Source of the DNA: Phyllosticta citribraziliensis
Taxonomy: Eukaryota
NCBI RefSeq assembly: GCF_038025025.1
Contig: NW_027117341.1
Coordinates: forward strand, 1,364,001 to 1,428,000
Length of the DNA: 64,000 nt
Reading direction: 5' to 3'
Both the position numbers and the translations under genes were made by a program. A model generated the notes under the pieces. It saw nothing but the letters and a program-made list of their open reading frames with translations. It was not told where the DNA came from and did not search any database. This document shows, piece by piece, positions 1 through 64,000 of the stretch (the first letter of the stretch is position 1; the number at the start of each line of letters is the position of its first letter).

Positions 1-941
1 GAGTTGCCGGCGCTCGATTAAGGTTCAGGCACGCCTGACACATGTCCATCGATGCTGTCCCGAGGGATTGCACTCGCGTGATGAAGGGAAAAGCCAGCAG
101 AGCACGAGAATTGGAAATGAGCATTATCAAGCTTCAAAGAGCAAGATTGGGTATGCATAGCAGCAGCCCTTTGCGCAGATATGATGCGGCTCTGCCAACG
201 TTGCGATGATCACAGCATATTTCCGCCGACCAACAAAAAAATTCGGATGGAAATTTCCAGGTTTGGAGGACGGTACTCGGGCAAGCGTCGCCCGCCAGGA
301 GTTAGAGTTACTTGCCGTCGTGCTTTGATGCTGCCCAACCAGCACGGGACCAATTGGAAAAGCGGCAGACTCAATAGGGTTTTTTGACCCATGCTACCAA
401 TTCAACGCAACATCAACCTGAACCACGGATGGCCTGTTTCGACAAGTGTGATGGAGCGTTCCGACCCGTGTTCAACAGTCGTGCCACCACAATTCCCCTT
501 GATCAAAAACATCGTGGATTGCGGCTCATGCACATGTCTCGAGTTGCTATACTGTCCCATTTCTCGTGTCAGGCAGACAACATCGCTATCGAGCTACTCG
601 TCGTTCCGAAGAAGAAGCAGGTGTAACCCGGTATCCGCGACCCGCGACCTTCCATCTGCCTTTGGCATTGGGCAATGGTCTTTCCTTCTTATGCAGGTTC
701 GCGAAAGCCTGCTCGCGAGCCACTCAACGTCCAGCGCTGCTCGACGCTCTGTCGTACCAAACCTTCGGACTGAGCTTCTCGAAGCCAGCGTCGTTCTCTC
801 ATTGCTCAACCTACACCCTATATCCTCTTTTGACGTAACCTTACTCATCGTCATCATTATACTTCCTGCTTGCTTTCCTTGGCTCTTTCAGTCTGCAAAC
901 CTTTGGGCCAAGAACCACAGCAACGCTTCACGCGACTTCTC

Positions 942-3903
942 ATGCCATGGGACTCCCGTGCCGCGCCTGTTGTGCAGGAGACGCTTAGTAACGATTGCAG
1001 AATCATGCTGCATTCAGCCCGGGACCATCTGGCCGGACAATCGGTCCTGGAAGATTCGAACGAGGTCTCTGACGCGCCGCTCGACTTTCCCCTCAGCACT
1101 CCCGCGACATCGAGATGGAGCTACACGTCTCCTGACGAGTGCGATGGTTCCCAGGACCACGTCATTGACTACGCCGGCCTCTTTGCGCATTATGTTCAAG
1201 AAACTGGTCGAGAAGCCATCATGGACGGGACTGCCGACGAAACTGGGATATATTTTTCAGGCCACACTCGCGGAGCATCGGACGGCCCTTCGACTGTATC
1301 ATCGTCCGATCGCACGCATAGCGACTCTTCAATCCCTGAATCTTCCAAAACGTCTGCCGGGTCCTCGCTCAGTAGCATGGCTCGCAAGGTTGCGCGTCAT
1401 GCCGCTCCTGATATGAGATTGATAGATGTGGACAGAAGCGAGTGGGCGAGCAAGTTTTACGATGGAAGATACAGACGATGGAGCACCTCTAGCAGCAATC
1501 GCAACCAGTCCGACGAAGAAGAGGTATCTCGATCGACGTCTGCTACGGCCACCCAGTCAAACGTGGGCCGAACTACCCCGCCATCACCCTGGCCACTTCC
1601 AGATACGCCTTTGATGATGCGAAAGCCATCGACAGACGCCCTGGCAGCCCAAAAGGCAGGTGTCGCACCAATAGATTCACCTCCCATATTGCCACCCTCG
1701 ACTGATGTCACTACTCCGGGAAGCTTGAACACACTATCAAACAGCGGACCGACATCTGAGATAGCTCAGATAGACGAAACTTACTCGCCGCTTCAGACTT
1801 CGGGCCATTCGTGGGACAGTGTTGAGAAGCAAGACACAAAACCTGTGTCAGGAAAACGCCCTCGGCCTAGTTTTCCGCGGTGGAAATCTCACAGAAGCCA
1901 GAAATCAAGAGACACAATACGCAGCAGCGGGCATTCGGATCCGCCTCTGAGCCCGTCTCTCAGCCCACCCTTAAGCCCAAACAAAGTGGAAGAAGACACG
2001 GCAACAGCGGTCCAGATGAAAAAGGTGACTGCAACACAGCTTTATCAGCAAAAGTCAAGGCGCTCATTGAAGCGTTGGCTGTGGCCTGGGCCCTTGTCGG
2101 CGAGTGATGCGCAAAGCATTGGGGAGGTGATCCAACCTCAGGAAGTGCAGGCGTTGAACCCTGCGGAAGGCTTCACTCAAGGTACGGATCACAACCGTTA
2201 TGTAAAACTCGTTCTAACACCCCTCAGCCGATGCGCTACCTCATTCGAAAGCACTGGTACCTCTTGCAGGCCCCGAGTCGCCTACGCGCGTACGGCGCGA
2301 CCGACTGCTGTCGCCACTCAACTCGTCACATCCCAGCGCCTCTCAGCCTCCTATGGCTGGACGTGGCCATGGCTTTGTACCTCAGACTCCCGATCTTTTC
2401 ACACCTTTTTGTCGGATCGATCGACGCGAGCGGACGTCTTATTTCAAGGTTCCGGAAGAGCTCGCCAGGGTCGACGTCGACATCAAGGAGGACGCCAAAG
2501 AAGACGCTCAAGAGGACGCAAGGCGATACTACAGTCCCGATTTCATTGGCAGCGCTTTGGGAGGACTCTCACCACCCGGAACTCCTGACGAGTCACCAGA
2601 GAAGTCAGAGCCTAAGAAGCAGCCCCAGTACTTTGAGTACACGGCTCGCTGCGGGACAGTCCGCAATCGCACCTTCCCCGCTGGCTTCTCCCCCCCAGAT
2701 ATCACGCCGATCTCACCACACACCAAACGCGCAGGCTTTGTGCTCGACGCCTTTTCCACTCAACAACCCTCACCACCACCTCCTGCACCACAAACCCCTG
2801 CCCTGGGTGCAAATCCGGTACGTCCGCCGCGCATCCGCCGCCAGGTGGCAGCCGCCTCGTCAGGGCACTGGGACTCGGACGCCGTCCTCATGTCACAGCC
2901 AGACATGACGACGCCGGACGAGACGACGTCAGAAGAGCCAATCAGCTACATGTACCCGTACTCGCCCTCTCGCTCGACGAGGGCCAGCACTGCAACGACG
3001 ACATCGCTTGCTACGGCCAATACATCGGCAACCAGCAACACGGCAACGACAAACGCCACGGTGCTGTCCGATGCCACCATCAAGCCGCGGCAGTCGACGT
3101 CATCAATAGCGACCTCGTCGACCACGACGGCACTTCCTCGCACCTCGATCACGTCTTTCCATCGTCCTCTCTCCTCTCCGCACCGCAACAGCACCGGCAA
3201 CAGCACGACCGCCAACTCGCCTTCGTCCCCTTCCAAACCCACTCCCCCCGTCACCCCCGGCAAAACAGCCAACACGGCGCTGCGCCGCGTGCGCCGCGAA
3301 TCGACGCGCAGCGAGGCGAGGTCTTTGCCCGAGTCCACATACACGGCGGGCTCGACGGGGAGCGGCGGCACTTCTAGTAGCGGCCCGCCCAAGCCGCGCG
3401 ATTGGTTTCGCGTGAGAATGGATCAGATCATGGCGGACGACGTGGGAGGTGCGGCGGTGGGCGGGATAGCACAATTGCCCCCGCCTTCGCCTGTTCCCCC
3501 AGCCGGTGGCAGTAGTCCTAGTGTTGGTACTGCTGCTGGTGTTGCTGCTGCTACCGCTACTGGTGCTGTTGGCAGCGACCACGCGCCTCCTCGCTCGCTG
3601 CGCAGCACGCACTCCAACGAGAGCACCCACAGCCACAGCCACAACCACCCGGCCACCCAACACCAGCATCGCGACGGCCGCGCTCCAGCTGCTGCGGGGG
3701 CCAGCTCGACCAGACCTGTCGCGCACACGGCGGCGTCGGCGGGCGATGTCGTCGGCGGGCCCGAGTTCGTCTGGGACGTGCCCGAGCACCTGCCCGGCAG
3801 CCCGCTGTGCCCGCTCTCGCCGAAGCATCGCGGGGGCGGCAGGGGCATTTGCGTGTATCATGGGCGGCGCAAGACGCAGCGCACGGCGGAGCTGATGTTA
3901 TGA
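942..3903 (+). CDS. Hypothetical Ser/Thr/Pro-rich, largely disordered protein with a Cys/His-containing C-terminal motif (start uncertain)
   Basis: ORFs 870-2588 and 2353-3903 join in frame through a 46-nt intron at 2182-2227 (GTACGG...CTAAC...CTCAG, phase 1). First in-frame ATG is at 942. The C-terminus reads FVWDVPEHLPGSPLCPLSPKHRGGGRGICVYHGRRK. Confidence 0.7.
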
Positions 3904-6900
3904 CAATGAGCGGGGTGGTGGTGGGGCGGAAAGAGGGGCGGTGGTGTTTGATATGTGGGTGGGTTGGTAGGTTGGTAGAGGAGAAAAGTTAGGGAAGTGG
4001 GTAGATAGCCAGCCGAGTACGCATGTCAGGAGTAGACTGATGGGAGCGCGCGTGTCGTGGAAAAGCACCCACTGTAGGCGGGGCAGAAGGGGCCGATACA
4101 TACGGTAGCAGCAGCGTTGACGACGGGCTTGACATGATCGACGGGCGTGGTAGGTAGAGAGATGTGTGCAGGTGTGTACGCGTCGCTTGGATGGACGAAT
4201 GAACGAACGCACGACCTGACGAACTCATCGAATGACGCAACAAACAAAAGGGTTGGTTAGTTGATTGGATATAAATTTACCACGCCTTCCGTACGTGTGA
4301 TGCTGGATTGACTGACTGAGTGGTGAGAATTGTCGTGGAGTATGCCTAATGTGGTGGTCTGTTGGTCTGTACGGGGTTGTCTGTCTCGTGTGTAGACAGT
4401 CGTCTACGCTAATACGACGGCGAGCGTGTATGCAGACTATACGTACGCACAGAATGTGCTGAGATGTGGTGCCCAGTCGCCCAGCCCTGTTGTTTGTGTT
4501 GGGGTACGATTGCTGGCTGGCTGGCTGGCTGGCTGGCTAGCTGAGCCTCCGCGCCTGTGTGCAGAGAAACTAGATAGGCGATGGATTGGCGAGTTGAGGC
4601 GGACAGGGTTGCTGAGGGGAGAAGACGAGGGAAGGGAATCAAAGGGCCGAGAAGGGGGAGAGGGAGAAATAGGCGGCGTGGAGTAAACAGAAAAGTCGTG
4701 AACGATTTATTCCTTGATACTCCTTTCGACACTTATTTTCGTGTCGTCTTTGATTTCTGCCGTTTTGGGTGTGAAGATGACGTTGAGATGTCTCTTTGTG
4801 GGCTTGTTACCATTTTTTTTCTTTCCATGCACGCGTTGTAGCTATTTGTGTTCGTTTCATGGTGGCTGATCTCTTTCTCGCTTTCCAGTGTCATTCTCTG
4901 AGGGAATATAAGAAGGGGTGTCTACCGCCTGCTCTCTACGACCGGCATCACACGGACAGACAAGCAGCGCCGCACGCAATAATGGCCAGGTGGGTCCCTA
5001 CCTTACCAACACCTCACGCCAACTCTCATGCGCAGACACGCCTTTCCTCTCTCATGCACTAGCTGTCTACTCCCTCTACTCCCCCCCATCTATCTGTCTA
5101 TCCATCGCTCAGAGCTCAGCGGCTCAGCGCAGCACAGCACAACCCAGACACGCACAGCACAGCAAGGGACCACACGTAGTCGCTACCTAGGTAGGTGAGC
5201 GTAGCCGCCTGGGTGCTGGCCCCGTGTCACACGCGCCGCACCCATCAATTTATGGGGTGCGTATCCAGTATCAGTATCCACTTTCCCAGCCACCACTGTG
5301 CTGTGCACACACAGCGCGCTGCCTTGCCTTGCTGATGGCGTGCGAGCGTGTCGGAAATATTGTGGCAGGCAGGCGGTCAGCAACACGACTTGCAGCGACT
5401 CGTGAGACGCAGCGTGTGGGGGATTGATTGATTGATTGACTGCATTGTGGGGAGGGAGGGAGGAAGGCGAGAAGAAGGAAAGTGGGTGCAGTGCGTATGG
5501 GGAGCAGTCAATCAACAACAGACAGGCAATCAGTCAGTCAGTCAAGTCAGCGTCAGACGGAAAAGGCAAGGGAATCAGTAGGCAGGCAGACAGACACGCA
5601 GTCGAGTAGTGAGTGGTCGAGTACGACGCAGACAGTGGGACGCGCGGCGAAAGACATGATCATCCATCGCATTCGATCCCTCCCGCGTCGTACAGCTCTC
5701 AGCCAACACGAACCCGCGAAAAAAACATCGCCGCCGGGGAAACAGTCAGAAAGACGAGCAGTCTAGCCAATCCAGTAGTGCCCACTGGCCTTTTCCAGAC
5801 GGGGGCATGGCGTGAGCGAGGTCGTATAGACGGAGCAGCGGGGAAAAAACGAGCGCGTTGCTGACGCGCCCGTGTTGTTGGCGAGCGCCCGGCCAACACG
5901 AGACTTTGCTGCTGCCGGGCCCGCTTTGGGCGACGCGCACATGGTGATGTAGCAGAGGTGGTCGGTCGGAGAGTTGCGCGGTGCCGATGCAGCGTCGTCT
6001 GCAGGCGGGAGCGGAAGCGGGTGTGTGGGTTTTGGTTTGGAGAGCGGGCAGCGGGCGGTCGGCGCACGGACAACGTTTGTTTGTCTCGACCGCCCGGGAC
6101 GATCGACCTGAGGGAGTCGCCTCCCTGCGCCCTGCGGGCGCACACATGGCAGGTTGCGGGCATGCAGCGCCAAATGGGGATCCGGGGCCGTACGCGCGAG
6201 GGCGTAAGCCGGTTAGGAAAAAAGCTAGAAGACGGTCATGATGTTTGCAAGGCTGACTAGTAGCAGCGGCAGCAGCTCCTACTGCTGCATGTTTTGCGCG
6301 TTCTGCGGAGGCGGGTGTCGATCCCCTCACGGGCGGGAACTGCCAATCCTTGTCTTTGGCTTCTGACGTCGCTGCTGACAGTCTGACGTCGAGACTTGTG
6401 GATTTTCGGCTGACTACTGAGGACGGACTCGGCGGTGAGGTGGCGGATAGCAAAGCTGGAGCCACTTCGTCTCACGATTCGCTAGTTTCCTGATGGTTTG
6501 GTGGGTATACGAGCGCTGCCACCACCGAGGCCCAATTCTTGCCCCTGGGCTTGGGATCTTGGTGGGCGGCGGGAGGAAGCAAATGCACCTGCGAGCCGCG
6601 TCATCGAGAGTGGATGGATGGACAAAGAGAGTTGGGACAGGCAAGTCTGATTTGTGGTGAGAGAGAGCATCCGGGTAGGCCGGCAGCAAACAGGCTGTTG
6701 GGCTGAATGTGATGCAGGAATGGTTGAATTCTTCGTCAAGGCAAGCGGATGCAACAAGCCCAGCCAACGGGCGGCGAACTATCAATTTACCTTTTTGGGT
6801 TAGCAGGACAGTGGTCCAGATAAGGTTGTGAGGGGAAGTATTTTTGGACCCACGACAAAGAGAAACCACGGCGCTGGAAAGAGGCACTGTGCCAATCAGA

Positions 6901-8135
6901 TTAGATTCCTCAGGGCCATGGCGGCAACAATGCCAAATGCGACAGGTGTTGGGCGGAATAAAGCGGAGGGGGCGGCAAGTGTCGACAACAAGCATTGAAT
7001 TCTTGAGGGGTAGGTGTTGATGACTGTGGTAAGGTCCGTTCCTGTGCCAGTAGTGGAGGGACCGGGAGGGGCTCCCTGGTCGATCATGTGACCGGTAAGC
7101 ACGACCGACCGGGAATCGACCGCACATCAACAACCGAACGGCACTACGGCCCAGACCATCCACGGTACATCTGATGGCGGCAAAGGGACCCGGGCGCCGG
7201 CAAGTTGCGAAGCTGATGTTGCGATCATCAATAACGAGGTCCTGCGATGAATCGAGATGAGCGCTTGAGCGGGCAGATTGGTCTCGGAAAATCAATGGTC
7301 CATATTGAGCCAGTGCGTCGATAGATGACATGCATTTCCGCTGAACAGAGAGGACACCCACTCAGGGCAGCCTTGGCAAAAATGGGACCTCTGACGGCGG
7401 ATGGGGCTAGTTTAGCAGGTGAGCGGCGGATTGTTAGGTTGGTGTTGGTGGCAGCCCGACTGGACAGTTGGTGCTAAATATGGACGAGCAGAGGCAAAAA
7501 CGGACGACGAGTTCAAGGCGTCGTCGCGGCTTGGCGGCGAAGATCCGGAATGGAATGTGCAGCGTTTGGCCTCGCGGGTGCAGTGCGGATGGGGAATCTT
7601 GGAGATCAGCCGGGCGTCGGGTGAGCGAGGCCAGTTCCTGACTAACGATGCAAACCACGGGTTGCCCGCATTAAGACGGCGGCCTGGGCTGGGCTGGGCT
7701 AGGGGAGCGCTACTGGACGTTGCATCACGACATCTGACGGCCGTTTCGCTGGACGGGAGAGGGAATGATGAATGTTTGCAGCGGCGGAAACAATTGGAAG
7801 CGAGAGGGGCCGGCAGAGATGAAACGGCTGCAGCTGAAGACACGGCGAGGCAGGAAATAAAAGAAAAATAGGCACAGCGCAGTAATGGCCTGGGCTGGCC
7901 ACGTACCACGGGCGGCAGTTGACAGCCATTGACAGGTCTTTCACAAAGGCACTTGTGCACGACTCGCGCCCGGCGAGAGGGTGAGACGGGCGGAGATTGA
8001 CTGTGCGACGGGGAAATGGAGACGATCCCATGGCCGTCGCGTGCAGTGATGGTGAAGATGCGTCGCTGCTAGCCAACACCAAAGATTCCTAGCCTGGCCA
8101 TGGTCTTGCCCTCCAAGGCTTGGTGGTGACATGTC

Positions 8136-8172
<37 letters not shown>

Positions 8173-9549
8173 TGTCGTCGCGCAGTGTGCGGTCAGGTCA
8201 CTGGTCTGGCTGGCGGATTCGCCCGATTGGCCTCGGCGTCTTGACCCTTGATGCGACGCGTTTAATTTCGCACAGGCCTCCATCCCTGCCTTCGCAGGGG
8301 CCCCATGATCCATCGCACTGCCACTGGCAAACGCCCGTTTCCTCCTCTCACGCTCCACCAGCTCAGGTCGAGACCACACACCACAAACCCCCAAATCCTG
8401 TCCCATCAGGTCCCATCCCATCCCGCAGCTCCTCACCGCTCGACCGCAAGCCTCAGCGCTCTCCTCCTCCACGACGCCCTCTCGCTCGCTCGCTCGCTCG
8501 CTCGACCGTCTTCTCTCCCCCACGCCAATTCTCCATCTCCTCGCGCCCGTCGCTTCGCCGTCGCCTGCTGCTCCAGTCTCCACTTCCTCCGCTGTGCTCT
8601 ACGGCCTGCCTAGTTATTTTCAGACAATCCACCGCTGCTGGGCGACGCTTTGTGCAAGCCTTTATGCACGCCCATTGCTGCTCGAGCGCTGCGTCCCTGC
8701 TTTGCGCCCGGGGCGTGCTGCTGCTCCTGTGCTCTCGCTTCACCTAGGCCCCAAGCCGGCCGCATCCACCTCCCTCCCGGCTGCCGCCACGAACCTCACT
8801 CCTCATCTCGTTCCAAACACCACACGCTCTCTCCCCCCCCCCCCCCCGTGTATACATCGACAAGCCCCGACCGGTCATCTTTGGTTGTCGACCTTTCGTC
8901 AACCACGCCGCCGTCGTCTCCACCCCCCCCTTCTCTCCCTGGCGAGACTTTCCTGGGTGTGCCTCCAAAAAAAGACCGACTCCACGCTCCTTGATCGTCC
9001 CTCCGATTCCAAGCGAATCCCCTCCACTCGTTTCTGTCTGCTTTGGTCTGCTTCAATTCTTTTCGCCTGAACATAATTGTTGCTCCCATCCCTCGCGCCG
9101 CCCGGACGACTGCTTCCCCACGTTCCTTGACTTTGCTCAACCCTCGGCCAATCCACCTCTGCTCCCCTTTTCCGCTTCTTCAATAGTCGCGTTATCGGAG
9201 CCTTGACCGTTTGCGCGTTCGCCGGCCCGTACGAGTCGTGGAAATTAATCAATTGCCAACTTTTGGGGTCGCTTTGTTCATTCGTGGTCGAGAAGCCTTC
9301 CTCTCCGCCGCGCCGAGGATTTACTGGACGCCACGACCTGTCGCCATTGTCGCTCGCAAACAAAGCACCGTTGCGCGCCTGTCCCTCGACGGTCTGCGAC
9401 GTGACTTTGGCTTGACCCGACCCTTCGGCCGTCCACGTTCCTTCGCATCAATCGCTCGCGCTCGCAGGATGGTCTTCTGAGCATTGTAAAGTTTCCCGTA
9501 AACTCACTGCCATCTTTGCGCACTGGATTTGGTGACTGGATTCAGTCAG

Positions 9550-9598
9550 GTACGTCGCTGCTTTTGATCCACCAGATACCATGCTGATTTGGACTCAG
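9550..9598 (+). other. Probable 5'-UTR intron of the MSB2-like gene
   Basis: CAG|GTACGT donor, GCTGAT branch-like site and CTCAG acceptor; 49 nt long, ~175 nt upstream of the ATG at 9773. Confidence 0.55.
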
Positions 9599-9772
9599 AT
9601 ACACTCCTTTTCTTCATAGTTTCACTACACTCGTTTTTACATTCAGAGACAGTCGGTCATACCCACCCACCAGCCTCATACGACGAGTACTGACCGGCAG
9701 CAGCCAAAAGTCATCTTCGTTCATCATCTAGTCGTTGCTGAGCATATCTGTATCATACTGGAGTAATACGTC

Positions 9773-12700
9773 ATGAAGGTAGATTCTCTGACATGGGCCG
9801 CCATTGCCCTGTTGTCGTTTCAGGGGGTCGTCGCCGAAGCCGCACCCGCTCAAGCTAGGAGGGACGCTCCGAAAAAGCCAAAGTACTATTTTCCGAGACA
9901 TGTCAAGCGTTTCACCAACACCACGACGCCCATCTCGACAGCTCCCGAGACCAATCCTCCGCCTACGACGAACCCGATTCAGACTTCGCGAACCGACCTT
10001 CAATCCATCTTGGAGAGCCTGTCGAAAACCGAGTTGGCCAGCATTCTGTCGAGCACACCAGCGTCGACTCCGACGCCACCTCAGCCAGAACCCGTCGTCC
10101 CAACGTCGAGCGTGAATTCCACCACTGAATTCGTCATTCCCGGGACTTCTGGAACCTCGACAATCATCGACCAAGCGTCCACGAATCAGGTCTCGCCCCC
10201 GGCAACTACTCCAGCCATATACACTCCGACTCCAACGACACCCATTCCCACGACTTCCACTCCGACCCCTGTAGAGACTTCTCCTGTATCGTCTTTCTCT
10301 GGGACCGGTAGCGCTAGCGTGCCCGTTATCCAACCGACGACGCCCAAGGAAGAAGAATCGAAGACGACCCCGACTGGTACTAGCACGCCCGTCAACAGTC
10401 CTCCGACTTCGTTCGTCGGCACCGGTAGCGTCACCGTTCCAGTTGTCAAGCCCACCCCGGAAGGATCTTCGACATCGGCTCTAGGTACCCCCGAAACTCC
10501 CAAGTCTTCCGTCACAGGAACCGGTGGCGTGTCTATTCCCATCGTCCAGCCGACGCCTGCGACCCCAGAGTCGTCTACAACTCCTACGCCAAAGGCCTCG
10601 TCTACGACCGGCACAGGAGGCATCCTGCAGCCCATCTTGACTCCCGTGGAAAGTCTCTTGGGCAGCAGCGGCATCGTTTCTCCTGTGACGAGCTTGCTCG
10701 GTACTGGTGGCATTTTGAGCCCAGTTTTGCAGCCAACTACGTCTTCGTCCCCCACTCCGGTCGAGACCAAGCCTGGCGAAACGAGCAAATCGAGCGCCGT
10801 TGGAACTGGTGGGGTCTCTAGTCCCACTGTTCTCCCTACGACACCCTCGTCTCAGACCCCGGCGATCGTCCCCACCCCTGGAACATCTGCAACAGGTACC
10901 GGCGGTGGCAATGTCCCCATTGTGCAGCCCACGAGCGGGGCCCCGTCGGTGCAAACACCAGGAAAGCAGTCTTCCACCGGCACTGGCATCATTGTTGGCC
11001 TTTCGACCATCATTGACAGCAGCAGCAGCAGCAGCAAACCCGGCACGCCTGGAACGCCCGCTCCGCAGGTTCCCCCCACTCCTACGTCCAGCTCTTCAAA
11101 TGGAGGAGGACTTCTTGGTGGCCTGACTTCTGAGCTTGGCAACGTGGGTACTGGCCTGAATTCTGTGCTCACGCCTCTGGCGACGCCGCTTGGTGGTTTG
11201 ACGTCAGAGATTGGATCTGTCGTGTCTCCTTTGACCTCAGAAATTGGATCCATCGTTACCCCCATTGCGACGCCTTTGTCGTCCCTCGTTGGGTCTGCGG
11301 GATCTGCCATCGAGTCGATTCTTACACCATCGAGCAAGCCTGCCGCCGCGACTCCTGGCCCTGCCACTGGTGCCACTGGTACCGAGACGAACGTCACGGC
11401 TCCCACTCCTGCGCCCACGTCGAGCGAGGGCCTTGGAATCATTCCCTTGCCTCTGACCAGCGAGCTGAGCTCCATTTTGTCTGGCGTCAACAGCATCGTC
11501 ACGAGCGCCGGCACTATCCTCACTCCAATCCTTTCTCCTCCGCCGGTTCCGACAGAGACTCAGGTGACGCCGTCCAGTATCGGATCGAAGACCACAGGCT
11601 CCCCCGACCTGCTCTCATCGCTCCTCGGAACCCCGTTGGTCTCGCTTCCGCTTCCACTGCCCACGACTCCAATCATCCCGCTCAGCTCGCCGACGACCGT
11701 CGACCTCTCGTCGCTCCTGTCCAGCTTGACTGAAATACCTGCCTCGTCTCAATTCACCCCTTCGTCGCAGCCCAAGCCAACACCAGTTCTCACCCCAACT
11801 CTTGTCAGCCCCGGCATTTCAACCAGCGTTACTCCTTCTGGAACCGCGCCTGTCATTTCACCCACTGAGACTATTACGCCTACAAGCACCAAGCTGCCGT
11901 CTCCCCCAACTACTCCCATCATAATTCCAACCGTTCCCTTTTCGGAGACTTTGATCACGCCAACCCCAACTACGGTGTCCAGCTCCAGCTCAAGCTCTTC
12001 GGCTGTGGTAGTCGTTCCCCCGGTCCAGACCTCCTCTTCGGTTGAGGTTCCGTCAACGACGCTGGCCCCCACCACCACCAGCCCGACCACCTCTGCCACT
12101 CCGGTCTACTCAATCGTTCCCACGGGCACGGACAGTGCAACCACCTATACCGTTGCCACCAGCATCGTCTTCGACCCCTCGACTACGGGTACATCCTCTG
12201 CTGCACCTTCGTCCACGTCTACCGTCTACCCCAAGTTCATTGCTCCTCCAGGAGGCATGCCGGAGCAGCCGGCCAACAGCACCGAGATCCAAATTGGGTT
12301 CAAGCGCGGTTTCAACTGGCCGTTTGTTGTTCAGCACGCAGACACGACTGGATGGCAACTTACCACCTACATGCCCATTGCTGTTGCTGATGGTTTGGGA
12401 ATTTCTCGGGACAAGGTCAAGACCGTCACTCTGACTTCTTACAACACTACGGAGAAGCTGGGCTACGTGTCTACCTTGGTCCTGATGTACATTCCGACCG
12501 AGCTTGTGGACACGCTCCACCTCGATCTTTTGAACACCAACTCGGCCATCTACAACAACAAGGACGCTTCGCTAGGGGACACCATCAACTTCCTGTGCAG
12601 CTTCATCGACCCAACGTTCCCCATCCTCGCCGGCGATTTGAGCGGCCTCACAGGATCGGGCAACTCTGGCAGCGGCTCCTCGTCTAAGAACGGTGGCAGC

Positions 12701-13093
12701 AACAACAACGATGACGGCAACGGCAGTGGTGATCCCATGAGCGGCAGCAAGGCCAGTACTGGTGTGAACCTTACGGCCATGGGTGTCGCTATGGGCACCA
12801 TTGCTGGTGTTTCCGTGTACGGAGCCGGTATGATCTTTGTCGCTCGCCGCTACAAGAACAAAAAGGCAAGGCACGAGCGTTCAAGCTCTGTCCCTTCTTC
12901 AGGTGGCGCTGCTGGCCTCGGCTACGGTTCTTCGGGCAGTGGTCCTTGGATGTCTGGAGCCAGAGGAGGTCGCAACACGCCTGGTGGTAGAAACAGTCGA
13001 GGAAGCAACCAGAGCAGCAGCAACGGCCGAAGCGTACGAACCGCCCAGATTTCCGCCCCCGTCATGGCCGAGAACTCGCTGGGCTGGAACTAA
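9773..13093 (+). CDS. MSB2: Msb2/Hkr1-family signalling mucin, 1106 aa, intronless CDS
   Basis: N-terminal signal peptide, long S/T/P mucin region, HMH-like domain (IQIGFKRGFNWPFVV...), one TM helix (AMGVAMGTIAGVSVYGAGMIFVA) followed by RRYK, and the typical tail RTAQISAPVMAENSLGWN. Confidence 0.92.
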   Translation: MKVDSLTWAAIALLSFQGVVAEAAPAQARRDAPKKPKYYFPRHVKRFTNTTTPISTAPETNPPPTTNPIQTSRTDLQSILESLSKTELASILSSTPASTPTPPQPEPVVPTSSVNSTTEFVIPGTSGTSTIIDQASTNQVSPPATTPAIYTPTPTTPIPTTSTPTPVETSPVSSFSGTGSASVPVIQPTTPKEEESKTTPTGTSTPVNSPPTSFVGTGSVTVPVVKPTPEGSSTSALGTPETPKSSVTGTGGVSIPIVQPTPATPESSTTPTPKASSTTGTGGILQPILTPVESLLGSSGIVSPVTSLLGTGGILSPVLQPTTSSSPTPVETKPGETSKSSAVGTGGVSSPTVLPTTPSSQTPAIVPTPGTSATGTGGGNVPIVQPTSGAPSVQTPGKQSSTGTGIIVGLSTIIDSSSSSSKPGTPGTPAPQVPPTPTSSSSNGGGLLGGLTSELGNVGTGLNSVLTPLATPLGGLTSEIGSVVSPLTSEIGSIVTPIATPLSSLVGSAGSAIESILTPSSKPAAATPGPATGATGTETNVTAPTPAPTSSEGLGIIPLPLTSELSSILSGVNSIVTSAGTILTPILSPPPVPTETQVTPSSIGSKTTGSPDLLSSLLGTPLVSLPLPLPTTPIIPLSSPTTVDLSSLLSSLTEIPASSQFTPSSQPKPTPVLTPTLVSPGISTSVTPSGTAPVISPTETITPTSTKLPSPPTTPIIIPTVPFSETLITPTPTTVSSSSSSSSAVVVVPPVQTSSSVEVPSTTLAPTTTSPTTSATPVYSIVPTGTDSATTYTVATSIVFDPSTTGTSSAAPSSTSTVYPKFIAPPGGMPEQPANSTEIQIGFKRGFNWPFVVQHADTTGWQLTTYMPIAVADGLGISRDKVKTVTLTSYNTTEKLGYVSTLVLMYIPTELVDTLHLDLLNTNSAIYNNKDASLGDTINFLCSFIDPTFPILAGDLSGLTGSGNSGSGSSSKNGGSNNNDDGNGSGDPMSGSKASTGVNLTAMGVAMGTIAGVSVYGAGMIFVARRYKNKKARHERSSSVPSSGGAAGLGYGSSGSGPWMSGARGGRNTPGGRNSRGSNQSSSNGRSVRTAQISAPVMAENSLGWN

Positions 13094-14039
13094 ACGTCTG
13101 CGGTCGGTCGCATCATTTCTCACGGCCTTGTAGGCGTACGAGGTCACGTTCACTGTATCATATTTGCGAAAAGAGGTGGAGAAAGGGGCAGTGGGCTCGT
13201 GATTCGACGTCATTCTCGATCTACGCCGCGTTGCCCTTGAGCCCCAGATGAGAAGCCCTCATCTGCTGAACCCCCGCCTTCTCACACGTCGCTCATTGTT
13301 CCCCCTCCACCTTCGCCCATTTCCTTGTTTCTGATCTGTCATTATGCATTTTTTGTGGTCACATCACACATTCAGCAGCCAGCGCGCGGTATCCATACCA
13401 TTACTATGCCATTTTTTTCCTTTTCCCCTTCTTAGATACCTGTCTACGACTTCGACCACCAAGAAGCTAGACTGTTTTATTTATTCCTCAAACTTACGAT
13501 GGAGCAAATGTCACAAGAGTATGGGGGGCTTCGCATGTGTTTTTGATGGCGGCCCGCAAGAAAAAAACAGCTCGAGATGGCGGCGGAAGACTCGGCTGAT
13601 GTCAAGTACATACTCAAAGATTAGGATTGGAGGATACCTTAGCATGTAGTGAATGAAAGAAGAAGCTGTCGAACTCGAATTGCTTGAATTGTTGTGCTCG
13701 AGTGTCGTGGAAACGAACGGACTGCTCGTCACCGGCGGAACAGGTTGGGAGGGAGGCTCCGAAATCTTGGCGCGGCCCGAGTCGACACCTCCGCCAACGT
13801 GCCCCCGAAGCTACGTCTCCAATACCAGCCCGCGGCACCAACAATTACACTCCACGCAGCTGCCCTGCGCCCTCACTCCACCACTTCGTTTGCGCAGCGG
13901 CATCCAACACCCAGTCGCAACATTTCCGCCTCGATTTGACTGGCTGTGTGCGCACCACAAGCCACGTCTCCGATTCAACCAGCTCGCCATCCCCTTGCCG
14001 CGGTGCAACAATCAGCCCTGAGACACACATACGCCCACC

Positions 14040-17000
14040 ATGAGGCTCGACGTAAAGGTACGGCTGGACTGCCATCTGCGATGCAACTACACCTGTCCCG
14101 ATTGGCATTGCAAGCTCGCAAGCAAACATGGGCTCCCTGGGCGGGAGCTTTCTTCCCACTTCGAATGGAAGCACAACAACTAATTCGAACATTGCGCTGC
14201 AGAGACAACTCTTTGCCAGGAGTGAACGTGTCAAGGGCATTGATTTCCACCCGACGGAGCCATGGGTCCTCACCACATTGTACAGCGGTATGTCGAAGCG
14301 CAAGATCGAGGATGAGGGAAAGTCGAGAAGCTCACACCAACGCAGGCCACTGTCACATTTGGTCATATGAGACACAGGCAAGTCTTCTCTGGGGAGCGAA
14401 ATACCAAGATTTGCCATTGACACGATAGCAACGTAGGCCATCGTCAAGACGTTTGAATTGTGCGACGTTCCCGTCCGCGCCGGCCGCTTTATTGCCCGCA
14501 AGAACTGGATCGTGTGCGGTTCCGACGACTTTCAACTTCGCGTATACAACTACAACACGTCCGAGAAGATTACGAGCTTCGAAGCCCACCCTGACTACAT
14601 TCGTGCGATATGCGTCCACCCGAATCAGCCGTTCGTCCTGACGGCGTCGGACGACATGACCATCAAGCTGTGGGATTGGGAGCGAGGCTGGAAGTGCGTT
14701 CAGGTCTTTGAAGGCCACGCGCACTACGTCATGGGCCTTGCCATCAACCCCAAGGACACCAACACGTTTGCGTCGGCATGTCTTGACAGGTATGGCGGTC
14801 GAATCTGGCGGAGCTGGCAGGATACTGATGGAACGACAGGACCGTCAAGATTTGGAGCTTGGGCTCACCCCAGCCCCGATTCACACTCGAAGCACACGAG
14901 ACCAAGGGCGTCAACCACGTCGACTACTACCCGCAATCCGACAAGCCCTACCTCCTCACCACGTCAGACGACCGGACCGTCAAGGTGTGGGATTACACTA
15001 CAAAGGCGCTGATTGCGACTCTCGAAGGCCACACCAGCAACGTTTCTTTCGCCGTCTACCACCCAGAACTCCCCGTCATCATTTCTGGTTCCGAAGATGG
15101 CACGGTCAAGATTTGGCACGCCAATACCTACCGTCTCGAGCAGTCGCTCAACTATGGCCTGGAGCGCGCTTGGTGTGTAAGCTACCAGCGCGGCAGGCAA
15201 GGTGTGGCAGTTGGTTTCGATGACGGCGCAGTGGTTGTCAAGATGGGTCGCGAGGAGCCTGCGGTGAGCATGGATGCCAATGGCAAAATCATCTGGGCAA
15301 AGCACTCGGAAATTCTGTCTGCAGTCATCAAGGGCGTCGAGAGCCTGAACGACGGAGAATACCTGACCCTACCAGCCAAGGACCTTGGCTCCACTGAAAT
15401 TTACCCGCAAACGCTGACCCACTCGCCAAACGGTCGTTTCGTCGCCGTCTGTGGTGATGGCGAGTACATCATCTACACTGCGCTTGCCCTGCGCAACCAG
15501 GCTTTTGGCTCTGCTCTTGATTTCGCCTGGGCATCAAAGGAAAACGACAAGGACTACGCCATTCGAGAATCAGCAACCAGCGTCAAAATCTTCCGCAACT
15601 TCAAGGTCAAGAGCAACGGCAGTCTGAATGTGGGCTACCAGGCCGATGGACTTAGCGGTGGCACTTTGCTTGGTGTCAAGGGTCAAGGCGGCATTGGCTT
15701 CTTCGACTGGGAGTCTGGTCAACTCGTCAGGAGGATCGAGGTTGAGCCCACGAACGTGAGTTGAGGCTTATTCGTTCCAGGGCGTCGGCTTACAATGGCA
15801 GGTCTACTGGTCGGAAAATGGCGAGCTGGTCACCCTCGCCTGCGAAGACACTTACTACGTCCTCCGGTTTTCGCGTGACGACTACATCACTGCCCTTCAG
15901 GCGGGCGAGGTCGACGAGGATGGCGTCGAGGCCGCTTTCGAAGTCATTACCGATGTCAACGAGAGGTGGGTTTTTGCGAATGTTCAATGGATAAAATGAC
16001 TAACTGTCTTCAGCGTCCGGACCGGTCAGTGGGTAGGCGACTGCTTTGTGTACACAAACAGCACCAACAGACTCAACTACCTCGTCGGTGATCAAACCTA
16101 CACCGTCGCCCACTTTGACACTCCGGTTTACGTGTTGGGCTACCTGCCGCGCGATGGCCGCGTCTACATTTGCAACAAGGATGTTGGCGTCATGTCGTAT
16201 GCTCTCTCTCTTTCCGTTATCGAGTACCAAACATTGGTGCTGCGCGGGGAGCTCGAGACGGCCATGGAGATGCTCGGCGACATCCCGGCCGACCAAAAGA
16301 GCAAGATTGCGCGCTTCCTTGAAGGCCAGGGCTATAAGGAGGAAGCTCTCGACGTGGCCACGGACGACGAGCACCGCTTCGACCTGTCGCTTTCCCTCGG
16401 TAAACTCGACATTGCACTCGAGCTTGCGCGCAAAGCCGACGTCGAACACAAGTGGAAAACAGTGGGCGACACGGCGCTGGCGGCATGGCAGATGCGGCTG
16501 GCCGAGGAGTGCTTCACGCACGCCAAGGACCTGGGCTCGCTGCTACTGCTACACAGCTCGACCAACAACGCGGCGGGGCTGCGCCAGCTGGCGTCGCTCG
16601 CCGAGCAGCAGTCGGCGCACAACGTGGCCTTTTCGTGCCTGTGGCAAGTCGGCGACGTCGACGCGTGCATCGACCTGCTCGTTCAGACGGCGCGCGTGCC
16701 CGAGGCCGTCCTCTTCGCGCAAACGTACAAGCCCTCGCGCTGCCCGGGCCTCGTCAAGCGCTGGAAGGCGCTGCTCGAGCGCGACGGCAAGGCAAAGGTC
16801 GCGCGGCTCCTGGGCCAGCCGCCGGGCCCCGTCCCAGCCTCGATCAACGTCGACGACGCCCCCGATAGCCTCGACCCGTCGTCGGTGGCGGCCGAGGCGG
16901 CCAAGGAGGCGGCCGCGGCCGCGGCCAAGGTCGAGCTCGTCGACGAGGCTGGCGACGCCGACATGTTCCCCGAGTGGGACGAGTGGCTGCGGCTCGAGCG

Positions 17001-17214
17001 CGAGGGCGGCAGCGTCAAGCTCGTCGACGTCGAGAGCGAGGAGGAGGAGGCGCCGCAGGAGGCCATCCGCGAGGCCGAGGAGGTCGTCGCGCTGGCTGAG
17101 GAGCAGCAGGAGGTCGACGACACCAATGGCGACGACGCCCAACCTGATGCTGAGGAGGCAGATGATGCTGCCGACGTAGAGGACGAGGCGGCGCCTGCGG
17201 AAGAGGAGGAGTAG
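14040..17214 (+). CDS. SEC27: Coatomer subunit beta' (WD40), 7 exons
   Basis: [27 protein letters not shown]...; introns 14058-14202, 14288-14345, 14378-14436 (GC-AG), 14790-14839, 15756-15801 and 15966-16013 give a continuous beta'-COP sequence. Confidence 0.96.
14378..14436 (+). other. Non-canonical GC-AG intron in SEC27
   Basis: CAG|GCAAGT donor, TTGAC branch and CGTAG acceptor; removing it joins WSYETQ to [14 protein letters not shown]. Confidence 0.85.
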
Positions 17215-17257
17215 GGGAGGTCTTTTGCTGGACTGCGCGCTTGTTTGTAGTTCTTGG

Positions 17258-17284
17258 GTGTGTGTGTGTGTGTGTGTGTGTGTG
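17258..17284. repeat. (GT)n microsatellite in the SEC27 3' region
   Basis: Run of GT dinucleotides seen directly. Confidence 0.95.
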
Positions 17285-17856
17285 CGTTGCGTTGGGTTGA
17301 TTGCGCCGTACCTACCTGATGTTCGAACTGGCAGAACAAGGGGATTCGATGTCGGCGCGAGCAGTGCTGTGTGGTGTCACTAAACCCCCGAGTACGTAGT
17401 AGTCAGTCAGTCGTCAGCCAGCCAGTTGAGATATTATTGTGAATCGTTTCTACTTTCGTCTGTCGGTCCTTCGTCACGCGTCACATGCTCGATGTTGTTG
17501 TGTGCAGTTGTCATCTTCACAATGCGTGAATAGCCATCCTAGGACACGTTTGTCTTCTTCGTGTCTCTATTTGGAAATGTTGAGCACGCCGGAAAAGTGT
17601 ATGTTATACAGAGAACACGGATGAGTGGGAGGATAGCGTGACGAAATGTTGATGCGAGATGATATTCAAGAACGATGAGTAGCGGGGTGGTATCCATATA
17701 TGCAAGTCTGCGGCAGCCAACCAGGCAGGTAAAAGAGCTCTTGAGCTCTGGCGACGAATCTTCTTCTCTTGTCTTCCTCTTCCTCTATGCCTCCCCTCTA
17801 CATCCTCCTTCTTTCCCTCTTACCTAGGTAATCTTGCTTCTCGCTCCTGCTCCGCT

Positions 17857-19017
17857 CTACAACTCCTTCTTCTCCTTTGCAGCGCCTGCCTGCGCCTCGC
17901 TCTGCAGCAGCTGGCTGCGGCCAGTGGGCGGACTGCTCGCAACGGCGCCGGGCCCCCCGACGGCCGCGAAGCCCTGGTGGAACGCCCATTCGACGGCATG
18001 TTCGACGGGCTCGTCGAAGATGTAGGGGAGGAACGGGACGACGGCGAGACCGAGCTGGGAGGAGGTTAACTATGTGTCTTCAGGAGCGGGGAAGTGGATG
18101 CGGGAGTTGGCTATGTATGTACTGACCCCAATAGGTCCCCACGTTCTCAGCTTGACGTTCTTGACGCCCTTCATGGCGCGCCCTGAGTACTTGACCACGC
18201 TGTGGATGGTGAAGGCGGGCAGGCCCATGCTGGCTAGCCCCTGGAAAATCGCCCGCTGCGCCATCACCGTCCGGTAGTCGTCGAGCGCCGGGACGCGCGC
18301 CACGGCGCCGTCAGCGCCCGTCGACGGGCCGGTGACTCCAGGGCCCAATTTCGTCGACGCGGGCGCGGCCGGCGCGTGCTTGTCAGAGCTCGTCGTCGAC
18401 GCCGCGACGGTCGATGCGGAGGCGCCACCCGGTGACGACGACGCCGCCGCGGCCGCCGACTGAGGGTTCAGCACGCGCTGGTTGCGCAGGTAGGCCTTGT
18501 AGCCCTCGTGCGCCACGTCGCCAGCCAGGTAGGCCCACGACACGCCGTAGGCGGCGCGGATGAGGTGCGGGTGGGCGACGGGGCGGAAGGATTCGCCAAT
18601 GTCGCTCGTGTAGGCGACGTAGCGGTGCGCGGAGGTGAGGATGGTGCGGACGCGCGAGGCGTAGGCTGCGTAGCGGACGGAGGAGTCGGTGGACTCGGGT
18701 GATCTAGGAGAGGGGGCATCGTGAGTAGGGGCATTGGTTGGGAGGCGGTGATGGGATGAGAATGAGGGGAGCTGAGGGCTACAGCTCACTGTCGCGCTGC
18801 TGATGCGAACGTGGTGAAGGAAGAGGGCGAGGGCGACTCACTTTCCCTCGTACAGTGTTTCCCACAGCTTTTCTTCATTGTCTAGCCTCTCTTGCAGGTA
18901 CGCTGGTAATGCCCTTTTCTCTGGCGGCTTGCTGAAGTCCGGCCGAGGCTCTTGTCGCTCGTGAGGCACATCGTCGCCTGTGTAGTTTCGGTTGTTTTCG
19001 TCTTTGCCCTTGGACAT
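17857..19017 (-). CDS. MTP18: Mitochondrial fission process protein MTP18/MTFP1 family, 3 exons
   Basis: STDSSVRYAAY...RYVAYTSDIGESFRPVAHP...YGVSWAYLAGDV and FQGLASMGLPAFTIHSVV...PIG|LGLAVVPFLPYIFDEPVEHAVE; introns 18704-18841 and 18055-18126. Confidence 0.9.
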
Positions 19018-19399
19018 GGTGAGTGGAAGGTAGTGAAGTGGAGGGAGCAGACGAATGACTGGAAAGTGGTCGGACAAGGAACCAAGCTCACCTCAGCTAG
19101 CAGTCACGTCCGCCGTCCGCAGGGCTCCGGGATGCCGCTTGCAGGCAAAGCGGCGCGCCAATAAATGACGAAGTTCCATCGCAATCCACGGGCAACTGGA
19201 GTGGTCGTGGCGGTGCTTCATCCCCTCAGCCACATCAGATTAGATCGGTGGCTGCCTTAGTCATCCGTCATCGGGGAAGCACCGCACCGGCAGCGCAGCG
19301 CAGAGCTCGAGGGCAAGCAGACGCCATCAAGCTGCCAACCGAACCCAATTGACCCGCCCACTCCCCCATCGCCGCTCTTCCTCTCCCGCCCTCGCAAAC

Positions 19400-19829
19400 A
19401 TGGTCCAATACTACCAGATTGCCGGCCGCAAGGTCGGCTCCCACGTCGTACGTTTGCTCCTCAGCCCGCGCGCAATTCCTGCCTGCCCGCCGCTGCTCCA
19501 CCCACCTCCAACTTCCCCACCGCCCAACACAACGCTAGCCCGCCGCTGTATGCAGACGTCGGTTCGGGCCGCAGAAGGCTAACTCGAGGTTCTGGCGTGT
19601 AGCTCTCCCTGGCTGTTCTCGGCTCGTTGTTTGGCGGCATCGCCCTGGCTACCGGCGGCAGCAAGGCCAAGAAGGCCGACAACATCCCTCCGATCAACGC
19701 TTCGAGCAAGGACGAGGAGAACTTTATCAAGTACGCGCCCGCCACCTCCTCCCCACCATTCAAACTTGCGCTGACGCGGTGGGCAACAGGGAGTTCCTCA
19801 AGGAGGCCGAGGGCGAGAAGAAGCACTAA
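19400..19829 (+). CDS. ATP19: Mitochondrial ATP synthase subunit k, 3 exons
   Basis: MVQYYQIAGRKVGSHV|LSLAVLGSLFGG...PPINASSKDEENFIK|EFLKEAEGEKKH*; introns 19448-19602 and 19731-19789. Confidence 0.92.
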
Positions 19830-20126
19830 GCGTCGTGTCGGTGCAGACAAAAGTACACCCCCGCGGAAACTCGGAGCTGGAGTCGGGCTTGACCGAGGCT
19901 TTGCATCAAGGCATTCATAGTTGTTGGCCATTTGATGATGGTGGCAGTCTACTTACACACCTAGGCGGCTGCTAGGTGTGCGTGCGGGCGCCGGCAAACT
20001 GCTGCTGGCGCGGCTGTACATACAAACGGCTCATGTACCATCAACTGAATAGATGCCTCCCGCGAGCTCTACTTTTGAACTACTCTCGGCTACGTTTTCC
20101 TTCTCTGATCTTCTTGCGGACGTTTT

Positions 20127-21083
20127 TTAATGCCAAGTGATCTTTGGCCTTGCGTCTTGGGCAGCTGTTGCTTCGTCCGTTTCTGGTTCCACCAGCGGCA
20201 GTGAATGTGGCTTCTCCTGTGTTGCCGTGGCGTCGTTCGTCTGATTTGTCTCACTCGTCTCGTTCAGTGAGACTGCCCGATCTTGTGCAATTGGCTCACT
20301 TTGACTCTCGGCAACGACGATGTCGCTTCTACTCACAGCGCCAATTGCGTCGCCGAGTCGAGATGGAGCGTCGACCTGGCTCGCAGCAGCAGCCGTGGGC
20401 GCTATACAGACAGCCGTAGCATAATTGCCGTCGTGAGAAATGCTAAGCTTTACTAACTGCCCCTCGAGGTCCTCGGCCTTGGCCGGCGCAGGGTTAAAGT
20501 TCTCGAGCGAGACTTGCGTGTCTAGATCGGCGAATTGAAAGCCAAACTTCTTGTGCAAATGTAGCTTCTGCTGGGGACTCATCACGCGAGGCTCGGCATG
20601 GACCACGGCTTGTGGCTGCTGGTGAGAGTCAAGAATTGAGCGTAGAATGGTGATTTGATGACGAGAAACGTTGCCTCCAAAGGCCTTGGATATTGCCTCC
20701 TTTGCTGCGAACCTGGGGGCGCAGTGAGCGCTCTGCACAGCTAGCACGCGGACTTGCGCTTCTTACCGTCCTGCTAGGTGAGCGTTTGTTGGATGCCATT
20801 CGCTGCTGGGCACTTTGTTGTCCACTTCGTAGACGGGCGATCTATTGTCGACTGCCAAGACGAACGGGAAGCGTTGCAAAAAGTGCAATATCTCGTCGTA
20901 GGTCATGAGGGTATGTAGGAAGCGCCGCAGCTTCGCGCGTTGCGATTGACCGCCGTGAGAGTGTTGTCTGAGCCCTTTTGCTCGTGACCTCCATCCGGTA
21001 TTGGACAGGACTTCTCGTATGCGACTAATGTCGCAAATATCGGTGCCCACGGACAGAGGCCACGGAAAGGGTCGTGGAGGCAT
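20127..21083 (-). CDS. AcpS-type 4'-phosphopantetheinyl transferase (PPT2/PptB-like, probably mitochondrial), 2 exons
   Basis: MPPRPFPWPLSVGTDICDISRI ... HLAGR|FAAKEAISKA ... VKLSISHDGNYATAV; intron 20713-20766. Confidence 0.85.
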
Positions 21084-21322
21084 GGCTTGTTGTGGCTGAG
21101 GCTGTGGAGTGGAGCTGGGGGAAGAATTTGGGGAGTAGACGCGCCCAGGGCAGTCGTATCCAGAACGCGCACAGGCGGTCCGGGTCCAGTGGTAGGTGCG
21201 ATGACGTCGCCTCAGGCCGCCGTTGGTCCGCCTGGGGAGCCCCAGACAGCACCAGAGTATATCTGACCTCTGGCTCCCTGTTCCCCTGCAACTGCCAGGT
21301 ATCAAACTCTATTCTGCACACA

Positions 21323-22505
21323 ATGACTTACAACAACTCCGTCGTTACAGCGACCCCCTGTGCTACCCCCGACCCTTTTGTCACCTGGCATGACGGGAAG
21401 TTCTTCCTGGTATGTCTTGGCCCTGCAGCTAGCTGCCCTTGCACGACTAACCATTGCTTGTAGACTTATACCGCCGGCGACCGCGTCGAGATCTGGTGCT
21501 CCGACAACATCCTCAACTTCCACAACCCCGAGAAGCATGTCATCTGGTATGTCTCTCCCTGCCCCGCTGCCGACCCCTCGACTAACTGCGGCCAGGCGCC
21601 CTCCTCCCCACACCGAGTACTCGGGCGGCATCTGGGCTCCGGAGCTCCATGCTCTAGACGGCCGTTGGTATGTCTACGTAGCCTGCGAAGACCCGAAGCA
21701 CGGAAACAAGAGCCATCGCATGTACGTGCTTGGCGGCCCCCCTGCCAACACAGATCCCTGCCGCGGACAATGGGAGATGCTGGGAAAGCTGCGCGGTGTC
21801 CCAGAGGACCAGTGGGCCATTGACGGTACCGTCATTATCCTCAACGGACAGCAGTACTTTGTCTACAGCGGATGGCCCCTCGGCGAGCACGACTCGGACA
21901 AGACGCAGGAGCTGTTCATCGTGCGCCTTCGCAATCCCGTCGAAGCAGACAACAGTCGCCCGCCCACCCGTCTCTCGCACCCGGATTTCCCCTGGGAAAG
22001 GAGCGGGCCTTCTGGCATCAACGAAGGTCCTCAGTGGCTTGCCTCGCTGGACGGTTCCTGGAGAGGTGTTGCGTACAGCTGCGCGGGATCGTGGACCAAG
22101 GACTACAAGATCAACACCATCCAGTACCTCGGCGGAGACCCGCTCGAGCTGTCGTCATGGCGCAAGAGTGACAAGCCTCTCATCGAGTCGCCGAACGGCT
22201 GTGGTGGACCCTGGGGCCCTGGACACGGTACTTTCATTCCCATTGGAAACGAAATCGTGGCCTTCTTCCACGGCACTGATAATGAGACCGACGGCTGGGG
22301 AAACCGCAAGGGTCGCTGCCAGCGGGTGCAATTCACTCACCATGGCCCAGATATGGGTGGTTGCGTAGGCAAGCAATGTGAAAGAATCGAAGACTTCGTG
22401 TCCGCAGGTTCACAGCAGCACCAGCGCGAGGGCTTCGAGGGCAAGCTGGAAAGCTTTCTCAACAAGGCCAAGGGTAAGATTGAAGACAAGCTGCGGGAGT
22501 TGTAG
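21323..22505 (+). CDS. Glycoside hydrolase family 43 (arabinofuranosidase-like), no signal peptide, 3 exons
   Basis: GH43 motifs PDPF, IWAPELH, WAIDGT, INEGP and GPGHG; introns 21410-21463 and 21547-21595. Confidence 0.9.
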
Positions 22506-22826
22506 TGGAGCATCAATCATGAGCATTGCGTGTGTAGAGGTGCATAAAGAATAGCATAGCAGCAAGCTTGAAATAGCACAAATACCAGCGAATCAAAAGG
22601 CATGTTTCGCACACGGACGCTAGGTACGCGGACAGCCCCTTAGATCGCCGGCTAGCCGGGGTGACGTTGGAGAGCTTGGCACCCGTCCAGTCCACCCAGG
22701 TACCTAACAAGAAATTCACTGCCTCACCCTCCCTTCCACCTCTTTACCTCACTTCCCGAAATCCCTTCCCCCGGATTTTTGTCTCCAGTACTCCTCGAGC
22801 GATTCGCTTCGCTCAACCCTACAACC

Positions 22827-25800
22827 ATGGCGAGGTTAGGGCGCCGCGCGTTCCTGGCAATCGCCGTGGTCTTTCACCTGGTCTACATTTACAGCATCTT
22901 CGACATTTACTTTGTCAGCCCCATAGTCAGTGGCATGCGCGAGTATCGCCTCGAGGACAGGGAGCCGCCCGCAAAGCGATTGGTCCTCTTCGTCGGTCTG
23001 TACTCGCCATTGCCTTTCTTCCGAGGCCTCGGAAAACCAGACTGAGAGCTAACGTTGTTTACGACAGGTGACGGACTTCGCGCCGACAAAGCTTTCCAAT
23101 CCTTCAAGGACCCTTCGCCCGCCGACCCTGAAAGCCCCGAAGCTCAGGAGCTCCGTCCGCTCACACCATTCTTGCGCTCCCGCGTGCTGTCGCATGGCAC
23201 TTTTGGAGTCTCGCACACCCGCGTCCCTACCGAATCGCGCCCAGGACACGTCGCGTTGATTGCTGGGCTGTACGAAGATGTGTCGGCGGTTACTACGGGC
23301 TGGAAGCTGAACCCGGTCAACTTTGACTCGGTCTTCAACAAGAGCAGGCACACGTGGAGCTGGGGCAGCCCAGACATCTTGCCCATGTTCAAGGAGGGCG
23401 CGGTCCCAGGCCGAGTCGACGCGGATACGTACGGCGCCGAAGCGGAAGACTTTACGCAGGATGCGACGCAGCTGGACACTTGGGTCTTTGAGCGCGTCAA
23501 GGGCCTGTTTCGCGAGGCAAAGACGAATGCGACTCTGGCCGCGGAGCTGCACAAGGAACAAAACGTCTTCTTCCTCCACCTGCTGGGATTGGACACGACT
23601 GGACATGCCTACAGGCCGTACTCGAACGAATACTTGCACAACATCAAGGTTGTGGACCAGGGTGTGCAGGAAATAACCCAATTGATTGAAGACTTCTATG
23701 GTGACGGGAAGACGGCTTTTGTTTTTACGGCAGACCACGGCATGAGTGACTGGGGCAGTCACGGAGACGGACACCCGGATAACACACGGACTCCGTTGAT
23801 TGCCTGGGGATCTGGTGTCGCGACGCCGATTACCACTGCGGCAGGACAAGTTGCGCCAGGCCACGAGGACGGATTCTCGTCGGACTGGGGTTTGTCCCAC
23901 GTCCAGCGGCACGACGTAGCGCAGGCAGACGTCGCGGCATTAATGGCATATCTCGCGGGACTGCCATTTCCAGTCAATTCGGTGGGCGAGCTTCCGCTTC
24001 CCTACATCAACGCCGACGCTGGCACCAAGGCCGAAGCGCTGCTCGTCAATGCCAAGGAGATACTCGAAATGTATCGGGTCAAGGAGGAACAGAAGAAGGA
24101 CAAGGAGCTTCGGTACAAGCCTTTTGCGCCATTCGCAGAGCGGGCCATCGACCAGCGAGTTGCCGACATCCAGGCAACCATTGAGAGCGGCAAGGCCCAT
24201 GAGGCAATCGAGGAGTGCGAAGCGCTCATCAAGTTGGGTTTAGCCGGACTTCGTTACTTGCAGACATACGACTGGTTGTTCCTACGAGCTCTCGTCACAA
24301 TGGGCTACTTGGGATGGATTGCCTTCGCAACAACCTCAGTCGTCGACACACACGTCTTGCATGGCACAGCCAAGACGTCCCGAAGCCTGACATCGACAAC
24401 CGTCTTTTCAAGCGTGGCTGTCGCCCTTTTTTCCATTCTGGTGATCCAGCGCGCGCCCTGGACTTACTATGCTTACGCATTATTTCCTGTCATGTTCTGG
24501 GAGGAGGTATACGCGCGGCGCGAGGCATTGAAAAGGGGAAAGGAGGTCTTGTTCGCGGGAGTCAAGACGCCTGGAGACAAACTGCGCTTGTTGGGGAATA
24601 CCCTGGCGACGGTCGGCATGTTGGAGGCCATTGTAAGATTTAGAGACTCCGCTTCTAGACATTCACGGCTAATGGAACGGGGCAGGTGCAAAGTTACGCC
24701 CATCGCGAAGTCTACTCCATCTGCTACCTTGTTGCTACACTGTGGCCTGTGTGTTACGGTCTCAACTTTGTCAAGAAGCACTTTCTCCTGGTCCTGACAT
24801 GGTGGGTATCATGCGGCCTGATGAGCACCTTTACCTTTTTGGATGCCATCAAGGTCGAGGATATTAATCTCATCCTCCTGGGTGGGTTTCTCATGTTTGC
24901 TGTCGGTGCGCTCTATATTCTCTTCGAGAAGAGCATCATTGCGTCGTCGAGCGCAGCAAAGAAGGGCCTGGCGGCTCCAAAAGCTGACGGCATCTCACGG
25001 AGCATTCTGGGTGTGCAAGTAGGTCTGATTGCGCTTGCAATGGCCGTCACGAAGTCTAGTGTTGCTTCTCTGCAAGCAAGAGAGGGTCTGCCACTGGGGA
25101 CGCAGATTGTGGGATGGACTGTTCTAGGTACGACTCACCCTCCTTTTGACATTTCATCCAAAGCTGACTCGCATCAGTTGCCTCCGTCACAGTGCCTTTC
25201 CTGCATAGCCTTCAGCCAAACAACCACTACATCCACCGCCTAGTCGTCATCTTCTTAGCCTTTGCTCCGATGTTCATCATCCTGACCATTTCCTACGAGG
25301 GCATGTTCTATCTCGCTTTCTGCTCCACGCTGGCTACCTGGGTGCGCCTAGAACACCACGTCCATCGGCATATTACTTCGAAACGCACAGAAAACGCTGT
25401 ATCCACATCTCCATCTACGTCAACCACGGCACCAAACTTCTCTACACCCAAACGACAACCGCAGCACCCAGGCACCAGCCACACCAAACGCGCTCTCACT
25501 CTCCACGATCTCCGCACCTCACTTTTCACCCTCTTCCTCCTCCAATCCGCCTTCTTCAGCACCGGTAACATCGCCAGCATCAGCTCCTTCTCCCTCGACG
25601 CGGTATACCGGCTCATCCCCGTCTTCGACCCCTTTAGCCAAGGGGCGCTGCTCCTGTGCAAGATCCTGACGCCGTTCGCGCTGCTCTCGTTCAACCTGGC
25701 CATCCTGAACCAGATGCTGGGGCTGGACCAGGGCGCCGTGTTTGGCGGCGTCACGGCGGCCGCCGAGTGGCTGACGGTGCGCTTCTTCTGGACCGTCCGC

Positions 25801-26070
25801 GACGAGGGCTCCTGGCTCGAGATTGGCAGTAGCATTAGCCAGTTTTGCATCGCCAGTGGCTTGAGCGTCTTTGTGGCTGGCCTCGAAGGTATTGGAGGTG
25901 TCATGGTGGGCGGTGTTGAGTTTGACGACGACGATGACGACGCTGGCGATGCGTCGCAACAGGGTGAGGAGTTGCTGAACGGTGGCAAGAATGGCGCGCC
26001 GGTGCAGAGTAATGGTGGTGCTAGGCCGTCGAAACCGTTGCTGTCGACACGAGACGATGGATCACGGTAG
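22827..26070 (+). CDS. MCD4: GPI ethanolamine phosphate transferase 1 (PIG-N), 4 exons
   Basis: LFVG|DGLRADK, VSHTRVPTESRPGHVALIAG, LHLLGLDTTGH and TADHGMSDWGSHGDG, with a multi-TM C-terminus; introns 22996-23067, 24633-24685 and 25128-25177. Confidence 0.96.
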
Positions 26071-26667
26071 CCCGGAAGTTCTGTTATCTCTTCTTTTGTT
26101 GTACTCTTCCTTTGCTTGTTACCAAACTACCGTACCCATCCTGTCTCATGCACGTACGAGCGAGCGGGTCTTTGTCAGAATAGAAATGGCGAGACGGCAT
26201 CATTGTGCATAATAAATTTGATTCCAAGCCGTTGACAGGTGTTACTGGATGAGCTCCTAGAGATGGAAGTTTGGGAATGCGAAAACTCTTTTGTTCCGAG
26301 GCTGTAGTTCCATAAAATTTGTTCCCAAGACACAGTCGTCCAGCTGCGCGGCTTGAGTGGAGGACGTCCGTTGTGTTGTTCGGTTTCCCGACAGTGCCCG
26401 ATGACGCAGTGGGCTGCCCTGCATCCGAGACGAGCCAGTCATTCGGAGCGATGTCGCTCAAGCTCTTCCTTCCCTCCAACACATCTGACAGCAGTCTCTC
26501 ACCACCTACTCACTCCTCTATCCTTACTCACACTCCTCCTATTCGCCTGCTAGAGTGACCAACACGCCTCCTCCAGCCAAAACATCAACCTTTCACCTTC
26601 GACGTCTGCGACAAGCTCCTCTCGACACCCCACCAAGCGACCAGCACCAACACACAACACCTGCATC

Positions 26668-27476
26668 ATGGCCAAGGGCGGCAAAGGCGGCGGCGCTGGG
26701 GCCGACGCTGGTGGCAGCAAGAAGGCCCAAGGACAAGCGCGCAAGGCGGCGGCCGCAGACGCGAAGAAGGCGGTCGTAGACCAGCAGCGCGCGGCCGTCG
26801 AAGACACCGAGTGGTCCAAGGGCGCAAAGAGCAACTCCAAGGCGTAAGCTCCCGACCCCAGCCCAGACACTGAACCAATCTCCCCACCTCTCCACACAAC
26901 AACCAGAGCCGCAAGAAAGAACGGCAGCAGCTGACAGCAGTACGACTACACAGGGAAGCCGCCGCAGCCAAGAAGGCCGAAGCAGACCGCAAGCGCGCAG
27001 AGAAAGCGGCGCTGGAAGCCGAAGAAGCAGCCGCGCTGCCCAAGGGCCCATCGAAGGGCAAAGCAGCAGCAAAGAAGGGCGCAGCGCCCTCTCGCGGCCT
27101 CGACGCCGCACTCTCCTCGCTCGACGGGCCCGCCAACAAAAAGGCCGCGACGCTCAACGCGTCCGGCATCGAAAACGCGCTCGACGCGCTCTCCGTGTCC
27201 AACGCCAACCCGGCCGAGAAGATCGACCGCCACCCGGAGCGCCGCTTCAAGGCGGCCTACGCCGCGTACGAGGAGCGCCGCCTCGACGAGATGAAGGACG
27301 AGAAGGGCCTCCGCCGCAACCAGAAGATCGACCAGATTCGCAAGGAGTTTGAGAAGCACCCCGATAATCCGTTTAACCAGGTCAGCGCCAGCTATAATGC
27401 GTCGAGGGATGAGGTCGCCGAGATTAAGCAGCAGGAGAGGACGAAGGTCGAGAAGCGTTTGGCCGGTACGGATTGA
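26668..27476 (+). CDS. CCDC124/Oxs1/Lso2-like (DUF1014) ribosome-associated protein, 2 exons
   Basis: SKKAQGQARKA...EDTEWSKGAKSN and IDRHPERRFKAAYAAYEERRL...GLRRNQ...FEKHPDNPFNQ; intron 26844-26953. Confidence 0.9.
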
Positions 27477-28183
27477 GCGGTTTACTGCAAATTTTGGGGG
27501 TATTGGTCAAGCTGCTTTGGGTTTTGGAGCTTTCTTCCCAAGGGTTACGAGGCGGCGAGGCGGCGTAGAGAGGTGATTTCGCTACTCCCTCGTCCGAAAT
27601 GGCCTACCTCGAGACCTGTGAGCGTCACGATGTAATGGCAGCGCAGAGGGGATAACATGAGAGTTCCTTTTTGCTGGAAGCAATTCAAAGCAAAGGACCG
27701 TGGGCTAGTACTGGATACTGCACATTTCTAGAGGAAGCATAGACGAAGGCTCAAATTCAACTCCTGGTTCGAAAGCACTGGTTTGATATTGGCTATGGAG
27801 GTTGTAAAGCAAAGAAGCAAAGATGTTCCGGTGAAAGGATGCCAGCCATGTAGAGCCCCATGTAGAGCCTCCACCGTGCCTTAGGCTTGATTTCGAAGAC
27901 TCCTTGACGCTGAAGAAGTAACCTTTGGAGACAAACAACTTCGACCACGACCTTTGAGAAGCTGGAAGAATGGGGAACGCCAGGACCGCACGCAATCAGC
28001 CAGCGCATAATAATGTGTGAGGAAATTGATGACCAGGAGATTTTTGGAAAGAAAGCAACACAGCTGTGATTCGGATTCCTCCTTGCCAGATGGAGCTCCT
28101 TTGCAAACAAGCAAAGCCCGTCATATCTGTCTCGAAGAGCATGCTATTGTCCACGCATCTTGAAAGCCGTCCGTCTTGTAGCT

Positions 28184-29442
28184 TCAACGCAGAGACTTGT
28201 CATAGGCTGCGAAGAGGCTCATTCTCTTGTTCGCTCGATAGTCAAAATCCCTGTCGTATTCAATTTGAGCCACAGCCAAAATTTTGCGAAACCTTTCGGC
28301 GTCATTGGTCTTGCGGGCTTTTGCAGCCTGTCCCAGAAGGCTAGGGCTCCATCCCGACATCGCGCTTTTGAAATCATGGTAGAGCTCGAAGATTTTCGGT
28401 TCTGTGACGGGAATGTTGCTTCGTAGCAAGTCCTTCATCTCCTCCATGACAACCTTGGTGCGAGCACATTGAATACATTCCTCGCAAGCGTCTTGAAACT
28501 GCCACTTATATCCGAAGAATCGACTCCCATGTGACCAACTCTGCTTCAGGAATTGAATGTCAGGATTCTGTATATTGCGAAGAGTACGGAATGGTTCCAG
28601 AAGCGATGCCATGGCAATATGGTTTTTTGAGTGGGCCGCATCGCAGAATGCGAGATCGAGTCTCGAAAGTCTGGGAGATTTTCGCAGCCATCTGACACAC
28701 CAGTAAAGATGCTCTCGCACGGAATCGATGCCGCAGGCAGACGTCCAGATGACTCTGATGACGATGTTTCTCAGCCTGGAAAGTAACCTCGCTGCAGAGG
28801 GACTGTAAACATCATGGGTCTCGCAGAAAATCGGAAGACCTCGGACTGTAACTGTCCATCTTGCCACTTCCAATACTAATGATGTATGACCTGCAACATA
28901 TGTGGCTGAAGAGTTGTAGAGGACTCTCGAAGCCTCACTGGACAGTTTCGTGCAGGTGCAAAGCAGCGCGGAATAGCCGCGGACTGGCAACCTTGGATTC
29001 ATGGAAGGAAGCTCCAGTGCACAAGGCGCATTCGAATTAAGTCCACAGGGATGACCGCTCGCGTTGTCAGTCTGGACGGGCTCAGGTAGCAAGTACTCGA
29101 AAATCAACAGTCGTACTTCGGTCGGCAGGCCAAGAAGATCGAAAAACGATTCGCGCTGAGGTGTCTTTTGACGGACGAATTTGTGGATTTCTGGCTCTGA
29201 GGACACTGCGATCGGAAAAGACAAGGTTCTAATCCGATCGAATTGGATCCTCCTGGGTTTCAACATCTGCGGCCAATCCGGGATATCCGTGATAGCATCG
29301 TCATCAGGCGGCGCCTCAGAGCTGAAAGACTTGATTCGCTTGAGGTCGCGCCTGTGACCCGTGAGTTGGAAGCCAGAAGCAATCAAGGACAGCTTACGTA
29401 CCGAGCAAGCTGCTTGCCGCCCTGGTTCTGGTCGCCAGCCAT
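28184..29442 (-). CDS. F-box-like hypothetical protein (paralogue A)
   Basis: ATG at 29442 (MAGDQNQGGKQLAR) joined by intron 29352-29401 to the long ORF; F-box-like motif FFDLLGLPTEVRLLIFEYLLP; colinear similarity to the 39765 gene. Confidence 0.75.
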
Positions 29443-30005
29443 GGTAGGCGAGCCGACGTTGTGCGTCGCTTTGAAAGTCGATGGATGTTGCGTGGTGTTG
29501 GTGAGATGCGGGGTGCGAGGTGCAAGAAAGGTGTGGTGGGCTTGGGGAGAGAGAGAGGGAAGGAGCGCGAGGCAGCAGCACCACCAGCTCTGGGCGCCTA
29601 CCTCACCCACCGACAGGGTCCACGTGATGGTGCAGCGTTGCCGGTGGGAGCGACTGACAGGCGAGGATGTCGTGGGAGAGGATTGCTAAGGGTGGACGGG
29701 AGCGTGGAAGCGGAATAGAAGCTGTTTTGAGGTCGGCGGGTGAGGCCTCACTTTTGACCGCTCGCAGGATAGAGGCACGAGTCTGGTGAGGAAGCAGCAG
29801 CGGGTGCGACGGGCAATTGGACTGACAGTGGGATTGAGAAGTAGAGATTGTCTTTCGAGAGGTCAGGGAGGAGTAGTACTCGCCTCTACAGCCATAGTTT
29901 GAGCAAGCAGCTGTTTGTTCGGGTCCCGAGAACGCTTCTCTAAGCGCCAAACATTTCGACCACCTTTGGCTACGTGACAGTCGTCTCTTATCTGCATGTT
30001 CGTCT

Positions 30006-31733
30006 TTACAAACCCTCATCCTCCAACAGCCTGACCACAACGTCCTTTACCCGTTCTGCTCCGCCTTCGACGCCGCCTCTTATTGCGCTCACAGGCACCA
30101 GTTCAACCCTCTTTCTCCATGCATTTTTCCTCCCACCTGGATGCTCGACATTTCCAGCCTCAATGTCCTTTACATACGCTCTCAGCTCGGCAAACCGCTC
30201 CTGCGTGCCCTCCTGGTCTGCCTTGGTCGCCACCACAAACCAGGGCTTCGCCGAAATCGGGGGCAGAGGGAGAGGCTCCATTTCCAGATCTTGCAGCTGG
30301 GCTGCGGTAGGAGGCTCAAGAAAGTCGTCATCATCGAAGGGGTTACGTCCGAAGGTAGGCGGGTTGGACCGCTGCGTTTCGGCGTTGATTTCGTGGCTGC
30401 GCACAGTCTCGTACTCGCCCACCTCTCTCCACAGACTCTTGAGCGTCGTGACCGGGTCGGTTTCTCCGGACAGGTCGACGACAAAGGCGAGCATGGCTGC
30501 GCGCTCGACGTGGCGGAGGAAGCTCATGCCCAGACCCTTGTCCAGATGGGCATCTTCGATCAGGCCTGGAATATCCGCAATCGTGAAATTCTCGCGCACT
30601 TCGCCTTTGCCGCCGTCGCTGGCGCGGCGCGTGGGCACCAAGCGAGGACGGCCGCGATGGTTGTCGAGAACGACGGTTCCAATGTTTGGCCTCAGCGTTG
30701 TGAAAGCCCAGTTGCCGATGCGCGTTCGGCTGTTGCTTAGCGCACGCAGAAGCGTGCTTTTGCCTGCGTTTGGCAAGCCTACTAGACCTACATCGGCGAG
30801 GAGTTTGAGCTCCAGATGAAGCGCAACAGAGATGGCGTCTTGACCGCGGGTGGCGAGCACCGGCCGTGGCAGCTCCCTGCTGACGAAATGCGTGTTTCCA
30901 AGCCCACCTACTGAGCCCGGGATAAGGAGCATCGGGCGCTCCATCGGCTCGTCGAGGTCAAGACGAATTGGTCCTTTTGGGGCAGAATGTGCGAGGGGAG
31001 ACCGCTGGGGCTCTGGGAGTTTTGGCATGTTGAAGCGCTGGAATACTGAAGCCTCAGTCCCTGGAAACACCAGCCATTTCTCAGGCCGAACAGGTGGTAT
31101 AGGATCTTCCCCAGCCGCCTTTTGTGCCCGATATTGTACTCTTTCCTCGCGCCGCCGTTCGAGCTCTTCCTTCAATGGATCGCGACGCCATATTTCCCGA
31201 ACAACTGTGCCAACAGGAACAGTAACGAGGAGATCCGCGCCACGCTCGCCACCACGCATCTTTCCTTGTCCGTTTCTTCCTCTTCCGGCCTTGGCCTCTC
31301 GCCGTCGCGACAGTTTATAAAGTGATGTCTCGTTGCGCACAGCTTGAATGTAGACGCTTCCTCCGGTGCCGCCATCACCGCCGTTGGGTGGTCCGTCGGG
31401 TATAAACTTCTCTCGCAAAAAAGAAACGCAGCCATGTCCGCCAGGTCCAGCATGGAGCATCACCGAGCACCTGTCGGCGAAGGGTGTGCTGGAGTAGGAC
31501 TCGGGGGACGGATCCAGCGAATGTTCGTCTTCATAGCCGGGCGGAAGGTCGCTGTGAGGGAGCGGAGAGATTGTGGTAAGGTCCTCGCGCGACGCGGTGC
31601 TGTAGCATCTTGAGCGTCGAGTCGAGACTATTCGCGAAAATGGTCGGGAGGAGTAGAGGAGCGATTCCGGTATTGAAGGATAGAGAAACGGCGTCAATGT
31701 CGTCACGACATGCTGAACCTGAGTCGGCTTCAT
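30006..31733 (-). CDS. MTG2: Mitochondrial Obg/CgtA-family GTPase, intronless
   Basis: Obg glycine-rich domain (GGHGCVSFLREK...GPPNGGDGGTGG), G1 GLVGLPNAGKST, FTTL, DIPG and TKAD motifs, and a presequence-like N-terminus; first ATG at 31733. Confidence 0.93.
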   Translation of the reverse strand: MKPTQVQHVVTTLTPFLYPSIPESLLYSSRPFSRIVSTRRSRCYSTASREDLTTISPLPHSDLPPGYEDEHSLDPSPESYSSTPFADRCSVMLHAGPGGHGCVSFLREKFIPDGPPNGGDGGTGGSVYIQAVRNETSLYKLSRRREAKAGRGRNGQGKMRGGERGADLLVTVPVGTVVREIWRRDPLKEELERRREERVQYRAQKAAGEDPIPPVRPEKWLVFPGTEASVFQRFNMPKLPEPQRSPLAHSAPKGPIRLDLDEPMERPMLLIPGSVGGLGNTHFVSRELPRPVLATRGQDAISVALHLELKLLADVGLVGLPNAGKSTLLRALSNSRTRIGNWAFTTLRPNIGTVVLDNHRGRPRLVPTRRASDGGKGEVRENFTIADIPGLIEDAHLDKGLGMSFLRHVERAAMLAFVVDLSGETDPVTTLKSLWREVGEYETVRSHEINAETQRSNPPTFGRNPFDDDDFLEPPTAAQLQDLEMEPLPLPPISAKPWFVVATKADQEGTQERFAELRAYVKDIEAGNVEHPGGRKNAWRKRVELVPVSAIRGGVEGGAERVKDVVVRLLEDEGL

Positions 31734-34643
31734 CAGACCACAGCGCAAAATGAAACGAATAACAGACTGGCTTTGGAAGAGTGGTTGTGATTGCGCGCCG
31801 CGGGTGGCGTCAAACTCGATCCGCTCTTGAGCGCTGCTTGAATTTATCCGACAATTCCCCGGCGTTGACGATGATCACGGCAGCCGATGTTATTGGAGAA
31901 GAATGAATGACTCCTGGCACCGCGGCTATCCTGAGAACAGACACGCGATACTTCCACTGCTTTGGAGGAAGCTAGAAGTTGTTTTGCGCTGCCAAACGCC
32001 TATTGCCGCCGTTCACCACCAGAATGAACATTCGGAATGTCTTTTGCTTCGACACCAGCTTTGCGATCGCCACGAGGCTTTGGTCCTCGATGACGCGCAC
32101 GATGTCGGTTTCGGAGCACGTCGAGCTCAAAATGAAGAGAGAGATTACGAGCCTCTAGAGAAGGTGTCGTCCATGATTGCTGTCGTAGGCGGTGTGGGTC
32201 AGTCATCCCTGTCGCGTGGCTGAAGGGAACCGTGCTAGGACTAGCGCGCGAAGCTTGAGTGAACCTCACCTCAAACTCTGCAACACCAACAACGACATCT
32301 CCAGCACCGCCCGACTCGAATACCGCAATGTCGGCCCAGCTACTACGATCTGCCGCCGTTCGTAGTCCTTCGCTCGGTCAGCCTTGACTTCGGAGGAGTT
32401 TGAACGCCGACCTGCTTCGAAAGGCTCATTCGAGATACCTCTGCCTCTGCGTACACCGACCGCAACTTGGGAATGCCCGACGGAACATTCGATGGCAAGA
32501 GAGGGCCAGAAGCGACCACGCAAGCGATACAGCGTCTACAGAGAGATGTCGCGATTCCTGACACTGGATCAACGCGTGGAGCGGCCGTCAAACACGCCCG
32601 GGAGTCGTCTTGATCACCACGGCTACAAATAGGGAGTATTCACGCGCCATTTCTTTCTGCTGTGCCCTCCCTACTGCAAGAGTTGGAATCCATGGGCCCG
32701 TCTTGCTTGCCAGACCGTTGTTTGCATGAGCAAGTTTAGTATCTTTCCTAGGCGTGACGCCTTTTCTTTTGTCTTCCTTTCCTTCCGTTCCGCTCTATCT
32801 CTTTGTCTGCGTGCCTATGGGCAACTTCTGGTCGGCCCACTGGCATCTTCTGGTACGCGCGATTGATGCAGGCCATCGGTCGTCGCTTCGCGGTGTTTCC
32901 CTTCGCTATTGAAGCACCACTCCCCAGCTCTTCTTCGTCTCGATTTCCATTTTCAGTCGCTTCTGCCTTCTTGGCTTCCGGCATCCGTCATGGATGATCG
33001 CTTGGCCTGCTGGCGCTGGGCCTGTTTTGCGGCGGGCCCGATGGCGCTGCGTGGAAGCAGTCATGTCAGCAGCGGAATGCCGATGAGACATGATGGACGA
33101 GGAAAACAGCAGGAGAGCCATGCGCAGTGCAAGTCTCTCATGGTGTGAGTACTGTGATCTGGGCTGAATCACGATACCGTCCGTCGTGGTGTGGTCCGTC
33201 GCTGGAAGCGCTGCATTGACTGCGTGGTGGGCGACAGGCTTAACACCATGAAGGAGCGTGGTGGCTGGCCTCGGGCGTGGGCGATGTTTGTTGCGCAGAA
33301 AATGCAACACCATGGCTGCGTTGCGTTGGCACGGCGTGTTGGCAAGAGGGCGACATTGCCGCGCAAGAGCTTGGATGGCGGGCCGGAGGCTCGCCGGGCA
33401 GAAACACCACGGCCGGCGTCGTGATGTGCACTGCTCGGCCACGACGAGGTCCAAATCGGTATGCTGTTGGCGAAAGAGGTGTCGGCAGTCACCTCGAGCA
33501 GGTGGCCGCCGTCTGGAGCAGCCATGGCGCCAGCAGCGTCAAGCCGCGATGGTCCACCAGCTGCTCCAACCTCTGCCAGCCTTTTGCATGGAAGAAGGCA
33601 CCTCCGGGCGCTCGGTATATGAGACGCAAAAACGAGATTGATCCCAACGCCGCCTGCCGTGGCCTGGTGGCAACTTTACAGCGTTCCAGATTAATATACC
33701 CGAAACGGTTATTAATGGGCCCACTGGAACGTGAACAAGTTCGATCCTCGCCACGGACGCACAGGCAGCTATCCAGCATTCGCTTCGGCGGCATAGCCTA
33801 TGGAAAAACTCCAGGAAGGTTCCATTCTACAGGTTCGCTCCAAGAATACGTTCTAGACAACCGAATGGCTCCGAGCAACCTTCACGGTTCTCCTACCCTG
33901 TCTCCCCAGCATAATTGCACAACGATAGCCTTTGGGGTTGAGATACGTCTCTGTCAATCACGGGGGTTTTCTTTTGACCTTTTTTCCGCCCCAGCCTATC
34001 GCCCTGTCTTTTTTTTGCCGCTCGTCCCTACAGCGTGCTCTATCTACTCTTTTGTCTTAGGCTTCTAGTTGTGCTCGCCGCCTCTGTAGTCAACAGGCGT
34101 GGAGCGCAACTTGACTGTGTCCTGTAACTCAAATCCCACCATGCCTTTGACGAGGTTCGAAACGCTGGCCTAAGCAGCTTGAGGACATGGAGGATTGAAT
34201 GCGGCTCAAGACATGCAGGCTCAACATCATGACGGGCCATCTATCTTTCCTGGTGAAGGTGGCGAGGCTTGCAATCAAGCGTCCCGCTGTGGTGGGTGGA
34301 CTTTGGGCTCACGCGTCACCCTTTATTTGGCGAGCTTTGGCGAGCTTTAGCGATCTTGGAAAGAAGTAGACAAAAGAAGCATGCGTCCTCTTTGAGCGTT
34401 CAAATCGTACCGTAAGAGCAAGGTCAAAATCGAGACAACACAGGCAAAGTCACTTGAAGCTGCGCATCTCGCCGTCATCCTCCAGTGCGCATCCAGTAAG
34501 CGACGGCCTCAATCAACACTGCCTATGCGCAGAAAAGTGGACATCGAGATTTGATTTCTATCGAGAGTACTGCGACCGGGCATGCGCGTTCCAAACTGGG
34601 CTGGCTGATGGAAGACTCGTCGCCAGTTGGTGTGTTGTGCGCA

Positions 34644-37600
34644 CTACCCGACTCTTCTGCCATCCATCTGCAATTCCACACCCGCCTCGCCCATTCTCGC
34701 ACTCAGCACCGACCTTTTCGCACTGCCCTCGTGTTCATCATCACCGACCGCGACGCCCTGCGACGCCAGATGCTCACTGTGAGTGATGACGATGATGTGG
34801 CTGACCCTGGTATCAGCCATGAAATCGCACCACCGCGCGACGGCCGTCTGGCCGGCAACGTCGAGGCTGTCGAACACCTCGTCGACGAGCATGTACCTCG
34901 CGCGGTGCGGCGAGCGCGCCTGGCCGACGTACAGCAGCGCGAAGAGCAGGGCCAGGTCGATGCGCTTGCGCTCGCCGCTGCTGCGCTTGCCGTAGGACAG
35001 GGCGGCGTTGACTGATAGAGAGCTGTCGAGGGCGGCGCTCGCAGAGGCGGCTTCGTCGTCCTCCCCTTGCTGGCCCGCCGCTTCCGTCTCGGCTGCGGAC
35101 TCGTCGCCGACGAAGAGGGAGCGCAGCATGCCTGTCGTGAGGGCGCTGGCGTGGCGGCTGTTCTCGAACAGAATGGCGAGAACCTGCGTCGTGGTGGAGT
35201 TGAGTTCGGCGAGAGACTGCTTCAACACAAACTCACGGAAAGTGTGGGAGGAGGAGGACGTGGCTGGAGAGGATGCCGTCGCCGTCGACGCCGAGGCGGA
35301 CGAAGACACACGGCGGGTCTTTTGCTGTGCGAGTGCTGCGGCCCAGAAGTCGAAGATGTCTCGGGTTGCAGCAAGTGAAGCCATATCGTCGAGAAGTGCA
35401 TCACGATCAGCCTCCAGCTTTCGCAGTTCATCTGATTCCGTCTCGATGATCTGGCCATAGGTAGCGGCCTTTTCAGCACTGACCCGAGCAGTGGCCTGGA
35501 GCTCTCTGAGGCTCGCCTGCTTGGCAGAGTAGAGTTCCTTTTGGCCCTGAAGATCGACCAGGGTACTGAGGGCTGCATTCAAATGTGCCGGAATCGCCTT
35601 GGCTTGATCTGCAGAAACCTCTTTGAGGCTAGACTGCACATGCTCTTCCGAGATGTCTTTCTCGGTACCTATCTGTCGATGGATACTAGACTCGGTCCTG
35701 AGAATATCCAATTGATCCAGATCTCGTTGTTTCTCTCGTCTCTGTTTCTCTATATCTTCCAAGGACGTGCGGTAGGCTTGAAGCTGTTGATCTTTTCTGG
35801 CCTGGGCTTCCTTTCGCGCGTCCGCACCCGTCAGGTTTCCCAACCAAGCAGAGACTTTGTGCAATACTGTCAACAGCCCCCTCATTGTAGCCCTCATCAC
35901 ACGTTGTCCTTGTTTCAGAGACGACGATTGTTGCTGGGACAAAGAGTCCAGGCTAGCATCGGCAGAGTGCAAATAGCGTTGCATCCTCGTAAGCTTGCCC
36001 AGAAGCCAGCTGAAGAGTATCGTGGTGGCACGGTCGTCTGGTTTCACATCAAGCTCTGCATCTATAGAAACCTTCTGAGCAGAAAGCTGTGAGTGCTTGA
36101 CTTCCAGATTTGCGAGCTGCTGTTGTACTGCTTGGCTCTTTTGTTGCATGGTCGCCCGAGCTTCTTCGAACGCCATTCGAATATCTGCGAGTCTGTTATA
36201 CTGCATTAGGGCCTCCACTTGTTGCTGAGCCGCGCTGGTCTTATCGTCGAGAAGCTTCGACTGAGTCTGGAGTTCTTCGAGATCTTTCTGCCTCTGGTTG
36301 GCATGTTGGGAGTCGTCCTCCAGTTTCTTCCTCGCAGCTTCGAGTTGCCTGATATGATTCTGCATATGGTTCATGGTCTTGTCTAGTCCGTCAATTTTGG
36401 ACTGCAGCTCACTCATGTCCCCTCCGAGCTCGCGCAACATGTGGCGAGCGGTGCTGGCGCAGCGATCGAGGACCTCCAGTCCCAAAACCGAGAGGATCAG
36501 ATCCCGGCGTTGGGCAGGCGTCGAGCCAAGGAAGCTCGTAGCACTTTCGTTGCCCAGCACGACCGTCCTGATGAAGGTGTTGTAGTTGACACACAACAGC
36601 TCGTCGATGGCTGACTGGGTAGTGCGGGCATCAGCTTTCTCAAACTCTGGCAGAACTTCTCCCTCCCGCTCAACAATCGTTCTGTTGCCGAATTCCTTAT
36701 GTTTGCGGAACCTCGTAATAGCGTAGCCGTTCTCAAATTCCATGCGTACACTGCAGTCTCGCTTTGCTTTGTCGTTCACAACGTCATTGGCGCCGAGTCC
36801 GCTTCGGAGGCAGCGCCCGAACTGGCACCACACGATGGCCTCGACCAATGTGCTTTTGCCTGACCCGTTCTCACCAACCAGGAAAGTGAGGCCGCGTTTG
36901 ATGTCTGTTTCGAAATTCAAATGGATTGTAGATTGGATGCCCAGAAAGTTCGTTATGGTCAACGAACGAGGTCTAGCATCGAAGATAGAGGGAGACCTGA
37001 GGTTGTCCTTGGTCGCTGACCCCACGGTACGAGCCTCTTGGCCACTTCCATCAGTATTTCGTGACGGCAATATGCTTTGGTAGCTCAGAACCTCCGCCTG
37101 GCTCTCTCCGGGCGCTCGGGTCCCCTCCTCTGCTTGCTCATTCGCTCCGACTTCCAATAGTCTTTGGCCCACCTGCAGTAACAAGTCTCGGGACTGCTCG
37201 AGCGACTTGTTCAGGTCGAGAGCAGCCACATACCGTGTGGCCTGCTCCCAGACATCGACGGGTTGGGACTGAGATAGATCAGGAGCCAACACCGAGCCAA
37301 CCATGTCTGCTGCGGCGTTTGGCTCGCCAGGTGTAGCCTCGACTACATCGCCCCCCGACTCGAGATTGGCTTTTGCGGCAGAGATATCGCTGGCAGGCGT
37401 CGAGGTGCCCAGTCCCTGTAAGATGGCCGTGCTCTGGAGTCTGGGTGCCAGAGGACTCCAGCTCCTGATACTGCGGGCGCCGAAAGAAACGAGCTTGTCC
37501 CTGGCAGCAGCGTACCTAAACCGTGTAAGGTCGCCGAGAAGCATGACATGCCTGCCACGAAGGACCTCAGGGTCAACAGCTCCGTCGAGAACCTCATCCA

Positions 37601-38462
37601 CACCCACGGTGATGAAACCCACTCCATGCGGATTCACGATGAGCTCCTGGTCCAGGGTTTCAGGATCCAGCAGGATCACCCCGCGCTGCTCGTCCCATAA
37701 ATCTGCCCAGGTCAACTGTAGCGGCGAGCCCACATACGTCACACTCCCACGCATACAGGCTTCCTGTGTAACATGCTGGGCCCTTCCAGAGGCAGGTTCC
37801 GTGAGTGAAGCCTGGAGGATAGTCTGATGGCAGTGGAAGTGACCCGTAAAGGTCCTGGCCAAGGACGCGAAATAGCCCGGCCCAGTCAGCCCGTGGTAAG
37901 CAACAGACCGAGTCCTGTGGCTAGTGGTGTCGGAGCCGGGTTGAACAATGTGGCGTTGCGTAATGGCCCGATGCAGAGCAAGGTGTGCGAATGCGACCGT
38001 GTCGGCAGCATCACGTAGGTCCAGGCCAGCGACGGCATCAGTCAGTGTGCTCTGGTCCTCGCGGAAGGGCAGCATCAGCACACGACGGCCATCCCACACA
38101 TGGGAGCTCACGTCCCAGTGCAACTGGACGGCGGGCGCAGCCAGGCGCAGTGCGTCGAGGGCAGTGGTAGCATTGCTGTGGTCGCGGCGGTAGGCCAGGT
38201 CATGGTTTCCCAGGAGGACATGGACGTGAGGCACTTTGGCGTCATGTATTATGGATTCGAGGAAGCGGTAGCAAGAGGAGAGCACGTGAGTGGGCTGGTT
38301 GGACCGGCTCGTCAGGAGATCGCCGCACACCACAACGCGGTGCACCCTGTGCTGGGCGGCGATGGAAGTGATCCAGGCCGCCGTTTGAGCGATGCGATCC
38401 AGGTCATGATGTTTGAAGTGGATGTCGGCCAAGAGCAGCCATTTAAGCTTTGCGGAGCGCAT
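34644..38462 (-). CDS. Fused Mre11/SbcD-like metallophosphoesterase nuclease + Rad50/SbcC-like (SMC-type) ABC ATPase, 1272 aa, intronless
   Basis: Nuclease motifs ADIH, CGDL, LGNHD, AFAH, TGHFH and YVGSP. ATPase motifs: Walker A GENGSGKST (~aa 530), coiled coils, signature RSSGERKR, Walker B/D-loop YMLVDEVFDSLD (~aa 1190) and H-loop IVITHS. Confidence 0.9.
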   Translation of the reverse strand: MRSAKLKWLLLADIHFKHHDLDRIAQTAAWITSIAAQHRVHRVVVCGDLLTSRSNQPTHVLSSCYRFLESIIHDAKVPHVHVLLGNHDLAYRRDHSNATTALDALRLAAPAVQLHWDVSSHVWDGRRVLMLPFREDQSTLTDAVAGLDLRDAADTVAFAHLALHRAITQRHIVQPGSDTTSHRTRSVAYHGLTGPGYFASLARTFTGHFHCHQTILQASLTEPASGRAQHVTQEACMRGSVTYVGSPLQLTWADLWDEQRGVILLDPETLDQELIVNPHGVGFITVGVDEVLDGAVDPEVLRGRHVMLLGDLTRFRYAAARDKLVSFGARSIRSWSPLAPRLQSTAILQGLGTSTPASDISAAKANLESGGDVVEATPGEPNAAADMVGSVLAPDLSQSQPVDVWEQATRYVAALDLNKSLEQSRDLLLQVGQRLLEVGANEQAEEGTRAPGESQAEVLSYQSILPSRNTDGSGQEARTVGSATKDNLRSPSIFDARPRSLTITNFLGIQSTIHLNFETDIKRGLTFLVGENGSGKSTLVEAIVWCQFGRCLRSGLGANDVVNDKAKRDCSVRMEFENGYAITRFRKHKEFGNRTIVEREGEVLPEFEKADARTTQSAIDELLCVNYNTFIRTVVLGNESATSFLGSTPAQRRDLILSVLGLEVLDRCASTARHMLRELGGDMSELQSKIDGLDKTMNHMQNHIRQLEAARKKLEDDSQHANQRQKDLEELQTQSKLLDDKTSAAQQQVEALMQYNRLADIRMAFEEARATMQQKSQAVQQQLANLEVKHSQLSAQKVSIDAELDVKPDDRATTILFSWLLGKLTRMQRYLHSADASLDSLSQQQSSSLKQGQRVMRATMRGLLTVLHKVSAWLGNLTGADARKEAQARKDQQLQAYRTSLEDIEKQRREKQRDLDQLDILRTESSIHRQIGTEKDISEEHVQSSLKEVSADQAKAIPAHLNAALSTLVDLQGQKELYSAKQASLRELQATARVSAEKAATYGQIIETESDELRKLEADRDALLDDMASLAATRDIFDFWAAALAQQKTRRVSSSASASTATASSPATSSSSHTFREFVLKQSLAELNSTTTQVLAILFENSRHASALTTGMLRSLFVGDESAAETEAAGQQGEDDEAASASAALDSSLSVNAALSYGKRSSGERKRIDLALLFALLYVGQARSPHRARYMLVDEVFDSLDVAGQTAVARWCDFMADTRVSHIIVITHSEHLASQGVAVGDDEHEGSAKRSVLSARMGEAGVELQMDGRRVG

Positions 38463-39764
38463 GGCCGTGGTGCCACTGGAACATGGTAATTGCTAGAAGG
38501 GAATGGTCGTCGCAAAAATTGTAAGTTGATGATCTTGAGCGGGTGGGCAAGTTCGGAGTTCTGGCGGTACCCGGATTTCGGGGAGGGTTCCATACAAATC
38601 GCAGGCCCGGAACGTCAGTCTCTGACTCAGAAACCTTTGGGATCGGGCATCTTCAAAGAATAGCAGGTCCACCAAGGGAGCGAATCAAGGTGTATTGTAT
38701 TGAGTGAGGTGAATGCGGGACTGAGATATTCCCCCAAGGCGAAGCCCGCGGCACGCGCTAGACTAACTACGGACTAGCGCATCGGCTGTCTGACGACTCT
38801 ACTCTGTAGGTCCCCGGCCTCCATCAATCTTTTTACCAGCTGACGCCACCGTATTGAATTGTAGAAGACGCAGCATTTGAGTCCAGATCCCTACTGCTAC
38901 CTGCATGCTCTGGAACAATCCTTCCGAGGCCCGCGTACTGGAATGTTCGTGCCCGCAGCGGATCTACATGTTTAGCCAACGTGTTCGGTCGACAACACCT
39001 TTTCTCCCCTCACATGGCACCATGGCAGCTTCATACAGCACCGTTGCGCAGCGGGTCAAGGTGTAAGCAGGCACTTCGGAATTTGAGGCCAAGTCTGAAA
39101 GCAACGCTCGCATGTCCAGCGCTTGATTCAGAGTAGGTTTCCATTTGCAAGCCCGCCTTCAGTCTGCCACCTGCCAATGCTCCAGCCAGCTTGTGTAGAT
39201 TGTGCGAGACTTTCTTGGTAGCAGCATGGATCGCTTCGAGAGCTGGTTTTGGCAGTGGCGAGCGTGGTGTTGCCCACCACCGCCGTGCCGTGGGTGCCTT
39301 CCGAATTCGTGACGGCAAGACCCAAATCGCCCTCCTGCTCGCCCACCCACCTCATCGCACTCCCTCAACCTCCACCCCCCCATCTACATCCATCCTCCTC
39401 GTTACCCCTCTCCCTCACATTCAGCGGTGCGCGTCAAGACACCTTGCCGCTTGAGCGCCTCTGCTCACTGCGCTTGACTGCTCCTTCAGCGCGTCGCTCC
39501 GGACCCTCGACCTCATCCTGGCAAATCACAACGGCTGAACGCTCCCCAACCGTACCCTGACGCGTTTCCATCTTCTGGTAGCTCTCCCGCGTACCGAAGT
39601 TTGTCGACACGAATTTCCAAGTCAAGCAGACCTTCGCACCTTTCGCATGGTTTGACTGCGCTTCTGCAGTGAGGTGATCTCGCCTCCGACCTTTCGGTAA
39701 GTTTCTCCAATCCCTGCATGCATGGAAACTGGCACGGCGATTTCTGACAAGAATAGCAGACACC

Positions 39765-41116
39765 ATGATACGCAACAAAAGCGCACTGAGGAAGCCGACC
39801 CGCCTTCCGAATTTCAAACCCTTGACCCGCTCAAAGGCACGCAAACGAGATGTATTCCCTCTCTTCGAACTCCCTGCCGAACTTCGCCTGCAAATCTATG
39901 AGTATGCGTTGCCGAACGCTCGATCTTATGGCCCCGTCGCAAGGAATCCTTGTTTGAATAAAGGCATTCTTTGCTTGCACCAGGAAGAGAAAAAGAGCAA
40001 ATGCCCTAAGGGCTTTGTGGCGTTGATGACAACCAACCGCACTGTGTATCATGAGACGCTCGAGGTTCTCTACAGCTCTCGGCTGCAAAATGATCCAACA
40101 ATGGTCCAAATGGATGTTGGCGACGATTACATTCGAATTCGAGGCTACGAAATCTTCTGCGCCAAGCATCACGCCTTCGACAAAGACATCGAAGGAATAT
40201 TCCCCCACATGCGTCATGTTGAGCTACGCGTCCATGCCTTCTGCAATCCATTCCCAGAAGACGACGAATTTGGCGATGCCGAACCTGTTGACGAGCTACA
40301 GCTGGCACGACGGAAATGCCTGAGAGGCAACTTGCGCTGGGTGGCTTCCCGGTTGAGACAAGTCAAGTCTCTGTCCAGCATGGTAATCCGGCAGGTCGAC
40401 TGGGAGTTCAATGACTGGCATGAATGTGACCCTGATGATCTCTTCGAAGATTTGGATTTCATCCTCAAGCCGTTGAGGGTCATCACTTCCCTGGAAAAGG
40501 TCGAATTCGGAGACCCTGCTGCCCCTGTCTATTGGAATGGGCTTTTCCGCTGCGAATGCTTCCTGGAGCGCGACGACGAAGATAGGGGAGCGTTCGATGT
40601 ATGCAAGGACTTCGAGCGTCGTTTGAAGAAGCGCATGACCAGCAAGAAGCTGGTGAAGGAGGAGCCAGAACTTTTCAGCCTCTATGATGATTTCGTCCAC
40701 AAGCTCAAGAAGTGCGAGCTGTCAGGTACGAACATTGATACCAAGGATCTCTTCTCAAAAGCATTGGACTTCAGGGACGAGGGCAAAGTCAAGGCCTTCA
40801 GCTCGCTTATGGACAAGTTCGCAAATCAGTTCCAAGATGAGGTCGAACAGAGGCTGGAGCTTTATGATGAGATCGAATCCGTCGTTGACAAAGCAAACTT
40901 CATCCAGGGACTGGCCCCTGAACCCTCCGAGTGAGTGAGTGTATCTGGAAACGTCTATGGAGACATGCTAATACCAGCATGTGTAGGAGCAGCTCCAGAT
41001 CTGCATCGCCTTCACTGGCAGAGGAAGAGGAGCTACGTGCAGATATTGAAGGCGAATGGGACTCGGAATCGAGATTGGCCGACGAATGGGGCCTTGATGG
41101 AAGTGCTAGCGATTAG
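39765..41116 (+). CDS. F-box-like hypothetical protein (paralogue B)
   Basis: ORF 39765-40934 with FPLFELPAELRLQIYEYALP. A probable intron from 40931 (GTGAGT...GCTAAT...AG at 40977 or 40986, same frame) extends it to the stop at 41116. An upstream intron-like element lies at 39697-39756. Confidence 0.75.
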
Positions 41117-41798
41117 TGGTCCTAGCTCTCCATCGCCCTGACCATGGCTTTCTGGCTTTCACACACTTCACGCGCGTCACAGGCTTTGCTTTGCCTGCTG
41201 GCGCTTTGCTTCTCCACTAGGTAGCTTCTCAGAGTCTAGCTTTCGACATCAATGGGATAGTTTGTGATAATCATCTGCGGACGAAGCCTCCTTGTGCGTG
41301 TGGCTGACGCTCATGTAGAGTTTGGGTGTGGTCGAAGCCTCCTGGTCACCGCAACAGACTGTAAATGAGATGGGATGGGAGACTGGTGAAGGTAATGTAG
41401 ATAGGATCTGCTCCATGAATACGATAATCACCACTACCACTACCACTCCTCCTCCACATCCAACATCTTCCAGCATCTCCTCATCCCTCCATTCCTCTCC
41501 TCCACACCGTCCGGCATCCATCCATAATCCATCCATTACCCTCTCCCCGCACTTTCCCTCGCTCCATGTCGCTCGCTCGGCCGTGACGTGGACATGACGA
41601 GTAAATGACATGGTAGATATGGATATGGCGGACTATTCCCGGTCCGGTCCGTACCGTATCTTATCCATACTGTTTCGTGTCGTAGCTATGATACAATGTT
41701 TGCGATGTGATGATGGTGTCTGTCTGTCTACCTGCTTGCTTACTTACCTATATATATACATGCAGTCCTAGTCCTATTCCTGTGTCTGTACCTTGGCT

Positions 41799-41802
<4 letters not shown>

Positions 41803-41830
<28 letters not shown>
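41803..41830. repeat. (CT)n microsatellite
   Basis: Run of CT dinucleotides seen directly. Confidence 0.95.
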
Positions 41831-41834
<4 letters not shown>

Positions 41835-42011
41835 AACGTCTCTGTTTACGTCTCTGTTTACGTCTCGTTCTTCGTGTCTGTGTCTGTATCTGCAAATGTT
41901 GTATGTCCCTCACATCTCCTCCTCTGTACTTATACTCCTAACCCCCGTCGTCCCCATGCTCCTCACATAACCTTCTACGAACTCTCCTCATCCCCAACGC
42001 GCAATGCCCCC

Positions 42012-45000
42012 TCACACGCCCGGCGGCCTGATGACGTCTTCCTCGCCGCTCAAGATGCCCATGGCCCAATGCACGCGCGTCGCCGGATTCGTCCAGACGA
42101 AGCGGCGATCGGTCGCGTCGGCGTCAAGAGCACTGGCGGCAGCAGGCGGCGGCTGCGGCTGCGGCGGCGCGTGTGCAGAATAAGAAGAAAAGGAGGAAGA
42201 AGAAGGGACGCTGGGCGCCGGCGGCGTCTGGCGGCTGGCGGCGTGGCTGGGTCTACTGTCAAAGTCGTCGCGAGGGGAGTTAGATGACACGGACACGGCG
42301 TTGGCGTTGTCGCTCTTGCGGCCGCTGCGGCGCTCGTCCTTGCTGGCGCCCTCGCGGCGGTAGACCCAGAGGGGCCCGCGGCCCGCCTTGCCCGCGCGCT
42401 CCCACACCTTCTGGCAGCCGTTGGCGACGAGGCCGGCGCTGGCCCAGCCCGTGCGGTTCTCAATGTCGGTGACGTGCGTGACGAGCCACTCGCGCTGCGC
42501 GTGCTCCGTGTACTGGATGCCGGCGAAGAAGAGCGGCATGATGACCTCGATGAGCGCCGCGCCGATGCTGGGGTTGAGCTCGGCCAGCTTGGCGCGCTCG
42601 CCCGGCGGCGCCGACGACGGCAGCGGCGGCGGCATGACGCCTGCGGCGATGCGGCCAATGTCGTTGGCGGGCCCCGCTGTTTGCGAGGCTGCTACGGCGG
42701 CGGCCATGATGGCGGCCGGCGGCATCGAGGGGTGGCACCGTGCCAGGATGATGGTTAGCATGTGGTACTGGGACCAGAGGACGGCGATGTCGAAGCTGCG
42801 GTACTGGAGGGCCGGGCCGAAGGGTGTGGGTATTGCGGTGCAGTGCTCGGGGGAGAGGGGCGCGAAGGCTGGGCCTAGGTATGAGGCATAGGTCGTGAGA
42901 GCGGCACGGATGGTAGTCCACTCTGATAGGGCGGCGCTCGTGGCAGCCTCTAGGTCGGCCTGGGTTTGGATGGGGGAGGAAGAGGACGAGGAGGATGATG
43001 CAGGGGATGGCGTCGACTGCGAGGCAAAGGCTGCCGGCATGGTCGCGTTTCCCGACGGAGGCGCCATGCCGTAAAAGGGAATTGCAGGCGTGGGGATGCC
43101 GTTGGAGGTGCTGCCTTGTCGGTTCGGCATGGCGGCCTGGCCCGGCGAGGCGTTGAAACCGGGATGCGCGGAACCGCCGCCATGGCTCGACGGCGACGGC
43201 ATTCCTAGCCCTGGTCTCCAGGCACCGCCATTCATCTCAACTGCCCTGACCTTTCTCTCGCGATCGCGGGCCGCAAAGTCTCCTATGCGAGCCAGCAAGA
43301 GGAGCGAGTGGTCGTGAGTGCCGTACAGCGCGTCGGGTTTCCCAATCGGGGCTCGGGGCGGACAATCCGAGCATCGACTGTAGTCCATGCTGTCGCGCAG
43401 TCAGAAGATGCACAGCAAAACAGTGGAGAAACATACAGAAGCTTGTTCCCGCTAATGACGGCTTGGAAGGCATCGTGCCTAAAGTACCACCACCACAGAT
43501 CCTGGTACGTTTCGTAGTGGGTCAAGTCCATGGCAGGCACTCTGGCATGCTCTTCGTACACCTGCCCATAGTCTTCGTACCTTACTTGTCTGCCTATGAG
43601 CGCACTGACAACCCTCTCGTCGGGAAAATCACTACATTTGTCACTGTCGAGGCCGGCTTGGTTCATTATCAGGCCGGGATCTTCATAGGCAAATTGGCGC
43701 TCAGTGGCTTCCTCTTCGGCCTTTTGCTTGCACCACAGCTTAGTCATATCAGCAAAGTCGAGTTCTACCAAGAGCTGTTTGGCACCCATGAGGTGGCTAC
43801 TCCATTTGACATCTGCAAGGGGTCAGTCTTTTAAAAACAAATGGCCAAGCCAATTGACCTACGCTCGGCAAGCATGACTTCATAAAAGGCGAGCAAGAGA
43901 CAAGCCGCAATCGTGGTAACGTGGTGCCGCTTCCTCGGGTGGCCGACGCTGTGGTGGACGCGCTTCAGCGCGTAGGCGTAGTGCTTGATTGATGGAGTTA
44001 TCGAGGCATCCTGCAGTTTGGCAATGTGCAGGGATGCCAGGGCGAGCATGGCATGCAGCAGACCCTGGTTGTTGAGGGCCAGCATGGGCAGCGTGTAGGT
44101 CCACAAGCTCTGCTGGCTTGGGTGCACCGGGCCCTCTGTAAACATGGCAGAGGCATTGCGGATCCTTCGTTCAAAGATGGACAGGCTGGGCCCGGTAGCG
44201 TGGATAAAGTGGGCAAACACGCGAGCCGTCCGCGGGTTGCGCAGGGGGTTGGCAACCCATTCGGCGCGGTAGCGGTCGAGAATGCCCGTATACAGAAAGG
44301 TGCCGTAGTGCCGGACGCTTAGATCGTCTATGCTATCCCGCTGTATCTGCATCATGACCTCAAAGTCGCGCTGCTGGCGGTGGACCAAGGCCTGTTGCGA
44401 CACTAGCTCCATTTCGTCGTCGGATTGAACGTCGTAATAGTCGTCATCCTCATACTCGACTGCCGCGTCTTGCAGAATTTCGGTCGTGCTAGCGTGCGTC
44501 ATGGCGAACCCAGAGTGTTGCAGCCTGGCGGAATAAGGCACAGCTTGCGACACTGGCGCCGGCTGTTCTGCTTTTTTGAACAATTGTTAGTGTGGTTTAC
44601 ATTACAAAGCGCCCCCGTCAAGGCTCTCTGTGCGGAAGCCGCGCGCAGTAGCAGTGCGGCTCCGGCGGCACCGAAAAGGAGCGAAAAGTAGAAACCGTAT
44701 GATGAAATACCTATGATCGGATGCGCCGTTGACGTCGCCGGCGACTGCACATTGACAGCCTGCCGCGGATCTCCGGGCTCTTGTTGTTGGTGATGCATTA
44801 GACGCAGAGGCTCCCCGTCACCCGCCTCCATGCAACTGGCCATTTTTTGCCAGACCAAGACATCCTGCTCGGCCGCCTGCATGACTTGGTCTTGTTCTGA
44901 TTCACTCAGCATTTGGGCTGGCTTGTAAGACTCGGCAGCAGAAGTCTGCGCCGGAAATTGATATGCCTGACTATAATGATGATGATTCTGCTGAGCAGCC

Positions 45001-45773
45001 TGCACTCCCCCCACATTCAATGGCATTGCCACGTGCTGGTAGCCATGGTGCGTTTGCTCCAGGGGCTCCGGCGAGTGGTACGGCAGCTGCACGGGTTGTT
45101 GCCGGTGTCCCTGAGACGCTGCCCTCGGCATCTGCGGAGACACGTGAGTGTAGTCTGCCGGCATCGGGGCCATGGAATATGGGGCGGGGTACGACTGATC
45201 GACTTGGTGCTGGCCATAAGGGGTCGGCGAGGGGACGTAGCCGGGCGACGCTTCCGGGGGATAGGTGCCGGCAACGGTGCGGCCGGGAACATTTTCGACG
45301 GAAAAGTGACTGTGCTGCGGCTGCGCAAAGGCGTACTGAGGCTCTTGGCGCGGGTACTGCGAGGTGTAGGGGACTCTCGGAGGCGCGGACCCTGGGTACG
45401 GCTGCTGGAACCCGGAGAGAGGGCGAGGGCCGCCCCCGGGAACGACACCGACACCGCCGTGGAAGGACAGAGGGTTGGCCTGGGCGGCGGGCCAGTCTCC
45501 AATGGGGGGCTTGAAAACGACGCGCTGGTTGTAGCCGTCGCAGTGGCGTTTTGATTTGATGCAATTATTGCAAATGGGACGTTCCTCTCCACACTTGATG
45601 CGGCGTTTTCGACACGTCAGGCATCCCGTCTTGGTCCTCTTTCGAGCTTTTGTGTTGGAGTCGGCGGATGACTTGATCCTGGGGTCGACATCCTTTGACG
45701 AGGGGTCGGAGAGGTCCTTCTTGTCCGGCGAGGCGGAAGAGGCTAGAGAGGTGGCGGGACCGGCAGACGCCAT
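42012..45773 (-). CDS. Zn(II)2Cys6 transcription factor with fungal-specific TF domain, 4 exons
   Basis: RKRTKTGCLTCRKRRIKCGEERPICNNCIKSKRHCDGY and LLHAMLALASLHIA; introns 44571-44710, 43813-43862 and 43390-43436 restore the frame. Confidence 0.9.
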
Positions 45774-45779
45774 GGAAAA

Positions 45780-45808
45780 GGACAGGACAGGACAGGACAG
45801 GACAGGAC
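45780..45808. repeat. (GGACA)n pentanucleotide repeat in the TF 5' leader
   Basis: Tandem GGACA units immediately upstream of the ATG at 45773. Confidence 0.85.
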
Positions 45809-46545
45809 GGGACGGGTTGCGTGGGCAAAAAGGCTTGGGAGACGTGGGGTGAGAAGTAATAATAAAGGCGTTGTTCGGCAGGCGGACCGAGGCGAGATCC
45901 GCAGTCCAGGATGACAATTTCCGAGGGAGTACAATGCGGCCACAGACAGAAAGCGTCAAGGCAGGGCTGTAGGCTGGCAGTCCGAGGTACGGGCGGCAGA
46001 GTTCGGTTGTGTAAACACGGTTGACGTCTGGCGTAGGCGTCTAGAAAACAGAAGTCGGCCAGAAGAGGAAGTGCTAGAACGGCTTGGCGAGATCAGGCAC
46101 CAAATGAAGCCGGGGTTGCGTCAAAAGGTGAAGTGAGGTAGAAGCAAGAAATAATGCTGCGCCAGGCAACGTGGAGTGGTGGTACAGGCAGGGTAGACGG
46201 AAGGAGGGACGATGCAGAGGGCCGACAGGCGGAGACGGGCGGAGTTTAGGCGATGCGATTGAGGCCGGACTGGAGTAGTTGGGGCCTGCAGAGGGACGAG
46301 AAGGCTGCTCGATGACGGAGAGGATGCAAACGAGGTGCGGTCAAAACGGTAGTCGAGGCATTGGACGGGCGGGAGGCGGAGGGAGGGTGGAGCTGGCTAT
46401 TGACGGCGGTGATACATGGCAGGCAGCTGAGCTGGAGTACGGTGAGGTGTAGAGAACGGAAGGACAGTCGGGGCCGGGGCCGGGGTCGGGGTCGGGGCGG
46501 GCGGGCGAGTTTTGAGCAGGCAGCCAAAGAGTGTTTGAAGATGTT

Positions 46546-46578
46546 GTGGTAGTGGTGGTGGTGGTGGTGGTGGTGGTG
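46546..46578. repeat. (GGT)n trinucleotide microsatellite
   Basis: Seen directly. Confidence 0.9.
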
Positions 46579-48072
46579 CCGAGCCAAACGGCGAGCGATG
46601 GACTGACTGGGTGAGGTCCAGGTACGGCGTCAGTGTCGTCGCCAAGAGGGAAGAGGAGAGGGCCCGGCGGCGCGAGGTGATGGACGGTGGACGGATCCGA
46701 TGGATTACCTGACGGCGTGCAGGGGTTGCTGCGAGCCGTGCACGACCTGACCAAGACTGGACTGGACTGGGCTGGACTGGACGGCGACGACGAGGGCAGA
46801 GGTGAGGTTAGGATGGTGATAACGGCGACGACGACGACAAGACTTCGACCGAGCTGTTCCTTGCCCCGTCCCTCATGCGGCTCTCGCTGCCCTGGCCTGG
46901 CTTCCGTTCTCCGCTCTCGCCCAGTCCAGTCCAGGTACACTCAAGACCTCTCTTTCGGCCCGAAGCGGAAGACGGGGAATACCTCAACTTTCCTCGCGTT
47001 TCCCCCAAATGCCCCAAAACGCCCGTCGTCGAGCCTCGCAGCCTTATCCTGTTTGGAAGAATCCCGTCTCACCACCATCCAGAGACATCCGGACACGATC
47101 ATCATGGACAAGGAAGCCTTACCGCCTCCCGCCCAGAGCTGTCCGGGTACCCTGCAACCAATCAAACACGCCGCCTTGGCTCCCTTCCCTGAGCTCAGCT
47201 CTTGTCCTGTCCAACTCCAAGTCCACCTCACGTCCACCTCATGTCCACGTCCACCGCCACACACCGCACCCCGTTCCTGCCTAAGCGATGCTACACAAGA
47301 AGAAGACGGTTCGACTGCGACTGCGACACCTCCGCTGCATGCCATGCCACCCGGACCACGGCTTGCCGCTGCCGCGCGCTACCCTACCCTACCCTACCTA
47401 CTAGTCTCTCTGCCCTGCGATTAGAAATCGTCCTCGCTCCCGGGCTCCGACCAAGACCGTCCGTCGATGCCACCACCTCTTCCCACTGACGTGCTCATGC
47501 ATCCAGCTACATGTATGATGTATCCCACCTGGAATGCGGCCTCTCCGGGGCCCCGACGACGACGACGACTAACACACACCAAAAGGACCATGCGTTGCCA
47601 GAGAACGGCTGATGTCGGAGTCGCCGGACATTTTCTCAACCGGAGCCGCAGCAGCAGCAGCAGCAGTAGTCTCCTTGTTGTACCAACGGCCTTGACTCAC
47701 CCAGAAACGTCCGTCCGCGCCAAACACGACACGCGATCAGCTACCCAGCACCGAGCCAGTAGTACCCAGAGATGTATGTGTACGTACGTACGTCAGTGTC
47801 CCTCCAGCCATGTGTGTGTGTGTGACAGAAGCGGGGTCCGCAGCAGAAGCAGCAGCAGCAGCGAAGCAGGTGAGATGGACAGACAGCATGCGAGCGGGCC
47901 GTGATTGGAGCAATCGCTTCGATACAGCTCCAGCATTGTGATCCTCACGGCGCCAGCAACCACTCTGACGGCCACGGCAAGTGGTCAGGTCGCTTAAGAT
48001 AGCAGCGGCAGCTTTGCGGCCCGTCGTATGAAGCTGGTGATGGTGGGGTTGACGGCATACACGCACCGTACG

Positions 48073-48099
48073 TACATACATACATACATACATACATAC
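48073..48099. repeat. (TACA)n tetranucleotide microsatellite
   Basis: Seen directly. Confidence 0.9.
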
Positions 48100-50659
48100 G
48101 TAAATACATTCATTGTACACACACGCGTCGTCGTCCGTCGTTCGTTCCTGCAAGAGCCGTGTCACGGTGACACGGCAACGCCCGGCACACACCCACACCA
48201 CACACCCACCAGCCAGCCAGTAGTCCTCCCACACTCCACTCCACTCCACACACAGATCTTTATCGAAAAAAAAGGGGGGGCCCAACGCCACGCTTGCTTT
48301 CGATCGAGGACGGGAGGAAGGATCAAAGTGGAGCACAAGGGCTCCGTGCCCCCTGGTCTGGTCTGACATGTCGGCCCCCAAAAGATGCCACGCCGCCGCC
48401 TCCTCTTCCACCCACTGCTCAACAACATTGATCAGTATCGCTGCGTACGTACGTACGTAAGGAAGGGCGGGCGGGCGGGCGTACCGAATAATGGCAGAGA
48501 GGGAAAGAGGCGGGTGGACAGAAACGTGCGATTTCTGGAGCAGCGTGTGAACGACGCAACGAAAACCCCCCTAAAGACCAGGGCAAGATCGAAAACGAAG
48601 TAGAAAAAGCAAAAGGAAAATTGAACGACGCGAAAAAGCAATCATCCAATGGAGATCACCAGTTCAGTATCAGTAATCACACACATTGCCTCTATCTGGA
48701 CATGTCACTATGCTAACACGAACGTTTGTACCTGGGACGTTCGCCCACCACGACCGCCATTCCCTTGCTGTTTTCCATGTAGACTATCGAGTATACCATT
48801 TTGTCGCCTCCCGCCTTGAGCTTCACCTCTCTGCAGTCGCCCACCATACCCCACCGCCATCGCAACCTCCGCATCCCATCCTGTCTTGCCCCGTCTTCCT
48901 CCCGCCATCATTGTCGGCGCCTCCGACGCTTTGTCGTTCCACGGCCGGAGAGCGAGAGGGAGAGATTGTGTGCGTGGCGCAAAGGAAGAAGAAGAGAAGG
49001 TACGCGGACACGTGGCTGCGTGGTGCGATGGGTATTCTCGTCTCGTGTCGTGTCGTTTGCTCGGTAGGCAGGTAGCTCTGTGGAAGTCGAATCGTAGCAG
49101 GCATGGCGCGGCGCGGCGCGTCTGAGGCTGTCGAGACAGGCGAGCGGCATGCGCTCGGTGTGCTCGTAGGGGGGACGTTAGACAGGTGCAGGCTACCGGT
49201 AGGTACAGTAGTGATGCTAGGGACAACAAATGGAATGACAAAATGAAGGACGTAGGCGGGCGATGGGGGACGTGTGGTCTCGTCTTGTGTTGGACGGATA
49301 GACAGACAGAGACAAAAAAAAAAAAAAAAGCTTACGTGCTCGGCGAGTGAGTGAGTGAGAGAGTGGTGACGGCATCACCTACAAAGTATGAATCATCTTG
49401 ACTACTGCCGTCGGGCCGGGCGGCCGGCAGGCAGGAAGGAACCTACCTAGGTAGGTACCTCAGGCAGGCCCGTATTCCATTACCGCCAGTCAGCCAGTCA
49501 TCCACAGCGAGATGAGCTCCAGCCAAAGAATACGCGGTCGGGTGTGTGCAGAGTGAGGCAGTAAAGGTCGGAGTGGCGCACTGTGTACACGAATGAGCCG
49601 TTCTGCCATGACCGACGACAACGGCAAGAGGGCGGACCGAAGGAGAGTAAGAGTGATTCATCTTGACTTAGGATGTGCTTGCTTTTGCGCGTGTTTACTC
49701 ACCCGGCGCCGTGCATCTGTGTGTGCTCTTTTGATGTAGAGTAGAAGGCAAGGCCAGAAGAATCTGTACATAAAAGACCAAATCAACCTCTAGATATGTT
49801 GCTTGCACCTCATGAACAACAGCAATCCCATCAATATCGTGTGCATCTCTCTCACCACCACCATGCCGTGCCCATTATCACCAGGTCAGTACACCCCCAC
49901 CTCTCCACCACCACTATAGCAGCCATGACGAAAACCCAACACCATATCAAGCTGCGTCGTCCAGGCGGCAGGGCAGGGCAGCGCGGAACAAACAAACAAC
50001 GCTCACATCCTTCTCCCGTCGTGTTCTGCTCTGTCACTGGCGCGCAGCTCGTGACTAGTGGCGCTATGCTACGTACCGACATCGCCTGAGCACTGCTTTT
50101 CGCACTTTCTACTTCTCCCCTGTTTGAAAGGATGGGGCTGTGAGCTGACTTGACGATTGTCTGTGTAGACTGGTAGAGTGGTGGAGTGCGGTAGGGATCG
50201 TTTGTGGGGTGGAGGGGCCAGAGTTGATGGGAAGAGAAGGAAGAAGAGCGGAGAGGAAGGCTGGAGGATGCAGTTGGATTGTGGTGCATGATGATTGGGG
50301 AGTGGAGAGAGCGGGGAGGTTTGCAAAGGAAGGATGCAAGGAAGGAAGAAGGGAGGGATATACGGATTAGAAGTATTCAGGTTCTCTATTGCTGTAGGCA
50401 CGCACGCGGCGCATTCGAGGCTTCTAGACCACCCTGCGCCGACAGGAAGCATGGACACGAAGCAGCATCCAGCTACGCTAAACATACAAAGCAAGAGAAA
50501 AGAAGCAATCGACCAGTAGTCGTGAGTACGTGCGCCGGCCACTTTTCAAGCCAGGCCGTCAGGGCGCAAGGTAAAGCGTGGCTAACATGAAAAGCCCAAA
50601 AGGAAAGAAGAAGAAAAAAAAAAAGAGAAAGAGAAGCAAAGGAAACAGACAGCGCGCAT

Positions 50660-51694
50660 TCAACCCTCCCTCGCCTTCTTCAACCCCTCCATCTCGCCCT
50701 CCATGCGCGCCATGCGCACGCGCAACTCGTCGCGCTCCGCCGTCATGGCCGCCAGCGCCTGCTCAAGCGTCTCGATGCGATCGACCTTCTTCTGCCGGCA
50801 CTTGCGCGCCGCCAGCGAGTTCCGCTTGCGCTTGTCGATGAGCGAGGCAGGGGGAGGCGAGGCAGAAACGTCGCGAGGGCGTTTTTGAGTGGTCATGGGT
50901 TGCTTGGTAGTAGCAGAGAAGGATGATGATGTCGAAGTGTTGTTGGGTGCGACGGGGGGAGTGTGGGATTCTTGAGATTGCGAGAAGGAGTAGGTGGTCG
51001 TGGCAGGGGAGAATGACACAAGCGGCGCCGTGGGAGTGGTGATGCTGGGAGGAGCAGCGGTCGAGAGCGCCGCCGTCGACGCAGGAGTCGATTCGGCCGT
51101 CGTTCCCGCCGTCGTACAGATTGCGGCACCACCAAAGTCGACGCCCAGGTCGTCAAAGGACAGGCCGGGGTCCAGGGCAAGGCTTTGAATCGTCTGCTGG
51201 CTGCTGCTGCTGCCGTCGCCGGCGCCAAGGTCGAATTCGGAAATAGAAAGTGTGGGGTTCCCGAGTCCCAGGTCGCTGCCTGAGGAGCTAGTGCTCGGGG
51301 TTTGAGCAAAGGGCGAGTTTAGGTGGATGTAGTCGAAGAGACCGAAGTCGGAGGGTTGTTGCGTAGAGGGGCCCTGGACAGATGATGTCGCGGGCAAGTC
51401 GATGTCGTTATGCGCAAGGTGGTTGTCGAGGAAAGATGCATTGAGGTCGGATATAGAGAAGTCAAGGTAGCTGGCCGCAAATCCGTCTCCGAGGTCGAAT
51501 GAAGCAGCGGGGCCCGGGCCGGCAGAAGCCGTGGATTGTCGGAGGTGGTGATTATGGTGGTTGGAAGAAGGCGGTGAATTGGTGCGGCTGGTACCAGACG
51601 GCTCGGATGTTGAGAGAGATACCCATGTTTCTAACCAGTTCTCGTCGGTTCTTGGTAGAGGAATTGGGTGTGGGAAACAGGCCTCTCGCAACAG
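50660..51694 (-). CDS. bZIP transcription factor, JlbA/IDI-4-like; start codon unresolved
   Basis: C-terminal bZIP KRKRNSLAARKCRQKKVDRIETLEQAL...ERDELRVRMARMEGE, preceded by an acidic/Phe-rich activation-like region; no in-frame ATG until 50896. Confidence 0.8.
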   Translation of the reverse strand: MLREACFPHPIPLPRTDENWLETWVSLSTSEPSGTSRTNSPPSSNHHNHHLRQSTASAGPGPAASFDLGDGFAASYLDFSISDLNASFLDNHLAHNDIDLPATSSVQGPSTQQPSDFGLFDYIHLNSPFAQTPSTSSSGSDLGLGNPTLSISEFDLGAGDGSSSSQQTIQSLALDPGLSFDDLGVDFGGAAICTTAGTTAESTPASTAALSTAAPPSITTPTAPLVSFSPATTTYSFSQSQESHTPPVAPNNTSTSSSFSATTKQPMTTQKRPRDVSASPPPASLIDKRKRNSLAARKCRQKKVDRIETLEQALAAMTAERDELRVRMARMEGEMEGLKKAREG

Positions 51695-52650
51695 AGGCCT
51701 TCAAGAGGCAAGGTGTGGTAAGGGGAAAGGAGCCTTGGGGAGCGTGTCAGGCTTGTGTACGAACGAGGAACGACGGACAGTTCCTTTATGTACGCCTGGG
51801 CCATGTCAGCCGGTGGTCCGAGCGCGATGAATGAACTATGATTCATCGCTGGAACGGGAATAGCGCTGCATATCGTGGGCCGTGGCTGGCGCCAAAGTCG
51901 GGTCGGGGCATTCCTTCCAACCAACACAAGCAATGGGAAACTATGTAGCAGGATTCACGCGAGCCATGAAGACAGAGAGTTAGGAGCATTTCGATACAGG
52001 CCGCTTCAAGCTCGAACCGCCGACCTGGTGCTTGGACTTCGAGCGCGGGGAACAGGGAGCATCCACCCCACTCCAGGGCACGCACAAGAAGCAGTCAGCC
52101 ACTCTGAGCCCTAACAAGAGCGGATGAGAAGCACTCAGCTTTCCGAACTGGACCAAGACAGGAAGCATTCAACGACAGAGCGTGCCAAATCGTGGTAGAG
52201 GGCTTAGGTTGTGCCTCAATCCCGCTCGGGCGTCTTGCACGCTCGCTGGCGGTCTGCACCTCACATCTTACTCGGGTTGGACAAAGAGGGCAAGCACAAA
52301 GGCTCCCCGGATACATGTACCTCGATCAACTGCGGCAAACTTTTCGTTTTCCCTCCAACCGGGCCCGTAGTGGCCGTCGTGTGAACGGAATCCCGCACCA
52401 AACACATCCCAAATAACTCCCCGCTCAAAAATGCAATCCATCTTTGTCGACGACACCCTCCCGCGCTGCGCTGGCGGCTGGAGCCCTATCGAAACCTACC
52501 TATCAACAGCGCAATTCTCAAAATGCTTTCCCTCCGCCCGGCCCATGAGCCGCAAGAAGCGAATATAGAAATGCTAAGCATGAATCAATCCTTCTAACCC
52601 TGCCCCAAATCACAATTGACCCCCATGGTCACCTCTCGAGAATTTCACCT

Positions 52651-55600
52651 TTATCCTGTGAAGCGGAACCTGGTCGCCTCCAAACGACCCAGTCCCTCTC
52701 GCGGCGCCACGTTGCGCCGACGATAAGACGTCGTAAAGTCTTGGAGGAGCGTCCTGATCCTGCGCGTCTCGTTGGACTGAATGCGCCTGTTCAAATGTCA
52801 GCAACGCACCGTAACTCTCACAGTGGGCAATCTTACTGTTGAATATTGTTCATCAGCCGCTCCGCTTCCTGCGAACTGATCGACCCCGCAGGGAGCATGC
52901 CAATCGTCGTCTTGACCCATCCGGCAACCTCAACCGGCATCAGAGCAAACATTTCGAGAAGCACCCCCGAAGCATCCGGTACGCAGTCGCGAGGAAATGT
53001 GTACATCATGCCAGTCATTATGCGCTGCGTTAGCTGTTCGCCCTGGCCCGAGACCAACTGCTTGACCGCCGCTTGCATCTCGGGCGGGTTGGCATGCGGT
53101 ACGTCGCCATACTCGGATACTGGCGGGTTGTCGCTGCCCCATCCCAGAAAGTCGCGGAGGAAGTGAAGCGTCGCCATCAATGGCTCTTCCTTGAGGAGGG
53201 TGAGCGCAGTCGACGCAGCCGCGAGAACAGAGGGCGTCAATGGCGAAGCAATCGTCTGTTCGGGGAAGTAGAGAAGCGCGTCTATCGCAAGGCGATAGAA
53301 ATCTTCAATGACTACAAAGTGTCAATTTCTGCTTTGAGGCATATCTGGGAGTCCTTACCGTCTGGAAGCTGCTCGGGAGGCAAGTCGTTGAGAGCTCTTA
53401 AAAAGGTAGTGGCTTGCGCCGAGTAAAAGTTGAAGACTGCGTTTACCGTTTGCGCGTCGACCCCCTCGGTTCCAGGCGCGAATTCTCGGATGATGGAAGA
53501 AGTTGCCCACAAAAAGCATCCTTGCCTCGAAGCATTGAAGCCCGCAGCAAGCTTGTCAGCGAGCTGAGGGAGCAGAGGGGTCATGGATATGCGGTACGAC
53601 AGCACCATGTAGCGCCAGCAGCGGCAGACCCGCTCGATGATGGGCGTGTGTGACGAAAAGTTGTCGGCAATAGTCGCGAGCACCGGGAATATTTCTTCGC
53701 AATACTTGACGGCCGGGTTGGGTTGTCCCAGTGGTACATAGGGCACGACCCACTGGATGAAGATGGTGATGATTTGCAGCTTGTCTGAACTCGATTAGTC
53801 AATTCGATCGGCAGCAACATGGGAACAGACTTACCAGCAACGGCAAGCTTGGACTTGTCATCAACCGCGTTTTGGGCCAGGTGCATGATGGTCTTGATGA
53901 CCGGATCACAGTAGAGCTTCAGGTTTTCGTACGCAGTCTCCGGAGGTTGCTCAGCGAGCACGGATGCAACTCCATCTGTGAGTTCATCCTGGCTGTTTGT
54001 TGGAAGACCATCAAGGACGCTGGTGTAGAACTGCTGCAGCTGCGGTATGTAGTCCTTGAGCAGACGGGAGCAGTCGTTGCAGAAGAATTTGAAAGAGAGC
54101 GCCGCGGCGCGGACGACCTCCTTCGAGGGGTGGTGGAAGGCTGCCATGATGTAGTCCAGCTGCGGCTGCAGCGTCTCTGGGTGCTCTGCTGTCCAAGAGG
54201 TGTAGCGACCGAGGGTCATGACGGCTTGGAAGCGGACCTTTTCTTGGTCCGGAATCTGTACGATGAGCGGCATCAGACGAGGAAGCATTATGTTCTCGTC
54301 CTGCGGCACCATGCGGCCCATTGCTCGCATACTAAAGAGCGGGGCCTCGAGTTGCTGCCACTCCGGCACGTGGCCTGCGGACGCCTGAGGACCGTACTTG
54401 CTCACCCATTGCTGAATGAGCTCGTACGACTTGGACAAGCAGTCGGTGACGCCAATGACCTCACAGCAGTCCTTTAAGACGTCGCCCATCTGGTGCCTGA
54501 ATTCCCGGAATTTTTCTTCTTGCTCGCGGTCGCCTTCAAACAAGTCCTTCTCATTGCCCGATTCCGGCTTGGGATACTCCAAATGTCCAACCATGATGTC
54601 GACCAATTTGGAAAAGACGTCCACAAACTGTAACCTGGCCTGCATGTACTTCTCCAGTACGAGGTACTGCTTGAGCTCGTACCAAAAGTTGAAGGTGTGG
54701 CGGATGGCGTCTCTGTCCTTGTCGCGCGCGCAGCTTTCGAGGACGGCCTCGACCAATCCGCGGAATCGATCTGGCATCCTTGCGATGAGAACGACCCATG
54801 CTTCTCCTGATTCCGCAAAAATGCGAGAAATGCCTTTGAATACCTCGGCGTCCTCTTCCTCAGCCGCCTGCGCAATTTTCGGGCGTAGCTCCAAGATTTT
54901 CGGGTAAAGAGTCGAGATAATGTTGAGGCATTCGTCCACGTCTCTCGTCTCCCTGACGATTGCACAGATGCAGTCCACGGCGGCCTCGAACGGTTCGTCC
55001 ACCGACAGCCCGTTCAATATGACGTCCAGCAGCGAGGAGTTAACAATATCGTTGATAGGGACCTCGCGCGCCCAAGACTGGATGCATTCCATGAGCTGGG
55101 GGTTGTTTGCCGCGGCCGCTGGAAATTGTCAGCCCAAATTTCAATCTTTTCCAGAGTATACGCACCAGAGGAGCGCGAGTATTGCGTGAGCAAGACCATG
55201 ACTTGCTCCGCATTATCCTCCAGCAGCTCCTTCGTCCTGTCGGTCAATTCATCTTCCTAGTGCAGACAGACGGATTAGATTTTGATTGCGGCCCGATGAA
55301 TCGCTGGGAGGCGCTGCGAGGATGGTGGTGGTTCGGCCGAACGTACAGTCAAGTTTATCTTTCGTCCTTCGGTGACTTCTTCCGGGAGGACGCGCAGAAA
55401 GTCCAGGACACAGGGGATGCTCTCAGCATCGTTGCCAAGCGTGCTGACGACCATGGGTAAGACGTCCTTCCACTCCGTCATTTGTATCGCCAGGTTTGCA
55501 AGGCACACGCAAAGCTGCATTCTTATGGGTTTGGGGCCAGCACGGAAAGCGGCAAGGACACCGAGAAGCGTCTCCCGTAGCGATGGAAGGCTCTCGCGCG

Positions 55601-55958
55601 GCAGCTGGTGAAGGTCATAGACAATCTACAATATTTTGGTCAGCCCTTGCTGCAGTATGCGACACGGTGGAGCTCACTTTTCCTTTGAGCGTAGTTGCGG
55701 CAAAGAGCTTGGCTTCGACAGGCGCATCGCTGGACTGGAGTATGCCAAAGTTGGTCGCCCATGCTTGATCCTGCACATGAAAGTTTCAGTGGGCGCGTCA
55801 TGGTAGCAGACGACGTCTTTACTAACCGACTTCTGGAACTGCTCCAAGAACTCGTGTGCCTGAGTCTTGTGCGAGCGGTCGGCGGTTGATTGCATCGTGG
55901 CCAGAGCTGCAAGGACAGGCGCAAAGGCCTGCTGGGCCGCCGCACCGTTCGCAGCCAT
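52651..55958 (-). CDS. MTR10: Karyopherin Mtr10/transportin-SR (importin-beta family), ~8 exons
   Basis: FAPVLAALATMQS...AHEFLEQFQKS, FREFRHQMGDVLKDCC, QLEAPLFSMRAMG, and final exon DFTTSYRRRNVAPREGLGRLEATRFRFTG*; about seven canonical introns. Confidence 0.93.
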
Positions 55959-56418
55959 TGTCAAAGTAGCGGAGGAGAGGTCGTCAAGGGAGAGCAGCGG
56001 GCGTGAGAGCTTGGTCTAGAGGTGGGGCGGCGTTGAGGGGTATCGTGAGGTGAGTCGCATAGGCAGCGCAGAGGCCGGAGCTTGGAATCGGGACGGCAGC
56101 GGCGATGAATGGGCTTGTCAACGTCTTGCGCCCAGATTCTGCGCGAGATGGACGAGGTTTGAGTGGGGAGGAGTGTGGTTGCTCTTGGAAGGTCCCAAAA
56201 ATTCCATGCCGCCGTCATCCCGCGCCTGCTGCTGTCCGAGAGCCTCCACCGTCTTGGCCCGCTTGGCGCGCCGCTCCCCAAACTTCACGCCCGCCAGTGC
56301 TGAGCTCTCCATCACCGACACCTCCCCACCCGCGCGCCCACTCACCACCGAAGCTCTCTCGCCTACCACGGTCTCGACCGCAAACCTCTAGCCGTCCCAT
56401 CTCGCCCACACCAACATC

Positions 56419-56807
56419 ATGGCCGGCCGCGGTGGAGGAAACAGGAACAAGGTGCTGCTGCCGCCCATCAACTTCATCTTCAAGCAGCTGCAGACGCGGT
56501 CGACCGTCCAGGTCTGGCTCTACGAGCAGCTCGAGACCCGCATCGAAGGCAAGATCAGGGTACGCTCCTCTCCCCTCAAACTGCGCGCAGCAACCGCTAA
56601 CAATATTCAGGGATTTGACGAGTTCATGAACTTGGTCATTGACGACGCTGTCGAGGTGAAGCTCGCGACCAAGACCAAGGAAGAATCCAGGCGCAATCTA
56701 GGTTCGTCCAAGTACTTCATCCTCAATGAATCCCACAGCTGATTGGTTCAGGACAAATTCTACTCAAGGGCGACAACGTTTCTCTAATCCAAAGCCTGAA
56801 TGGATGA
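56419..56807 (+). CDS. SME1: Small nuclear ribonucleoprotein SmE, 3 exons
   Basis: PPINFIFK...VWLYEQ...[22 protein letters not shown]...[15 protein letters not shown]; introns 56560-56610 and 56702-56751. Confidence 0.95.
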
Positions 56808-56946
56808 AAAAGCACGGGGTACGATGTCGAGGCGAACAACCAGAACGAGATCAAAGCCGCGTCCGACTGTCGGCGACATGTTATAGGCACTGGCGCACAT
56901 GGGAAAATGCATATGGTTGTAAAGGGCACCTTTGATTCTACAAGAA

Positions 56947-57799
56947 CTATGACGGCGCATGGGATCGGGGCTGGTTGGATCGAAGAACCCGCCCGGCGCC
57001 GGTGATTAGGGCGTCAAGGCGCCAGTCGGTCGAATCCATAGGTACGGATTGATCTGGTGGGAGCATTTGCTCTGCTAATGCAAGGCCGACTAATTGCGAT
57101 ACGTTAGCCTCGAGCTCCTCTCCGCTCAGCTTGACCACGTACCAAGAAAGGGCATTGGTTTTCCATTCTGCGTGCTTTGCTGGGCGCACCTATCAAAGAA
57201 GAAATCGTAGAAGCCTTTGCCGTGTCCCAATCTGCCAAATTCCGAATCAAAGACCATGCCTGGAACAACGATGAGATCCAGACCGGTCTCGGCTTCATCT
57301 GTGGGAGTCACGATGGCCTCGGAGCGGCCTCTACCTCCAAACGAGTTCTCCCGGGCGGCTATGGAATCAGTGCTTGGTGTGGGGATGCCCCATTTGTCGG
57401 ACTGGAACGAATCGTAGTCGTTTGTGGAGAAGAGCTCGACCATGTCCATGATTGACTTGGGTCTCAGCTCTGTGTTGAGAGTCCTCTCGTACGTGTAGGG
57501 CACAAAGACTTTTTTGCCGCTGGCGAGCGCATCGTGCACGATTCCGGCCGTTGATATTTCTCCAGCCGGCATGGACAGATAGATGCTCACCCGGCGCGCA
57601 GCTTGGTACTCGGGCAGAGAGAAGAGCGCTCGGGCCGCGATCAATGCTGCACGTGACGTCAGCGAGCCTACCTGGGGAAAAGCCCATTGAAGGAGGCCAG
57701 ACTCTGAGTGGTGGCCGAGCTGATGGACAGAGTGGACAAAATCTGTCGGACGTGTCTGCGCAGCTCTCTCTTCGCGACGGGCAGGGGTAGAGAGGCCAT
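56947..57799 (-). CDS. FAU1: 5-formyltetrahydrofolate cyclo-ligase, 3 exons
   Basis: AKRELRR, IYLSMPAGEIST, WGIP and LDLIVVPGMVFD...RLGHGKGFYD; introns 57647-57702 and 57090-57142. Confidence 0.92.
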
Positions 57800-58207
57800 G
57801 GTGTTGCTGGGCCTACGAGAGAACAGCGATGGAACCCTGTCAGCCCGAAAGCCAAAATAAATCAAGGTTGAGCAGCGGGAGGAGCACTCGGAGGCTGCAG
57901 ACGCGCCGTTGCGGTTCCTGGTGACGTTGAACGGTTGCTCCAAACGGTGCGTGCTTGTAGCACTCGCTGGCGGGTGTGGCGTGGATCCGGGGAAAGACGC
58001 GGTGGTGGTGTAGTAAAAATAAAAAAGATGCGGGCGGTGACGGCCTTGGGTTGGCTGGTGTGTGGTCCGCGCGGCCGGCCGCGCTGGGTGACAGGCGCGC
58101 TCTCCTTCGTGCTTTAACCTCTCCTCCACCACCCTGCGCTGCCCGGAAGAGCCTCAACCTCCAGCCCGTCTGCCGAGTCATTCGTTAACTTTCGCCCGGC
58201 TGCCATC

Positions 58208-59140
58208 ATGCTTGTCAACGCTGCCCTCTTCTTCTTCGCCGCATCGGCCGCCGTCGTGGCCGCCGCCGACCTCGACTCCGCCCTCGTTGGCACCTGGTCC
58301 TCCAAGTCCAACAAGACGCTCACCGGACCGGTACGTTTCCCAGCATGTCAACTCTCGCGGCGATTCCCAGTCCTGCCTCAATATTTGTCAACTGACACGT
58401 CTACGCCACAGGGCTTTTACAACCCTGTCAAGGACACCATCATTGAGCCCGCTCTCCCCGGCATTTCCTACTCCTTCACCTCCGATGGACACTTTGAATC
58501 CGCTCTCTACCGCGCCGTCGCGAACCGTAAGCCTCAGTGAACGCAGAGACCATCTACTCCCGCTAACTATGCTCAGCCGGGGACCCAAATTGTCCGAAGG
58601 GCATAATACAGTGGCAGCACGGCAGCTACGCGATCGAGGACAGTAAAGTAGTCCTCACACCCATCAAGGTCGACGGCCGCCAACTCTACTCGGACCCGTG
58701 CAATGAAAACTCTGGCGTCTACACGCGCTACAACCAAACCACTACATTCAAGGTGTGTACCAGCCGATCGGCGGCCGCCCAAAAGTGGGACGGTGGAATA
58801 AAATGAGGCTGACTCTGCGCCACAGAAATACGAAGTAGTGACCGACAAGTACCACAACATCAAGCGTCTCAATCTCTGGGAATGGGACGGCACTCCAGTC
58901 ATACCTCTTTACCTGGCATACACGCCCCCTCAGATGCTCCCGACTACCACCCTCAACCCGACCGGTGCCACCGCTAGCTCCACCAGCAGCTCCAAGGTCA
59001 AGCGCGCCGACGAAGCTTACGGCCCCATTGTCCGCAGGATGCTTGGACAGCCCGCCGTAGAGCACGTCGACGCCGACCGTTTCTGGTGGCTCGGGTTGGG
59101 CGCGACTGCCATCGGGTCCGTCCTGTACTTTTGCTTCTAA
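58208..59140 (+). CDS. ROT1: ER membrane chaperone Rot1, 4 exons
   Basis: Signal peptide, LVGTWSSKS, TGP|GFYNP...EPALPGISYSFT, CPKGIIQWQHG, VDGRQL and PPQMLPT, with a C-terminal TM; introns 58331-58411, 58527-58576 and 58753-58825. Confidence 0.93.
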
Positions 59141-62100
59141 AGGCATGGTTCCAAAAGCATTGATGATTACGACAATATTTCCCGTATACACTAGAGCAAA
59201 GGGCGAGTAATGGTAACAGTGAAAGTCTTCATATGCTCTCTATGGTATTGGCGTTTGGGACGCGGGTTCGCCATTATAGACATTTGCTTCGTTCTCATGC
59301 GAGTCTGACTTGGCGGTAATGAGCATTTTGGCACCACGCACATGGCATTGTGTGTTTGGACTCTGAGGACCGCATTTTCCTTTTGCATCGGCATCAGCAC
59401 GCACAAAGATATCCTTCGAACTTGTCAATCTCGCGTTCGACTTTCTGCATAGCTTTCTTTCCTCGCACATTGCATGCATTTGGGATCGAGTTCCATGGCT
59501 TCTATTCTTTTCATAGCGATAATGAGAGACTGGATTTCCTCTTGCTCGCTACCACTTCATCTGGACTTCTTGTGCTGCCTCTCGCCCAGCTATCCGGACG
59601 ACGTTTCTTCCTAATCCGGACAAGATTCTGCGCTTACTTGATATGGCAGGTACGACTACGCAGGTGTTAGGTATTTGAGGAATTATCTTGGACTCACATC
59701 TATTGCTTCCAACTCTTCTACACAGACCTTCATCGGATGGCGTCTGTCGGGGCTGATTTTCCCGCACTATGGTTCGGTTAGAATCCTTCGTCCATTCCTT
59801 CGTCTCCGCAGCCAATGCATGCACCCCGCGCTTATAGAAAATTGACGTATGCTCCTTGTCAGCACTTGGTCGACCCGATGTATTCTGCATGATGCATTCG
59901 CCGTTGTACATACGCCTGTGAGCAGAACAGTATGCTAGTCGTACAGAACACACGAGATGTCATGGAGCATCGCTGATGCAGCTTTCCTAGACTCCACGGC
60001 GGCGTTCGTGACAACCAGGAATGCGACTAGTCTGGACCAGAGTACAAAGCTGGATACATGATGACCAACAGAGATCTTCAAGCCCACAGTTGGTATGGCA
60101 TATGAGCAGACAAGCAGTTGACATGATCCGCACTGGTTCTGACAGACGTCATCCACGTTCAAGACACCCCCTTTTTTCTCGTACCCCAGAAAACTAAAAT
60201 CAGGATTTCCAGCTCGTGCAACGCAAGAATTCGACCGAACCAAAACCTTAACAACCCGTCTCCACACGCACTACGTTTGAAGTTGTTTTTCGACCCAACC
60301 AGCGGGAGCACGACAGGCGCGGCGCCGTTAGGTCTGAGTTTGATTACTGCTTTTTGAAGTGACTAAGCGGGCTGCAAAGCCAGCTCTCCTAGCACTCTAT
60401 GACCTTATGTGCAACTTCAGCCAGTCCTTACAGCCACCAATACGAGACCATACCCACTACAGACTTTTCTTCTATCAGCGCCTCCTTTTCTCGCTGCCAA
60501 CCACAGGACCGAAAACTTTTTTCAGCCGCAATTTCGATCCGCAGGCGCCCACGGCCTGCCATCCCAGCAGCATCCCTTGATGGGGGAGAGGAACCTTGGC
60601 CTGGGAGCCTCCCAGCCAGAATCCCAGCCAGCCAGGCCTGTCGTCGCACCGACAACGACAGCCTCGGGACCCACGCCTAGGTCTGGATCCCAACACTGAC
60701 GCCACGCATAGCAGCCAGCCAGCGCACACGGCAACCAAGGAACCGCGGCGGGCGGGCGTGCGGACCGTCTGGCAAAATAAGCTTCCCTGGCCACGACGTT
60801 TGCAGAAGATTTGGTCGGCGCCCCCATTGTCGAATCACGGCGACGAGTTCGACAACTTCGCACGTAGAGCCCTGCATGAGGCTATTGAGGCGTACCGCTC
60901 TTGGGCTGCGCAGGTGGCCTCTGCTGGAGTGTGAGGAGCGGTCGTGGTCATTCCTCGCTCCTCTCTCCCTGTGCTGAACACCCGGCACACCCTTCGTCCC
61001 AAGCGTCCGCATCTCGTGCTGGCAAACCGCCCTTCCTTTCTGTCAAGGGGCGTTGGGGTTTTGGCCAACGGTCAGGGTTTGCTGCGTTTGATCTTGCGAG
61101 CGCGGCGAATGGGATGCGCTTTTGCTGTCCTGTGCTTCGGCAAGGTCATCAAGGGCCTCTTTTCCTGATCCTGGACCGAGTCGTCGACGCATGTCTCGGA
61201 GATTGATGTCGTCGACTGAATGTCTCGGTGCGGTTTTCTGTCCAACGGACAACGTGCCGCAAACCCATCGACGGCCACCCAAGGCGACTTTTCAGCAGTC
61301 GTGACGGACGACGAGGTTGGCCAAAAATGGGAAGACTTGGCGGCGGGCACACCTGAGCATTCGCATGTCGCATGTCCTTGGTGGACGACGATGACATTGA
61401 CGACTCCGATCAGCGCCCACACTCCACACCGAGATCCGCCAAAACCAGCTACAGCAGAAGGCAGAATAAGAGAAAAAGCCAAACCTTGAAAGCTTAGACT
61501 TCATCCTCATTCCGGCGACAAACAGCCAAGAAACATCAAGCGGCACCCAGCCACCGGGAAAACAAGACCTCATGCCTGAGGCCATAGCGGCACCAAGAAA
61601 TATCCTTGTTTCCGGCCGAATTCCAACCTCGTCTTCTGCTTCGTCGCACCCCTGGTCCGCCAGCGGCCAACTCCAAGACAAGATTCCACATTGCGACGTG
61701 CAAACTTGTCTCTGGCAGCCAATCAGGCGGCATCCCGCGCATCCACCACACGCTCGTTCCAGCAATTCGCCCGTGACGCTCACCGTTGGCGCGGGACAAA
61801 CGGATGAGGCACCTTGTTGTGTTCCTGGCTGGCCACGCGAGCTCCGCCATGATGGCTTGCGGCCGGCGAATCGTTTGGATGCTGGCGATGCGCAGGGAAG
61901 AGGCACGCGGAGCGGTTTGGCGTTGACAGAGGGGCTGTTCAAGGCGTGGATACTGCGATTGGAAGGTCGACCGGCTGGGCTGGGCTGGGCTAGGCTCTGG
62001 GCTCTGATGCCTCAGGTTTGTGCTTTCATCTCTCTTTACATTTCAGTGTCTCCATCTCCTCCTTTCCTGTCTATTGCATCTCTCTATTTTTGCAGTATTG

Positions 62101-63646
62101 GCCTTCTGCACACTTCAACGACACATCCTCACCCCTAGCGGCTCGGCTCGCTGGAGGACGCCATGTCGTCAGCTCAGCCGCGCCCACCCAGCTTCTTCCT
62201 TTCCTCCCTCGACGCATCCGGGAACAGGGTTCAGCCGTTCGACCTCGTCTGGGAGTAGCACCACGCATCATGCCTCTTGTGGCTCTGCGCAGCCCGACGA
62301 GAGCGCAACTTTGAACGTAGTCGGGCGAGCGGAGTCGGCCCCGATACAGCAGTCTTCCCTCTTAGTTGCTGCTGCCGCTGCATACATGCATGCGAGGAGC
62401 ATGATTGGGGACTGGCATTGTGTATGTGCTTGCCCAGCCCGCCGTCTTGTCTGCAGCGCAAGGTCGTCTGCACTCCTTTGGAAGCCTAGTCCGCGAGCCC
62501 AGTCAGCGAAAAAGAAAAGACAGCTTGATGCAGACTGAACAATGACTCCATCTCGACGCAGAGCCGGGACAGGACCAGAGGAAAAGAATCTCATGAGCTG
62601 GCATCTCCAACAGGCACATACCTACATACATATCTCCTTCTCACGATCTTCCTCATCCAAGCAAGCAACCAGTCGACCAGACCAGCAAACCATGCGCAGC
62701 TCCTCCTCCTCTAGTCCCTCCACACGCAACTAACCAACTTCAGGCTGGCCTGTCCATCTGCAGAGCCAGCCAGCCAGCACGCCTTAGGAGTAGCTCGCCC
62801 TCTGATCCGCCCACCTGGCAACATCGAACATGGTCGGGTGTGCGGGCCGAAGCACTACCGTCGACGACGCAGGCGCTAGACAGGCGCGCGCCATGCATGG
62901 TTGGTTCAAAGAGTAGTCCGAGAATGGATGAGGGGAGGGGACTGGGGAATGGTGCCAAGTTGGCTTTGGGTGCTGCGTCGCGCCGCTTGACGTCGGGCTG
63001 CCACTGTACTGTGCCCGAGTGGGGGGCTTGTCTGTGTTGGCTGGCTGGCAGAGGGAAGACGTGGACACTGTTTGTCAGCCGCTTCGCCGAAACCGTCTGC
63101 GCTCTTCATCTGCTGCAGGTGGACACGCTTGCTTGCTGGCTCGCGTTCACACTGCAAGTCCCTATTCATTCGGCACTCTCCTCGCTCCTCCTGTCCTCGA
63201 TCATCACCTCTCCACCCTCACACCCTATGCACAGCGCAGCGCAACACAACCAGCCTATCAACCACCCATCTCCCCCACACAGAACTCCCCCAGCCCAACA
63301 CGCCCCCCGACACACCACCGCCTCTCCCCTCCGCAACCAGCGGCAACACCAGCCGCAGAGCCAAAAGAGACCACGAGCCTACGCCGCAGCGGCCGCATGC
63401 GGCAGTCGGGCTTGCAGGCGGCATTTTTTTGCCTTTGGCGTAGATGTTTGAAGTTGTCGAGGCGCGGCGCGGTGGGCGGGGTGCGTGGCGGCGCGTGGCG
63501 TTGCGTGGCTGGCTGGCTGGCGAGCTGAGCAGCCTGAGCTGAATTACAAGAGAAAGAAAGAAAGGGAGCGGAGGACGACGAAAGATGTGGTTTGGTTACG
63601 ATGGCACTGTTGGTCCACGGTCCCACTCACCCACGACACCATCCCC

Positions 63647-63990
63647 ATGCCCACCACCTCACGCACTCCCTCCCTCTCTCCCTCCCTCCGACCGGTCTAC
63701 CCACCACGACCACCAAAAAGCGCGCCAAACAAAGACTACCCTCCCGCTTGGTCAATCCAGGCGTCTAGAGCGGTAGAGCGAGCGCTGAATGGCTGGTCGA
63801 CGCAACTTCGAACGCCGCGAGTGAATCAGGCAGCGAGGGCAAAGGCGCGACGGATGCGTGCGGGCGCGATGGGGGACGTGTGGCGTGGTACGCTAGTGTT
63901 TAAGTTGGACCGAGAAACGGAGGAGAGGGACTTCTGGCTTCTGGCGAAAGCCTTGGTGCTCGGTGTGGGTATCGAGGTAGTAGACACAAG
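63647..63990 (+). CDS. Possible first exon of a gene running off the window end
   Basis: ATG at 63647 opens a frame ending at an AG|GTAAGG donor-like site at 63991; no recognisable domain. Confidence 0.25.
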
Positions 63991-64000
63991 GTAAGGCTGA

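Follow-up and report, generated by a model that had tools for sequence, protein, structure and literature searches.

The 64,000-nucleotide window of Phyllosticta citribraziliensis DNA includes an uninterrupted open reading frame (ORF) with an ATG start, predicted to encode a 1272 aa protein in which a Mre11/SbcD-like nuclease precedes a Rad50/SbcC-like ATPase (Table 1). An earlier note on this DNA had described an intronless ORF of this length, and its exact coordinates, start codon and minus-strand orientation were confirmed. The protein is colinear from M1 to its C-terminus with homologues of 1130–1320 aa in an alignment of 26 family members (alignment A1); in this sense the gene is intronless. 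A Pfam scan identified Metallophos at residues 9–91 (E 5.6e-6), AAA_23 at residues 500–734 (E 1.6e-15) and SMC_N over residues 501–1235 (E 1e-14), together with a match to SbcC_Walker_B at residues 1156–1209 (E 9e-4) that lies below the family cut-off. On its 2.5-Mb contig the gene has an ordinary chromosomal setting, with neighbours encoding COPB2, GH43, PIG-N, an Obg GTPase, Ccdc124 and transcription factors. None of the RNA runs on record contains the locus. Judged from its sequence, the ORF is a real and intact fused Mre11-Rad50-type gene.

Table 1. Coordinates in the window of the fused gene and of the parts of its 1272 aa product (A1, 26-member alignment; A2, 64-row alignment).
Feature	Position	Strand	Evidence
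Whole ORF, 1272 aa and stop codon: fused Mre11/SbcD-like nuclease and Rad50/SbcC-like ATPase	34644..38462	-	ORF list, family scans, 229 homologues with same layout
Residues 1-336: calcineurin-like phosphoesterase core and capping domain (Mre11/SbcD fold)	37455..38462	-	Alignment A1, AF2, Foldseek
Residues 337-401: disordered linker with clade-conserved LG-x-S-x-PASD (351-359)	37260..37454	-	pLDDT 22-31; A1, A2
Residues 404-446: helix-loop-helix at the position of the Mre11 Rad50-binding domain	37125..37253	-	AF2
Residues 497-662: ATPase N-lobe, Walker A (530-538), Q-loop position N638	36477..36974	-	Pfam, A1, Rad50 alignment
Residues 663-1044: antiparallel coiled coil, helical apex, no CxxC zinc hook	35331..36476	-	AF2, Cys positions
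Residues 1045-1272: ATPase C-lobe, signature SSGERKR (1161), Walker B LVDEVFD (1192), D-loop, H-loop ITHS (1226)	34647..35330	-	Pfam, A1, AF2

The five calcineurin-like nuclease motifs (D-x-H, GD, GNHD/E, H and GH-x-H) are all present with their catalytic residues intact, as the note had read them: in A1, D13 (at least 90%), H15, G47-D48, G85-N86-H87-D88, H160 and G207-H208-x-H210 are invariant or nearly so. Catalytic motifs are also strongly conserved in a wider comparison of three fused clades (22, 23 and 31 rows), the five nuclease motifs among them. An AF2 model of residues 1–500 places most 10-residue blocks of the nuclease core at mean pLDDT 70–96, with low-confidence loops at 164–192 and 220–230. 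Foldseek comparison of this model with the PDB returned Mre11 or SbcD in all 30 of the matches listed, down to rank 50 (best match 4nzv_B, E 1.1e-13); these aligned over 340–490 columns and included eukaryotic Mre11 structures at ranks 44–50. The linker of some 150 aa proposed earlier was upheld only in part, since the disordered stretch is followed by two confident helices (404–414 and 419–446) and the region is hence no plain linker. Within the disordered stretch, A1 shows G352 and D359 unchanged in every row and P356 and S358 almost so, and in A2 G352 alone is invariant. The two helices reach pLDDT 68–80 when residues 1–500 are modelled alone and 93–95 when modelled with the ATPase.

The ATPase half is a complete split ABC ATPase around a coiled coil, as Pfam, the A1 motifs and AF2 agree. 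Walker A (G530, G533, G535-K536-S537-T538), the signature (S1161-x-G1163-E-R-K-R), Walker B (D1194-E1195), the D-loop (D1198 and D1201) and the H-loop (H1228) are invariant or nearly so in A1, and the N-lobe aligns with residues 2–228 of T. maritima Rad50 (E 5.6e-16). Serine-rich and acidic disordered loops interrupt the C-lobe. An AF2 model of residues 396–1272 (pLDDT 79.8) matched Chaetomium Rad50 first in Foldseek (7zr1, E 1.4e-14), followed by MukB, Smc5/6, JetC and prokaryotic Rad50/SbcC. Taken with Pfam and A1, the Foldseek results on both halves substantiate the single-chain SbcD/Mre11-SbcC/Rad50 enzyme that the note had recognized.

Two elements familiar from Rad50 are missing. Where Rad50 of Thermotoga and Methanocaldococcus has its Q-loop Gln, the aligned residue is N638, so that the canonical residue is indeed absent, and this position is occupied by His in 16, Asn in three and Gln in one of the 22 rows of the clade formed mainly by Sordariomycetes together with Phyllosticta. 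The coiled coil is short, as had been noted, at about 380 residues between the two ATPase lobes; AF2 secondary structure divides it into an outward arm (663–800), a helical apex (814–874) and a return arm (885–1044), and it is the least conserved region of the family. It contains no CxxC zinc hook, there being no Cys between residues 669 and 1211, and none of the representatives of the Sordariomycetes and Phyllosticta clade has a CxxC, a motif that most of the more distant fused forms carry at mid-coil. As read from the alignments, zinc hook and Q-loop glutamine have both been lost in this subclade; without them, the kinetics of the ATPase and tethering over long range may not be those of any Mre11-Rad50 complex studied.

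Profile searches place the protein closest to phage enzymes. The best-scoring family for both halves was of phage origin (phrog_77, E 7.4e-60; phrog_100, E 9.8e-20), as against E 6.9e-25 for the bacterial sbcc model TIGR00618 and 2.6e-19 or weaker for archaeal Rad50 models. Searches with tblastn matched 3136 phage records, the best being gp47 and then gp46 of T4-like cyanophages, in the order of the fusion. In PDB sequence searches, Thermotoga, Methanocaldococcus and E. coli proteins were matched at 6e-19 to 3e-15 and no eukaryotic Rad50 at E<=0.01; with the family profile, E. coli SbcC was matched at E 3e-15 and SbcD at 5e-3. In the ATPase tree (89 rows), bacterial SbcC branches first and the 52 fused rows together have a clade of 25 unfused gp46-like rows as their sister (support 99); the clade of Sordariomycetes and Phyllosticta has support 100 there and also in the nuclease tree (68 rows), in which E. 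coli SbcD lies outside on a long branch. These trees were made by quick or FastTree methods, carry many compositional warnings and leave deep nodes unresolved; they were built from sequences other than canonical eukaryotic or archaeal Rad50/Mre11, so a position outside the eukaryotic clade rests on the absence from PDB sequence searches. By searches and ATPase tree alike, the greater likeness to gp47/gp46 than to cellular proteins suspected in the earlier note holds, and both halves group with the phage gp47/gp46 type, not with E. coli SbcCD.

The T4-type gp47/gp46 proteins (e.g. of cyanophage S-RIM2) share with the fungal protein the nuclease-then-ATPase order and a short coil, but are two polypeptides of ~350 and 575–590 aa with a CxxC at mid-coil in 11/11 viral pairs checked; the 1272 aa protein is one chain without a hook, has an extra helical apex and is only 23% identical to them. 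A fused viral counterpart is a single 1164 aa ORF on IMGVR_UViG_3300049855_000348 (locus L085), a 220,489-bp IMG/VR contig with direct terminal repeats. Together with its metagenomic relatives P0143–P0161, this single-chain fusion belongs to the same 52-row fused clade; it aligns with the 1272 aa protein in three blocks of 36%, 30% and 45% identity (E 9e-39, 2e-32 and 2e-16) and shares with it the idiosyncratic motifs WC-x-FG after Walker A, GHFH-x-x-Q, GSPLQ and RS-x-G-x-RK. Unlike the fungal protein, it retains a CxxC, at residue 765, and it lies in a viral replication module, adjoining a DnaB-like helicase and a 5'-3' exonuclease, and not in a eukaryotic chromosome. The contig had no match to NCLDV capsid, Terminase_6C or Terminase_6N. 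The fused proteins of this clade occur on tailed-phage-like viral contigs and, here and there, in eukaryotes. Since its sister group consists of split gp47/gp46 pairs from T4-like phages, the family most likely came into eukaryotes from the virus world.

A word-limited search yielded 229 homologues that share the fused layout. Closest among them is a protein of Phyllosticta citrichinensis (93% identical), and the other named homologues are nearly all from Sordariomycetes, none coming from another class of Pezizomycotina, Phyllosticta excepted. Under automatically assigned names, a great many fungal genomes carry the fused family, and Pezizomycetes, Creolimax and a choanoflagellate are found in a sister group that has the zinc hook; most relatives are metagenome or SRA proteins, which leaves host assignments sparse for the sister groups. 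In three trees (support 95–100) the P. citribraziliensis protein is sister to a Discula destructiva protein (P0008, 72% identical) and then groups with Cryphonectria, a Diaporthales placement for which the taxonomy was checked. Discula destructiva also encodes a second paralogue (P0037, 42%), and Sordariomycetes outside the Diaporthales relatives are only ~40% identical. The Phyllosticta copy is thus nested in Diaporthales, against the species tree, which suggests transfer from fungus to fungus; the copy was probably acquired from a Diaporthales-like fungus. The distribution and the tree position are direct observations, from which we infer the direction of the transfers. The GC3 of the gene (0.66, against 0.61–0.85 in its neighbours) gives no compositional sign of recent transfer. 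A direct passage from a virus to Phyllosticta, as the earlier note had envisaged, is not the pattern seen in the trees, which place the copy inside the fungal clade beside Diaporthales.

Fusions of this kind are not unprecedented, contrary to what the note had implied. As described in the main text of Yoshida, Claverie and Ogata (2011; PMC3175470), Mre11/Rad50 fusions occur in Mimivirus (R555), in Bacillus phage 0305phi8-36, on plasmids of Clostridium kluyveri and Deferribacter, and in moss, slime moulds, a diatom and Micromonas, with a sporadic distribution and non-canonical sequences for which a viral origin was proposed. They have the same order, Mre11-like at the N-terminus and Rad50-like at the C-terminus, with a capping domain and a segment of helix-loop-helix length between. 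The fusions described there include no fungus ('fung' occurs 0 times in that main text), and our literature search found no fungal Mre11/Rad50 fusion; a further difference is the missing zinc hook of the Sordariomycetes and Phyllosticta clade. The fungal clade is likened to these 13 published sequences by their description. New here are the fungal clades of Mre11/Rad50 fusions, the apparent loss of zinc hook and Q-loop Gln in the Sordariomycetes and Phyllosticta clade, and the nesting of the Phyllosticta copy in Diaporthales with the transfer between fungi that it suggests.

We regard it as quite probable that the locus encodes an intact single-chain phage-type Mre11-Rad50 enzyme of virus-world origin, whose Phyllosticta copy came from a Diaporthales-like fungus; the observations behind this explanation are the identity of the domains, their intact motifs, the distribution of the family and its place in the trees. 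E. coli SbcCD and Mre11-Rad50 structures (6s6v, 3qf7/3qg5, 3av0, 7zr1) match the folds of both halves and have their motifs and head architecture in common with the protein, but differ in their separate subunits, long coils, zinc hook and Q-loop Gln, and show low sequence similarity to it. From homology with the solved SbcCD and Mre11-Rad50 complexes we infer its activity and dimer architecture: two chains would pair through their N-terminal nuclease domains and ATP-engaged ABC heads, and the helix-loop-helix at 404–446 may bind the foot of its own coiled coil in place of the intersubunit Mre11-Rad50 contact. Through ATP binding and hydrolysis, a DNA end or hairpin would then be clamped and offered to a Mn2+-dependent nuclease, which would cut ends, hairpins or protein-blocked termini. 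The organellar role also raised in the note is unlikely, because nuclease motif I starts at residue 13 and leaves no space for an N-terminal presequence. As to what such an enzyme does in the cell, we give about equal weight to an accessory nuclease for repair or recombination and to a factor that restricts foreign or extrachromosomal DNA.

Bacterial SbcCD and SMC-type defence systems act on foreign or selfish DNA, and it is conceivable that the fungal protein is a genome-defence nuclease, a domesticated phage enzyme that recognizes and destroys free ends or hairpins of linear plasmids, DNA viruses, transposition intermediates or transforming DNA. Patchiness, paralogy, fast divergence and transfer are typical traits of conflict genes, and the family displays a patchy distribution across fungi, the Discula paralogues, low identity among Sordariomycetes and a tree position suggestive of inter-class transfer; in addition, one Colletotrichum gene model (P0098) joins the fused family to a HET domain (PF06985). 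The PADLOC defence-ATPase models mad3 (5.4e-21), LmuB (1.7e-14) and PbeC (1.7e-12) match as well, but matches in PADLOC, whose systems of this kind include Lamassu, PARIS, Gabija and MADS, cover the ATPase only, as generic ABC/SMC heads and far more weakly than the SbcC-like phage family; moreover, the neighbourhood is not defence-like and holds no partner or sensor gene. The more specific idea of a domesticated, phage-derived, hook-less fusion serving as a nuclear innate-immunity nuclease and moving horizontally, from a Diaporthales-like donor to Phyllosticta, we consider unlikely; if true, its targets would be foreign or selfish DNA whose ends are free, hairpinned or capped by protein: linear plasmids, DNA mycoviruses, transposon and Starship intermediates and incoming transforming DNA.

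An equally tentative alternative is an accessory housekeeping nuclease for repair or recombination, working beside canonical MRX on hairpins, palindromes or blocked ends of nuclear DNA and descending vertically, with many later losses, from an early Pezizomycotina ancestor. The strong motif conservation over the three fused clades and the ordinary chromosomal setting speak for it, and an AU test did not reject a single clade of Pezizomycetes with the Sordariomycetes and Phyllosticta clade (delta lnL 1.06, p-AU 0.50), although a non-rejecting test is no demonstration of a clade. Against it, the absence of other Pezizomycotina classes among named homologues would require many losses, and the nesting of the Phyllosticta copy in Diaporthales is contrary to the species tree.

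Fungi carry separate MRE11 and RAD50 genes, and if the fungus had recently fused or duplicated its own pair, this would explain why Chaetomium thermophilum Rad50 is the best Foldseek match of the ATPase and why eukaryotic Mre11 structures appear among the nuclease matches listed. This origin is very improbable: PDB sequence searches matched prokaryotic proteins and no eukaryotic Rad50 at E<=0.01, Mre11_DNA_bind and Rad50_zn_hook were not among the 12 Pfam families at E<=1, the best family match was to phage, fused relatives lie on viral contigs, and the protein is a single hook-less chain with a short coil, as opposed to the separate chains and long coil of canonical eukaryotic MRE11/RAD50 (MRN/MRX). 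We found no evidence that the ORF is a chimera of neighbouring genes made in assembly or annotation, or a pseudogene in decay, and either is hardly credible given a frame uninterrupted across 3.8 kb, invariant catalytic residues, the same fused layout in the listed homologues from independent assemblies, many on Mb-scale contigs, and fused transcripts among EukProt transcriptome-derived relatives (Salpingoeca punica and the Trinity transcript P0279).

The single 1272-aa frame described earlier was borne out as one ATG-initiated ORF on the reverse strand, and a Pfam scan of its product returned 12 families at E≤1, the principal ones located in the table below. By far the strongest matches were to PHROGs: phrog_77 ('SbcC-like subunit') matched residues 500-1045 of the ATPase half at 7.4e-60, and phrog_100 ('SbcD-like subunit') matched residues 5-306 of the nuclease half at 9.8e-20. 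Among NCBIfam models, the bacterial sbcc family (TIGR00618) matched at 6.9e-25 with 87 bits versus a cut-off of 478, and the protein is therefore not an equivalog, while archaeal Rad50 models matched at 2.6e-19 or weaker. Matches to PADLOC were confined to the ATPase (mad3, 5.4e-21; LmuB, 1.7e-14; PbeC, 1.7e-12).

Features of the fused gene, its product and their surroundings in the window
Feature	Window position	Strand	Residues	Remarks
Fused Mre11-Rad50 ORF	34644..38462	-		one ATG start, 1272 aa
Metallophos			9-91	Pfam
AAA_23			500-734	Pfam
SMC_N			501-1235	Pfam, bridging match
SbcC_Walker_B			1156-1209	Pfam, under family cut-off
Linker motif LG-T-S-T-P-A-S-D	37386-37412	-	351-359	
Cysteines just after Walker A	36753-36827	-	546-570	W-C-Q-F-G-R-C ... 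C-S-V
2EXR/DUF7730 protein	39765-40934	+		389 aa, divergent upstream neighbour of the fused gene
ATG ORF	9773-13093	+		1106 aa

Motif conservation was scored on an alignment of 26 family members. In the nuclease, D13, H15, D48, N86-H87-D88, H160, H208 and H210 are invariant or nearly so, and by alignment these correspond to all metal-binding and catalytic residues of the Mre11/SbcD phosphoesterase. The same degree of conservation is seen for Walker A (K536-S537-T538), the signature (S1161-G1163-E1164), Walker B (D1194-E1195), the D-loop (D1198) and the H-loop (H1228), and both sets of residues are retained in two more distant fused clades (22, 23 and 31 rows for the three clades). Two hallmarks of Rad50 are lacking. 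Where Rad50 of Thermotoga and Methanocaldococcus has the Q-loop Gln, the alignment places N638, and His in 16 of the 22 rows of the window clade, the hook-less fused subclade to which the protein belongs. The CxxC zinc hook is absent from the window protein, which has no Cys between residues 669 and 1211; most of the more distant fused proteins carry a single CxxC at mid-coil, so the hook was lost in the window clade. To judge from the sequences, the form found in this clade is a derived, hook-less and Q-loop-variant one, and as such it is an experiment of nature that may reveal which features Rad50 can do without. The cysteines C546, C551 and C570 are invariant in the window clade; the hook-bearing clade consensus keeps 'WC' after Walker A and has another, nearly invariant Cys beyond it.

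An AF2 model of residues 1-500, made with 64 homologues, had a mean pLDDT of 64.8, with most blocks of the nuclease core at 70-96 and low-confidence loops at 164-192 and 220-230. A Foldseek search of the PDB with the nuclease model returned Mre11 or SbcD in all 30 rows shown (to rank 50), led by T. maritima Mre11 (4nzv, 1.1e-13), with S. aureus and E. coli SbcD close after and S. pombe and human Mre11 at ranks 44-50. The model of residues 396-1272 (mean pLDDT 79.8, ATPase lobes confident) predicts a coiled coil with a long outgoing helix (663-800), an apex of short helices (814-841 and 851-874) and returning helices (885-1044), and its top Foldseek match was Chaetomium Rad50 (7zr1, 1.4e-14), followed by MukB, Smc5/6, JetC and prokaryotic Rad50/SbcC. 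A predicted complex of two copies of the apex (residues 770-960) gave a score of 0.01 and a mark of 0.32, and speaks neither for nor against self-association. The segment between the two halves, previously described as a linker of ~150 aa, is indeed disordered at residues 337-401, but it continues into helices 404-414 and 419-446, seen in both models (pLDDT 93-95 in the second), so that it also holds what looks like the Rad50-binding helix-loop-helix of Mre11. Within the disordered and poorly conserved part lies the short motif listed in the table. Across the window clade (26-row alignment) its residues G352 and D359 do not vary, and P356 and S358 hardly do; G352 alone stays invariant in a 64-row alignment, and the motif is missing from the hook-bearing clade consensus. 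It may have been gained in fungi as a site of docking or phosphorylation.

By homology, the fused enzyme would be a homodimeric, ATP-gated nuclease acting on DNA ends and hairpins, with the Mre11-Rad50 interface made intramolecular by the fusion. Its cellular role may be either that of a repair accessory or the restriction of foreign DNA. The organellar role also suggested earlier fares poorly, an N-terminal presequence being unlikely because nuclease motif I begins already at residue 13.

A word-limited homology search found 229 proteins, and among the 120 listed the fused homologues are essentially all 1040-1550 aa long with an identical Pfam set. The closest named homologues among these listed matches are from Phyllosticta citrichinensis (93% identity; Dothideomycetes, Botryosphaeriales), Discula destructiva (72%; Sordariomycetes, Diaporthales) and Cryphonectria parasitica (57%), followed at ~40% identity by Trichoderma, Fusarium, Chaetomium, Podospora, Gaeumannomyces, Clonostachys, Colletotrichum, Grosmannia and other genera, which we take to be Sordariomycetes. 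Homologues bear automatic names such as 'gp46 recombination endonuclease subunit' or 'nuclease SbcCD subunit C'. The contig bearing the window's own protein is 2.5 Mb long, and the locus was found in four sequencing runs, none recorded as RNA. Discula destructiva has two paralogues, of which P0008 is 72% and P0037 42% identical to the window protein. An exhaustive HMMER search with residues 1-720 matched 10,818 proteins at E≤1e-3, of which 105 reached E≤1e-30, and numerous fused proteins (1000-1500 aa; 28-38% identity) rank beneath the fungal clade. The few of these distant fused relatives that carry names come from Pezizomycetes (Rhizina, Tirmania, Terfezia, Kalaharituber, Ascodesmis and Peziza, with contigs as long as 2.3 Mb), from the ichthyosporean Creolimax and from the choanoflagellate Salpingoeca punica, alongside a EukProt Trinity transcript and IMG metagenome proteins; in a homology search with a 31-row fused clade, the known sources were S. 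punica and IMG metagenomes.

A tblastn search with the window protein matched 3136 of 50,697 phage records, none over more than about half of the query, and the best matches were T4-like cyanophages (23% identity), in which gp47 (nuclease) lies upstream of gp46 (ATPase) with a small ORF between them. An IMG/VR scan with the window protein alone yielded one pattern match and no relative, and scans with alignments of distant fused clades yielded 518 and 109 confirmed relatives. At 11 of the 18 viral loci inspected, a nuclease ORF of ~350-380 aa is followed by an ATPase ORF of ~575-630 aa with a mid-coil CxxC. One viral locus, L085, encodes both halves in one ORF of 1164 aa, with CxxC at residue 765; this ORF belongs to a tightly packed module, all on one strand, that also encodes a DnaB-like helicase and a 5'-3' exonuclease (inspected region L085:1-15408). 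The L085 protein matches the window protein at 36% identity in the ATPase N-lobe (9e-39), 30% over 346 residues of the nuclease (2e-32) and 45% in the C-lobe (2e-16). The L085 contig, 220,489 bp with direct terminal repeats, resembles a complete large viral genome; the Terminase_6C and Terminase_6N models had no match on it, and the lack of a match to the NCLDV capsid model is uninformative because the control for that model was silent everywhere. The contig of L055, a locus with a split nuclease/ATPase pair, carries Terminase_6C. The 987-aa frame of a third locus, L138, contains GNHD and a CxxC at mid-coil, lacks a canonical Walker A match, and may be a second fused viral form. ESM Atlas language-model look-alikes comprise clusters joining Metallophos and AAA_23, with five of the ten rows shown labelled 100% viruses (Uroviricota), which we treat as a lead only. 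According to Iyer et al. (2021; PMC7824862), SbcC/SbcD occur in practically all jumbo phages. Among plasmids, 960 records match only the ATPase N-lobe (25-28% identity), none full-length, and a pattern-limited scan of prokaryotic reference genomes, which is not evidence of absence, identified at least four weak relatives, the best among the matches listed being a Brevinema MAG (23% identity).

Phylogenetic trees were inferred with fast methods, with many composition warnings, from sets leaving out canonical archaeal and eukaryotic Mre11/Rad50 sequences. A FastTree of 76 fused proteins recovered the window clade (22 rows) with support 100, inside a 45-row group with hook-bearing forms. In a tree of the ATPase alone (89 rows by 561 columns; IQ-TREE in quick mode, SMC root), bacterial SbcC, including that of E. 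coli, branches first, and the remainder (support 98) falls into two groups, each with support 99: 25 unfused gp46-like proteins, among them S-RIM2 gp46 and nine IMG/VR ATPases, and the full set of 52 fused proteins. This grouping of fused forms with gp46-like proteins, apart from SbcC, together with the PHROG matches, supports the phage-like character claimed in the earlier note. L085 is sister to the metagenomic protein P0147 within the hook-bearing group. The nuclease-only tree (68 rows, 322 columns) is weakly resolved at depth, yet congruent, with support 100 for the window clade; viral gp47-like proteins are mixed among hook-bearing fused forms, and E. coli SbcD forms a long branch. Uniting the window clade with three Pezizomycetes was not rejected by an AU test (delta lnL 1.06, p-AU 0.50), and these sequences neither establish nor exclude a single early acquisition in the Pezizomycotina.

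All three trees place the window protein within the Sordariomycetes, as sister to Discula and next to Cryphonectria (support 95-100), and identity between Sordariomycete orders within the family is only ~40%, versus 72% between Phyllosticta and Discula. The simplest reading of these relationships is that the gene moved between a Diaporthales-like fungus and Phyllosticta, and an inter-class transfer into Phyllosticta is probable; if true, it would be another inter-class gene transfer between plant-associated fungi. Composition shows no sign of transfer (gene GC3 0.66 versus 0.61-0.85 in neighbours). The neighbours are ordinary fungal genes, encoding coatomer beta-prime, GH43, PIG-N, Ccdc124, an Obg-type GTPase (gene at 30.0-31.9 kb), transportin, Zn2Cys6 and bZIP factors and a 2EXR/DUF7730 protein. 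Flanking repeats around the fused gene amounted to short chance-like matches, and no transposase, recombinase or reverse-transcriptase Pfam family matched in the 23 of 42 window ORFs of ≥200 aa scanned, nor in the 28 of 74 stop-to-stop frames of ≥110 aa scanned between 26 and 48 kb. About 1.3 kb without a recognisable gene separates the fused gene from that for the 2EXR/DUF7730 protein, a fungal family of unassigned function. Elsewhere in the window, the 1106-aa ATG ORF has no Pfam match at E≤0.001 and an unusual codon-position GC (GC2 0.63 > GC1 0.50), and may either encode a low-complexity protein or be open merely by chance.

The fused architecture, which the earlier note implied to be unprecedented, was published in 2011, when Mimivirus R555 and twelve other Mre11/Rad50 fusions were described from a phage, plasmids, moss, slime moulds, a diatom and prasinophytes (Yoshida, Claverie and Ogata, 2011; PMC3175470). 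According to that paper, whose main text does not mention fungi, the linker of these fusions can contain capping and helix-loop-helix domains, their cellular hosts retain the canonical genes as well, and the fusions branch outside the canonical clades, with a viral origin and lateral spread proposed. We found no paper on the fungal family in the literature, and the supplements of the 2011 study or those of surveys of fungal horizontal gene transfer (e.g. PMC11708051) may list it. The fungal family is a new, large branch of an already known kind of protein, in which nature has put a central machine of DNA-end processing into one chain and for which our literature search found no biochemical characterisation in any eukaryote. 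The fungal clade includes genetically tractable hosts, with Trichoderma, Fusarium, Podospora and Cryphonectria among the named homologues, and the role of an extra phage-type Mre11-Rad50 in a eukaryotic nucleus is therefore directly testable. These fungi also possess the genes of the canonical Mre11-Rad50 complex (MRX), beside one or two fused copies.

Two deposited gene models join the family to other domains: P0098 (Colletotrichum karsti, 1906 aa) to FAS1 plus HET, and P0040 (Cladobotryum mycophilum, 1547 aa) to a cytochrome P450. Both are probably annotation merges of adjoining genes, and the HET neighbour in P0098 is possibly worth attention.
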